Shown: in pieces, positions 1 through 64,000 of the stretch
Layout: every line of letters starts with the position of its first letter
Numbering within the stretch: the stretch's first letter is position 1
Assembly: GCA_009103225.1 (NCBI GenBank)
Contig: RHPI01002262.1
Location: 62,001 to 126,000 of the forward strand
Direction: 5' to 3'
DNA: 64,000 bases
Origin: Chlorokybus atmophyticus
Lineage: Eukaryota > Plantae > Mesostigma and Chlorokybus algae
Notes under the pieces: generated by a model
The model's database searches: none
What the model saw: the letters and a program-made list of their open reading frames with translations, nothing else
What the model was told of the DNA's origin: nothing
Translations under genes and position numbers: made by a program

Positions 1-50
1 AACCGTCCCACAACCACAACAACAAACGCTGCGCAGAAACAACAACAGAC

Positions 51-83
<33 letters not shown>

Positions 84-533
84 GAGGCGGGTGGTGAGGA
101 TGAGTCACAGCGGCGGGAGGCCGCCGCCCAGGGGGATTTTGTGACCACTTGGGTGTGTTGGTGCGTGTGTGCGTGCGTGCGTGATGGAACAACGGAAGGA
201 GGAGGTTGTGATTGTGTTCCATGTTGTTGTTGTGGGTTAGGGTAGATACGTGTTGTAACGTATATGTATGCAGCTACCCGTCATTTAACTACGGGGTATT
301 ACGTAATAAAAGGAAAACAAGAACAACTGCTGTTGATGGAGGAGTCTCATATGCCGGACAAAAAGTGAATGCCAAATTGTTTCTTGGATAGAAAGAAAGC
401 AGAGTTGCAAAAGAATCCAGTCATAAACACAAGCAGAACCAACTCTGTTCAATGAGGCACACACACCCGCACGTGTGCACATGCATGCGCACACACACGC
501 GCGCGCATGCCAGCAAACACTTCAGCACTCTTT

Positions 534-1697
534 CTACCAGCTCTCGCTACAGTTTGTGTCCGGCAGCACCCACTCCAACCCATTCAGGCTTGCGTTCCCT
601 CCCACACTAACACACCCTTCCTCCACAATCTCCTTGAACCTCCGCGCGCACGGCGCATCCAACCCAACATGCCTCGCCACGCTCTCTCTCACGGGCCGCA
701 TCGCCTCTCTCACCCTCTTCATGGCGTACACATCACTCCCACTCTTCAACCTGTCCTCCTCCACATTCATCCTCGCATACGCATTGATGAACACATCTCT
801 ATCATTATCATTATCATACAAGCACGGGGCGCGTAGTTTGATGGCGTATAGGCGGCAGAGTGTTGCTGTGGGGTGTGGACATGTGGTGGTGTTGTTGTTG
901 TTGGTGGTGGTGGTGTTGTTATTGTGTGGGTGTGTTGTGATGAGGTGCGGGAGGGAAGAGAGTGGTGGGAGGAATGTGGCGGCCATGGCGGAGACGGCGG
1001 GGAGGGAGGAGAAGGACTTCATCAAGGAAGGGATGGCGGAGGAACCGAACTGCTCGCACGCCAACGCACACACCTGCATTTGCGTGAACAAAGGGTGAGA
1101 TCATCAACACCCGTTGTCCACACAAAGATACATAAACACGCGCATACCCGCATGCGTGCGTGCGTGTATGTGCACGTACGCCCGTACGTATGGGTTGTAC
1201 TGTTATGGCACATGCACGCACGCACGTGCACACACGCACAGGCGCTCATGGGCGCGTGTGTGTATGTATGCGTGCACGCGTGTAGGTGTCTATGCACACA
1301 CGCAACAACCCAACAACCGAAACTCAACCTCCCCCCTCACTCTCACCTGCGTCCTGGACAGTCCCCTCAGCAACCCCTGCAAGCACTCCGCCTCCATCCT
1401 CCCCACCCTCTTCCCCACAACCACCCTCTCCCACACCCCCTCCTCCCCTCCACCACACACCTCCCCCACACCTCGCACCCCCCTCTCCTCCTCCTCCTCC
1501 TCCTCATAGCCATACTCCTCCTCGCATCGGAGACACTCGCCCCAGGCGCGGGAGAAGAAGGCCAGGCGCTCCGTGTCGGAGGAGGTGGGTGTGGATGGTA
1601 GCAACAGTGTGAAGGGGAGGGTGGTGAGGCCCAGGCGCCAGGCGGCGGTGAGGGCGGCGGCGGTGAGGGCTAGCAAGGCCGCCTGGTGGGTCTTCAT
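534..1697 (-). CDS. Hypothetical protein with N-terminal hydrophobic anchor, at least 2 exons (1697-1347, 1073-534)
   Basis: ATG at 1697 (MKTHQAALLALTAAALTAAW). CAG|GTGAGA donor at 1347/1346 and GCAG|G acceptor at 1074/1073 join the ORFs in frame. No family recognised; the 3' end could be spliced further. Confidence 0.5.
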
Positions 1698-2022
1698 GGT
1701 GAGATGAGAGCGAGGGGTGTGCCTGCGGTGTGTCGATGGGCATGTTTTGCGTGCGTGCATGTGTGCAAGGCTTGGAGGAGGCTGGCGACGCCAAAGAAGA
1801 CATCACGCACGCACACCGCACAAAGATCATAGCAGCTTGCTTGATCGATCCAGCAGTGACCAGTACCTGACCTTTCACACTTACTGACCGCACCTCACCT
1901 GCTCAGTCAGATCCAAGCAAGCGGTACTTTCCCGCTTGCAACACGCGCCGGTGCGTATACCGATTGAGTCAAGCTTAACAACTAGAACAACCTGGTCAAA
2001 TGAACCTTATGCCGCCGCCGCC

Positions 2023-2046
2023 GCGTGCCACGTGGCACGCTGACGT
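2023..2046. promoter_or_regulatory. Perfect 18-bp palindrome with G-box core plus adjacent TGACGT in a bidirectional promoter
   Basis: GCGTGCCACGTGGCACGC (2023-2040) then TGACGT, between divergent ATGs at 1697 and 2228. Confidence 0.5.
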
Positions 2047-2227
2047 TGTCTGACTACGCTCCTCCTAATACAACAACATCCTCCTGCTTCAAGCTAGGGT
2101 TGGAGGCGCTCTGCCCACTGAGCAGCGGCGGCGGCGGCGGCGGCGGAGGAGGAGGAGGAGGAGGAGGAGGAGCATCGCAAGGAGTAGGAGAGAGGCTATA
2201 GCGGTTGAGAGTTGGCGCACAGCATCA

Positions 2228-4262
2228 ATGGCGGCAGATGCTGATGAAGGTGTGTTGTTTGTCATTTGGATTGTGGTCGTTGATGTTCCATGTGTACCAG
2301 ACAGAGACGGATATTTGTTGATGCTGATGCGTGGAGGCAGCTGTCGAGTCCATTTCTGAATCATACGAATGTTCTAGCGGTTATCTGTTGATTGCACGCT
2401 CAGACGCAGCAGTACCAACACTTACGGCACTGCCCTTGCGTTGTTTGCGTAAGACAGCCATGTCAATAACGACACGTTGTTCTGCGCTAATCAGGAGAGC
2501 CCTGTTGTCACCAGCGCACTCCTGGTGAAGGCATCATCTGAGTAATGTTGGTGACTGAGCATGACTGTCGACGACTAAGTGACCAAATGCTCGCACAACA
2601 CCGTGTTGCTCGTGTGTCGATCATCAACAGTCAACAGCACTGCCCAGTCACCATAATCAACAACATGATGTGTCAACATATACAAGCCTGAAACTGGTTG
2701 TCGCTGCACATATGCGCACAAGGCCGTACGCTCGCATACGCATGCACACACACTGGTCGTTATGATGCTGAAGCTGCATCTTCGCAGGCTCCTCCCAGAC
2801 ATCCACATCATCCACATCTTCACCCTCGCCACCACAAGCACCATCATCCTCCCGCGGGGCCGGCGCGCGCAAGAGCGTGGGGACGTTCCTGGCGGGCTCC
2901 ACCGCGGGCGTCGTGTCCGCATGCCTACTGCAGGTAGGACATTGTTGTGTGATGATGTTTGCGTGTACGTGCGGGTCGACCGCCGTCATACTCACAGGCT
3001 TGTGTAGCATTTTGTAACACTGTTGACATTCGTGCAGCCGTTTGATGTGGTGAAGACAAGGCTGCAGGCCCACGCTGCCCCGGGCCTACCTGGCAGGTAC
3101 GCATGTGTACGTGTGCGTGTGCCTGCAACACCCGCTTCTGGTGGTTGTTTGCATGAAGCTGAACACACCAATGACAGCTTCTCTATGCCACAGCGTGGAT
3201 CGTGGCGTGGGAGGGACGTTTCGCTTGATGCGCGCCATCGCCACAAAGGAGGTACTTACCTGTGCGCGTGCGCATGCGTTTGCGCGTGTGTCATTTCCAT
3301 GGCCAACAGGACAATATCATAAACAGGGGATAGGTGGGTTGTGGAAGGGTACAGCGCCGTCTGTGATACGCGTGGCCCTCGGCGCGGGCCTTTACTTTGT
3401 CTCACTGGACTATGCCCTCGCCCTCGCACGCACCCTCCACGCCCACGCACAGAGACGAACAACAACCCAACAACAAACTCAACTACAACAAGCCCAACAA
3501 CAACAACCCAACAACAAGCTCCCTGGCGCACTCACGATGGTGGCGGGCGCCTCCGCTCGCTCCTTTGCCGCCGCCGCGTTGTGTCCCGTCACCGTGGTCA
3601 AAACCCGCATGGAGTATGTTGGGTTGTCGTCCCCGACACGCGCACCACTCAACAACATGTCCACATGGCAAGCCCTGCGCTCCATCGCAGCCAATGAGGG
3701 GGTTCGTAAAGGCTTGTACGCGGGACTTGGGCCCACATTAGCACGTGACGCACCCTACTCGGCACTTAACCTCATCTTCTATCAACAACTCCAACACTAC
3801 CTCTCCACGAGAGTGACACAACAACAACAACATCTTCGAGGACTTGTGAACTTTGCGTCGGGGGCGGCTTCGGGTGCGTTGGCCACGTTGCTGACTCACC
3901 CACCGGACGTGGTGAGGACGAGACTGCAGTTGGGGCAAAGAGGGGGGGGAGCACACACCAACATGAGCATCACGTGGAGGGGGATTGTAGCAAAAGAAGG
4001 CGTGAGGGGTTTGTTTGCGGGCGTGGCCCCGCGCGTGATGAAGCGCGCGCTGCAAATGGCGCTCACGTGGGCCATGTTTGAGGAGCTTAATAGAGTCTTT
4101 AGTGGGGCTGAAAGAGGCTTTCTACAGTCGGTTGGGGACACGGATACGCGCACGCTTGCCACCCAACAACAACAACAACAGCAGCAGCAGCAGCATGTTG
4201 AGTCTGCTGTCACATCACAGGCTGTTTCAACGCCTGCTGCTGCTGCTGTAGAGCATAGGTAG
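2228..4262 (+). CDS. SLC25A38: Mitochondrial carrier, SLC25A38/Hem25-like (glycine transporter); exons 2228-2249, 2788-2933, 3038-3096, 3194-3251, 3327-4262
   Basis: Three carrier motifs PFDVVKTR, PVTVVKTR, PPDVVRTR; GLWKGT, GLYAGLGPTLARDAPYS and GLFAGVAPR are typical of the SLC25A38 subfamily; GT-AG introns keep the frame. Confidence 0.85.
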
Positions 4263-6001
4263 TGTGGGTTTGTTGTCTGTGTCCATTGCTTGTGGTTGAG
4301 GGTATTGGTGCAGAGGAGGAAGGCAGCAGTGGTCGGATAGTGATGTGTAGGATAGGTGTTGGAGATTGCATGTGTACTGCCATTGCAGAACACAAGCACA
4401 TTGTTTGCTAGATGATCAGAAACATATTGTTCCAAGTGGAGATTGCTGTCCGTGGCTGCTTCTTTATAGAGGGGAACGTGTCTATGCGTACATGAGAATG
4501 CGCACGTGTGTCTGTGTGAACGTCGCATCAGTATGGTACATGTAAACAGGCGTGTAGCTTCGCACGCATGAGAGGCACTCAGATATTGGCGCATTATCAC
4601 CAAGCACAGCACCTCACCCCATCCCCACTACTGTCACACAACAGGGATATAAGAAGTTAAAACCGCATCGTGCCATGAATCATAGGGTATAGCACAGGGG
4701 GCAACAAGCAACCACAGCAGCCAGTAGCAACGCAACCACAACAAAAGCAATAAACACCACCACAAACAACAAGCAACACAGAGCTAGCTAGCTACACCAA
4801 GGGGGCTGCTACCTATGTGCAATGTGTAGGCAATGCAGCAGGCAGTGGCAGTTAGGACAGATCTGCCAAACTACCTGCACAAGGTAGGGGGTAGGCACAG
4901 GCGAAGGTTAGGTAGTGCTGATAGGCAGGAGCGGACAGCAACGATGACAATGCCGATGACAAGCCGCCGCCGCTAGCAGCCTCTGTGGCCTGCTTTTACA
5001 TGTCGCAACACAACGGCTGCAGGCTAATAGCCGTTAGAGTTAAGGTGAGACAGGCAAATTCTGCATCATACAGTGTGCAAGCAGATGTGAGACTCCAAGC
5101 ATCATCTCCCATACGGTCATTACGGCCACACAACATGATAATCTCCATGATACGCCCCAACTGAGGTGATGGGTGACATGGCTGACAACACAGCAGCAGA
5201 AGCACAGAGTGAGCGCATAGGGGGAGTACAGCCAACTGCTTGAGCAAGTGCACGCCTTTGCAGCAACATCATCATCAGAAACACCAAAGAGAAAATCAAA
5301 GCGACAGAGCGCCATGCTAATAACAACAACAACATCTGAACCATGTATCCATAACTGCAAAAACCTAAGCTGCTAATACTAGTGCCACTACTGCTGCTGG
5401 TTGGACTAAGTCTGAATCGGGGGGAAGGGGAGAGATCAATTTATAATGTTGGAACTGCCAACTTTATTAGCAAGTGGAATATGCACTCCCCATCACCTCA
5501 CATGCCTGCCAATCCAACAAATAATCTACTACCCCAAAAAGCTGGCTGGCGGGAGCTTCAGGGAGGCTTCAATAAAGGGACCGTAATGGGGAATAATGGT
5601 CGTAATGAGAATCATCATCATTTAAGAATATGTCAGCGCAGGTGCCAGCTGGCATCCTCACAAGCGCGCTCTCCAACGGCTCCAAACAAAAGAACATACA
5701 AAAAAGTTGGTAATGAAATGGTAATAAAATGGCTCCTCTCTCTTTCTTTCTGCAATTCGCAGCAGAAGCGCAGGGACGCAGAAGGGGTAGGGGAAGGATA
5801 CACATACACAAAACCCAACAACATGTCCTCCTCTTCTCCTTCCTTCCTCCTCCTTCCGACTCTCACCCTCAACGCTCGACTGCTTGCGCCGCGCAAAACA
5901 ACAGCTACTAAACAGGCTCTCGGGACCGACCGAGGGCCTGACTGGCTTCTGGTAATGTGTGTATGTGTGTCGGTGGTGTCTATGTGGGTACATGTGTCGA
6001 T

Positions 6002-8462
6002 TCAAATGAATGCGTGGTGTTCCGAGAACAGTGATGGCGACTGCATCGGGCTGTAAGAGAGTCCGCTCCCTCCCGTCGCGTACGATACAACATGTTGTTG
6101 TTGTGGTGGGTGTTGCTGTGGATGTTGTTGCTGCATGTCCTCCCACGGCCTCCGCGCCCGCGCATCCGAGAACAGCGACGGCGAAGGCAGCGGGAACAAG
6201 TCCGAAGACTGCAACCACCACGCTGCAGACGAAGGCGTGGTAGCCACCTCATACTGTTGCTGTTGTTGCTGTTGTTGTTGTTGTTGGAACATATGCTGCT
6301 GCTGCTGCTGGTGCTGCTGCAGCTGGTGTTGCTGTTGCAGCAAGACTTGCTGCTGTTGGTGTTGTTGCTGCTGTTGGTGTTGCTGCTGCAGTGAGAGGCG
6401 CGCCAGCTCCTCTCCCAACGCCGCATCCGACATCCTCCTTGCTGATGACAATGTTGTTGTTGATGATCCTGATGATGTTGATGAAGCCAACATCATCTGG
6501 CGCATGACAGCTGCATCCATGGCCCCAACACTAAGTCTACGTGGGCCCACCACAGCCGCGCCCACCCCACGCGGGTGAAGGTCAGGCCTTGGCGGGAGGG
6601 CCGAGTGAGGTGTTGTGAGTAAGGACGGGTGCGAGTGGACGGCGTGTAGACCCGGGCTCGGGCTCGGGTTGGGTGGAGCGGCGAGTCCACGTAGTTGGGC
6701 CAACTGAGCCTGGTCGATGGACCCGCCAGGCGTGAGAGGCGCAAAGGGAAGCGCAGGCATATCGTCTAAAGACAGCGGCGCGGGCCTCTTCTTTGTCCAC
6801 TTCTCCGAGTTCACGCCGAGGTTGTTGTTGGAGTGGACACTGTGGATATGATGTGTCGGGGACGAGAAGGACGAGGGGAGAGAACGTTGGCTCTGAAGGC
6901 TGCCGGACGACGGCGACATAGGCGGGCGTCGCGAAGAGGGCGTGTGCGGGGTCACGGCCGGTGTGGGCGTGGTGGTCATGTTGTTGTTGTTGTCCGACAC
7001 ATACGAAGAGAATGTTGGTGACACAGGTGGTGAGAGCATAGAGGGTGAGCCCGCGCCGTCATCACTGAGGTCAAAGGGCAACATGCCAGGCGGGAGAGGG
7101 CGCAGCTGCTCAGTGCAGTGAGCAAAGAAGCACACGCGCCGTCGGCACCCGCGCCCGTCCTTGCACGGCTGCGTGCGGTAGCGTGACGGGTGCATCCAAC
7201 ACTCGAACACACCGTGAGCGAACTCGCACGCGTCCCCGCGCCGACACGCACCCTTGCGGAAGTCCGGACACGCCACACCACTGTAGTTGTACTTGCGCGG
7301 GTCACGACGCCTCGCCTTCTCACCCGGATGAGCAAATGGACACTCTGTCCAGTCGTGAGAGCGTGGACGTGTACACCTCCTCACCTGCGCATACACCCAA
7401 CATGTGACTATCACCTCAACACGCGACAACACTCAACAACCCAACAAGTACTCTACACGCGATTCAACATCCCACAACATACCTTGAAGTCGTACATCCT
7501 GAACTCGTCTGAGCTGTAGATGTCGTTGTCGTTATCGGTGGCCGTGCCGCTGTATGCACCCGGGCTCGGGAGAGACATGTGCGAGTGCGAGTGCATGTTG
7601 TTAGTGGAGACGTGTGCGTGAGGCTTGTCGTCTCCTCCTTGTACAGAGGAGCGCGAATGTTTCCTGTCTTGCACGAGCTCAAGCAGCTTCATGAGCTTCT
7701 CCTGCTGCGAGGACGCGTGGTTGTGGCTTTTGAATGAGTTGCCGCCGACGCCATTGGTGGAGGAGTTGTCCACGGCACGCATCATCAGGTCCAGCGGCGA
7801 CACGCCGTCAATATCCGCTCGCTTGTAGTCAGCACCCGCCCGCTGAAGCAAACCGATAGCCTGTGATCGACGTGGCCCTGCAAGCCACGCAAGACAACAT
7901 CAGCCCCCCACACACACATACTCTCACAAGCACGCGCACGCAGAGCACGCACCAATAACCAACACCTCATACCTGTGCCAGCGCACGCGCAGTGTAGGGG
8001 AGTCCTCAGGTCATCCGGCGACAAGTAGTTCGCCGACGCTCCATTGGCCAGTAGATACGCCATCACTTCCACCGCCCCAGCGTAGGCCGCGATCATGAGC
8101 GCGCTTCTCCTCGGCCTCGCGACGGGGCACCCCGCTGCCGTGGCCACGTTGGCGCACTCGGCCGCGCAGTCTGCCGCCACGTTCTCGTTCTCTATGGCCC
8201 ACTTGGCGTTGTCGAGCTCGTTCTTCGCGGCCGCAGCTAATAGAGAATAAGCTGTCACTGTGGGGGGTGGCATGACGGCGGCGGGGACAACACCGTCCAC
8301 GGGAGGCGAGGTGCTGCGGATGTTGGGACTCTTGCCTTTGCTCTCCAACCCATCGAAAGTATCACCTAATGACTGCGGCAATATGACATCATACATTTTG
8401 ACAGGCTCCTTCATCTCCTTCAAGTCCTTGGGCGATGCTGCCTCGACCTTAAGCATATCCAT
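6002..8462 (-). CDS. Ankyrin-repeat, arginine-rich tandem CCCH zinc-finger protein (plant RR-TZF); exons 8462-7973, 7860-7483, 7384-6002
   Basis: Ankyrin motifs ([26 protein letters not shown]); [11 protein letters not shown]|[30 protein letters not shown]; two CCCH fingers; poly-Q C-terminus. Confidence 0.92.
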
Positions 8463-9340
8463 CACAACAACGCCCACAAACAGCGTGTTACCCTTGCGCC
8501 ACTGCTAGCTTCCACCTAACAGGCCGACAAGCACTTGATCGGTCCTGATAATCTTTGTGAGGCTTTGCTCGCAAGCATCTGGAGTAAGAGTCAACGCACG
8601 TGTATGAGCACCTACTGTTTAAGAATATAGCAGTACGCAGCATGCTGGCAGTAAGAAATCGCACCTGGCAGACACCCCAGTGGAGTCACTCTGAGGGGAA
8701 TGCTGGAAAGGTGGGTTTCTAGTGTTTCAAGTGGCTGTGTTGTGTGGCAAGGAGGCCTGCAGACGAGAGCGGAACACAACATTGAGCATGTGGTTGAGAC
8801 CAAAGGGCCCCAATGCAGTGCTAGACCAGATCTACGCCAAGGACTGGGACTGCCTTGCCAAGTGAATTGGCTCAGTTCAATTCGCTATGAGCCATCTCTA
8901 GCAAAAAGAAACAGCAAAGCAGACGTAGAACTCTTGTTGAGCCATGCTGCTTCAAGCACACGGGCATAGACCTGCCTGCAGCTATGGCAGAGGCACTCAC
9001 TCCTGCAGCCTAGCCAGTGCAGACAGCAACGTGCTCTCAAGGCAAGATCTTGCTTTCAACACGCACAACCACGATCCTCACCCTGTGACTTCACACACCA
9101 AAGCTCCTCCTTTCCCTACCGCCGCCGCCGCCACCGGCTGCCGCCGCCGCCGGCCTCTCAACCTCTCTTGGCCATGAACACAGCCACTGTGATCTGCACC
9201 CAGTGACTTGATCTCCCCACCCCCTGACCTCAGCCCACCTCCGCCGCCTAGTACCACGCCTTCTACTACTACACCTCACCCCACAACCCACCTCTCCTGC
9301 CTCTCCTCCCCGCCTGCCGCCGCCGCCGCCGCCGCCTGCT

Positions 9341-9350
9341 GCCACGTGTC
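9341..9350. promoter_or_regulatory. ABRE/G-box (GCCACGTGTC) upstream of a putative non-coding first exon of the TZF gene
   Basis: Motif seen directly. A possible 5' UTR intron runs from donor G|GTGAGG at 9280/9279 to acceptor TTAG|G at 8516/8515. Confidence 0.3.
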
Positions 9351-10935
9351 AGCCCTTGACCGCAGCGCAGAGGAGAACAGTTGCGGCAGACAGACCAGTC
9401 TTCTAAAAGCTCTCTTAACCGGGTCCTAAAAGTCACGGCACGGGGCGTCAAACCCCACGTCAATCTAACCGAGGACTTGCCCATGTTGAACGGCCATCAG
9501 AGTGGTATGCGTCTCATCAACGGCGCACAACGACCCCCCGCCAGCCCACGGTCAACACCCCCGTCAACCCTTGATCAGCCAAACAGCATAGCGTGCCCCC
9601 TCGCCCCATTCACAACCGGACAACAGCCTTAGCCTCTGTACTTTAGCAACGCATTGCAGTACGTGCACAAGGGTGTTTGGTTGTTAAGCAAGCCGGTTTC
9701 GTGCGTCAGTGTCACTGAGGACCGGTAACGGGCGGTCTTTGCGGCAGGGATAAAATCTTTTGTCAGACGCGGCCTCTGACAAATAAATCGGGATTCAGGG
9801 CAAGGTGGTACGAGACCTTGGTGTAACGCGCCGTCGCACGATGAACCAAGAGCCAGCGGCCCAATGGAGCGCGATGCATCTATCTAGGTCGCTGACAGGC
9901 GGAGAAAATGATGCATGAAAAGGGGCGCGACAATAAGCGATATTCATGTATTATAATCCTGGAAGGCGGCGGAAGAAGCCGACCACCACAAAACAGATCA
10001 GGCGATCGAGGCCTTTAAACGGGGCGGTGGAGCAAGGCCTACCGTAAGATGAAAATTATGGGTCGCGACCGGTTGGCGACCCGTTCCTTTGCTGTGATAC
10101 GAGATTCATCTGTCAGTGGGCTGATTCAACAGATGCATGTGTGGCACCGTGCGCATGACTCACAGCTCACGTTAGAGCGACACTCCTGACTCACACAGCT
10201 CATGATTCATTCACTTTATGCGCGCAGGGCCTGCGCTGCAGGCAACATTGGCAATGATTTCGCTGTTGCACACTCCTTGCGATGAGGTTCATGAAGGTAT
10301 TGAGCACCAGGGCTCGGAGCACTATTCGGTAATCATGTGGGCTTTAACATTTAGTTGCGGTTTATTGACATTATGAGCTGTTTAAGAGGCGCCATGTGCC
10401 CCCGTCACAACACAAATCTTCCATGTTGTTTCACCTTTAGACCGTGGTTCCCTCATGATATGAAATAAAATCCACTTCGCTGTTGTAAAGCGCATTTCAG
10501 TTGAATGCAATGCAACATACGTGAATGTTTGAGCATGGACAACAATAACTATGGATAGTAACATTAATAGCGCACACCCATGTACGCACATGCTTTTTGC
10601 GCGCGCGCGCGCGCGCACACATGTACACATACTTTTGCACGCAATTTCGAACACCACTCCGACGTCCTCTTCAAGTAGTCACATTGCAACAACTACATTT
10701 ACGGGTTCAGTTCTACAAGACAATATGATGTATGTGCAAATATTGCAAAACATGCAGGAGTAGCAGGTATGGGATATGGGACTAACGCAAATAAAGGCTG
10801 TGTCCCAAACTTCAGGAAGCGCAAAAGAGAGGAGAGAAGAGCACACAGGTGATCAATCTCGGTTTTAATTTGCAGCTGCAGCACCAATGATGACGACATT
10901 GATGACAACGACTATAGCAGTGCGCCGATGCCCCC

Positions 10936-10951
10936 NNNNNNNNNNNNNNNN
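10936..10951. other. Assembly gap within a poly-C tract
   Basis: Run of N flanked by C homopolymers. Confidence 0.98.
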
Positions 10952-12432
10952 CCCCCCCCCCCCCCCCCCCCCCGCGCGCAGTTGACAGCATGCAATAACG
11001 GTTTAAGGTAACACTATCATAGTGTTCCCTTAAACCTATAATTGTGCCTAGAGGTGTCATCATGATTGGTCTTGAATCCGCACCTCAAAGCACAATTGTC
11101 GGTAAGTCTGAATTTGAGTTCATGTAAGAGCAGCATCACGCTGCTCTTATATGAAGTTAATGCAAGATTGTGCCAATATAAATGAGACATGCATCGTGAT
11201 GTCACCCACGGTGGGGTGTTGATTAAACACACGAGCCAACAATAAGTCAATAGTCACAAATGTTGTACAAGCACAGCATCCCGTCAATAACGTATGTGGT
11301 GATGAGTGGCACTCTTTATAACAGCGACTTTTGCTACCCTAGCTAAAAGGCTAAATACATGTGCCACATTACTAATGTGTTGTTAGTAGTATAGACGATC
11401 ATTAGAGCTTAAAACTAAAATAGCTAGCAATCAGTTGCTCTCAACTGCTACCAAACATATACTTATATGTGGGCGTGGTTTGCTTATCCAAAACTCCAAC
11501 TGATTAGTGTCTTTTTCATTATGCAAAACATGCATCATGTCTTTGACATATCTGCAATATCAACAAAAACAATTATGTGGCAACACTGGTAATGATTTCG
11601 CTTTGCCACGTCACTTTATGTGATGAGGGTTATGAAGTTTGTTAAGTGCCAAGGCTAAGTGCACCACCGGGCAACTCAATCATGCCGGCCATCAATGTTT
11701 AAGTGAGCTGTTACCAGGCGCCATATGGCTCAAGCCCCCCCCCCCCCCCTTAAGATTTATGTTAATCATAACATAAATTGCCTTTCACTTTTGAGCAGTA
11801 TTATTGGCAAGGTATCAAACGACATGCATTGGTTATTATGGTATTCACCGTAATTGAGGGTAATATTCATTAGATGAGGTTGGGCTGAGCACAAGCTTGT
11901 GCTGATTTCAAACGACAACACGTCACCATGATAAAACAAACAGCGCGCACACACGTAAGCACCTGCATTTGCACGTTAATGCGCACACGCTCGCACGCAC
12001 ACATGCGCACTTGTATGCGCACGTGCAACAAGTAGCATCGTACGTACACACACACGCAGACACATTCGCACACGTTCGTGCATACATTTGCAAACGCGTG
12101 TGCACACGCGCATGTAACACCAATTTGCCTTCACATACAACATGCCAGTGCCTAATAATGTAACTGTGCACACCACAAGGCAATGCACAATTGCTGCACA
12201 AGCTACAGCAATGCTGCCAAGCACAATACTTAAGGAACTGGCCAGCTACAGCTCCCGTTTATTAAGAAGACCTTCTCTTCAGCAATCAGCAATACTCTCC
12301 AGCTCCCAGCAGCACCTCAGCACGAACCTTACACGGGAGAATAGTAAACTACCTTAGTAAAAAGGCCCCTTAACACCTAAGCCAGGTACCCCCGTAGTAT
12401 GGCATACATACAGCGAGTAGCACATGGCAGAG

Positions 12433-13660
12433 TGTAACTCTGTGTGAACTCTGTGTGAAGTTCACATAAAACTGGAACTTAATAGAGTTCCAATTGAGCG
12501 TGAACTCTGCCGGGTGTGGCTCGACTTGATTGCAATCAAGTCGAGTCCTTAGCACCATGCTAACCGAGCCTTAAATACTTCCCTCAGTTGCCTTCCCTCC
12601 TGGTCACACGTTAGCTAAGAGACTTCGAAAAATTGAATGTCTTGGCCACGTGTGCCGACCTTGGTGTTCGCTCTTGGCCGCACAGGTCTTCAGTTGTGAA
12701 CAACATGTGCCTCTTGTACGTGTACACTCATGTGCACATCTTCGGACTTTCAAAACCTTGTCACATCGCGTGGCATGCACACTGGCTAGCTCTATGCATC
12801 AGCATATCAATGTAGTGTACAGTTCCACTTGTCCATGACTTCATGAGCTCAAGGATGGACTGTATGAGTGAACCCCTCAGGTATTGCACACACCCAAAGG
12901 GCTAGCCTTTCACACAATCATGCTGTTAACATTGCAGCCTTTAAGTTAACGTGACTAGGCCTTGCCTGTTAGGCGTGACATTCCTCCCCACTTACTTTGC
13001 AACCAACGTCCCATTGCAACCCAGGTTAGATTGGACCCCAATCCGCACGAACCGAAACAGAGGTGATCCAGCCCTGCCCGCTAGCCGCACTCCACATGTT
13101 AAAGTAGTGCACATCGTGGGAGTAATCAACCATGTATATGTAAATGAGCTGAAGATGATGGTAGTCACCGAGGAGTGCGATGTCAACATGTTGCACGTGT
13201 TCATAACTTTGCCCCTATGGATTTGCGTTCACTCTCAAACTCTGCTACCATGTCCGCACAATTGAACATGTTAGCCTCAGGCTCCTTAATATTGTGCTCT
13301 TTGCCACAACCATGCCACTCAAGTATGTATTCAATTTTAAAGGACTTCTTGTACTCTCTAATCCGCTCTTGCAACTCATACTCTGCATCACCTTCAACCT
13401 CAATTGGAGGAGGAGGATGTAATGCACCATCACTCTTCTATGGTCTCAGCAGTGACACATGTAATACATCATGTAGCTGCATCATGCTTCAAGCAAAATG
13501 CTTTGTCACCAATTGTTTCAGCAAATGGTCCCAACCATTTGGGTAGTAACTTACGAGGAGCTGTTGTCTTAAGCTTAATGTTCTTGGAGTTCAACATCAC
13601 ATCGTCTCCTATTCTGGAACTCTCACCAGGGTTTTGATGCGTATCAGCGTACATTTTAGC
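12433..13660 (-). mobile_element. Truncated, degenerate Ty3/gypsy chromovirus: integrase C-terminus, chromodomain, PPT and 3' LTR
   Basis: Minus-strand KLLPKWLGPF and PPPPIEVEGDAEYELQERI...IEYILEWHGCGKEHNIKEPEANM. PPT AAGTGGGGAGGAA (12993-12981) abuts TGTCAC at 12980, mirroring the intact element. The LTR end at 12433 (GTTACA) is tentative. Confidence 0.75.
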
Positions 13661-14322
13661 GCAGTCTTATGCACTCTATATGCACTGCTTTGCATGCTCC
13701 AAGCATTAATGCATGTTAGCAGTGAAGTCCTTAATAGCATTTGCATCTCAATTCTTGGACCTGCAGTGCCATCGGTGTCATTAGATAACGACCATGCTTT
13801 AGGAACAAGGGTATGCCGTGCGTGAACTCATACTATGCATTCGTAATAGCAAACTCTTCTAATGGCACATACACATCCCAAGCTTCATATCTAGGTGATG
13901 TGTTCCTTCGCTGCACATCTTCCAACACACTCTTCTATACATCTGCATAAGGTATGATATGACATACAGCCTTGAACCACTGCAACACACAACTGAACAA
14001 CTTCCATCACTACCCTATGTGCGTGCGCAATGCAGTGCAAGTGCCAGTGCATGTGCTGCAGTGCCGTGTAATGGTAGGTAGCAGGCAGGGTGAAGCGAGA
14101 GAGAGGAACAACAACCACCTATTTGTACATCAATGACAAACTAACCCCTATGCAGCTGCAGAGTAGCGCACGTTACAACTGATGGCGAGCACTGCCGCTA
14201 AGCAAATCCAGCAATGTGGCATGGGTCTGTCGAAGCACATCAGGCCGCAGCCTTTGGGCGAAACTCGACGAGGGCCAAAGAGCCTGCACGCCTAGTCCAC
14301 TGGACTGCACCCCTTGCAACAC

Positions 14323-17120
14323 CTACCGACCGTGTGAGTGAGGACGTTTACACAACAACAACAACAACAGTTGCGACACACCACATGGTACGTAGTTGAT
14401 GACATCATTCATAACTGGTTGGCCGCAATCAGCTCTCAGCTCTCGTACTACCTGGTGGCATGTTGTGAGGTCCGTCCAGCCAGTTTCTCCAATGCTAAGC
14501 AGCTGCGCTTTCATCGACTTGTCGGCAAACACAGCTGCCTCAACAGCGGCGCGTGCAACTGCGGGCACAATGTACTCCGCAGGCAAGCGTCTGCTCTGCT
14601 CTGAGGTGCGAGTGTGCAACACCTGGGCTGCCGCACACCATCGTACTTTAGCAATCGCGTTGGACACAGCATCACCTGCTGCGGCTGGCGTGGCAAATGC
14701 AACCCCAACCACCTGCACACGTACACAACGTTGATCGACTACACGCCAACACACATGCGCACACAGCTGATAATGTTGGCGTACATTGGCAGGTCTGTCA
14801 GTGAGGACGGTGTGGTGCGGATGCGTATCACGAGAGACGTCATCATCACACCAAAGCATGTGAGCAAAGTCACAGACCATCAAGCGGCCCGCGGCATCGG
14901 CATCGATGCAGTATGTTGGGTCATGCACATCCACCAAACCGTCCACCAGCAGCACGTGCTCCAAGCCCATGTAAGCATCAAACGCCTGCACCATGAGGAG
15001 CATGCCCACGAGCAATGGAGATGGATACCGCATACATTGCAACTTCACCTTGTACATCCCGAGCTTGACCGCAACAGGCAGCGAATTGGCCTTGTGTGTG
15101 GGCCAAGTGTTGTCTAACGATTCATTAGGATACATGCGGAATGCCTTGTCTCTGATCTCATACGCTGCCACCATATCGGCTGGGAGATAGCCTGGAGTCT
15201 GGCTCTCACCCAAGTCCACGCAGTCCCAATATGGATACGCTTGCGACGTGAAGTTGGCAAACTGTGATCCCCACTGCCTCTGCCAAAACCGCAAGACTTG
15301 CATCAGGATGAGCACGCGTAGCCCTGTCGAAGAACACATTCACATCACACAACTTGGCACACATACCAGGTTGACGGCTCGGTGCTGAGCGTCTGGATAG
15401 AATGTGACTGAGCTGGGCCCGTACGGGAAGGGGCTTATCGTTGCTTGTCGCCAAACTGTAGTATACACCTGTGGCAGGTTGTGAGTGAGAATGTGTGTGT
15501 ACACGACTGCAACTGCAGTTCCAAGGCACACATGTGCTTGCAAACAAGCGCACGCACCGTGTCATGCCCTTCGTCCAATCCAGATGTGAACAAGGACCCG
15601 CGTGCATGTCCTTCATTCCCGCGCGTCATGTCAAGGAAGTAGCGATCCATGAATGCACGTGCACGGCAGGCGGCCGCAGCCTCGCTCAGCCCCGGAGCAG
15701 GCTTGACCTACATTGATCAGTAAATCAGTGACTATGGTTGCTGCTACGATAATAAAACAGAGCTGATGTGATAATAGGTGGTGCAAGCACCTGCTGCAGC
15801 AATTGCGGCCATCGCCAATCGTAAAACCGCGCGTAATTATCTGCAGCCAATGGGGACCACTTGTCGTCATCTCCCGGGTACAAATACGCGCGTATCTGGT
15901 CGGTTCTGTTCTGCAACAACATGACAACGAGTTGCCCATCCCCATCTTCCATCTTCAGCTTGTTTATCATGTGACAAGCGCGCCCTTGGCTAGAGCATAC
16001 ATAGACAATCCATAGCCAGCAGTGTGTGTCATGCTGCTGAGAAGTATGAGTCTGACTGCCATCATCACCGGCGACTCATACGGCGCCAGGGCATCGCCTA
16101 GCATCGCCCGTATGTAACCTGCACACGGCAAGTACTTGGCATTGATATGGTCACGCGATGCGATTTCATGCATACGCTATGTGCAATGCCACACACACAC
16201 GCGCACGCGCACGCGCACACACAGACACACATGCGCACGCATGCGCGCACACGCGCACGCGACCGTGACAGCAATTGGCAAAAGGTTTCGGCAAGTCATA
16301 CTGTGTAGCGTACACGAAATGGTGAGCGCACAGGAAAAGACGGGTCCAACACCTACTACTACTACTTCACACAAACCTGGGGTATCCAGTCCACGAGCAT
16401 TCCAGAAGCCGGTGCCCGCATACATGTTCCTCCTCCACTGCTCGGGATTGTTCTCTAAGTACTGCTCGTGCGGCAGCTGCCTGGTTGGGTGGGATGGATC
16501 CATCACACAACTGAAGTCATAAACTAAGGCCCCCAATCAAACTCACAGATGATGAGTAAAGTGTGTTTACTACTGTCACCTCAGCTGAAAAGACTTTGCG
16601 CAAGAGATCAGGGTCAGTTAGGCACACATGCTGCAGCTGCTACCAGGGCTGTGTATACGACAGTATGTATGTATGCATGTAAGACACACAGACGCAGAAG
16701 CTGCCGAGCAAATCAATTTGACGTTCAATCGTTGCTTCCTAAGGATGCCATCATACCAGCATGGTCACACTCAACTCACCTTGTCCAGTAGCCGTAGCTT
16801 GGGGCCTCCCAGACGGAGTAGTCTCCCTCAGGATCAAGGCGCTCGCAGGCTGCGGCTGCGGCTTCAGCTTCATGCTGTTGTCGCCGCTGCTGCTGCTCCA
16901 GGAGAAGGCGCCGCCCGCCCGCAGAGGATGCTGAACGCCAGCTGTGCGCTCCAGCAGCGACGGCGACAGGTGCCAGCTGCAGGAGGAGAGCGAGGAGGAG
17001 AAGCCACACCACCACAGCCGCAGGAGCAAGCCGCAATCTACTCACACGTTGCTGCTGCTGCTGCTGCTTCTGCTGCGGTTCCCTCCTAGCAAGCTTAGGC
17101 GCGCCACCATCACCAGCCAT
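14323..17120 (-). CDS. Multi-exon type II membrane/secreted protein, possibly a GT-B glycosyltransferase; exon structure only partly resolved
   Basis: ATG 17120, hydrophobic segment LAPAAVVVWLLLLALLLQLAP, donor AG|GTGAGT at 16780, several spliceable protein-like exons (about 16510-16377, 16118-16060, 15960-15794, 15700-15560) and a long 3' ORF 15339-14323. Confidence 0.5.
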
Positions 17121-20100
17121 GAGCCAGACACCAGCGCCTCGAACGGAGGGCTGCTCAGCTCGTGTGGGCGGGCTGGCACTCGTGGCTGCTTGAAGAGAGA
17201 AGGCTTCATTTTGAGTTCTACGCCGTGGTACACCTCGGGGTACACGTCCAAGTTGTGCCCACATCCGACCGCGCTAACATTCCGCAGGCCACAGACAGTC
17301 AACAACTCACGCTTATTATCATTATTATCGCTTAGCCTGTCACATCAACTTGACACCACATCACAGCAACAGCGGCGCAGAGAAGAGCAGGAGGAGGGTG
17401 TGAAGGGGGGTGAAGTGCCAGGGTGTGTAGACAGAGAACAGGGTATGTGGTCTTGCATGCAAGTAGTGCGAGTCACACCCATCCGTCAAGACAGGCCAGG
17501 TCACTGAGACCACCAGTAGTAGAGCGTTGCTCTTTCTTCATGACATATGCCTCCCAATACGGTGTACAGTGCTGCGCTACCGCAGAAGCGGTCCCATTGG
17601 CCTTTCTTCAACCTCCGTAGTGCAAGCACAAGACTTGTTGTGGTCATCAGGCTTATGAGGTGCCCAAGTTAATGTGTACAAGAACTGTAGGAACTCGTGC
17701 AACTTGCAAATATGCTATGCTATGCTATATACCCTATGCTTGAGCATGCTACCACAAGCCCAACCAACAACAAGCGTTCACCAACTTGCAGCACATGTTA
17801 TGGTCAGTACAGTACAGTAGTAAAGGTAGATAGGTAGGTGACTACAGTGTAGGGGTGCGGCTGATTGGGGGGGCCGGCATTTCGGGTCATTTTCACCATG
17901 CACAGGCTTCCCACACAAGCCACCCACGACTGTTGGGTTGCGCGGCAGTATGCGCGGCCCGCCTGCCTCTCACCAGCTGGGCGGCGACTACTGGCCTTTC
18001 CGCCGTTGGATCCACATGAGATGCAATTGCTCTATTACATGCCCATGAAATGTCAAAATGGCCAATCATAAAAGTGAACATGAAGGAACATGTTTTCATA
18101 TTATCATGCATAACCGGCGGTGACCCAGGGTAACCAATCATTGCAATGAATGCCCGATTCAACTAATCATATCCAATACTGACACACAAGTCTTTAATTA
18201 ATGGATATCGCATAATGCGTTTTTAAGTTACCCCGTGTATCGTAAACATAGCATTCAACCACGCTAACACTTATTGTTTCAATGTTACCATAACATTGAA
18301 ATGCTGGTATACTTCAGATCCTGAGTTACCAATGCTGCGGTCACCACTTTTCGGCTAAAAATGTTCATTTTGAAGTTAACAATTGTGAAACTAAATCCAA
18401 GAATTATTACACATTTCGGGCCAAAACTATTTACAAGACAATCCATACTGTTTACTGTTGTGGTAGCAAATGGAAAAAATAAAATCAAAATGCTTGACGG
18501 GGGCCGTACGCGAGCCGTTTGTGTCTCTACAGTTTCAAAGAATTAGTCGTAGCACACGATATTGTAACATTTTAAATTCAAGGTAAATTCAACCAAATTA
18601 GCGTCGTTTGACCACCATTTGATCACATACCACGATAAGGTTGATAAATTTGCTAACCATGACAAACGCCGTTGCCGCGGATGTGCAAATTACTGCAGAT
18701 GCTCTGAAGAACCAAAGGTGGTGGCACGTTTGTGCACATGCACACCACCACATACGCACATGCGCATGAACGCCAACGTGCGTGAACCCGCTCATGCCGG
18801 CACATACACACACTCTCACACAATGATGGATTTTCGCATGCAAACCGCAATAGAGAAGAGCAGAGAGGTGAGCATTGCCAAGGTTGCGGCAGCTGCAACA
18901 ACGACAACAATGCGTCAATGCGTACAGCCAGCCCCCCCCCGGCGCCATCTGATATCTTGCGTTACAAGTTCAAGTTAGCAGTAGCCTTTAATTCGCAATG
19001 CCATGGTGTAGTATTGGAGCAGCCTGCTCTATACTAAGCATTCACGCAGCATGAAATGCTAATCAGAGCAACGCTATATCAGTGCAGCATTTGCAAGTTA
19101 CGAGTTATGCAACCCTTGTGATATGGGTGTCGATGACAAACACATATAACAACCACAATGTTGCAATGAGCTTGGTAAAGACTGTGTTTTGCGCGTTGAC
19201 AGCATGACAAAGGCTGATACTATTGTGAAATGATGAGTTTTTTGAATGGTTCCTCACGGATGTGAATCATGCCTTAATGTGACAATCGCATGGTTCCTCA
19301 CCTCAACTGATGTTTGTTGTTAATATCACTTTCTCATGACAAAGCATGATAGACTGAATTGCCAACACATAGGAAGAAAGCATCAAGCAGCGGGGCAGGT
19401 TCGCAAGGCATGATGTCATCACCTACACAACAGCGTATACACGATGTATATCTGCACATTCATTTGTGCGCATATACTCATACAACTCCTCTTACGCCGC
19501 TGGTATAGGTAAGCGCTGCGCGCCATCGGTCTGCGTGTCTCTTGCCTATAGTATACCTGCTTTGGTCCTACACGCACACAAATACAAGTATCCCTCCGAA
19601 GACTATGCCTAACCTAGTTGAGCTCAAGTGATCAGTATAGTTGATAACTATACGCGCGCGCGCGCGTGCATGCATTCATTTGACAGGCCAAAGGACTATT
19701 GTGCGTGTGTTGTCGTGAATAACCAACGACCTACTTGTCTCTATAACTGTAGCATGCTTGAATACACAAGCAGACATATGCTATGTCTGCTTGTGTTTCA
19801 AGCCCCTCATTTACCCTCTACATGTGTTCATATGCGCACGGATGACCAACTACCGGGTTTGGACATAGCAATGCATGATGTGCATAGCAAAGTTGACTAA
19901 CACAGTGTGCACAAGCAACACACGTAGAGCATGCACGCTCGTGCGACACACGTTTCACATTGATATCAAGTGTAGAATGTCAGCAAACTATGTGAATACA
20001 ACTTGCTATCCCGCACAACTGCCACACAGCTACGGCTTCATACACTACCACACAGCACAGCATACAAGTCCTCGTTATCACCAACATGACAGATGACAAC

Positions 20101-20148
20101 ATATACAACGGTAACATGCACACACACAGCCCGTTGCACCTTGCTACT

Positions 20149-22569
20149 CTACTCGCCTCCATGAACTTGCGCAGACACTGTCAGCCACTTGGCATAATCA
20201 CCTCTCATCAGAAGAGCCCGAGCTCGAGCCTGATGGTCATTGATAGAAAGCTTTGCCATGGAGGCAGCGAAGGTTGTTGCATCATCGAGCGAAGCCACCT
20301 CTGTACAAAAGATTGAATTATGTGTGTTCATGCGTGTCAAGCGATGTATCATCATATGCGTGTTTGTTATTACCATAGTCAGTTGGGGTGCCATCGATGA
20401 CTCCGCGACCGTTGCGCCCTTCACCCCACATGATAATGTGTCCCCACTCATCACGCTTGGCCCTCACTGTCTGGCCTGCACACACAAGCTTGCATAAGCG
20501 CCACTTATGCGTGTTGGCACACATATCTGCGCACAAGTCGCTCTCACACTTACCAAGCACGCCGTGTGCTTGTGTCGAGAGTCTGTTTGTAACAAAGGAT
20601 GAGCCACACATATCAGACGGTCACGAGTGCAATGTATGCATGCACAGAAAGGAAGCAGATGCAATCAAGAAAGCCTGCCTGATGCTGTTGAGTTGCAGGT
20701 CTATGTACATGCCGTGGTGGATGCGGATGTAACAGTCGGGTGCTGACATTGTCACCATGGGTGAGTTCCAACCAGCATCCTGAAACAGCAACAATGAGTG
20801 AGTACAACGGGTATCGAGAAAACAAAGAAGTATCATGACAGACGCACACAAATATACACACTGTCAAGCGCGCACACGCGCACACACGCGCATGTTGGCA
20901 ACCCCACACCTTCCAACTGCGAGTAATATTGACGCTTTCATCCAGCTGAACGACTTCTCCTTCAGCGCTATCGATAGCAACTCCATCCCACTTGGCAGAC
21001 TTTGAGCCAATACTGCTGCCAACCTGTTACCCACAAACCACACCCAACACAACATGTTGGTGACGACGCACAAGGCAACATGTTTATGCTAAGACAGTGA
21101 TGTCATTCACCTCAAGCCAAGGGGAGTTGAAGCCCAGGCGGACAGACACCGCGGATATCACCGTGGCGTTCGGGCCCCACTTCTCGTCATCCACGCGGTG
21201 GGCAAAGCGGCCGTTGACAACAAACCCACTCTGAGGGTCGTAGATCAGGCAGTAGGCCTGTGTGTGGGTTGGGGTGAGTGCGTGCGCGCGTGCGTGCGCA
21301 TGCCTGGTATGGATGTGCAGGCATAAGTGTGCGTGTGCGTGTGCTGACATGCGTGAAACCGTACACCAGGTGCACATGCGTGTCACGCACATGCTCACCA
21401 GGTGCTCACATGCACAGATGCGTGCGTGCGTACACCCGGTTACATTAACCCCACACCTCATCAGGCCAAGCACCCGTGACATTGTCAGGGCCAGAGCCCA
21501 TAAAGTCAAACTTCTGTCCAAGGAAACCCTGCACAGAAGGACAGGAGTCAAGTTGGCACACATGCACACATACATACGCATTGAGTGACGCATGCACACC
21601 TGGAAGTGCGGGTCTGCATAGCCGCTGATGAGCTCAATCGGCCCCGAAGCCACGAGCGATGTTGAAGGCGGGTATGCGCTAGCATTCACAACAAACACTT
21701 GCACAACCTCGACGGCATCTGTCGTCTCGATGTCCTGATGACCAAGGGGTTGGGTTGTTGTCAATCGCACTGAGCAGCAAACCAACAAGCAACATGCTGG
21801 CTCAACCCACCCCACCTCGATCAGATGTGTAAACGGATAGCAGCACCGGCTCACGCGCTGGAAAGCAATGCTCACAGTACCACTGGATAAAAGACAACAT
21901 CATCATCACCACCACCAACAACAACAACAGCACCAGCATTATCATCAAAAGCAACAACATGTGTACTTGACAGCCTCCGGGCAGGTGTCGGGAGTTGGGT
22001 TTACAGTCCACGGGTTGGGCGGGGGTTCGCTGGTGTTGTTGACGGTCGTGTTCTGGCACACGATGAACACGTCTGTTTCGGTGAGGAGTCGCACTGTGGC
22101 CAACGGGTACGTCAAACCGCTCAGCTCGAGGGTGACTGAGAGGGTGTTGCGCAAAATCTGAAGGCTAGCGGATCCCTGGACAGGCTGTACACATACACAT
22201 GTTCACGCACGTGCACACATACACATGTACACGTGCGCATGTGTGCGTGCTTGGGTGCGCGCGCGCATGCGTGCACGTGCACAAGCACACATGTGCACCC
22301 ACCAGCAACGGGTACATATACACGCACTCATGTCCGCACGCATCCGTTCTCAAAGTAGCACGCAAAATTGACAATGACAGCACGCCGATATCGATAGCAG
22401 TGGCTCTCACACATTCAATGATGGTGTGTGTGCGTACCGCCTGGAGGGTGTCATTGCTGATGATGTTGGCGCTGGCGATGAGCGGGGTGGGATCGGCACG
22501 GACAGGGATTAACACCACAATTACACACACCAACAGCAGGATAGACCCGTGCACACGTGGTGGCGCCAT
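20149..22569 (-). CDS. Secreted glycoprotein with C-terminal root-cap/VWD-like domain; exons 22569-22438, 22184-21967, 21882-21816, 21734-21600, 21528-21457, 21257-21111, 21023-20910, 20779-20679, 20582-20554, 20475-20374, 20300-20149
   Basis: Signal peptide (SILLLVCVIVVLIPVRA). The spliced product gives ADPHFQGFLGQKFDFMG...YCLIYD...VVNGRF and QAHGVLGQT...GVIDGTPTDYEVASL, matching remembered motifs of plant root-cap/late-embryogenesis domains; all phases are consistent. Confidence 0.75.
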
Positions 22570-23080
22570 AGAGATCACACAAAGAGTCTCACTACACCAG
22601 CAACAACAGCACTACCATCAACCACAACACTAACAACGACCGCAACAACGACAAACAGTACTTATATACCAACACCAATGCCGGCAACGACATTGATGTT
22701 AACGCCCGCAGCAGCTTGTCAGCATGCGTCAGGCGTCATGCAAGTACCCTATTTTGTGCCTTGGTTGGGCTGCTGCAAGAGGGACAGGGCTGCAAAGAGA
22801 CACACAGATTATCTGACAAGACCAACCGACATGTGTGTATGTGTGCGTCAAGTCATTGGTCCTTGAACTTGGCTTTGAGCATGATGTGTGCGCTCAAGGG
22901 CAACATTGCAGAGGAAATGAACAGTAAGCTACAACTGCTGCTCTGTGTACCTGGGAATTCTTTGATTTGGTAGTGTTTGGGCGTTATTACCAATGCAGTC
23001 CTCATTGCCAACATAAGTCGGCCCAAGCATGCAGTCTGACAAGCGCACCTCACTGAATGATAAACAGGCAAACGGAGTGC

Positions 23081-23117
<37 letters not shown>

Positions 23118-23504
23118 ACATTGGGATTGTCACCACGTTACGAGCCAATGACCAATGAAGATGATACCAACAGGTTTATCTGTATTATTTGGAGCGTAAC
23201 CCTCAACAGCCCCAACCCGAGTCTCAAGCAGTGCACGTCACATGCACATAAAATAAAGGCACAGGTACGCCTCGCTGCGTCGCCGTTTTCGGGCAGGCGC
23301 CTCTGCTTGCTTGCCCAAATCGGCGTGTGCACAGTGTGTGATATAAGCTGAGAGAGACACTCACAATGCGTCGCAGCAGTAGAAGTGCATGAAGAACGAG
23401 CAGCTTAGTGAAAGCACTGCAACAAGCAAGCAAGCAACCAGTGACTGCATCCACGAAACCAATAAAAGACCGCTAGTGCGGCGGCGTCGGCGGCGGCGTC
23501 ATCC

Positions 23505-26500
23505 ATGTCGTCGTCGTCGGCCTCGGCCCTCCCCCCCTCCCTGTCCGTCCCCTCCCTCTCCTCCCTGTCCTCCCTCCGCGACGTGGGCGCCATGGCCCGG
23601 ATGCTGGGCGACGCCCTGTCCCGGGAGCGAGCCGTGGAGGGCGACCTGGAGGGGCTGATGGGGATGAGGGGGGCGCTGGAGAGAAGAATCAGGGGGATCA
23701 TCACGTCGGCGGAGGTGAGTGCTGAAGTGAACTGGTGCACTTGTGTATGTGTGTGTGTGTGTGTGTTGGGGGTTTGGTTGCTGGTTGGTGACGTTTGCAT
23801 GATTGCTTTCAGTGCGTCGAGTGAGTTGTTTCTGTAAGAAGGTTGTTAAGGTTGTGCTGCTTGTCCCGCAACCAGAGTGTGATGTAAGCGTGTCTGCGCA
23901 ATGGGGATGATGCCTGCTCATGTTGCGCATACTTGTGTGGTCAGTGCATTCAGTTTTGTGGTTTCTGTATGCTGCCATCTGCACCCCTACTCACTTCATT
24001 GTGGCCAGCGAGTCTGGTTGTTTGTTGCATGCAATACACGCACCCACCCACCCACCCACCATGCGCGCACGCACGCACGCACACGTACACCCATGAGTCA
24101 GAGATAAATGTGCAACTACAACTGCGTGTCAGTCACAACATGAAACAACCGCAATGCCGCCAGACTGTGTGACTGATCATCTCTGTCGTATGTGCATGCT
24201 CATGCTCGCTGCATGTGCAACCGATCAGGTGTTGGATTTAGTGAAGGCAGAAGCGGAGCAGATGGCCTCGAGCGTGGGCTCCACCGCCGCCCTCGCAGAA
24301 CGCGTCTCAGGCAAAGTACGGCTGCGAATGCATGCATGCATGATGGCGTTGCGTGCCTGTCACACCCAATCACATGTCCATGCGCATGGTGTACACGTTT
24401 GAGCACACACGCATGCGCAGGACCACATGTGTGTGCATGCATACGCCTGTGCACATGGCCACGCACGCGCATGTGTGTTTGATATGATGTCTCACGATCA
24501 TATAACGTTCGATTGACACACAGGTGCGCGAGTTGGACCGCGCGCAAGGGCGTGTGAGCGAGTGCATAGCGAGGATCAGTACCATAGTGGACCGCGCCAA
24601 CTGCATCGAGGGCGCACGCACAGCCCTCGACGCCGCCGACTATGAACAAGCAAGCAACATGTTGCGCTTGTCCTGTCACAGAGTTAAAGTATATCTCTGT
24701 TGCTTGCTGCTGATTGTGTGTGGCATGCACAGGCGGCCCACTTTGTGCAGATGTTCGTGCAACTGGATGCTGACCTCGCGGGCAGCCCGGAATCAGAATC
24801 AAAGCAAGCCCACGAGCAGGTACATGTGTGTGTATGAGTATGATCACTGCGACTGCATTCGAAAACAGACACACATACACACACGCACGTGCAGTTGCAA
24901 GTGCACATTGCGACATGTGCACACACACGCGCTTGCAAGGATGTACAATCACCAATACGCACACGCACTCACGCACACACGCACGCTCACTCGTGCTTAC
25001 ACGCACACGCACACGCGCACAGAGCAGTGCGCACACGCAGCCACCCACCCACACGCACGCGCACGCGCACACACTCACACTCGCACTCTGTATCCCACAG
25101 CGTGCCGCGATGGCGTCCTCCCGTCATCGTCTCGAGCAGATCGTCCGTTCATCGTTCTCCGCTGCCGCCGAGTCGCGCGACCACGCGGCGGCTGTCAAGT
25201 ACGCGCGCCTGTTCGGGCCGCTCGGACTGCAGCAGGAGGGATTGTCTGCATATGTTGGGTACCTGAGAGCGGTGGTGGCAACGCATGCAAGAGACGAGTT
25301 TGAAGTGAGTGAAAAGGCCTGGCAGTCATACAACATGCATATGCGTATAGACAAGATTTGTGTATGTGCACACACGTGTTCACGTACGTGTACGGCTACA
25401 CGTACACATACACAAACCCGTTCACTTTACATGTACATGTACACGCACATATACACATACACAGACATGTACACCCACATGTGTATGGTCAGTGTACGTG
25501 TTGTACGTGTACATACACATACAAGCACATGCGCGTACACGCTATCACACCTGTAACATATGCCAATACTACTCACACTCTTCTCATCTGCAGGCTCTTT
25601 GTGACTCTTTGGATCGGCCTTCCGTTGTGCCCTCATCGCCGCGGCCAACATTTGTCGGTGTGCTGGGCAACCTGTTCAAGGACGTCGTGGCGTGCGTCGA
25701 AGACAACGAGGACATGCTAAGGGAGACGTTTGGGAACGACGCCGTGCTGCGAGCCATGGTCGAGCTGCAGGTATGTGTGGTGGCAGGGTGTGTGCACGTG
25801 GGTGAGCGATGCACACCCACATGAACACAACAACGACACATAGGCACGTGCGCACCCACACCCACACGCGCACACGCGCGCGCACATGTATGCGTGTCAT
25901 ACACGCGCGTGCACATGCACGCGATCATCGTGTATGCATATGTACAGCATGTGTGTATGTGTGTATGTGTGTCTGTGTGTATACTTATGCGCGTGTGGGC
26001 CAATAATGACACAAGGTTTTGGCTTGTGGGTCACAGGTTGAGTGCGATAGGAGAGGCGCGCAAGTTGTGAGTCGTTACATCGAAGAGAGGCGCATGAACG
26101 CGCTGGTGAAAGAGATCACCGCCAAGAAAGGCGGCAAGTCCGAGACCGAGCAGGTGTGATACCCAACATACTGGCTCGGCCCTTCATGTCTGTGAGCGTG
26201 TTTACCGGATGTATGTGTACGTGTGGATTTGCAGGTTGACCCGCGCACGGTGGAGGGATACCTGGAAGAGATGCTGCTGCTGGTGCAGACGACAGAGGAG
26301 TACACGCGCTTCATGCTCGAGAAGATGCGCGAGGCGCCCGCCACAACCACGTCCATACTACCCGTCGCAGCCAACTCGTTCAAGACCGGCCAACTCGCAC
26401 GCACGATACAAGTACGCACATGACTCAAGAAGAAGTATGCGTGTGGGCACACGTACATGTGCACATATATGCGCATGTACGTGGGCACGGACATGCGCAG

Positions 26501-28604
26501 GCGTGCGTGCTTGTGTGCGTGAGCATGTGAGTGCTCGAGCATGAGCGCAATTTTGTGTGTGTCTCTTTGTGCGTGTACATGCGCAAACATATGCACACAC
26601 GCACACGCGTTTGTGTGCATATGTTTGTGCCTTCCTGTATAGGTTGATGTGTCCTTACGTACACGCTGTACATGCGTGCATCGTGTATGTGTGTGGGGGT
26701 GGGGATGCGTATATGTGATGCCACATCGTTGTGGAACAGGAAGTGTTGGGGTTTTACGTCACGCTGGAGGAGTTCTTCCTATCGGAGAACGTGGCAAAGG
26801 CGATCCGCATCGACGAGTCTGCGGGTGCGGAGTCCCTCACGTCCTCGATGGTGGACGATGTGTTCTTCGTGCTGCACAAGTGTGGGGCACGCGCCGCCGC
26901 CACGTCCTCACCCCAGTGCGCCGCCGCCGTACTCAACTTCTGCAACAACACACTCGCCAACGAGTTCCTCGCCGCCGTACGCCGCAAGGTGAAGCATATC
27001 AATACAGCATTCTCAAAGACATTGAGCTACACAGGCGCTGTGTACGTGTCTGTGTATGTCACGGTTTTGCGCGCGTGCGCGTGTGCGCATGTGCGTGTAT
27101 GCGCACGTGTGGGGTGTGCGTGTATATGCGTATCCACGCACACACGCGCGCGCATACGTGTGTACGTGCACGCACGTGCGTGCATGCGCAATTGCCTCAC
27201 AACTGTTGCATTATGCACACATGAGCCAAAACACCTGCACGCATACGCACACGCACACTCACAAGGGCATTTGTCTTCCAGATTGCAGCGAACCCGCCAG
27301 GTTCTGTGGGCAAGTTGCTGGGTGCTCAGCTGTCCGGTTCGTCTGGCGTGTCAAGCATGCGCGTTCCCGCAACGGAGTTTGCGACGGCTCTGAACAACGC
27401 CGACGTGAGCGCCGAGTACGTCGTCAAGCTCAAGCAGCAGCTGGAAGACTACTGCAACGAGATACTGATCGCAGCGGGAGACAGGGAAAGGCTCAAGTCG
27501 TGCTTCTCTGATCTAGCGGAGACAGCGGGAGTGTATAGACAGGTGTGGTGGATTTATAGTTCATGCGTGAGCTATGTGTATGCGTGCGTGCGTGCGTGCG
27601 TGCGTGTGGGTGGGTGTCGTTGTCACTATTGGGGTCTTGATGATCATGCGTAGGTGTTGAATGGAGCGCTGGAGCAGATGGTGTTTGGCAGCATCACAGT
27701 GCGCTTGCGTCCTGCGCTGGATGCGATTGCCAACTGTTCATACGAACTGAAAGGTCAGAAAGAGACTGTGTGCGTATGCGCGCGGGCGGTTGCGTGTATG
27801 CACATGATCTGTCTGTAAACTACTTAACTACTGCTTGACACATGTAAAGCATTGTCAAGGCCAGCTGTGCTCACCCTGTGTGTGTCTTCTGGTCTGGTCT
27901 CAGAGGAGGAGTATGCGGAGCACGATGCGAGCGACGCGTGGGTGCAGCGCCTGTTGGCCACCGTGGATTCCGCGCTGGAGCCGCTGCAGTCGCTGCTCAC
28001 AGGCAGCAACTACGACGCCACCGTGCACCTCGTCGTGGACTTCACCGCCTCGCGCATCGAAGCCGTTCTCATGCAGCGCAGGTAAGGGATTGCATGTGAC
28101 ATGTATAAGCTGGGTGTGTATGTGGGAGGGTAGGTGGGCTTGGGCGTGGGCTTGGGCGTGGGCGTGCATGTGTGTCGTATGTGCATGCTGGGGAGGAAAC
28201 GAAACATGTGTATATGCGTATGTGACAACAGTCATGATGCTTGCCACCTTTCGTCAACAGGTTCAATCAGCTCGGAGGCCTTCAACTCGACCGCGACATG
28301 CGCGCGTTGGTCGGACACTTCTCGGCGCTCACTCAGCGATCCGTCCGCGACAAGTTTGCGCGCCTCACTCAGGTACATCCACGTGCACGCAATCTGACAA
28401 CATGTGAGCTTTTACAAACTTACGTCAATTATGGGTTCGCAGATTGCAACGGTGTTGAACCTTGAGAAGGTCACGGAGATACTCGACTATTGGGGCGAGA
28501 ACTCTGGGTCGATGACGTGGCGGTTGACTGCGGCCGAGGTGCGGCGCGTGTTGAGTCTGCGGGTAGACTTTAAGCCTGAGGCCATCAGTGCCCTCAAATT
28601 GTGA
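23505..28604 (+). CDS. COG4: Conserved oligomeric Golgi complex subunit 4; 15 exons (23505-23714, 24228-24316, 24524-24649, 24733-24819, 25101-25304, 25594-25770, 26037-26153, 26235-26411, 26740-26988, 27282-27542, 27654-27753, 27904-28081, 28261-28372, 28443-28604 give 14; one more is possible)
   Basis: [97 protein letters not shown]. Confidence 0.95.
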
Positions 28605-29023
28605 GACACCTTGTCTAGCCAAATGTGTCGGGGTGCAAGTTTCTCAAAACTGCATGATGTGCGTGAGATTGTGTAGTGCACTAAGTTGGGCTGGCATGAC
28701 CTAGTTCTTGGAACACACGTGGAAGCCCGCATGTTCGTCTTCTTTGATGTATACATGAATTGCCACCAATGAGGGTGTCAGTGGACATGGTTCACCGCGG
28801 AGACCGGTGAGTGCCTGTGTGCGCCTATGCATGCAACCAATCAGTCTTGCACATGTATGCCCCATTACATAGCACGGCATACTCACGGCTTGGGCCAGCC
28901 CTTTTGCTTGCGCGCACATTGCATATGGATTATCATGCTCTTGTGATCTTATGTTCGAGGTTGAGGACTTGTGGTACTTCGTTGGCGGGTCCTTACATTA
29001 TCGCAGCATTATGATGTGATGCA

Positions 29024-29282
<259 letters not shown>

Positions 29283-30692
29283 GCTACGACAGTGTCACTC
29301 ACTNTGACCGGCAGCACACGCCATTCTTCAAACATGTATGACAATCTCATGCAATCATAGCGTATTACATGATGCAAGCTGACTACATGGGGTAGTGTAG
29401 ACAAAGGGCCAGATTGTATGTGTCAACAAGCACATAACCCTATCAGATTACAAGCAGCAAAACAGCAACGGTAAACGACCTAGCTATACACAACTATAGG
29501 GGCTGGGGTCTATGTGCAAATGCATAATAGGTAGAGCAGCAGGACAGCGAGAACGGAGCTGTAGCAAATACCTGCAAAACTGCACAGAAGTGCACACTAC
29601 ATGCCATGTATAGCAAGTAACTCTGCAAAAACTGTCTGAAAGCATTCAAGCAAGTGCATGTATAGCATACACGAGTTGCGCTTGCTCTATAGCAAAGACT
29701 TTATCAAAAAATATAATACATTATGTGACAAACTTTCATTAATCACCTTTTGAAAGTTATTTGTCGAAAGTAACTTCAGTGCTTAAATGTGTGACCATAA
29801 TTATTATCACACTCTTAGATTGCAATTGATGTACAATTATGTACTGATGCAACCCGTTTTATGTGTGATATGTTTCATTATTGGGCAATGTTCAACGATC
29901 AGTGGTACATCATATGCGTATCGCCTGACGTAAAAATACAACGATGCGTCATTAAGATGCATTATATTATTCAACGCCAACTTGATATATCGCGTAACAT
30001 CAAAATTGACATAAGCAACTATTGAATGCTCACACTTACCGGTACATCATTGATACAACATTATCACGTAACATCAAGCATCGACGGTGTAATCAAGGGT
30101 CACAGCAACATTATGAGCCACGTTGTGGGGACTCTCTTGTTATTATGACTCGCACATCAACAGCCATGTCGAACGACAAGATAATCAAACGGACCTACTG
30201 TGTCATAACATCACTACAAGCATTACGGTGTGACCGGTATACAGCGATGATACACCCCCCCGCAACTAATTAGCTTGCCTTTCGCGCAACAGACAGTTGC
30301 TTTGCAAACCCCCAATTTAGGGCTGCGTCGCGCTGTTGCCCCGCCGTACAAACGCGCTGGTTGTTGACACCGTGCTTTCCGCACCCGGGCAGGCTATCTT
30401 CCATCCCTCCATAGCCGCCAGCTGGCCTGAGGCTGCCACGTAGTCCAAATACCCTAGCCTGGGCGGTAGCGGTGGCGGCAGCGGCGGCGGGGAAGGAGGA
30501 GCACGAGAAGGCGAGGGGCTAGGTGTCTTTGTTGCTGTGGTTGAGATCGGTTCGCTGCGTTGGGGTGTTGATTGTCTGCCGTACAGCAGTTTCTGGGGTT
30601 CGTAGGCCTGCTGAGTGCTTGTCGTTGTCGTCGTCGGGGGCGGCGGATCGGGGTCTTGCTTTGGCGGGAGGGGCTTCTTGTGTACTTTCGCC

Positions 30693-32116
30693 ATGAATCC
30701 CGAATAGTAAGTTTGATCTGTTCCTAGTTCCTACTTTTATCTGCCCGAGTGTCATTTTCAAGCTCGCTGCCGCAGCTGCGGCGGTGCTGCGTGTTTCAAT
30801 TGTGTGACTGCTGCTGCTGGTCCACCTGTCTGTATCGAACTTGGCTTCCATACAGTGTTGGTCCCATTAAACCAGCTGGCGTTCTTGGCTATGTTATTTG
30901 CAATTCACTGTGCAGCACATGTGTGCGTATGTGGTGTCCACGTTTCCAAGGCGTTTGCCGCGGCGACGCCTCCCACATGCACGAGCTTGCGTATGGCAGT
31001 GTCACGTATGGCATATGTGTAGTCAAACTTGGAGTGCATGTTCATACATTTCACTTGAACATGTATGGGTGTCCCAGCAGTTGTCTGTTGCACGTTGAGC
31101 TGATATGCATGAAATTTTACTTTGTCCTGCAGTGACTACCTGTTCAAGCTGCTGCTGATTGGTGATTCTGGTGTGGGTAAATCCTGCCTGCTCTTGCGTT
31201 TTGCGGTAAGCTGACATGAGCTAGCGGCTTCTCGTGGGCATGTTTGTGCAATTGCTTAAACTTTTAATTTGTAGTTAGTTTATGGCTCTGATGGCGATTG
31301 TGTGGATGACAGGACGATACGTACACAGAGAGCTACATCTCCACCATCGGTGTGGACTTTGTAAGTGTCAAGCAGTTGTGCCCTGTACAGTCAGCTTGCC
31401 TTGTCACTCTTTCCCTTCTTTCAGTTGCAGTTTCCATGGATCTTGTTCCCTTGCGCATGAATTGATCAGTGCATATCTGTGTTCAGAAAATTCGCACAGT
31501 GGAGCTTGACGGCAAGACCATCAAATTGCAAATTGTAAGTTAATTACTACTCGCTGTACAGTACTGCGGCTTTGCATGTTACCATAAGAGCAAGTTCAGG
31601 CAACTCAATGTCTGTCTGTTTGTTTGCGATTGACAGTGCACTGTCACTATGTTGGGTTCCGCTCACGTGTGCATGTACGTGTGCTCGCAGTGGGACACAG
31701 CTGGCCAGGAGCGTTTCCGCACAATTACGTCGTCGTACTACCGTGGCGCCCACGGCATCATCGTCGTGTACGACGTGACCGACCAGGACTCATTCAACAA
31801 CGTGAAGCAGTGGCTGAACGAGATCGACCGCTACGCCAACGAGAATGTCAACAAGCTGCTTGTGGGCAACAAGTCCGATCTCACCTCCAAGAAGGTGGTC
31901 GACTACCAGACCGCCAAGGCTTTCGCGGATGAGATCGGTATCCCTTTCCTGGAAACCTCTGCCAAGAACGCCACCAACGTCGAGCAAGCCTTCATGACCA
32001 TGGCGGCGGAGATCAAGAACCGCATGGCCAGCCAGCCAGCCCTCAACACCAAGCCCACGACCGTGCGCCCAGGCGAGGGCCGCCCGCTTGCGCAGAAGTC
32101 CTCTTGCTGCTCGTAG
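30693..32116 (+). CDS. RAB1: Rab1/RabD/YPT1 small GTPase; exons 30693-30706, 31133-31205, 31313-31360, 31487-31534, 31691-32116
   Basis: MNPEY|[54 protein letters not shown]-terminal CCS. Confidence 0.98.
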
Positions 32117-32639
32117 GCGCACACCGCGAAGACACACATGTGCATTAACACCATCATCCAGTAGGCTTCAACCTCTCCCCACCCTCGTTCAGTTTTAGTC
32201 GACATGCAACATCATGTGCTTTGTGATGATTCTTGTATAACTCCTGGGTCCTCAGCTTTGCTTGACACTTGGTGTTGGCCAGCCATTGCGCAACATGGGT
32301 TGCTGTCGTGCTAGTTTCGGCTCGATCTGGCAGAGGCATGGAGGCACCACGCTGATTGTTGTTATGGCTGTGTGCAGCTAGTCTGACGCGCGTTAGGTGT
32401 AGTGCTGATCAAGTTGGTAAGCAACCAATTGAGATGTGGTTTGATGAAACCCCAGCAGATGCATACTCAGACAACAAAGCTATGCACACAAAGGCATGCG
32501 GAGTAAGTTTATGCATTGGGCCATGACTGCTGCACTAACTTCTGACGACTGCTCGCTCTCAACTTGCTAACTGCTGCATGTAGCGTTGCTATTGCTCATG
32601 TAACGGCGTTCTAGGGTGTGCGTTGCCTGCAGCCTTGCG

Positions 32640-33460
32640 CAACACATAACCAGCACGGGTCTTACCACTCTTGCCAGGGACCACTACAACCTCACGCTCC
32701 GCCGCCACAGCTGCTGCTTCGTTGGCATTGCACACCACCGCACAGCATCCCCGCCCTTCGCCCTGCCTTGCTGCTGCTACTGCTGTGCTGGGCTATAACT
32801 CAAGCTACCGGCCTAACCTCCAGCCTGGCTGAGCCCTGTGCGCACAGGTCTGCTTGCCAGCTTTACCACCTTGAACTTGCTGGCCCCTCCCCTCTTCTGC
32901 CATGCTGCTCCTCACCCCGCCCCTCCGCTCATCCAGCACATAGCTAGCGCATTTTGCTAAGCTTGGTTTGTGCCCGTGTAGTTGAGCTGCTCTTGCCCGT
33001 GTGACTGTTTGGCTTGCGGCTTGCTTGCATGCCTTGCTGATGTTGTGTGAAAGCCTATGCATAAGGTATAAGTCATAGAGCAAAGCAGCAATTCAAACAC
33101 CACAAGCAGCACCACAAGCAGCGAGCCGCTCGCTGTCTGAGGCTATGCACAGAGACAGGCAAGAGGAGCACGTCATTATTGCAGGGGCTTACAACTACGT
33201 GCGACGTATGCACTATGTGCTTCAGGCGATGCGGGGCAATAAGATGCAGCAAGCGCGAAGCAACCAAGCAACCAACCTACGCGCACAGTCGCAAGGTAGG
33301 AACCCCAGGAGAGCGGCGCAAAAGCAACAGCAACAGCAAGGCGTGAGGGAGCAGAGCGGGAGTGCTGTGCGTGGATGCGCAAATGGCTTATGGCACTGGC
33401 GCCGTCGCTGAGGGCAGTAGGTCTTTGCCGGAGCAGTGTAAGACCTCACGGTAGTGACAC
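32640..33460. repeat. Pair of diverged inverted repeats (about 32640-32790 versus 33310-33460)
   Basis: GGTCTTACCACTCTTGCCAGGGACCACTAC...GCACAGCATCCCCG aligns with the reverse complement GGTCTTACACTGCTCCGGCAAAGACCTACTGC...GCACAGCACTCCCG. Confidence 0.5.
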
Positions 33461-34011
33461 AGCACCCCAAGTGAGCCAGCAGCGACTGCATGCATTCACG
33501 CAGCTACCAACGGGCGTAAGACATCGTTGAAGTTGGTGGTTAGTGGTCAGTTAGTAACTGAGCATACTTAACAACAGCATCTTCGACTTGTCTGCATGAG
33601 GCAGACCAGCTGCTCCCCTCACGGGTTCACATGCAACTCACCTGTACTTACCCGGGATATATCCCTCAGCCGGTACCTCATTACACCACATCCTTGCGCA
33701 CGTTTACCATGCAATTGCAAGTTGCATGTGAAGGTGCAAAGGTCGGACGCGATAGATGTCATCACTTCTCTTATCAACTTGGCGCGTAGCCTGCCAAGTA
33801 ACTGTCTCTTTGTGTGGCCACAGCGTTGTTAAACAGCTTGAAGGGGCGTGGTGCTCGCAGCACTGGCACTGCAACACAGCTTCTCTCAGCTTTTGTCGTA
33901 GACTCCGGTACACACACCCAGTGTAGTAGTCTGAAAGATAAGTTAGTCTAGGAAGGGGACAGCTGTGCCATTGGCCGTACGTAATGAATTAGCATATGCA
34001 GTGGATATACC

Positions 34012-34335
34012 NNNNNNNNNNNNNNNNNNNNNNNNNNNNNNNNNNNNNNNNNNNNNNNNNNNNNNNNNNNNNNNNNNNNNNNNNNNNNNNNNNNNNNNNN
34101 NNNNNNNNNNNNNNNNNNNNNNNNNNNNNNNNNNNNNNNNNNNNNNNNNNNNNNNNNNNNNNNNNNNNNNNNNNNNNNNNNNNNNNNNNNNNNNNNNNNN
34201 NNNNNNNNNNNNNNNNNNNNNNNNNNNNNNNNNNNNNNNNNNNNNNNNNNNNNNNNNNNNNNNNNNNNNNNNNNNNNNNNNNNNNNNNNNNNNNNNNNNN
34301 NNNNNNNNNNNNNNNNNNNNNNNNNNNNNNNNNNN
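34012..34335. other. Assembly gap
   Basis: 324 N. Confidence 0.99.
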
Positions 34336-35301
34336 CCCCCGGGCCAACGCAGTGTCAGATATGTACATCACACTCACAAACTCTGAAAATGCAACTACCA
34401 ACAGATCATCCGCAAAACGGGAGGATGCCACTTGCGAATCTCAAGAAGAGTGGCCTATCCACCAGAGGGTGCAGACTGAGCTCATAAGCAAACAAGTCAT
34501 AGTTAGCCTAGTAAACACCAGCTGCATTACCCATGAGAATGGCAATGCCAATGCCACCTCTCTGGAAGGCCTGTCATGCACAATTGTCTGATGAGTTCAA
34601 CATCCAGCATGAATTTCGCCAGGCTGAATACCATACTACGCCGAGGCTGCCACACCTCTACCTGACCGTTAAGCTTTAGAAAGAGCCCATTAAAGCTGAG
34701 GTTCATTGCTGCGGCCTACAACACATAATTGTCTGATGTTTGTGATTGGCTTACATGTGCATACAAGGCTTGTGCTGATGCTGTCAATGATATTTGGGCT
34801 GAGCTGGTGCAGGATCTGAGGATGCAACATGGTTGGATCTTGAAGGACTCTTTGCGGTTGGAGCGCCTACAGACATACCTCAACACCGCACCAATGATGA
34901 CAAGCTTGAGTTTCTCCAGTTCCAAACCTCTGATTTCACAACAAGTTGTATACTAACTTGTCTCATGGCATTGGTGGCTGAGGCGACGCATTGTCATTGG
35001 CACTCTTTACGAATCAAGGGCCTTGGAGTGGAACACCATACGCAGAGTACTACAGTGCATATTTCCATCCTAGATGTGTCGTGATGTGATGTCACTGTGA
35101 CATCGCATCATCATTGAGAGGCTCCTCAACTGCCCTGCCCTGCATTGGAAGTGACTGCCATCGTCATTGCCGTTGTTTTCAACCTGCTCCACAACCCAGC
35201 GTGGTTCTTGCATTCCCCTCCAAAGCAAGCAAGACACAGCAATCGCGTGTGTGTCTGTGTTCTACCAGAGTGCTTGAGGAGAAGTCTCTCTTTTCTCCAG
35301 C

Positions 35302-38387
<3,086 letters not shown>

Positions 38388-39730
38388 GGGATGTTGGGTG
38401 GTGTGTTTGGCGGTGATGTTGATGTGTCGTCTCTGTGCGTGCAGTTGCTGTGTCATGATTCCAGAAGGTGAGGGAACTGTGTGGCATTCCTGTCGTGGAA
38501 GTTGCGGTAGGTTGCACACCTGCACGTGAAGCCGCATCATGTTGTATATGTGTAGCCGCAATGGAACTGTGCAGACAGAAACGCACTGGCTGTGGCTGTG
38601 GCTTGGTGTACAGGGGCTTGTGAGGCTTTGTGCATGCATCGGTTATCAGCTTTGCTGACTGGCGTCTGAGTCTCATGGTGTGTTTGCTGCACAAGACCAC
38701 ATTCTGCTGATTTGTGCTTGAATACCTTGGAGATCATGAGCGCATCCTCTACTATACACAACATACAGCTTATGGGCCTGCAAATTGGTTGTCGCAGCCC
38801 AAGTGGCTGCTGTCTGTTGTCGTTATTAAACTGTAGTGGTTTGTACATAGATGTATCAATCTCTTACAAAGCACCCACAGCTGTTATGATGACATGCAGT
38901 CATGGGTGCATGCATAAGGCAACCGTGGCACATAAGGTAGTGTATTGCAAGAGAGGTGCCAGAACCAGTCGACAACCAAACAATTTGACAACCCACAACC
39001 ACACATGGCAACAAGCAACCCAGCTATACCCGAGTCACCCTCTGGGACACCAAGACAGCAAGCACGCCCCGCATTGTTTGTACACTTAGCTGGTACAAGT
39101 ATACATCTTTGCCCAACATCATAGCGCCTCACACAAGTGTTAGCCATTGCCCGATAAGACATGCCAAGAGTTAACAGATTAACAAATGCGCATGTTATGA
39201 GTGTACGAACAATCCATACCAGAATGTCTGGGTGTAACCATATCACGATCAAAGCAGCGTCTGTGAGACTTGGTTTCAACCAACTTGATGGTCTTGTACT
39301 GCCACTGGTGTGCACGTTGGCGGTTCTCTGGAAGTGTGATGACATAGATTGTGCGACACGTGAGCCATGTGCATTCACTGGCGAATTTATAGACAGAGGC
39401 AGCAAAACAGCGTGGCGTATCTTGTTTGAAATGTGCATGCAGACACAAAATTGGATTGCGACACACAAGCACACTGGATGAATATAATACACCGCGAGAA
39501 CCAAGTGCAGCAGCATATTGATTTCATTAAAGAAGCAAAAAGTCACGAGGGTGGTAGGGTAGAACAATGCAGGGGAGGGCAGCTAGTGGGGGAGGGGCCT
39601 GTCTCACACTGAGCTGTGCTACGCCAGAACCAAAGGCGAGGGGATGAAAGGGAGGTGCAAGGGCCGCTATACTACAATAGACCCAAAACCCCCCGCCCAC
39701 ACCCTCACCCCTCCATTACTTGCTCTGAAT

Positions 39731-40441
39731 CTAGTACAGGTTCTCCTCCTGGTGGGTGGAGATGGTGCAGTCGGACATGGGATAGGCGGTGCAGGTCAGG
39801 ACGAAACCTGTTGATTGAAGAGCACAATCAAATGTTTGCACAGAAGCTACAGTTGATCTGGAGGTAAGCTGTACAACAAAAGTAGTAATAGCCAGCGACA
39901 GCTTGCACACAGCAAGCGAATGAGGCATGTGAGATAAGATACGTACCGTTGGCGACCTGGTCGTCGTCAAGGAAGGACTGGTCGGACTGGTCAATCTCGC
40001 CAGCCTCGATCTTGCCGGCGCATGAGGAGCTGTACAACAAAAGGGTGATGGCATTCAGTGAATCAGACCATGCGAGATGCATGAAGCACGCAATGTGTAG
40101 TCAATGCTGAATCCAGCATGAAACTGCATGCATTCTTACCATGAGCCAGCCCTGCAGGAGTAAGGCAGATCAATGCCCTCCTCCTCAGCCTTGTCGAGGA
40201 TGTAGGTGTCGTCGGGGCACTCGATGACCTGCTCGCCGTCGGGGGTCTTCAGGGTGACCTTGTAGGTGGCCATGCAGACGGTGCCCAGGCCATAGCGCTT
40301 GGAGGGCAGGCCGAAGGCGGCGGCGAGTCCGCTGCGGGCGGAGCTCAGCGAGCTGGCCGGGCGGCGGAGCTCGGCCTTGGCCGGGGCGGCGCGGGGGGCG
40401 ATGGTCAGGGAGGTGGTGGCAGTGGCAGCGGCGGCGGCCAT
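39731..40441 (-). CDS. PETF: Chloroplast leaf-type ferredoxin; exons 40441-40140, 40029-39947, 39807-39731
   Basis: Transit peptide then [10 protein letters not shown]...[33 protein letters not shown]...[21 protein letters not shown]. Confidence 0.97.
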
Positions 40442-43149
40442 TGTGCTGTGTCTGTTTGTCTGAACCTCACGTGCTGCGTCGACCAGCTCCACGCACAACC
40501 TCGCCGACAACAACGACAACCTCCGCCACGAGCTCACCACACTCACACTACCTCAACCCACACGCACAGCTGCCCTCATCAACTAGGGCTCGGCCTCTAA
40601 CCATGGCTCAAACCATGATTCCCAGGACTAACCTTCCCGGGTCGTCTCTAACCGCATTACCACCACTATACTATTCACTGTCAGCGCTATAGCAGGGACT
40701 TGACCGTGGTCATTACCGACCGCGGTCAAGGGGATCAGCAGCTATTGTCTCAGGCCAGGGGTCAGTCGCCACTTTTTTGCTGCTTCTGCCTGTGTGCACA
40801 GGCTGGATGGGCACGAAAGCTGGCCCTGTGATTGGTCTGAGGGTAAGGATAAAGCCGGCCGCCACGGCCTCAAGTCGCGAGAGCGTCTCTTGATCGTCAG
40901 ATGCAGCGCAACCGACGGTAGAGGAGATTGCCAAGTCGCATCTCGGCCAGCTCGACATGGTGAAACGGGAAGAAGTGGGTAAAACGAATCACTGCCACTG
41001 AATCACTTAGCGGTGAATCAGTAGATAGGTACCTGGATAGGTAGGTGCAGTGAATGAGTGATTCACAATGGCTCGCCCGGCTGTGGGTGTGTGTCCGTCG
41101 CTTTTGGTCATGCATGGCGTGTCTGAGACGGAGGGCTGTTGATCGGTCACTGGCTGAGGCGCACCACAGCGACGCTGGACCTCATGCATGCAGTTGTTCG
41201 TAATGTCCATGTGCGCCACGTCATTTTGCAAAATCCGTTCGCGCTCGGGTTGTGGATAATCCATGCATTGCACGGGTGCGCATGCACTGCTAATTGACTT
41301 AAACCGTATGCACTGGTGCTTTCTACAGATGCAAAGGAGAATGTGTGTTGTGCTGCTCAACTTCTCATCAGAGTGGCAAGACAAGGCCACTCTCATGCAC
41401 AAGAGTTGATGAAAGTGGACTTTTCTTGCCGTCTTACTCAACTCTTATGATTCAAAAGCTATGACATCATTAAGATCTAAGTCGATAAAAGCGGCAACAC
41501 AAGGCCATTTTCATCAACTCTAATGATTCATGTAATATAGCAGTATCAACATTCATTTGTGTACTCAACGTAATAGCATACTAGGAGCCCCTCCATTTTA
41601 TGTACTATTGTGCAATAAGTATTTATTCCTTAATGTTATTTGGTTGCTAAGCTCTATTGCTGCTTGTCTAACATACAGCATGATATCGCATCATTACGTT
41701 ATATGTTTAGCTGGGTCACACAGCCCTTGCCTCAATGTTCCACTTGCCTATCTAGCCTGCTGCATACCCCAAAAAAATGAGCTATACCAAATAAGCAAAG
41801 CTCATGTATGTATTATATCATGTTTACAACGTACAAGTGCGTGTGTTTGCAAAAAAGTTAATCAAGTGCATACTTTATAAATATGTAATAAACCTTATTA
41901 CATATTTATAACATTTTTCCACATTATGTACATGACAGCATTGTGAGTTACAAAGCACATCATCACCCATTTAATGTTATACATAAATTGCAGACATTAT
42001 CACAATTCTGCATGCGCACATTTTTAATCATTTTTTATAAGCATTTTGCATGTAAATTACAATGTCATGCTTATTATAATGTACAGCATTATTTGATACT
42101 GCATCACACTAGCAATCTTAGTACTGTGACGATTGACTTCATACCAATACAATATCAACGAAAGTCATGCCACGACATGCGATGCATGAATTGCATATTG
42201 CGGATTCTCATTCGATGATTAGTAATGATTACGCGTGTCGCTTAATAATGTCACGCATAACACAAATAGAATGCAATGCGTATACAGCTGACAATTGTAT
42301 TTCCTCCATTCTTCCATTCTTCCATACATTCATAGCAAATGCCACCATGTTCACAAGCTTATATTTTTTATTTGGCAATAACACATTAGATTGTAAAACA
42401 TATCATTCCATTACAAAACGCGTTTTATAGGGACGTGAACCACAAAGTTTATTTGTTGTTTATGATGGCAATAACAAGCGCAATATAATGTTGATGTCAG
42501 TCCAAAATAATACATATAAGGCCGGTTACTTACAGTATCCAAAATACCAAAACACTTTCATTGCAACGAAGCGTGATATTTTTACTCATTGGCCAAGCTT
42601 GGTTGCCCTTGTTGTGCGATGATGTAAGCAACACGATCTGCATCCCCATGCCCATGCATCAGGCTGCAGAACCATGCCACCAATGCCTTTGCTATGGTTG
42701 CTGCCACCAACAACTAACTGTCAGTGTATTGTATGTAACGTGCTGTTGTGCACACGCTTGCAACCTGCACATGACTTGAGCATTGCACTCATATGAGTAC
42801 AACCGTGTGCACACCATATATGACGTGCTGCATTCGTAAGAGAGCAAACCCTACCACTACTTCACTACTTGATGTTGTATGCGGTTGTACGTTGTACGAA
42901 AGATGCAAGGCAGATCTCGCACTGTGTTGTTGCATGATATGCTACTGTTGCGCCTAGCACAAATCATGCAAGTGTCTTTGCATATGCATTGGGTTGCAGA
43001 TCAGTAGAGTTGCGCGCCATGTACATACAATGCAAATCGGCAATGCACATGCATAGTGGCATGCACAATCAGCAGCATGCAGAGTGACATAGCGCATACT
43101 AACAACACCATTGTCAGGTTGATCACCGGGTTCATTCACTACCTCACAT

Positions 43150-43400
43150 GCTACACTACCCCTACCACTCAGTTAGCCATGTAATCATGCACATGCATAT
43201 GCGTTCACCTGCACAACGGCCGTTGGTTGGCGGCCCGGTCTTTGCCGAGGCAGCAGCAGCAGCAGCAGACCCAACGGACTCCCCCTCCTCCTCCGCCCAC
43301 ATCACCACCTCCACAACTGCGTCATACACCCTGCTGTGGCAGCGTCGTTAGGGTTTGCGCCCATTGGCGCGCAGCATGCATGCGCACAGCACGTCGCACT
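43150..43400. repeat. Dispersed repeat, copy 1 (copy 2 at about 52290-52600)
   Basis: Identical 34-mer GTTAGGGTTTGCGCCCATTGGCGCGCAGCATGCA at 43347-43380 and 52522-52555, plus collinear blocks GTTAG[C/T]CATG, ACCTGCAC, GGTT[G/A]GCGGCCC, CAACTGCGTC. Confidence 0.75.
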
Positions 43401-44780
43401 CCCTTTTCGCAGTGCTGTGCATTAGTAAATCCTGATAAGAACAAAGTGATTTTGTGATCTTCTTTGGTAAAAGCCAATGTGCCATGAAGCGTGCAGCAGC
43501 ACAACTTGTGAGTGCGCACAACTTGTGCTGCACAAGCCACCAATTGATATGCTTTATATCAATGGACAGGAGAGACCAAGTACATGAGAGCAGCACATGC
43601 ATGTGAACTTGTTGCTGCTTGCTGCCGATTGCTTGCTGCTGGCTGCCTACTAACTGTCGTTCACTATCAAAAAACCCCTCACTGTATATAAAAGCATGGC
43701 GAGGGAATTCACTGCGTGCAACACATGCCACACAGCATGCACAACACAGCGCCGCTAGCAGCTGCATGCCAAGGCCAGCATTATATGCAACGTGACACAC
43801 ACATACGCACCTTGAACACAACCACTAGGCTGAACTATGTTCAACACTACTTTGACATCCAATCCACCACGACACTTTACTGGTGCAGTGCAATAGGCAT
43901 GGCTAACCGTGCATAGCTTTCTATGACGATGTTGCTGTACTAGTAATTTCACTACAACCGTTATAGTGACTACGTTGTAGTGACTACCCCACCCTGTCAG
44001 TCATGCATGCATGCAATTATCAGAGGCAGTCACTTGCACATCACCATTGACATTAATTCGACGTCACCAGCACCGGTTGTCACGGCGATCAGTTGATTCC
44101 CCTCGCCGCCTTTCTCCCACCCTCCACCACCGTCATCATTTCCAGTAATACCGTCGCCGCCGACTGTCGTTTGCAGCGGCACTGCAGCCTTTATGGTTTT
44201 GTCAGTAACTACAGGCATGCATGCTGATGTTATGTACTCCGTGCACGGCTGCGGCCATGTGCGACTGTCACTCATAACATGCTGGTGGCACACATGAAGT
44301 TGCGCAGCCTTTGTGAGACTCGCAAGCATTGGCACGCTCGCAAAAACCCTAAATGTACAAAGTATACAAGGCCGGGCAGCCACAATGGGCAGCTGCCCCA
44401 AGGCATCTATCTTATTGTGACGCTTCTGTGTAGGTGAGGCGCCTTGCTGCTTCCTTGCGTCCTTGCCCAAACTGCTACAGGGCCCAGCCAGCTATTGTAC
44501 TTGCTTTGCTTTGCACTGCCCATTGCTTGCACTTGCCTAACAATAACTTGACGCCCCTACCACACCGCACCAGCATGATTGTTTGAGTTGTTGAGAGTTG
44601 GTGTGCGAGTCAGTCAGTCACTTAGTTTTGCCTATGCATGACCTGCAAACAACACAACTGCTACCCTTTATAAAACTGCCTACCGTTATACATACACACT
44701 CGCAAACTGCAGAGCAAACAAACACTAGCACTATCTCAGTGGGCATAAACTGCTAAGCAGCAAAAATGCAAAGAAGCTTC

Positions 44781-46088
44781 TCACTCGTCCATATCCGCAA
44801 GCTCAATAGCATAATCATCGCGGACCTGCAACCATCATGATGGATGAAGTTGGCATAAAACACCACCAAAGCACCAGCAGTCAGCAAACCAAACAAGAAG
44901 GAACACGAGGCAACACAGGAGAAGCCAGCCGGCAAGCAGACCATAAGAGGGTGAGTACACCAACACTGATATAAAGACAGGACCCCGCGGAAGCTGCCTT
45001 TAGAAATAACAAGCTGTGAGACACTGCAGCAAGCCAGTGAAAAAGAATGAGCACTCACCACAGGGCCCTTGGCGAAGTACTGCCCGAACTGCAGGACGTA
45101 GACCTCATCCTCATCCTGGAGCTCAGCAACAAGGTCGGAATCCGGGTAGCCGACGCACAGGAGGCCGTAGCCCTTCTCCTTCAAGGGCTGCGAGATGCCC
45201 AGCGCCTGAGGCTGCCGCAACTCACCGGACTTCACCCTCACAGAACACGCTGTGCAACACCCTGCCATGCAGCCATGCATGCTTGCTTGCTTGCTTGAGT
45301 TGCAGTTACTTACTCTTCTTGACTGACTGACTTGACGTGACCCACTGAATGAGCCACATTGTGAACGCTACCCTGAAGCAAGTTAAGCTTGCACAGACGC
45401 TGCAGCTTACGACTATACCAGGATTGGCTGCTGCATGCGTGGGTATGTGCTGGCTAGATACATGTGTGCGCGTGCGCACTCGTTTGTGCGGGAATATATT
45501 TACCTTTACCTCAGCGGTTGTGTGCTTGAGCTAAGACTCACAAATGAAAGCTGGTAAGCTAAGCGATAGTGAAGCTAGCCCAGCTATGCACTGTGTGCAA
45601 GTAATCTTAAATAGTTCAGCTTACCCGCACAACAGCTGACAAGCCAAGTAAGGTAGGTGAATCCAAGTTGACGTTACCTCAAAATAAATTCACCTGAAGC
45701 AACTGATCTGGCGTTGACTCACAGCGAAACGAAAGTTAGCTAGCTCACCCATTCTGCAGGCAAAGGGGAGCTCTATGCCAGCATCTCGAAAGCTTTCCAA
45801 GATGTACTGGTCTTCCGGGACGTCCAGGACGTGGGTCTCGTCATTAAAGGGGTCCACTATCGTCACCCTGTGGCGGCGGACGTTCGCCTTGCCGCTGCCC
45901 CGCCCCTCAATCTGCCGCTGCTGTTCCTCACCCTGGCCACCTTGTTCCACCGCTCTCTCCACCGCCACCGACGCCCGAGCCGTGCATGGCCTGGACGGAG
46001 GCGTCTGTCCCCTCCTTCTCCTGCTCGGCAGTGTCGTCCAGGAAGACGACAGGGCCAGCGCCGTCGCCGTCGCCGCCGCCGCCGCCAT
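44781..46088 (-). CDS. FdC2: Chloroplast ferredoxin C2 (C-terminally extended 2Fe-2S ferredoxin); exons 46088-45749, 45261-45059, 44825-44781
   Basis: VPEDQYIL...LPFACRMGCCTACSVRVKSGELRQPQALGIS...GYGLLCVGYP...EDEVYVLQFGQYFAKGPV|VRDDYAIELADMDE*. Confidence 0.93.
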
Positions 46089-46637
46089 TCCGCCTCAAAA
46101 AAGATATCACCTACAGTGCTGCTGATATCAGTGACGTGGCAATGGTGTTACTGATATCAGATAGGGGCGTCTTGATTTCAGGGACACGTGGCCAGCTCTG
46201 CATTGTCAAAGCTTCAAAGGCTTTCAGCGGCGGCGGCGGAGCAATGTGGCAGGTCAGTCCAGCTGCAATGTTGCCTCACATTCATGATGGTCATGATGTA
46301 TTGTCCGCAGCACTCATTGTGGTAGCTCAGCTAGTCAGCGACTTGACCTTTCACGCATGCTCGTGTAGCACTACATTACTTCTGCCAGCTGTAAACTTCT
46401 GGCAGCTGTTCAGCATTGGACCTTTTCGCACAGCATTTGGTTCCAAGTATGCTACTGAGAAGTAGTCAAATGTTCTGTGCGTACGGTTAGTATTGTTGCC
46501 ATGCAGCGTGTGAACGTGCCCCCAAAACACAACACTTTGCCAATTGGCATCACCCAAAGTCAAACATAAGGTGCATTTGCCTATACGCATTCAGTACGCA
46601 TGATAAAAAAAAAAATTGTCATTGTATGCATGCAAAC

Positions 46638-48462
46638 ATGGAAGTTGCTGATTACTCTCCCCTCCTCTTCAATCAGCCGCTTGAAGATGAGCTTGTGACG
46701 GTAGCGGGCCGCGCGCTCAAACAGGTGTGTGTGAGCGCAGCAAGCAGTGTCTGTCATAGGTGTGAGTGTCACCCATTGTCACATTGCAATTCTATGTAGC
46801 TGGAAGCCCAACATGCTGGTCCAAAGTGCAAGTAGTGTCTGTCATGGGTGTGAGAGTCAAGCATTGTCACATGACAATTCTATGTAGCTGGAGTCCAAAA
46901 TGCATGCAAGCATGCCGTCATTTTTGCATGCAAGAATGCATGCAGTCGTGGTCATGCACAGTGAGGTCGACGCTCAGTTCTTATAGTGTGGTCGTCACTA
47001 TCACCGTCATTGTTGATGTTATAAAGGTCAGCTCATGACGACCTACTATAGACCATTGCATCCTTTGCATTAATGTGTTGCTTCATACAATCCTTGGTTT
47101 CCTCTTTTCAGCCATCAAGTGTTCAGGAACCAATTGTCCAGTGACTCCTTCATATAATGATGCATTCTTCCGTCCATCGCATGAATACCCTCCATTGCTA
47201 TAGCCAGCATTCACTTTTCTCAAAGCTCATTCGCGCAGAATGTGCCGATAACGTACAAGATCCCTAACGGGACGTTTGCGTTGGTGGCCGCCAACGTGCT
47301 TGTGCACGTGCGCCCGCAGTCTTTTAAGCGCCTCGTCCCAAGCAAGGAGCTTACATGCCTTAGCCCCAAACTTGTCCTCGAGGCAAGAGAGAGTTGTAAT
47401 GTGTATATGCGTGCGTGCATGTGTATGTTGTGTGTGCTTGACCATGACCACATAACCAATCATTGCAGGAGAGGGATCTAAGGAGGCTGCTTGTGAGTGG
47501 TTTCGTGCACAAGGACGCCGCTCACCTCCTCTACAACATGGTGTCCTTCTCCCTCAAGGGCTCTCAGCTGGAGAAGCAGGTGAGTCATTGTTGGCCGCAC
47601 TTGCATGGTCATGTTGTATGTGTATGAACCACTCTGGATGGATGTCAACTGAAGATGAAGAACCAACACGTTGGGTCTCCTCAATTCAATGTGCAGGTTG
47701 GACCCAAGCAACTTCTGGAGACTGTGGGAGACCTGCTGACTCTGTCCCACGGGTAAGAGTTGGTAACAGTGACACACCAAGTCCACCAATGAAAATTGCA
47801 TGCATCAAGTGTTATGGTAAAGTCCACTTGTGAAGTTTGCATGCGTCGTAGTGTGGTATGCTGAAATCCAACAACCCACTCTCAGGTTGGTTGTGGCGGT
47901 GTCATGGCTGCTTGCAAAGCGATTCAACATGTGGGGTCCATACAATAGCTCGTGCGTTGGGTTTTCGGGCGTGCTGTTCGCGCTTCAGGCCGTGCATGCG
48001 AATCGGGCCGGCGGGATGGCCGACGTGTTGGGTTACCAGATGCCCGCGTCCTCGGCATTGTTGGTGGAACTCATTGTCAATCAGCTTGTCCTCCCTCAAG
48101 GCTCCTTCCTCGGCCACATGTGCGGCGTGATGGCGGGCCTCGCTTATGTGCACGTGTCCCCGTTTATCCTGGCCGCGTGGAGATACATATTTGGGAAGAG
48201 GTTCAACCCGCCAAGTCTGTTACTCACAGTCAGCGCAGGGTTTCTATTGTCGCTCGGGATTGCTCCCTTTTGCAGAGCTGTTCAGAGAGTCAAAGGGGCT
48301 TTGTTTAGACCCAAAGCGAGGAAATTGGGGAGCGGACATGCGCGTCCCGCCATCAACGGGACAGATGTTGGTAACGGTGATGGAAGCAATGGTGTGGATA
48401 ATGGTGAAGTGGATGTTGAGGAGTTGCGTCGGAAGCGGCTGGCCAAGTTGGAAGACCCGTAG
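46638..48462 (+). CDS. Rhomboid-like protease RBL14/RHBDD1; exons 46638-46724 (tentative), 47239-47382, 47469-47579, 47697-47752, 47886-48462
   Basis: LRRLLVSGFVH..AAHLLYNM, catalytic VGFSG and SFLGHMCG, C-terminal ELRRKRLAKL. Confidence 0.88.
46746..46905. repeat. Imperfect 88-bp tandem duplication in a rhomboid gene intron
   Basis: AGTGTCTGTCAT.GGTGTGAG.GTCA..CATTGTCACAT..CAATTCTATGTAGCTGG starts at both 46746 and 46834. Confidence 0.85.
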
Positions 48463-49006
48463 TGATGTTGTTGTTTATGATCAATTGCGTGCATGCCTGA
48501 TTGGGCATTTATCCTCACATTGTTGGATACTTAGGTTTAGACTGTGTGGTAGACTATTATTCCATTGAGGGTGTCATTGTTGCAGTGCTTGTATAGTGAT
48601 GACTAAGACCCTGCTATATGCTTAGTACACGGGGACCTTCCGTGCCTTGTTGTACAGAATTGTGACCATGCAGTGATGGCAGTGCACTACACAGCTGGCA
48701 GCCTGCAATCGTGCACTTACAATCTGAAACACCACATCCAGCACCGGAGTCGTTTAGCGCGTGTGTTGCAGTGTGGTGGATGGCATGTGCAATGCGGAGT
48801 AGTGCACAATTATGCGACACCACACGCACCACCGTCGATACGAGTGGCATTGAGATATGACAGTAACATGGCCCACTGAAACCAGTTGGGCACGCGAACC
48901 AAAGCCAGCAAATCTAACAACTAGCCGCTGCTGGGGTACATTGAAGTAAAATGCTATGAACAAAGTATGAGGTATCTCATCTACAAGCTGAGGGTGGAAA
49001 CATTGT

Positions 49007-50076
49007 TTACCAATTAGAAAAGCCCCACCAGTAAGTTGCGAGTGCCAAGAGAAGCAAATACAACCTGCTCCTGTCATCTCTGTGACGCACGGAGCGCTGG
49101 TGATCTCCTTGTGGTGTTTGTGCATACTCTCCTTGACACCGCTGCATATGAGAAGCACTGCAACGACAACGCTGTATTCTCCACGTACGAGAAGCACTGC
49201 GAAGATAGCGCTGCCTTCGCCGTGCACTACCTTCACAGTGCTTCTCGTAAGCTGCGGCATTGAGGAGATCATCAAGCTCCGCCTTGTTGCTGAGCTTCAC
49301 TTTTACTAGCCAACCGTCCTCAAAACGACTGGACTTCACCTGCAATGGTCGCATCAGTAAACACGCTGCTTAATGCCACAATCTCACTTTGACATACTAG
49401 ACCGCCCAGCAGCTGTCATGAAGTTGGACTCATGCACCATTGTCGTTGCGTTGCTAACAAAGTGGTAGCTGCTGACAGACAAAACACCGCTCTCAAAAAC
49501 TCTTTGCCGAGCGCTTTTGCTGTAGATTTAAAGCGAGTTTCCATTGCCACAGACTTGCCAGTATAAGCGATACCAGCATGCATGCTAAGTCGTGCATGAC
49601 AAGGGCCTCTTGATGAATGCTGCTCCCTAACAATGCATCTCAAGTCCATGGTGAACAAACACATGAGCTGCAACGGATGTATATGTGCCTGAATCAAGTT
49701 GTGTTGCAGCATAATTTATGGTCATGAGGCTTACATTGGCGGGGGAGTCGGCGAGGATGGTGTTGACATCCGTGACAGTGCCTGTAACGGGAGAATAGAT
49801 GTTGCTCATGCTCTTGACGACACCAAGGGTCTCGCCTTTCTTGAGCTCCTTGCCAACGAAAGGGACATCCACGGAGAGGACGTCGCCGAGGGTCTTCTGG
49901 GCGAAGTCGCTGATGCCCACCACGCCCTCATTCCCAGACACTCTCACCCACTGGTGGCTGGTCAGGTACTTGCTTGAGGACGGGTTTACCGTCGCGTATG
50001 CCCTAGCCCACGAACGGACACCATCGATGCAAAGAAGCCTCCCAGAAAATGTGGTGCACGACCTTCGCAAAGCCAT
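49007..50076 (-). CDS. GCSH: Aberrant glycine cleavage system H protein (3-aa deletion before the lipoyl Lys, extended C-terminus); exons 50076-49735, 49339-49007
   Basis: KYLTSHQWVRV...GISDFAQKTLGDV...YSPVTGTV..VN..L..SPAN|VKSSRFEDGWLVKVKLS...LLNAAAYEKHCE. May be a pseudogene or a diverged paralog. Confidence 0.85.
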
Positions 50077-50431
50077 CGCGGCGGCGACCGCCGCCGCTGC
50101 CAACAACAACAACAACAACCTGTCCCGCCCCTTGCCTGAAGAGTCTCAGTACCCTCGCTTTTTTGTGCTGTTTTGCGGTACAAATGTTACGCCAATATCA
50201 ACACCACAATCGATATCGTGCACTATAGTAAAGATATCAATATTTGCCTCTGACCGTCGGTTTCAGCAGGGGATCGGACGGTGGCGGTCGGGCTTAGGAG
50301 AACGCCGCCCCGCCTGTGGTTGGTCTCTTTGGCTGCGGCGGCGGCGGTGGCGGCGGCGCCAACGGTGGTGAGGAGGCTAAGCCTGTTCCTGGTACTGGCT
50401 TGAGGGCCGGTGCTGGAGCTGGTCTGCCAAG

Positions 50432-51551
50432 ATGGTGAGTTGCGGGACGAGTGGAGCAGTGTTGGCGGAGGGTTTCGGGCGCTAGGGTTTTGGCAACTAG
50501 GGCTTGCTGACTAGGGTGTGGTTGTGCTTCATGCCGGGTCTGAATGCGTGTACGAGATTCATAGGTGGATGTGTTTGTGACGTGCAGTTGATCCCTAAGA
50601 AGAACCGCACAGAGGTGTACAAGTATCTGTTCAAGGAGGGCGTGCTGTACGCCAAGAAGGACTTTGAGGCTCCCAAGCACCCTGAGCTCGATGTTCCCAA
50701 CCTGCAGGTGAGTATAGTCATTTTAGACTGTGTGCTGTGTGCACTATTGTACTCCTGTGCGACCACTACCTGCATCCTCTGATAGTTGCATTTTGTGTCG
50801 GTTGTCATGTGCATAGGTTATCAAGTTGATGCAGTCCTTCAAGTCCAAGGAGTACGTGAAAGAGGCTTTTGCATGGCGCCACTACTACTGGTAAGTTACT
50901 TGAGTCACGCGCAGAATAGGTCCGTGTACTGGGCAATTACTTGCAGTGCGTTGATTGCAGCAGTGCGCCATGCACTGTTGGGCGGACGATTTGACTGCAT
51001 GTGCATATGTGCGGCAGGTGGTTCTGTAGTTACAGTGCTACCTGATGCTGAGCATATTACACTTACACAGGCACTTATATGGACACATTCGCAAGCTAGC
51101 ACACTGTATCATTGCGCAGTCGTGCGCCTCATGTGCAAAACAGTCTGTTCAACCAGCGCATGCGTCACCAGGTTGCTTGACCGATGTCATTCTCAGGTAC
51201 CTCACCAACGACGGCATCGAGTACCTCCGCGAGTACCTCAACCTGCCTAGCGAGATCGTGCCCGCGACGCTGAAGAAGTCCAACCGCGCTCCCACCCGCC
51301 CGCTGTCCGATCGCCCGCCTCGTGGCCCTCCCGGCTTCGGCGGCGGCGACAGGCCTCCACGCTTCGGTGGAGACCGCGAGGGTTACCGCCGTGATGGTCC
51401 TCCTGGCCCTCCTCGCTACGGCGACAAGGCTGGGGCTCCAGGTGATTACCGCCCAGAGTTCCGTGAGGGTGGTGGTTTTGGCCGAGGTGGCGGCGGCGGC
51501 GGTGGTGGCTTTGGACGCGGCGGGTTCGGCCGCGGTGGGCCCCCGCAGTAG
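50432..51551 (+). CDS. RPS10: 40S ribosomal protein S10 (eS10); exons 50432-50434, 50588-50707, 50817-50890, 51197-51551
   Basis: M|[25 protein letters not shown]...VPNLQ|[25 protein letters not shown]|[27 protein letters not shown]; RGG tail. Confidence 0.98.
50483..50519. promoter_or_regulatory. Telo-box (TAGGGTTT) plus two degenerate TAGGG copies in RPS10 intron 1
   Basis: Seen directly; telo-boxes are established 5' elements of plant ribosomal protein genes. Confidence 0.55.
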
Positions 51552-52289
51552 AAGCAGCTGCTAGTGAAGGTCTTCACTCCTGTTGGCATGCACTTGTGTG
51601 GAACGGAGGTGGGTGGATTGACACAAAACGGGGCACTGGCTGACCTGCTGTAGAGAGGGGTCGGGGTGCGTCACGCTAGCATGCCGGCTGGAATGACACA
51701 GCAGTTATGTCATGGCAGTGTATTCTTGCGCTTCACTGGTGTATTGGTGGTTTGTGCTTTGTGCCGCTGGTCTAGTGTAGCTCTGCTGATCTATGTGCAT
51801 TCTCATTTACTAGTACATGCAATGCAAGCTGGCACTGCTCCTTGCACAGACACATGCATGTATTCATTTTAGCATACCATCTTTTGTACATTTGCATCGC
51901 GCATTTGATGTACAGGATCTAGATATGGCAGTGCGTAATGGCAGCTCTCGTAGTCCTTGTGTGGTACAGTTGTGTGCGATTGTGACAAAGCTTGTGCATG
52001 TTGTAAGTGCCTGAGATTCCACAAGCTGAACAGTTCCAAGTGCGCTATACCTGGCTCGAGTGTGCTTGCTACAGCAGCTGTCCCCTACAACCAGTTGGGC
52101 AACACAGTGCGAGTTGGTCCGGGCCGCCTCTATTGACTCACAGTTCACATAAGATGCACAATCAAAGTGCCAGTCCGCAGTATGTACAGAAAATGTGAGA
52201 GGGGTATGCCCATTCAGACCACACCATGCATGCAACACTCTGCAGAACACACTCACCTCGAAGCTGCATACACGACCATCGGGCTACCT

Positions 52290-52600
52290 ACTCTTCTCCT
52301 ACACCTACATCTACGCCCCCCTGTTAGTCATGCGTGCATAAGTTGCAATCGGTTACCTGCACCAGCGCCACGTGGTTAGCGGCCCATTTGCAGCAGCACC
52401 AATGGTCACAACAGCAGCAGGACTTGGACTCCCTCCCTCCTCCCTTCCTTACACCCTCCCTCCTCCCGACGTCTTGACGTTCTACCGTCCTCTTGCCCGC
52501 AACTGCGTCGCTGCAGCCAGGGTTAGGGTTTGCGCCCATTGGCGCGCAGCATGCAGTCCCATGCACGGCATGCAGCACACTGCTGTACTGCGCTGCTGTG
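52290..52600. repeat. Dispersed repeat, copy 2 (see 43150-43400)
   Basis: Shared 34-mer at 52522-52555 and collinear flanking blocks. Confidence 0.75.
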
Positions 52601-53225
52601 TTGGCATGCTTCCATGGCATGCACACCAACCGGTGCCTGATCAACCTACACAAGCTATCTTTGATCTCATGTAAGCATTGCCACATCTAGGGTCAAGTTC
52701 AACATGATGAAAATCTTAGCTCATACAACGACACCACGTAAGTCGCCTGCCAATGCCTATTCATGCTGGTGCACTCACTGTTTATGACTTGGTGCCATAG
52801 TATGCTGTGGTACAATGCTGTGGTGCGATGATATGCTGTGATACTAACGATAGTAACTGCAAAGGATGACTCAGCATTAGTGCGCAAAGGGCTGCAGGCA
52901 GTTCACTAATGTTGGGATAAGGTCTTGTGTAGGCAGTGGTAGGATCGGAAAGGAAGGGCGGCGCCATAGCTATGCTGCTGAAGGCATTGTGTGGATGGGG
53001 GCCAAGCAATCTAGGCGTCCTAGCCTGTCCGTCGTGCATGCTGCTGGTGGCTGCTACGGGGTCCACCTCTTCCTTGCCTTCTCCCTACACACCGAGGTGG
53101 TACACCATGCTTCTGCTACTGCTGCTGCCACTGTTTGAATGTTGCGTAGTGCTAGCGGTGTTGAGTAGGTGTAATTCTGTCTTTGCCCACTTTATTACTT
53201 GCGTGCTTGCTGCTTGCACGGGTAC

Positions 53226-53553
53226 TGTAACGGAGTGCTACCGCTATGCGGTTCCCCGCCCTTATTTAATGAGAAATAAGAGTCCCAACGGGATAAACAC
53301 AGCCATTAAAGTCGTATTAGGGCCTTTATAGGGCCTAATAAGGTGTTATGTTATTTAACACTGACTTCGACTTGAGACATAAGTCTCAAGTCGATATCGG
53401 CCGCATGGCGGCGCTGCTAACGCAGCGACCACCATAACCAGGGGATCTTTTGATCCCCTAGCTGCCAGCGGCGGCGGCGGCGGCGACGTGGCTGTGGTTG
53501 GTGGTGTTGGGGTAGGGGATTAAAGGGGGCGGTAGCACCTCCCCCTCTTTACA
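53226..53553 (+). repeat. 5' LTR (328 bp)
   Basis: Direct repeat of 59770-60096; TG...CA termini. Confidence 0.97.
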
Positions 53554-53555
53554 TT

Positions 53556-53567
53556 TGGTCTCGGAGC
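53556..53567 (+). other. Primer-binding site, iMet-like (TGGTCTCGGAGC)
   Basis: Lies 2 nt after the 5' LTR; 10/12 match to the plant iMet PBS TGGTATCAGAGC. Confidence 0.65.
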
Positions 53568-54437
53568 GAGGGCGTGGGGGCCGTGGGCGGGCGGCGACGA
53601 CGTCGGCGGGGCGCAGAAGCGGCAGTCGGCACTGCTCAGTGCCGACATTAGGCCGGCGGCCTGACAGCGGCGGCAGCGGCGGCAACTACCCACTAGGGTG
53701 GGTAGTGGTAGTTGTTAGCTAGTTGTTGTTGTTGTATAATTGTATAATTGTAATATTGCTGCTGTTGGTGTAGCCTAGCCTAGCCTTGCCTTGCCTTGCT
53801 TGCTTAGCCTAGCCTAGCTTGCCTGGCCTAGCCTAGCTTGTTAGTGTGAAGGGGAGGCGGCCACACAGGCAGCCTCACCTCAAGCATTGTATCTCAGCAC
53901 ATCACTTGTAACTAAATCACATTATACCATGTGATTGTGCTAATGGTTGGGGCTGCCACCACGTGGATTCGTGGTGGTGTAAAGGGGGGTTGTGGTTGTG
54001 TACACTTCTCCCACCCCATGAAAGCAGTCTAACGCCAACTTGGGCTGTTTTGGCCGCCATTCTGTGCGGTAGGGCCGCCAGATTCATTCTGGGCGGCCGA
54101 TATCAAACCCTCGACTCACAACTTGTTGATATCGACATGTAGGGCTGATTCAACGAGAGTTTTGCACCTTTTGTGTCATTTACAATTGTGAGTTGAGCAG
54201 GGTTGTACAAAGTGAAAACTTTGAATTGTTGTAGCTTGTAAACCACCACTTGAATTCGCGTGCGGTTTGTTTACAAGCGAGTGTCTTGTTGCGAGGTGTT
54301 GGGCAGTTATTTTACGGGCTGTTTAACCCAAGTATAGCACCTTGAAATCAATGATAGAGAAACAACAAATTTTGACACTTTCAGAGTGCACAACTCGTGT
54401 GCTTGCAAACTGCTTGACGGCTTGTCTTCTTAGGTAG

Positions 54438-55872
54438 ATGTCTCACCAAGGAGAGGAAGGAGGGATGTATCCCGTACATGAGGATTTATTCTGTGAGCCA
54501 TCAAGTGATGAGGAAGTGAAGCACTCAGACACGAGTAGTGGTTACAGTGTCAGTGAGGAGGAAGAAGCCAAGTCCAAGAGTGGTGAAGCTTCTTCAAAGA
54601 AGTCCTCTCATGATGACCAACCTATGGACGCTCAGAGCATCATCGGGGCGGCCATCGCGAAGTACGCATCAGAGCGTGAAGCTCTTCTTGCTGCACACCC
54701 CCAGCTTCGCAAGAAAGTGTGGGATGAGTGGGCGCAGCAAGTCCGTAACGCATATGAGACGAACTCTCCCGCGCGCAAGCAAGGAGATGGTGATTCGCAT
54801 GATCGAGCACGAGTTGACGCGTAATGTACCGCAACTTATGCGCACAGATTCGGCAGTGGCCACTCTTATGGCTACTTATGACAAACCAGGCCCGTATCCA
54901 GGCCAGAGGATGGCGTTCGAGGCTCTCACCTTATTGACGGTGGAAACTCAAAATCGTTGCAAGGACCTCTTCTGGTACTTAGGGCCTGAGCTGGAGGAGA
55001 AGTTAGCTCGAGAAGAGCGCTTGATTGCACGCCTCGATGCTATACAGTCCGAGTTGGTGGCATACGCCAGCAGGTGGCAGGGGCTACTATTACTGTAGCA
55101 GGGACATCAGTTGGCCTACCCGTCACAGCGCTGAACAAGCCCGTGAAGTTCAAGCCCAATGGGCTGTAAACATTCAGGATTGGGTGGTGAATGTAAAGCG
55201 CTACTTGGCTGCACTTCAGCGACCAGTTAGTGAGCATACATCTGTTGCCGAGTTGCTCATGCCACCTGACGCTTTGGCCGAGTGGGCGCGTCAAACATAG
55301 GATGGTGCTTCCAAAACTGTGGAGGCATTGTTTCAGTTCTTGGTGGAACGCTATGGTGGCATGGACCCGGCTACTGTTGCTCGCAACAAGCTTACCAAGC
55401 TGCGACAGAATGGTCGGGCGGCTTCAGTGTACTTGCAGGAGTTTCAGGCACTTGTTGGCCGTATCAACAGTGGGCTCATGCCCATGGACAAGGCTGAGCA
55501 GTTTGACTTGTACAACCGCGGCTTGGATGCGCGCTTGCGCGACCAGTTGCATTACAACACGTCGACGGGGCAACCGTGGGTTCCCGCGGACCTCGCAACC
55601 TTGCAAAGGTTGAGTGTGTATCTGCTCAATGACAATGCTGCGGCTGTGTGCAGGACAAGTCACAGGTGGTGGCTTCAGTCAAGCCACATGGGGGAGGGGG
55701 AAAGCGGTTCCCTCCACCAAGTGCGCATGCGGCGAAAAAAGCCAAAACTTCATACGCACCTGCGAATGGTGCTATGCCTATTGCAGCACGCGCCTGCTAC
55801 GTGTGCCATTAGCCAGGTCACATCACGAAGAACTGCCCAACCAAGGGAAAGGGCAAGGCCAAGAAGGTTGAA
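54438..55872 (+). pseudogene. gag: Disrupted gag with CCHC zinc knuckle
   Basis: Frameshifted ORF pieces; ARNKLTKLRQ...ASVYLQEFQAL...YNRGL; knuckle CYVCH*PGHITKNC at 55795-55836. Confidence 0.85.
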
Positions 55873-55884
55873 TAGGATTACGTC

Positions 55885-56280
55885 GTGACTGATGTACCTT
55901 CATCTAGTGGCCAATTGCTAGTGTTACACGCAAACTGGTTTGATGAATTGTCTCGTGTACATGTAATTACACATGCATGGCAAGTACATGATAAGCTGCC
56001 ACTTTTTGATAGTGAAAAAGTGGATGACCAGGCTTGTGTGCTAGTGCATGTAAAATTTAACATGCTAACAGACGTTTTGCGCACATTGTGTGAGTTACCA
56101 AATAAACACACGACACTGAATGTGGTTGTCATGGTGCCGAAGTATCATAGACCGTGGCTAAAGCATACTCGGGGGGGAACTGTGATGAAACAACTCACAA
56201 AGCGTGAGACAAGGACAGTGCGGCTGTCAGCAATGTTGATTAACCCGCGCATCAGTCGCGGAATCTTGGCTACCTTTTAA
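55885..56280 (+). other. Extra domain between Gag and protease, weakly resembling Dam-like N6-adenine methyltransferase
   Basis: 131-aa open frame, in frame with the protease across one TAA; ...VLVHVKFNMLTDVLRTL...VVVMVPKYHRPW. The family call is from motif memory only. Confidence 0.45.
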
Positions 56281-59200
56281 GGGCGAGTAGTACCTTTATT
56301 GTGGACCTTCACAGGCACGGCACAAAGTATTACTAGCTCGTTCTTGGTTGACACCGGGGCAACGCATAATTTCGTCGAAGAAAAATGGGTTATGCGCAAT
56401 AAGATAGCGTGTAAACCCTCAGCATTTTCAGCTGCTGGTGCTGGGGGTACGTTATCGGTAAAAGGTGAAATCAAGCTGAAAGTTAAGATTGGTAGTTATC
56501 AAGCCAATTCAACTTTCATCATAGTACCCATTGACATAGTTGGTGTTGATGTGGTATTTGGCCAAGAATGGCAGAATCAAGTGTCTATGACATTAGACAC
56601 TGCTGCACGGCTGTGCACAGTAAAAAAGGGGCGTAAGCGCATCACTTTATCCGTGCAGGGGTCGCATAGCTTGGAATACAAATAAACAGACCATGCATTA
56701 CTTACGGCGCTTCAAGTAAAGCGTGCGTTACGTAAAAACACACTTGCTTTTCTTATGCACTTAACGTCGAGTAATGATGTATGTGTGCCTAGCAATACAG
56801 ATTGTGTGGCGGACATCATTGAGAAATTTCAGGTTGTGTTCTCAGATGAGTTGCCGGGCTTGCCCCCTGATCGAGGTGTCGGACACACAATACCTTTAAT
56901 TCCTGATTGTGAGCCTTCATTTCGGCCTGTACATAGGTTGAGCCCTCGTGAGAGGGGGAAAATGGAAACATAGATAAAAGAGTTATTGGAAAAGGGGTTG
57001 CTTGAACCAAGTTCTTCACCCTTTGGCGCACCCATATTGTTTGTTATGAAAAAGGAATGGGAAGTTGCGCATGTGTGTGGATTACCGTGCTCCAAACATG
57101 ATCATGGTAAAGAACAGATACCCGTTGCCAAGGATTGATGATGTGTTTGACAAGTTGTCAGGAAATGCGTGCTTTCATACGCTAAACTTGATAAGCGGCT
57201 ATCATCAAGTCCGGATTCAACCTTCGGATGTGTATAAGAGCATTCAAGACACCTACGGACCACTATCAATACAAAGTGTTACCTTTTGAATTGGCTAATG
57301 CACCCGCTGTGTTTCAGAAGGAAATGAATTAAACTTTCGGTGACATGCTTGGTCAACATGTCATGATATACTTGGATGACATCATTGTCCTCAGTAAAAC
57401 AAGGGAAGAACATAGGCAACACTTGGAAGCGGCTTTTGCAAAATTGCGCAAGCATCGCTTGTTGGCAAATCTCACCGAGTGTGATTTTTTGTGAAAGGGA
57501 GTTGCCCTTTCTTGGTCACATTGTGAGTGGTGCGGGTATCAAACCTGACCCTCGCAAAATGCAAATTGTGAAAGAGTGGCCCCAACCTCAGAATATCCAT
57601 CAACTAAGGTCGTTTCTAGGGTTGGCAAACTATTTTCGCAAGTTCATGATGGGGTACTCGACAGTTGTCATGCCTTCGACCAAATTGTTGCGTAAAGATG
57701 CCCCATTCACTTGGACAACAGCACAAAAAGCTGCTATGCAAAACGTGAAGTTGACTTTAACATCGGCGCCGGTGTTAGCACTGCCCAATTAGGACAAACA
57801 CTTCACGGTGGTCAGTGACGCATCAACACTTGGGAGTGGTGCGGTACTATTGCAAGATGGTAGACCTTGTGCTTATGAGAGTGTAGGAAGTTCATTCCTG
57901 CAGAAGTGAACTACACTACGACAGAGCAAGAACTATTGGGTATAGTTCATGCTCTTGAGACATGGCGATGTTACTTGGAGGGTGTTCAGTTCACTGTTGT
58001 GACTGATCACAACCCGTTGGTGTATTTCTAAACACAGCAAAACTTGAGACGGCAAGCGCGCTGGAATGAGTTTTTGTCCAGGTTCACCTTCAATTGGGTG
58101 TATCGACCGGGCAGAACCAATGTGGCTGACCTTTTGAGTCGCTGCCCGTCATTACTGGTAGTGATATGCGCGCAATTACTTGCGACTCGCAGCACATTGT
58201 CTCCCGATGATGAGTTTGTGCAAACTGTTATATAGGGGTACACTTTGGACCCGTGGTTTTTTAATGCAGACAACTTACAAAAGTTTGACGAACGTGACAA
58301 TCTGTATTACATGAGCAACAGTTTGGCGATCCCTAATCGTGCTGAACTGCGTGTAAAATGCATAGCGAATGTACACGATCCACCTTACGCTGGGCACTTT
58401 GGTAGTCGCAAGACCAGTAAGGCAGCGCAACGGTTGTATTGGTGGCCATCGTTGCCTGCTGATGTGAAGCGGTATGTGGACACGTGTGACAAATGTCAAC
58501 GTGACAAACCGTTACGTCAAAAGCCCGCTGGGATACTGCGGCCGTTACCAGTTCCTGACAATAAGTGGGACAGTGTGAGTAGGGACCTTATCACTGAGCT
58601 ACCTGAGACAACGTTGGGTCATACTGCGGTTGCCGTGTTTGTGGATCGTTTGACCAAAATGGTTCACATTGTTTCCTTGCCGTACGGAGATAGGCTCCCG
58701 TGATCTAGCGATGGTTTTTGTCGCGTCAGTGTTCAAGTTGCATGGCTTGCCTCGCAGCATTGTCTCTGACCGTGACCCGAGGTTTGTGGCTCAGTTTTGG
58801 AAGTCGCTATGCAACTTCCTGCAGCTACAGCAGCATATGAGTACCGCTTATCATCCGCAGACTGATGGTTAGACTAAACGCGCCAGTTAAGTGATTGAGG
58901 AAACCATTCGGCATTATGTGAGTCCGAATCAGTCTGATTGGGATATTTATCTTCCAAGCTGAGTTCGCGATTAACAATGCATGGCAAGAGAGTTTGCAGG
59001 AAACTCCGTTCTTCTTGACTTACGGAGTGCATCCACAAAGTCCTGCGAGTGTTAAGTTGCCAGGTAACGACTTGACTCGCGTGCCTGCAGCGCGCGAGAT
59101 GGCTGCGGCCATGCAAGACAGGTTAGCATTGGCAACGAGCTGTCTGCGCGCAGCGCAAGACAGACAGAAAGCCCAAGCTGATAAGCATCGTAGGCAGGCC

Positions 59201-59644
59201 GACTTTGATGTGGGCAATTTTGTGCTTATGAGCACTAAAAACATATCCATCAGGGGAGTGGGTATCCGAAAACTTTTCCCTCGTTAAATAGGCCCCTTTA
59301 AAGTAGTTGATCGGGTCGGCACTCACGCGTATCGTTTTGAGTTACCACATTCCATACGTATACATAATGTGTTTCATGTGAGTGCACTGAAACCATACCG
59401 TTCAGACGGTCGGGTTCTACCTCCTCCACCCCCAATCGTAGTGGATGGCGATGATACTTTCGAGTATGAGGTGGAAACAATCCTGAGTCACCGTAAGCCC
59501 CAACGCGGACGCGCCCCGACTTACTTGGTGAAATGGAAAGGGTATAGTGTTGAACACAACACATGGGAACCCAAAGAGAATCTTACCACTTGCCAGGAGA
59601 TTCTTCGGGCGTACTGGAGTGATGTGTCCGCACGCGGACGGTAA
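56281..59644 (+). pseudogene. pol: Disrupted pol: protease, RT, RNase H, integrase, chromodomain
   Basis: FLVDTGATHNFV; SSSPFGAPILFV; RMCVDYR..N..MVKNRYPLPRIDD; YLDD (about 57368); FLGHIVS; VVSDAS; GHFG...CDKCQ; DRDPRF; TAYHPQTDG; chromodomain [10 protein letters not shown]...[15 protein letters not shown]. Many stops and frameshifts. Confidence 0.95.
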
Positions 59645-59756
59645 AAGGGTGCTGGCAGACATTTTTACCGCTTCGGCCCTGGTTCTTTTCTCACTTAGGT
59701 TTTCAGTGCTCACGGTGGGGCCTTGCTAACCCTTCAATGAGGACATTGAAACCTAA

Positions 59757-59769
59757 GTGGGGGGGGGAA
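59757..59769 (+). other. Polypurine tract
   Basis: GTGGGGGGGGGAA directly before the 3' LTR. Confidence 0.9.
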
Positions 59770-60096
59770 TGTAACGGAGTGCTACCGCTATGCGGTTCCC
59801 CGCCCTTATTAAATGAAAAATAAGGGTCCCAACGGGATAAACACAGCCATTAAAGTCGTATTAGGGCCTTTATAGGGCCTAATAAGGTGTTATGTTATTT
59901 AACACTGATATCGACTTGAGACATCAGTCTCAAGTCGATATCGGCCGCATGGCGGCGCTGCTAACGCAGCGACCACCATAACCAGGGGATCTTTTGATCC
60001 CCTAGCTGCCAGCGGCGGCGGCGGCGGCGACGTGGCTGTGGTTGGTGGTGTTGGGGTAGGGGATTTAAGGGGGCGGTACACCTCCCCCTCTTTACA
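59770..60096 (+). repeat. 3' LTR (327 bp)
   Basis: Direct repeat of 53226-53553. Confidence 0.97.
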
Positions 60097-60249
60097 GTTA
60101 CCTTTCCTTTCGATATATGCTTCGGAGCTTGCTATACACAGCTCTTGTGTCATGTGTCGTAACACTTCATCAAAATCAAAAGGTAAGTGCGTGATAGGTG
60201 TTGGAAGTGGGCGTGCAAGGTGTTGCAACTATGGACTCTAATTTGCCTA

Positions 60250-61300
60250 TCATCTTTTTGTCACTATATGGTCATATGGTCCCAGTGTTAAAGACATAGC
60301 GCTAACGCAACAACACAACTCGAAAACAATTACGACGCGAAGCCACATCACAATATAACTATACACGCTAGCGCGCAATAGCTGCACACACAGCGGTCGT
60401 CCCTTGCTCCAGCAGAGCCACGCCCTGAGCTCGCTGTAGTGCACAAGCAATTTACTGCACATACATAGACACGAACCGGACATACGTGTCGTATGCAACC
60501 CCTGATGCTGGACTAAACGGCACGCATAGTCCGTAATTAGCTTGTGGAATGAAGCTCTCAGGGTGCTGAATGTCTCCGCTGCCAAAGGAATGAACCTGTC
60601 TCCCGCCGCGTGGTCGCCGTACTTGCGACACTTCGCCAACTCCGCTGTTTTGCTCCTCCTCCCGACAGTGGTAGGCATTTTCAGTAGGCGCGCTCTCCCT
60701 CGGCAGTAGTAGGCAGTAGTAAGCGTCCGTCGTGGCTTGGCCCTGAAGCCACCAGGTCCAATCGGCGTCCTTGCACCTCCCTTGACAGGATTGGCATGAA
60801 ACCAAAACGCTCCCTGCTGAGCGAGTACCCCGCCTCCCGTAACACATGGTACACCTCGTTACGCAGGGCGTTGTGCGTGGCGTTGCTTGAAGACCAGAAC
60901 AGCAACGCAACACGTGTATACCTCGACCATCCGGCAAGGCCACACCAATGGTGCAATACCGTAAATAAGCTAAATAAGCTAATATACGGTGAGGTAGGCC
61001 CAGCAACAAACACACCGCCGTACAAAGACAGGGCTGGATAAGCGCAATGCAGGTTATAATGGTAGCGCCAGCAGCCACGCACCTGCTCCCGACCCCGATG
61101 CCGACTGAAGACGTGTTACATCGTGTGCTGCTGCTCCAGTCATCAAAGATGCACGAGTAAGGCCGTCTAACGCCTTTGTGATGTCTTGCTGAAGAGACTG
61201 CTGCTGCACATGCGCGAGTGCCAAAACGCCGGGATGGTGTGCTGCAGTGAGTTGGGAAGCAAGGTTAGGGCTGAACGGATGTTTCCCAAAAGCGCAAAGT
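60250..61300 (-). mobile_element. Degenerate 3' fragment of a CRE-like non-LTR retrotransposon (restriction-like endonuclease region)
   Basis: RLQSASGSGAGAWLLALP, THNALRNEV, GRRLDL, ELAKCRKYG...RFIPLAAETF resemble RLE-type (CRE clade) C-termini; frameshifted. Confidence 0.6.
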
Positions 61301-62109
61301 GCCGGACACCACGGTATTAATGGCGTCCATGAAGGGAAAAGAGCCAGCCATATGAGCAAAGTGGCGTCACATTGCATGCAAATCAACAGGATACGCACAC
61401 AATGATGTACCTTCATGACCCTATATAGTGATGTATCGGATGAGAAGCATTGTATGCGCTACAGAATAAAGCAATGCTGCAGAATAACAGCTTGTGTCAT
61501 TAGCGTGTCTTACAAGTATACGTTAAAATGAGCAAATTGTCTTCTTACCGACGTTAAGTAATAAACAACCATATTTGTGGGACAGATTTGGTCAGCAACC
61601 GTTTCATAAACTTTGAACACTTGTACTGAAAAGTTTACATTGCCTACTACTACTACGTAATCACCGCCAATAATCACATGCCAGGAGTAATTGAGTGCCA
61701 GTTTTGCTACATGTACTGTACATCGCGTGTGCCAGTTCTATCCAGTGCCGCTATCTGGCTCGCTGCTGGCACAGCACATGGCTACTGGCGGCTACTGGTA
61801 CGCCATTGGGGTTTGTTACGCATGCAGTGCCAGTGTCACGGCGGAGTCATCAGCGGTGGCATTGGTGTGGTCGGCGGCGGCGCAGGGGACGTGTCAAGGG
61901 AACGCAAACAAAGTTTGCAGTCGCTCAAATTACCGCAGAGTCGCAAAGAGTCTTTGGGGGCGTTGACATTGTCTTTGTGGTAGTTGTTGCCGCCGGTGTC
62001 ATAGTTGTGGTAGTCGAAGTCGCCATCTTGCCGTCGTTGTCGTCGTCGGCATTGTCGTCGTCGAGGTTGGTGCCGCGAAGCTTTTTATCTTCAGCGAAGG
62101 CACGCCGCA

Positions 62110-62157
62110 ATGGCGCCCTCACAGGTAAAAGGCAAGTAGCAGAGCAGAACGACACGC

Positions 62158-62189
<32 letters not shown>

Positions 62190-63278
62190 ATGATAACGGT
62201 GCATTGCCATCCTTGTTATATAACAAAGTTTGTATTGCTGCCGCAGTCCATACCAGTGGTAAAGAACATACTGCTGCTGGACAGCGAGGGCAAGCGGGTG
62301 GCTGTGCGGTACTATGGCTCAGACTGGCCCACTAACGCCTCTCAGCTCAGCTTTGAGAAATCCCTTTTTGCAAAGACTCAGCGCACCAACGCTCGTGGGG
62401 AAGGTAAGCCAGCATTCTTCTTGTTGTTGTTAGACCTGTCAGTGTCAGTGTTGTTCATGTGCTGGTTATTTGTATTGTTGATTATTGTTGTTGTTGCTGG
62501 TGGTGGTGGTGGTGTTCAGTACTTGTAACGACGAAGTGCATGTTGGGTGCGTGTGCAGCGGAGATTATCATGTTGGACAACGTGCTGTCGGTGTACAAGT
62601 TTGCCAGCGATCTGCATTTCTACGTGACGGGCGGCGAGGATGAAAATGAGCTTTTACTTGTCACTGTCTTGCAGTGCCTCTTTGACGCTGTCTCCCTGCT
62701 ATTAAGGTGAGAGGGAGAGAAGAGACGAGGAGAGAGACTTCAAGTGGCTTTGTAATGATGTATGATGGATATCGGAAAAGCCGCTCCCTCAAAATGTGTT
62801 CAATGTATAGGAATGCAGTGGAGAAGAAGACTGCCTTAGAAAACTTGGACTTGGTGCTATTGACTCTAGATGAGCTGGTGGATGGCGGGTGAGTACTACA
62901 CACTCTAACACAAACTAATAGAGGGGTGCAACCTGCACATGCGTTGTTGAGGCAGTGCGTGATGCATGAGTGTCTGCGATGATAGGATCATTTTGGAGAC
63001 GGAGCCGACAGTTGTGGCTTCACGTGTCGCCATGCGCAGCTCTGATGCTGCGGACATCCCCCTATCGGAGCAAGTCAGCCAACTCAAGGACATGGTAGGT
63101 GCCCCAACCAACCAATGCCATGCGCTCGCGGGTATTGTTTGTTCAGCTATTCTGCCATCTCATGCACATGCTTTTGCATGCATCAAACGAACAAAGCACT
63201 GACTTGTGGCAACTGCAGACTTTGTCACAAGCCTTTGCATCCGCCAAGGAGCAGCTTGCAAGGTCTTTGTTGAAGTAG
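62110..63278 (+). CDS. COPZ: Coatomer subunit zeta; exons 62110-62124, 62247-62403, 62559-62706, 62811-62888, 62986-63073, 63219-63278
   Basis: [22 protein letters not shown]...[17 protein letters not shown]; [11 protein letters not shown]; [24 protein letters not shown]; [18 protein letters not shown]. Confidence 0.97.
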
Positions 63279-64000
63279 CAGACAGGTTTTTGTTCGAGTG
63301 GCAGACAGGTTTTTGTCGAACCCGTGGTTTGTTCAGGTCAGCAATTATGTGTTGAAAGTGATCTGCCATTCTCAGGTGAACATCAGCTGAGTCAAAAATA
63401 TTGCATGTTGGCGAGGACAGGCACTCTTCTATCGTTGCATAGTGCACACGCTAGTGACCGCCTGCTACTGGTGGGCTGCAACTGTTAACAAACCAAGAGA
63501 ACATGTGACGGTCATGCATTTGTCTCAAGCTAATTTGGTTGCGATGGATCACTGTGACGACACTGATATTATTCGCAGAACGTCTGCCTGTCATTTATGT
63601 GGCATAGTGACAGCAACAGCTATGTGGCACAGTGACAGTGGCGCGAGGTGGATGGCTGCGTTATGCTTCTATGGGATATGGGAAGATTGCAAAGTTATGT
63701 GCATTGTGGTCCGCTGCAGTCAGTGCATGAGTCACTTTAGCAGGCCCTTTCAGAAAGGCTTCCATCGTGGTTGTAGTCTTAATAGCTCAAAGTAGCCACC
63801 GCTGCTGTAAGCGCCCCATGATGCACTTGTCTTTGTGTCAGAGTAGATATACAAACTTATGTTTGGTTGGCTTGCACGCTCATGTTCGCACTTTCACCTT
63901 GATTTGCCAGGTACACATTATGGTGAACACTTTCCACAAGTCAAGCTTGTTATACGAGGATAGTACAGCGCCCGTGTGGGCATGTAATGCATTATCAATA

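Follow-up and report, generated by a model that had tools for sequence, protein, structure and literature searches.

Chlorokybus atmophyticus carries an H-protein gene whose coding end is followed by inverted copies of itself, and this arrangement raises the question of whether the hairpin formed by these copies in the transcript is a regulatory device, a source of small RNAs, or the by-product of a rearrangement that remodeled the end of the gene. A preliminary description of the locus had leaned toward a small-RNA source or a structural regulator aimed at the H-protein family. We examined the gene, the repeats, the predicted fold, and the sequences of related H proteins within the whole 64-kb stretch of DNA analyzed (hereafter the window), to which all coordinates refer.

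The locus encodes a divergent H protein

The gene lies on the minus strand and corresponds to the public C. atmophyticus model Chlat1/3185 (EukProt/JGI; Chrsp22S00251), the 155-amino acid product of which is called P0001 here. Exon 1 (49735–50076, minus strand) comprises 114 codons beginning with the ATG, and its translation is 100% identical to residues 1 through 114 of P0001. Intron 1 (49340–49734, minus strand) is 395 nt long with the boundaries AAT/GTAAGC and TTGCAG/GTG (slashes mark splice junctions), and the tblastn match of P0001 is broken at this position. Exon 2 (49231–49339, minus strand) reads VKSS...YEKHCE and also supplies the first base of the following codon, and for this exon the tblastn match and the translation are concordant.

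Each exon served as a separate query, with the public protein P0001 standing in for the spliced product. With the Pfam family PF01597 (GCV_H; gathering cut-off of 22.2 bits), the match reaches 75.9 bits for exon 1 and 23.6 bits for exon 2, the latter covering profile positions 88 through 120 of 122. H proteins in the PDB likewise match exon 1 (E = 3e-17). The GCV_H domain spans essentially the whole protein, and a mitochondrial-type N-terminal extension is present. A gene on the plus strand was also considered but was rejected, since the 75-amino acid open reading frame located there has no Pfam match. The window contains no other H-protein exons.

P0001 is the divergent member of a three-gene Chlorokybus H-protein family and is 71% identical to P0002. 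The two other members, P0002 (Chrsp7S07747) and P0080 (Chrsp46S06097), are canonical, near-identical to each other (at least 90%), and located on other scaffolds. Of 25 residues conserved without exception in eight relatives, P0001 keeps 21 and differs at the remaining four. The lipoyl-lysine motif E-S-V-K-A is not found in its usual form: the eight relatives carry V-E-S-(V/A/I)-K, where P0001 has V-V-K-S-M-S-N and a three-residue gap. At the level of the whole loop (P0001 residues ~85–92), G-V-V-E-S-V-K-A-A-S-D of the relatives is replaced by G-V-V-K-S-M-S-N, which converts VESVKAAS to VKSMS and removes the conserved Glu. The Lys is in register in the HMMER alignment and out of register in the MAFFT alignment. 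Judging from this loop, the divergent paralog may escape lipoylation, and the gene may be a neofunctionalized or decaying copy, in which case a remodeled C-terminus would be easier to tolerate.

Two neighboring genes flank the locus. An RPS10 gene (50432–50707, plus strand; ATG/GTGAGT, then LIPKKNR...) diverges from the H-protein gene, and the interval of ~350 nt between them is probably a bidirectional promoter. On the opposite side, an open reading frame with a rhomboid domain (47830–48462, plus strand) converges on the H-protein gene, with the two stop codons located ~450 nt apart, such that the 3′ UTRs may overlap.

Inverted copies of the coding end form a 26-bp stem

An inverted-repeat search recovered the hairpin at the place previously claimed, with arms at 49186–49211 and 49224–49249 that are 26 nt long, 88% complementary, and 12 nt apart. 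The earlier measurements (25 nt, 22 of 25 identical, 14-nt spacer) describe the identical feature minus one pair. The 5′ arm (49224–49249, minus strand) consists of 19 nt from the end of exon 2 and 7 nt from the start of annotated intron 2, and it includes the donor AAG/GTAGTG at 49231/49230. The 12-nt loop of this outer register (49212–49223, minus strand), together with 49207–49211, holds the self-complementary sequence AGCGCT (49207–49212), which is the symmetry center of an inner palindrome. Two pairing registers are thus present, namely the 26-bp stem with its 12-nt loop and the inner, spacer-less palindrome about AGCGCT.

The expectation of an uninterrupted stem in the mRNA sense was borne out by RNAfold, which returned 26 consecutive base pairs composed of 23 Watson–Crick and three G·U pairs. 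As had been noted, all three mismatches between the inner arms become G·U pairs in minus-strand (mRNA-sense) RNA. The 64-nt core folds with a free energy of −48.0 kcal/mol as sense RNA and −35.6 kcal/mol as antisense RNA, a difference of ~12 kcal/mol in favor of the sense stem. In a 201-nt context the fold has a z-score of −6.85, and none of 200 dinucleotide shuffles folds equally well. With a 324-N gap set aside, this is the sole hairpin in the 64-kb window that has at least 20 matched base pairs and a loop no longer than 60 nt, and hairpins of this kind appeared zero times in 20 shuffled controls. The run of 324 N (34012–34335) is an assembly gap, which mimics a giant palindrome in naive scans. 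A palindromic assembly artefact at the H-protein gene was considered separately and is ruled out by the divergence of the arms, which amounts to 12 to 21%.

The second inverted copy, which has decayed further, is likewise present, with arms at 49128–49160 and 49236–49268 (33 nt, 79% complementary), and its translation reads LLDTAAYEKHC against LLNAAAYEKHC in the gene, as first described. The seven mismatches of this outer arm pair comprise two G·U pairs, three A·C pairs, and two transversions, and the outermost pair contributes one additional A·C. We refer to the inner copy (49186–49221, plus strand), which reads YEKHCEDSAAFA and whose first 26 nt constitute the 3′ arm of the hairpin, as copy B. 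The outer copy, copy A (49090–49182, plus strand), reads ..GDLL, an 18-nt insert, and then LLDTAAYEKHCNDNAVFS, and it stands in a 39-nt tandem register with copy B. This register also appears as a direct repeat between 49147–49182 and 49186–49221 (39-nt spacing, 78%). The core TAYGAGAAGCACTGY occurs in exactly three copies within the window.

Read in the sense of the gene, the patch starts with the terminal part of exon 2 (...AELDDLLNAAAYEKHCEGS), after which come 16 nt that may echo HCEGS (49224–49209) and then AGCGCT. These are followed by the reverse complement of copy B (YEKHCEDSA and a short tail) and then by that of copy A, which contains ..GDLL, the 18-nt insert, LLDTAAYEKHCNDNA, and a tail similar to that of copy B. 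The HCEGS echo matches at 12 of 16 positions and is weak, given that 1.4% of adjacent 16-mers in the window are equally good. A TRF search found no tandem array at the patch and called neither the proposed 39-nt unit nor the 16-nt unit.

The public gene model implies a terminal intron

The C-terminus of P0001 is ...YEKHCE-AAASC, and the genome accounts for the AAASC tail solely by joining 49231 (AAG/GTAGTG) to 48930. The implied intron 2 (48931–49230, minus strand) is 300 nt long, begins with GTAGTG, ends with CCCCAG, and consists for about half of its length of the duplicated patchwork. It is followed by a terminal coding exon segment (48914–48930, minus strand) of 17 nt, in which 2 nt complete an Ala codon and the remainder encodes Ala-Ala-Ser-Cys-stop. 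A donor GAAG/GTAGTG buried in the stem had been offered in the preliminary description as an alternative to read-through, and it proves to be the donor that the public model implies. The acceptor of this intron (48928–48935, minus strand) is a CAGCAG tandem of the NAGNAG type, and use of the second AG would remove one Ala.

The earlier observation that the usual stop is missing and that the frame runs ~70 residues further also holds. There is no in-frame stop after ...HCE, and retention of intron 2 would add 74 codons (49007–49230, minus strand) before the stop at 49009–49007. This read-through tail looks non-coding by composition, as it is Arg-rich and has a GC3 of 0.45 compared with 0.74 in exon 1. 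The tail finishes with a hydrophobic stretch (LYLLLLALATYWWGF; 49010–49060, minus strand) located right before the stop, which is probably due to chance but would resemble a tail anchor if intron 2 were retained and translated.

The intron 2 donor occupies positions 17 through 25 of the 26-position stem. By constrained partition-function folding in a 521-nt context, opening of the 9-nt donor costs 10.2 kcal/mol, compared with 4.6 kcal/mol for the donor of intron 1. Its +5 position is T, whereas G is found at +5 in all three nearby well-supported donors (GTAAGC from intron 1 of the same gene and two GTGAGT sequences from the divergent RPS10 gene). By comparison with this consensus, the donor is weak. 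Because the donor is both weak and paired within the stem, which is predicted to hinder access by U1, we infer that a mixture of spliced and intron-retaining transcripts is likely.

The Chlat1 annotation was built from ab initio predictions, homology, and transcript evidence, and it includes ~9,066 transcript-supported coding sequences (PMC7027972). Our search with the full public model recovered no transcript-derived or read-through variants, and all cluster members were from EukProt. This result is uninformative, because the canonical paralogs are also without any transcript-derived entries. A metagenome scan with a 22-nt pattern from the end of exon 2 gave zero matches.

Relatives and inverted copies preserve the ancestral C-terminus

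The Klebsormidium protein P0006 ends with ...YEKHC-E-D-S-T-H, the protein P0007 from a streptophyte relative ends with ...E-E-N-A-H, and the canonical Chlorokybus paralogs P0002 (Chrsp7) and P0080 (Chrsp46) end with ...YEKHC-A-D-S-A-H. When the divergent gene is read through the donor, the sequence is YEKHCEGSA; copy B encodes YEKHCEDSA, and copy A encodes NDNA after HC. The read-through sequence and the copies align to HC(E/A)DS(A/T)H of the relatives, indicating that the codons after Cys were once contiguous coding sequence. At the protein level, the relatives are continuous across the position of the implied intron 2. As judged from this alignment, the Gly codon GGT is derived from an Asp codon (GAT or GAC), and the A>G change involved provides the GT of the donor. 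The palindrome center AGCGCT corresponds to the Ser-Ala codon pair, and it would have been a natural snap-back point for a nascent strand, with the His and stop codons lost there.

Three-way comparison over 26 nt gave eight differences between copy A and the gene, five between copies A and B, and three between copy B and the gene. With these distances, copy B takes the place of the common ancestor on a branch of zero length, and thus the C>T, A>G, and C>T differences in the stem would all have arisen in the gene arm. These gene-arm differences are synonymous except for the one that creates the donor.

A proposed foldback scar followed by intron gain

With moderate confidence, we interpret the locus as an old scar of local foldback and tandem duplication that was followed by gain of a terminal intron, wherein the hairpin is a by-product with no selected function of its own. 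According to this proposal, the ancestral gene of the divergent H-protein paralog would have ended ...YEKHCEDSA-His-stop. A foldback duplication at AGCGCT, occurring by snap-back or template switching, would have copied the last ~60 coding bases in inverted orientation, and the inverted copy would have taken the place of the His and stop codons. The patch would then have been elaborated by short tandem duplications of a 39-nt unit and possibly of a 16-nt unit. Without a stop, the frame would have continued into 74 junk codons. A change of GAT to GGT in the old Asp codon would have created the donor AAG/GTAGTG, and splicing from this donor to a terminal coding exon of 17 nt that lies 300 nt further downstream would restore a tail of normal length (EAAASC). 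Creation of the donor within the old coding end would also explain why it resides in the 5′ arm of the 26-bp stem.

Some observations fit this proposal less well. The splice is taken from the public model, and a weak donor within a −48 kcal/mol stem is an improbable site for efficient splicing. The proposed tandem units were not called by TRF, and the 16-nt unit is weak when taken by itself. Furthermore, pairing is preserved at all three mismatches of the stem, and copy B is unchanged, which together give a weak hint of maintenance that would be expected by chance with a frequency of ~1/8 to 1/4. Finally, the concentration of differences at third codon positions between copy A and the gene is somewhat above that expected for a purely local neutral copy, as discussed below.

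That concentration bears on the origin of copy A, which the preliminary description had tentatively attributed to another GCSH paralog because most of the changes relative to the gene are synonymous. The excess itself is real, with differences at 10 of 15 third positions and five of 30 other positions (Fisher p = 0.002). Such a pattern, as well as the Asp of LLD that is common to copy A and the paralogs, could be accounted for if copy A came from a different H-protein gene, either as ectopic filler DNA inserted during repair of a break or as what remains of a once-functional tail-to-tail duplicate. However, the pattern is largely what is expected when only one of two lineages is constrained by coding, since by our estimate this alone places ~46% of the differences at third positions and leaves an excess that is marginal (~p = 0.09, a conditional estimate). 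The LLD Asp is the ancestral state and is found in Klebsormidium and P0007 as well. Both canonical paralogs carry Ala after Cys (HC-A-DSAH), which is present in neither copy (HC-E-DSA in copy B and HC-N-DNA in copy A), and hence a paralog source receives no positive support. Again, the window has no other H-protein exon, and copies A and B have a common non-coding tail in the 39-nt register, which indicates that they were duplicated in place. We consider an outside source for copy A to be rather unlikely, and local origin is the more economical reading of these sequences. Another explanation, which we regard as unlikely, is that the gene is decaying, either as a pseudogene or with a tailed, non-canonical product after loss of the stop, and that the last intron is an annotation patch made by a gene predictor. 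Indeed, P0001 alone has lost three residues of an otherwise invariant lipoyl-lysine motif and departs from the family at four of 25 invariant positions, its donor is weak and buried, and the searched collections are without a transcript-derived protein for it. In opposition to this view, the frame stays open for 150 codons, the protein retains 21 of the 25 family-invariant residues and 71% identity to its paralog, and every gene-arm difference is synonymous save the donor-creating one. The missing transcript-derived entries are shared with the canonical paralogs, as noted above, and we infer that a terminal coding exon of only 17 nt would more typically come from a transcript-guided model than from an ab initio one.

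The remaining explanations assign a function to the stem. If it were a selected cis-regulator that gates the buried 5′ splice site, it would set the ratio of a normal-length, H-protein-like product to an intron-retaining isoform with a 74-residue tail. The donor is indeed located mid-stem, where its opening costs more than twice as much as that of the intron 1 donor (10.2 versus 4.6 kcal/mol), all inner-arm differences become G·U pairs in the sense strand, in which the stem is 12 kcal/mol stronger, and copy B has accumulated no changes compared with five in 26 nt for its sister copy A. The unchanged state of copy B is a weak hint of maintenance, but it could equally reflect younger age or arm-to-arm conversion. 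We agree with the earlier estimate that three wobbles out of three would occur by chance with a probability of about 1/8, and the value is higher when a C>T bias is considered; chance is therefore at least ~1/8, and the three wobbles include the change that creates the donor. Moreover, the wobble argument, which draws on the inner arms (three of three), loses weight with the outer arms, where two G·U pairs stand against three A·C pairs and the outermost pair adds another A·C. With the outer arms included, there is no overall wobble bias. The read-through tail also appears to be non-coding. We judge a splicing regulator to be quite unlikely. Even less probable, and in our view very unlikely, is a role of the hairpin as a proto-miRNA or hairpin-siRNA source, from which a diced 3′-arm RNA antisense to the YEKHCE codons would target its own mRNA or those of the canonical paralogs. 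The inverted duplication of target-gene sequence has the geometry of the Allen et al. 2004 model, and the foldback from an inverted copy of gene sequence matches that of plant-type MIRNA loci. The sense transcript provides a near-perfect 26-bp duplex, and this short, fully paired stem with the gene's own exon as one arm is compatible, as a predicted structure, with a hairpin siRNA. Chlorokybus encodes an algal-type Dicer and two Argonautes, and knowledge of small RNAs in these algae has been called "almost non-existent" (PMC7994812). However, the hairpin, with 26 bp of stem and a 12-nt loop, is short and lacks the lower stem on which plant-type processing relies. A search of Rfam found no curated family match, with the best candidate (mir-431) reaching only 25.9 bits relative to a gathering score of 70, and the hits were sub-threshold look-alikes of animal miRNAs. 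It is also distinctly improbable that the stem has been maintained in an early-diverging streptophyte without DCL1 in either of two capacities, namely as a switch for the new terminal 5′ splice site of a lipoylation-defective paralog, or as a young hairpin small-RNA gene within its source gene that could act on both canonical members of the family. On the present basis, the locus is a gene-structure curiosity and does not constitute evidence of regulation or of a small-RNA role.

Comparison with known systems

Several known systems offer comparisons for this locus. If the splice is real, the locus is an unusually legible case of terminal intron birth, wherein the stop was removed by a palindromic repair or duplication event, a single transition in the old Asp codon made the GT donor, and the inverted copies serve as fossils of the ancestral coding end. 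It would also serve as a natural test of how a green-lineage spliceosome handles a donor locked in a 26-bp stem, and it draws attention to an H-protein paralog of Chlorokybus in which the lipoylation loop is altered. Relative to canonical H proteins (PF01597; Klebsormidium GDC-H P0006; P0002 and P0080), P0001 is alike in its whole-length GCV_H domain, its mitochondrial-type extension, and the 21 of 25 conserved residues. It is unlike them in that its loop is three residues shorter and has lost the Glu, and in that its modeled C-terminus is EAAASC, reached via a putative new intron, and not EDSAH.

The hairpin has the geometry both of a splice-site-sequestering hairpin and of MIRNA birth, and any functional role is at most a prediction. 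Liu, Goodall, Kole, and Filipowicz reportedly found in 1995 (EMBO J 14:377) that, in plant cells, hairpins sequestering a 5′ splice site inhibit intron processing. Those hairpins would resemble the Chlorokybus structure in that the donor is base-paired within a stem that is long and stable and is closed by a short loop. They differ in that they were engineered and their effects were measured, whereas the Chlorokybus stem would be a duplication scar and is known from its sequence and predicted fold. In the model of Allen et al. (2004), plant MIRNA genes arise when target-gene sequence is duplicated in inverted orientation. The similarity is that an inverted copy of a coding segment yields a foldback that is complementary to a gene family over an extended length. 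In contrast to those loci, the foldback here lies within the pre-mRNA of its own source gene, with the gene's own exon as one arm, and the stem is just 26 bp. Chlorokybus has only an algal-type Dicer (PMC7994812).

The closest parallel is with intron gain, for which local duplication, repair of double-strand breaks, and intronization have been reviewed as routes, with paralogs reported as a class in which gains are more frequent (PMC3443670). In agreement with those routes, the formerly contiguous coding sequence ...HCE-DSA is now split between an exon and an intron in the public model, the GT stems from one point change (GAT>GGT), the gene is a paralog, and locally duplicated filler makes up about half of the intron. 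The locus differs from the classical tandem duplication of AGGT in that the Chlorokybus duplication is inverted (palindromic), and the word "inverted" is absent from the text of the review (PMC3443670). It differs also in its proposed trigger, which would be loss of a stop codon and not a premature stop, and in that the splice is implied by a gene model. Conditional on a real splice, the locus would therefore represent a new example of duplication-associated intron gain with an unusual, inverted geometry.

What the first reader, a model, noticed from the sequence alone, without database searches (positions are those of the whole stretch)
55885..56280. Chromovirus carries an extra Gag-protease domain resembling a decayed Dam-like adenine methyltransferase
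Seen: a 131-aa open stretch sits between the Gag zinc knuckle and the protease, in the pol frame, where Ty3/gypsy elements normally have only a short linker. Established: DIRS tyrosine-recombinase retroelements carry a Dam-like N6A-MTase region with an NPPF/Y-type motif, then a helix, then a hydrophobic strand with P-x-W/Y and PW. Inference: VLVHVKFNMLTDVLRTL...TLNVVVMVPKYHRPW follows that pattern, with HVKF where NPPF would be. This would be a captured, probably catalytically dead MTase fold retained in an LTR element, possibly a nucleic-acid-binding or anti-silencing module. I cannot tell whether it has been described for this lineage.
Basis: partly seen in the sequence, partly recalled or inferred. 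Interest (0 to 1): 0.8.

Follow-up and report, generated by a model that had tools for sequence, protein, structure and literature searches.

The report
Dead Dam-like domain in algal retrotransposon
A broken copy of a Gypsy-type jumping gene in a green alga carries, between its coat protein and its protease, an extra domain that likely descends from a Dam-type adenine methyltransferase but lacks the catalytic motif, as do all 20 relatives aligned, so this family likely keeps the domain for a non-enzymatic job; elements with the intact motif are already described.

Summary
Observation confirmed: a 134-codon open stretch (55876-56277) lies between the Gag stop and the protease of a decayed 6.9-kb chromovirus, in the pol frame. 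It has no direct Dam hit (Pfam, phmmer, direct hhalign). Homology is reached in two steps. Related chromoviruses from metagenomes carry a domain at the same place. The four least degenerate match bacterial Dam (prob. 85%, E 6e-6) and match the window domain (E 2.7e-4; 0 of 120 shuffles and 0 of 86 natural decoys score as high), placing HVKF on the NPP position. An alignment-guided model weakly favours a methyltransferase fold (Z up to 5.8). 0 of 20 aligned relatives keep NPP, yet 9 have open Pol frames over 1,300 aa, and the domain shows dN/dS 0.14-0.31 in 7 pairs. So it is likely a retained pseudo-enzyme, not mere decay. DAM-carrying chlorophyte chromoviruses are described in a 2026 preprint, and this scan met the Gag-Dam-protease layout four times on other DNA. 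What is added here is an NPP-less branch that a Pfam screen misses, and a conserved in-frame UAG between gag and pol. Function is untested.

The parts
53226..53553 (+). 5' LTR (TG...CA)
   Evidence: 320/327 identical to the 3' LTR; flanking 5-mers differ at one base
54438..55875 (+). gag, frameshifted in this copy; ends with a CCHC zinc knuckle (55795-55836, one internal stop) and a basic tail
   Evidence: (Retrotrans_gag E 0.0019, below cut-off); sister contigs differ by indels at the frameshift places
55873..55875 (+). gag stop TAG followed by G, in frame with pol; likely read-through site (inferred)
   Evidence: no variant at >=20% share; TAG-G in 9 of 12 relatives with an in-frame gag
55876..56277 (+). 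134-aa Dam-derived domain without the catalytic motif
56047..56058 (+). HVKF, at the position of the catalytic NPP[FY] motif
   Evidence: hhalign register against HPPQ of L086 and LPPV of L151
56137..56157 (+). PKYHRPW, the strand-end P..W motif shared with relatives
56278..56280 (+). stop specific to this copy
   Evidence: sense codon in all laid contigs of both runs
56281..56682 (+). aspartyl protease (DTG motif)
56980..59287 (+). reverse transcriptase, RNase H and integrase, broken by stops and frameshifts (limits approximate)
   Evidence: three-frame translation
59465..59620 (+). chromodomain at the end of pol
   Evidence: PF00385 E 2.9e-19
59770..60096 (+). 3' LTR, preceded by a polypurine tract

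Best explanation
The stretch is the first domain of Pol in a green-algal chromovirus, likely descended from a Dam-type adenine methyltransferase, lacking the NPP motif and so predicted to be inactive, and likely kept by selection as a non-enzymatic nucleic-acid-binding module. Shown: its position, its openness in sister copies, the lack of NPP here and in 20 relatives, and purifying selection in relatives. Supported indirectly: Dam ancestry, through a two-step profile match. Inferred: it is made at low level when ribosomes read through the gag UAG, so it enters the particle on Gag-Pol; it keeps the C-terminal half of the methyltransferase sheet, and it binds the element's RNA or cDNA, or a host partner, without transferring a methyl group. 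This particular copy is dead.
For: Same-position domain in related chromoviruses. The window's RNase H-integrase falls in a 28-row group with the domain-bearing rows (SH-aLRT 83, quick tree). Four least degenerate relatives (A2) versus 24 bacterial PF05869 proteins: prob. 85%, E 6.2e-6, score 39.3, column shuffles at most 16.3 of 60. A2 versus window domain: prob. 41%, E 2.7e-4, score 28.9; 0 of 120 shuffles and 0 of 86 natural decoys reach it. Model with 21 sequences: pLDDT 61, strand-helix-strand-helix-strand-strand over residues 54-122; the best VIA-align rows are KsgA/Erm/DIMT1-type N6-adenine methyltransferases, Z 5.8, rmsd 4.3, 116 aligned. ESM Atlas links L086's domain to a eukaryotic cluster with PF05869 on 11% of members, score 0.92. 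NPP absent at the motif column in 20 of 20 relatives; 9 of the 19 loci printed there have the domain and an open Pol of 1,334-1,504 aa. dN/dS 0.14-0.31 in 7 of 7 pairs, against 0.09-0.42 for the protease in the 5 pairs where it could be computed. Iyer et al. (PMC4738411, passage) already judged DIRS1 methyltransferase domains inactive and proposed transcript binding or PCIF1 mimicry.
Against: No direct evidence from the window sequence alone: no Dam hit in Pfam, PHROGs or NCBIfam, 0 hits among 1.84 billion representatives, direct hhalign to Dam 12.8, within the shuffle range. An HMM of 11 relatives missed it at E 10, and the 13-sequence profile gave only score 19.9 with 1 of 100 shuffles higher. 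A2 was picked by eye as the least degenerate set. Fold scores are below the Z 8 that the tool calls meaningful, Foldseek ranks acetyltransferases first with E above 0.007, and the model was guided by an alignment that assumes the homology. Synonymous sites are near saturation in 6 of 7 pairs, and dN/dS was not measured in the window's own family. L025, in the same clade, lacks the domain and has an open Pol, so it is dispensable there. Nucleic-acid binding and read-through were not tested.
Confidence: 0.55

Rival explanations
1. The domain is Dam-derived and inactive but is kept as a structural spacer that sets the folding, dimerisation or timing of the adjoining protease in Gag-Pol, with no nucleic-acid binding.
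For: It always abuts the protease; its sequence drifts far (10-18% identity to the window) while length and strand pattern stay; constraint is similar to that of the protease.
Against: L025 and L024 run a protease without it, so a short linker can serve.
Confidence: 0.2
2. The window's domain is not related to Dam; it is an unrelated alpha/beta domain (for instance acetyltransferase-like) that sits at the same place.
For: All direct searches fail; Foldseek lists GNAT acetyltransferases first; 8 of 50 VIA-align rows are GNATs.
Against: The profile match to the DAM-like relatives beats all 206 decoys and is collinear over 68 columns with the motif in register; same position in the same clade.
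Confidence: 0.1
3. The domain is a functionless relic that is decaying slowly because it cannot be cut out without breaking the pol frame.
For: A gradient of motif loss across relatives (LPP, HPP, YPE, NAP, AAP, HVK); one relative has lost it (L025); 12 of 20 listed differences between this copy and sister contigs change the residue (a best-supported subset).
Against: dN/dS 0.14 in the one unsaturated pair and 0.22-0.31 in six others; the hydrophobic strand and proline are kept in a diverged sister family (loose-end letters).
Confidence: 0.08
4. The domain is still an active methyltransferase with a non-standard active site, marking the element's cDNA or RNA.
For: The preprint finds more 6mA on DAM-LTR copies in three hosts; some relatives keep a DA[CF] motif and xPP (L151, L086).
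Against: The window lacks both prolines and the Asn, and by eye also the upstream DA[CF] acid; established N6-methyltransferase chemistry needs the [NDS]PP[YFW] motif (own knowledge). Even NPP-bearing domains gave no 6mA in E. coli in the preprint.
Confidence: 0.07

Closest known systems
DAM-LTR retrotransposons, 'Chlorophyta DAM-chromovirus-like' clade (Fernandez-Moreno et al., bioRxiv 10.64898/2026.05.21.726589; whole main text read, figures and supplements not seen)
   Same: Ty3/gypsy element with chromodomain in a green alga, carrying a DAM-derived domain of the short eukaryotic type.
   Different: Their domains were found with a DAM profile search at E 1e-5 and nearly all keep Asn-Pro-Pro; this one and 20 relatives lack it and none of the 17 distinct relatives scanned in Pfam hit Dam. 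The text does not state where the domain sits in that clade, does not discuss motif-less versions, and says DAM-LTRs are absent from Streptophyta.
DIRS1 methyltransferase-like domain (Iyer et al. 2016, PMC4738411; passages read)
   Same: Retroelement-borne N6-adenine methyltransferase fold, judged likely inactive and proposed to bind transcripts or mimic PCIF1.
   Different: DIRS are tyrosine-recombinase elements; here the carrier is an integrase-type chromovirus with the domain before the protease.
Phage and bacterial Dam, Pfam PF05869
   Same: The least degenerate relatives align over the motif strand, helix, following strand and P..W.
   Different: The window domain itself does not match directly and lacks NPPY.
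KsgA/Erm-fold proteins, including TFB2M
   Same: Best structural neighbours of the model. TFB2M and yeast Mtf1 are recalled as precedents for a methyltransferase fold used without catalysis.
   Different: Weak Z (5.8 at best), larger proteins, no sign of close kinship.

Membership tests
Chromovirus (Ty3/gypsy) | LTRs, gag-PR-RT-RH-IN order, chromodomain at the integrase end | tested here: met
Chlorophyta DAM-chromovirus-like clade | DAM-homologous domain inside the element | tested here: met
   Indirect only: two-step profile match
Chlorophyta DAM-chromovirus-like clade | Domain detected by a DAM profile at E 1e-5 (the screen's criterion; PF05869 assumed) | tested here: not met
Chlorophyta DAM-chromovirus-like clade | Asn-Pro-Pro catalytic triplet | tested here: not met
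   HVK here; no NPP in the close sister family; 0 of 20 relatives
Chlorophyta DAM-chromovirus-like clade | Placement within that clade in DAM and RT trees | not testable with these tools
   The preprint's sequences and supplements were not available; one search holds only metagenome relatives
Class I SAM-dependent methyltransferase fold | Rossmann-like sheet with the C-terminal hairpin | tested here: inconclusive
   pLDDT 61; Z up to 5.8 to KsgA/Erm, GNATs interleaved
Active N6-adenine methyltransferase | Methyl transfer from SAM | not testable with these tools
   No assay; motif absent
DIRS elements | Tyrosine recombinase in place of integrase and protease | tested here: not met
   Protease and DDE-type integrase with chromodomain present

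The most novel reading that the evidence does not exclude
A wide branch of algal chromoviruses has turned its captured Dam into a pseudo-enzyme that is invisible to Pfam screens and stays under purifying selection in intact elements. If the host is the streptophyte Chlorokybus, as unchecked earlier notes say, DAM-derived LTR elements do reach Streptophyta, but in dead form. That would mean the conserved job of the domain is binding, not methylation, and that catalysis is dropped where host 6mA no longer pays.
Probability: 0.3. Interest if true: 0.65.

Novelty: new variant of a known kind. Interest (0 to 1): 0.42.

Why it matters
The preprint's model is that retrotransposon DAMs write 6mA to keep new copies active, yet its E. 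coli assay found no activity. A set of intact elements that keep the domain without the catalytic motif gives a natural control: if they show the same 6mA or expression advantage, the effect is not catalytic. It also means profile screens undercount these domains. The window's copy itself is dead and adds no function.

Tried and rejected
No whole genome is held for this window, so no copy survey or codon model within the host was possible. Homologue searches with the domain found nothing: 70 and 1 candidates, none scoring; the knuckle-to-protease read-through, 5,158 candidates, none scoring; 0 among representatives; ESM Atlas no usable hit; 64 pattern matches in metagenomes, none confirmed. 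Viral-contig scans with pol pieces gave nothing useful (one locus). An NPP-based DNA pattern gave 22 loci, by eye chance matches except one PCIF1-like viral protein. Single-sequence model pLDDT 37, fold search uninformative. PDB sequence searches with A1 and A2: nothing significant. L086 against phage records: best E 3. PF05869 not found in the 5 genomes holding relatives; A2 found no Dam gene in 301 bacterial genomes. No stable RNA structure after the gag UAG (z 0.52; z -1.63 across the junction). No RNA holder was listed. The motif of the diverged sister family could not be read, because differences near alignment ends are not listed. The careful tree did not finish. The host could not be named: an RR-TZF-type CCCH gene (PMC4468379 passages) only says green lineage. 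Paper searches; none turned up a description of motif-less DAM domains in LTR elements or of read-through in algal chromoviruses, in an open-access library only.

Full report
What is there. The finding lies in a 6.9-kb LTR retrotransposon, 53226-60096, with LTRs identical at 320 of 327 aligned bases and a 5-bp target duplication carrying one mismatch. Gene order is gag, protease, RT, RNase H, integrase, chromodomain, so it is a chromovirus. The copy is dead, with many stops and frameshifts. After the Gag zinc knuckle comes a TAG (55873-55875), then 134 open codons in the same frame, a stop (56278-56280) and the protease. Host genes in the window point to a green alga (by family only). Earlier unchecked notes on this genome say Chlorokybus; I could not test that.

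Sister copies. No assembly is held, but contigs of two public runs cover the region. All laid contigs read a sense codon at 56278-56280, so that stop is this copy's own damage. The gag TAG shows no variant at 20% share or more, although families that differ just upstream and downstream align across it. The closest family differs at one residue of HVKF and has no NPP. A diverged family aligns over the second half at about 80%; its three readable differences just after the motif are silent, but its motif itself could not be read.

Direct searches fail. The domain has no Dam match in Pfam, PHROGs or NCBIfam, no homologue in the large protein collections and no usable Atlas hit. The single-sequence model is useless.

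Relatives bridge the gap. I fetched elements by a conserved RNase H motif: 121 metagenome loci (80 with long flanks), 8 from genome contigs and 1 viral. A protease profile hit 37 of these 130 loci; 20 others with enough upstream sequence had no protease hit. I picked 20 loci with a domain before the protease by eye or by profile, leaving out near-identical duplicates and frameshifted copies. They form a gradient: L151 keeps WDAC and WLLPP, L086 IDAF and WIHPP, and others go on to YPE, NAP, NAK, AAP and AVP. A profile of the four least degenerate (A2) matches 24 bacterial PF05869 proteins with probability 85%, E 6.2e-6, far above 60 column shuffles. The same profile matches the window domain over 68 columns, E 2.7e-4, with HVKF on the NPP position; 0 of 120 shuffles and 0 of 86 open-frame decoys from the window score as high. 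Broader profiles do worse: score 19.9 with 1 of 100 shuffles higher for 13 sequences, and an 11-sequence HMM misses it. The window against Dam directly is background. In a quick tree of RNase H-integrase (52 rows; the careful search did not finish) the window sits in a 28-row group, SH-aLRT 83, with the domain-bearing rows except L037, and has no close neighbour. A model built on the 21-sequence alignment reaches pLDDT 61. VIA-align ranks KsgA, DIMT1 and Erm-type methyltransferases first (best Z 5.8, rmsd 4.3, 116 aligned); 9 of 50 rows are acetyltransferases or a Nudix protein and most of the rest are methyltransferase folds, some chain identities recalled. Foldseek is not significant and puts acetyltransferases first. 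I put Dam ancestry at about 0.85-0.9.

Dead but kept. NPP is absent at the motif column in 20 of 20 relatives. My bait selects one part of the clade, so this does not say NPP versions are rare overall. Nine of 19 loci printed have the domain and an open Pol of 1,334-1,504 aa, so motif loss is a trait of intact elements. Pairwise dN/dS over the domain is 0.14-0.31 in 7 of 7 pairs, similar to the protease; only one pair is far from synonymous saturation (0.14). L025 lacks the domain and has an open Pol, so it is not essential everywhere.

How it likely works. In 12 relatives gag runs in frame into a stop followed by pol; 9 of these 12 have TAG then G, like the window (judged by an upstream knuckle or long open frame; the sequences are related, so not independent). 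Seven loci show no in-frame gag or end too early to tell, and one was not printed. By analogy with MuLV (PMC2194720, passages) Gag-Pol is likely made by read-through, though no RNA structure stands out and Tca2 shows the analogy can fail. The domain would then travel in the particle as the first part of Pol. Without the Asn and prolines it is predicted not to methylate. The most likely retained job is binding the element's RNA or cDNA or a host factor, the role Iyer et al. proposed for inactive DIRS1 domains (PMC4738411, passage). A structural role beside the protease is the main rival. Neither was tested.

What is known. Fernandez-Moreno et al. (bioRxiv 10.64898/2026.05.21.726589; main text read in full; figures and supplements not seen, and they may show domain positions or motif-less members) describe a Chlorophyta DAM-chromovirus-like clade with a conserved NPP, found by a DAM profile screen, and report DAM-LTRs absent from Streptophyta. 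Four earlier reports of this scan met a Dam-like domain between Gag and protease on other DNA. Morozov et al. (PMC6338049, passages) mention methylase-bearing Gypsy and DIRS elements in green algae and charophytes in general terms. So the layout is known. The element fails the NPP and profile criteria of the described clade and is best called a motif-less variant of it. My paper searches found no account of such a variant or of the UAG junction, within an open-access library.

Verdict. Interest 0.42.

Noticed in passing
window 55873-55896; L025, L038, L049, L062, L067, L079, L086, L099, L151: gag and pol are in one frame, split by TAG followed by G, in the window and 9 of 12 relatives with an in-frame gag; the bases around the stop stay alike between diverged sister families. 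Likely programmed read-through; no paper found on it for algal chromoviruses.
   Followed up: partly
L146-L153 (genome contigs): Eight contigs in bacterial and archaeal MAGs match the retrotransposon RNase H motif, and at least four (L147, L150, L151, L153) hold eukaryote-type Gypsy pol genes; likely contamination of the bins.
   Followed up: partly
L025:2123-2344: A chromovirus of the same clade with TAG-G junction and open Pol but only about 65 residues between the stop and the protease: the domain is missing.
   Followed up: partly
L027, L075, L076, L081, L085, L098: A separate Gypsy clade also has an in-frame stop shortly before the protease, after a serine/acid-rich Gag tail, and no extra domain.
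   Followed up: no
window 53367-53394 (and the matching place in the 3' LTR): Each LTR holds a near-perfect 28-base palindrome, seen as inverted repeat I2.
   Followed up: no
L009 around 4001-4120 (minus strand): A large viral contig encodes a protein with NPPF that looks by eye like a PCIF1-type methyltransferase.
   Followed up: no
window 6002-8504 (minus strand): Ankyrin-repeat exon upstream of a plant-type tandem CCCH zinc-finger exon; likely one ANK-RR-TZF gene.
   Followed up: partly
window about 36660-37200 and 34010-34340: A very long (TC)n run ending at an N, and a run of Ns: assembly gaps.
   Followed up: no
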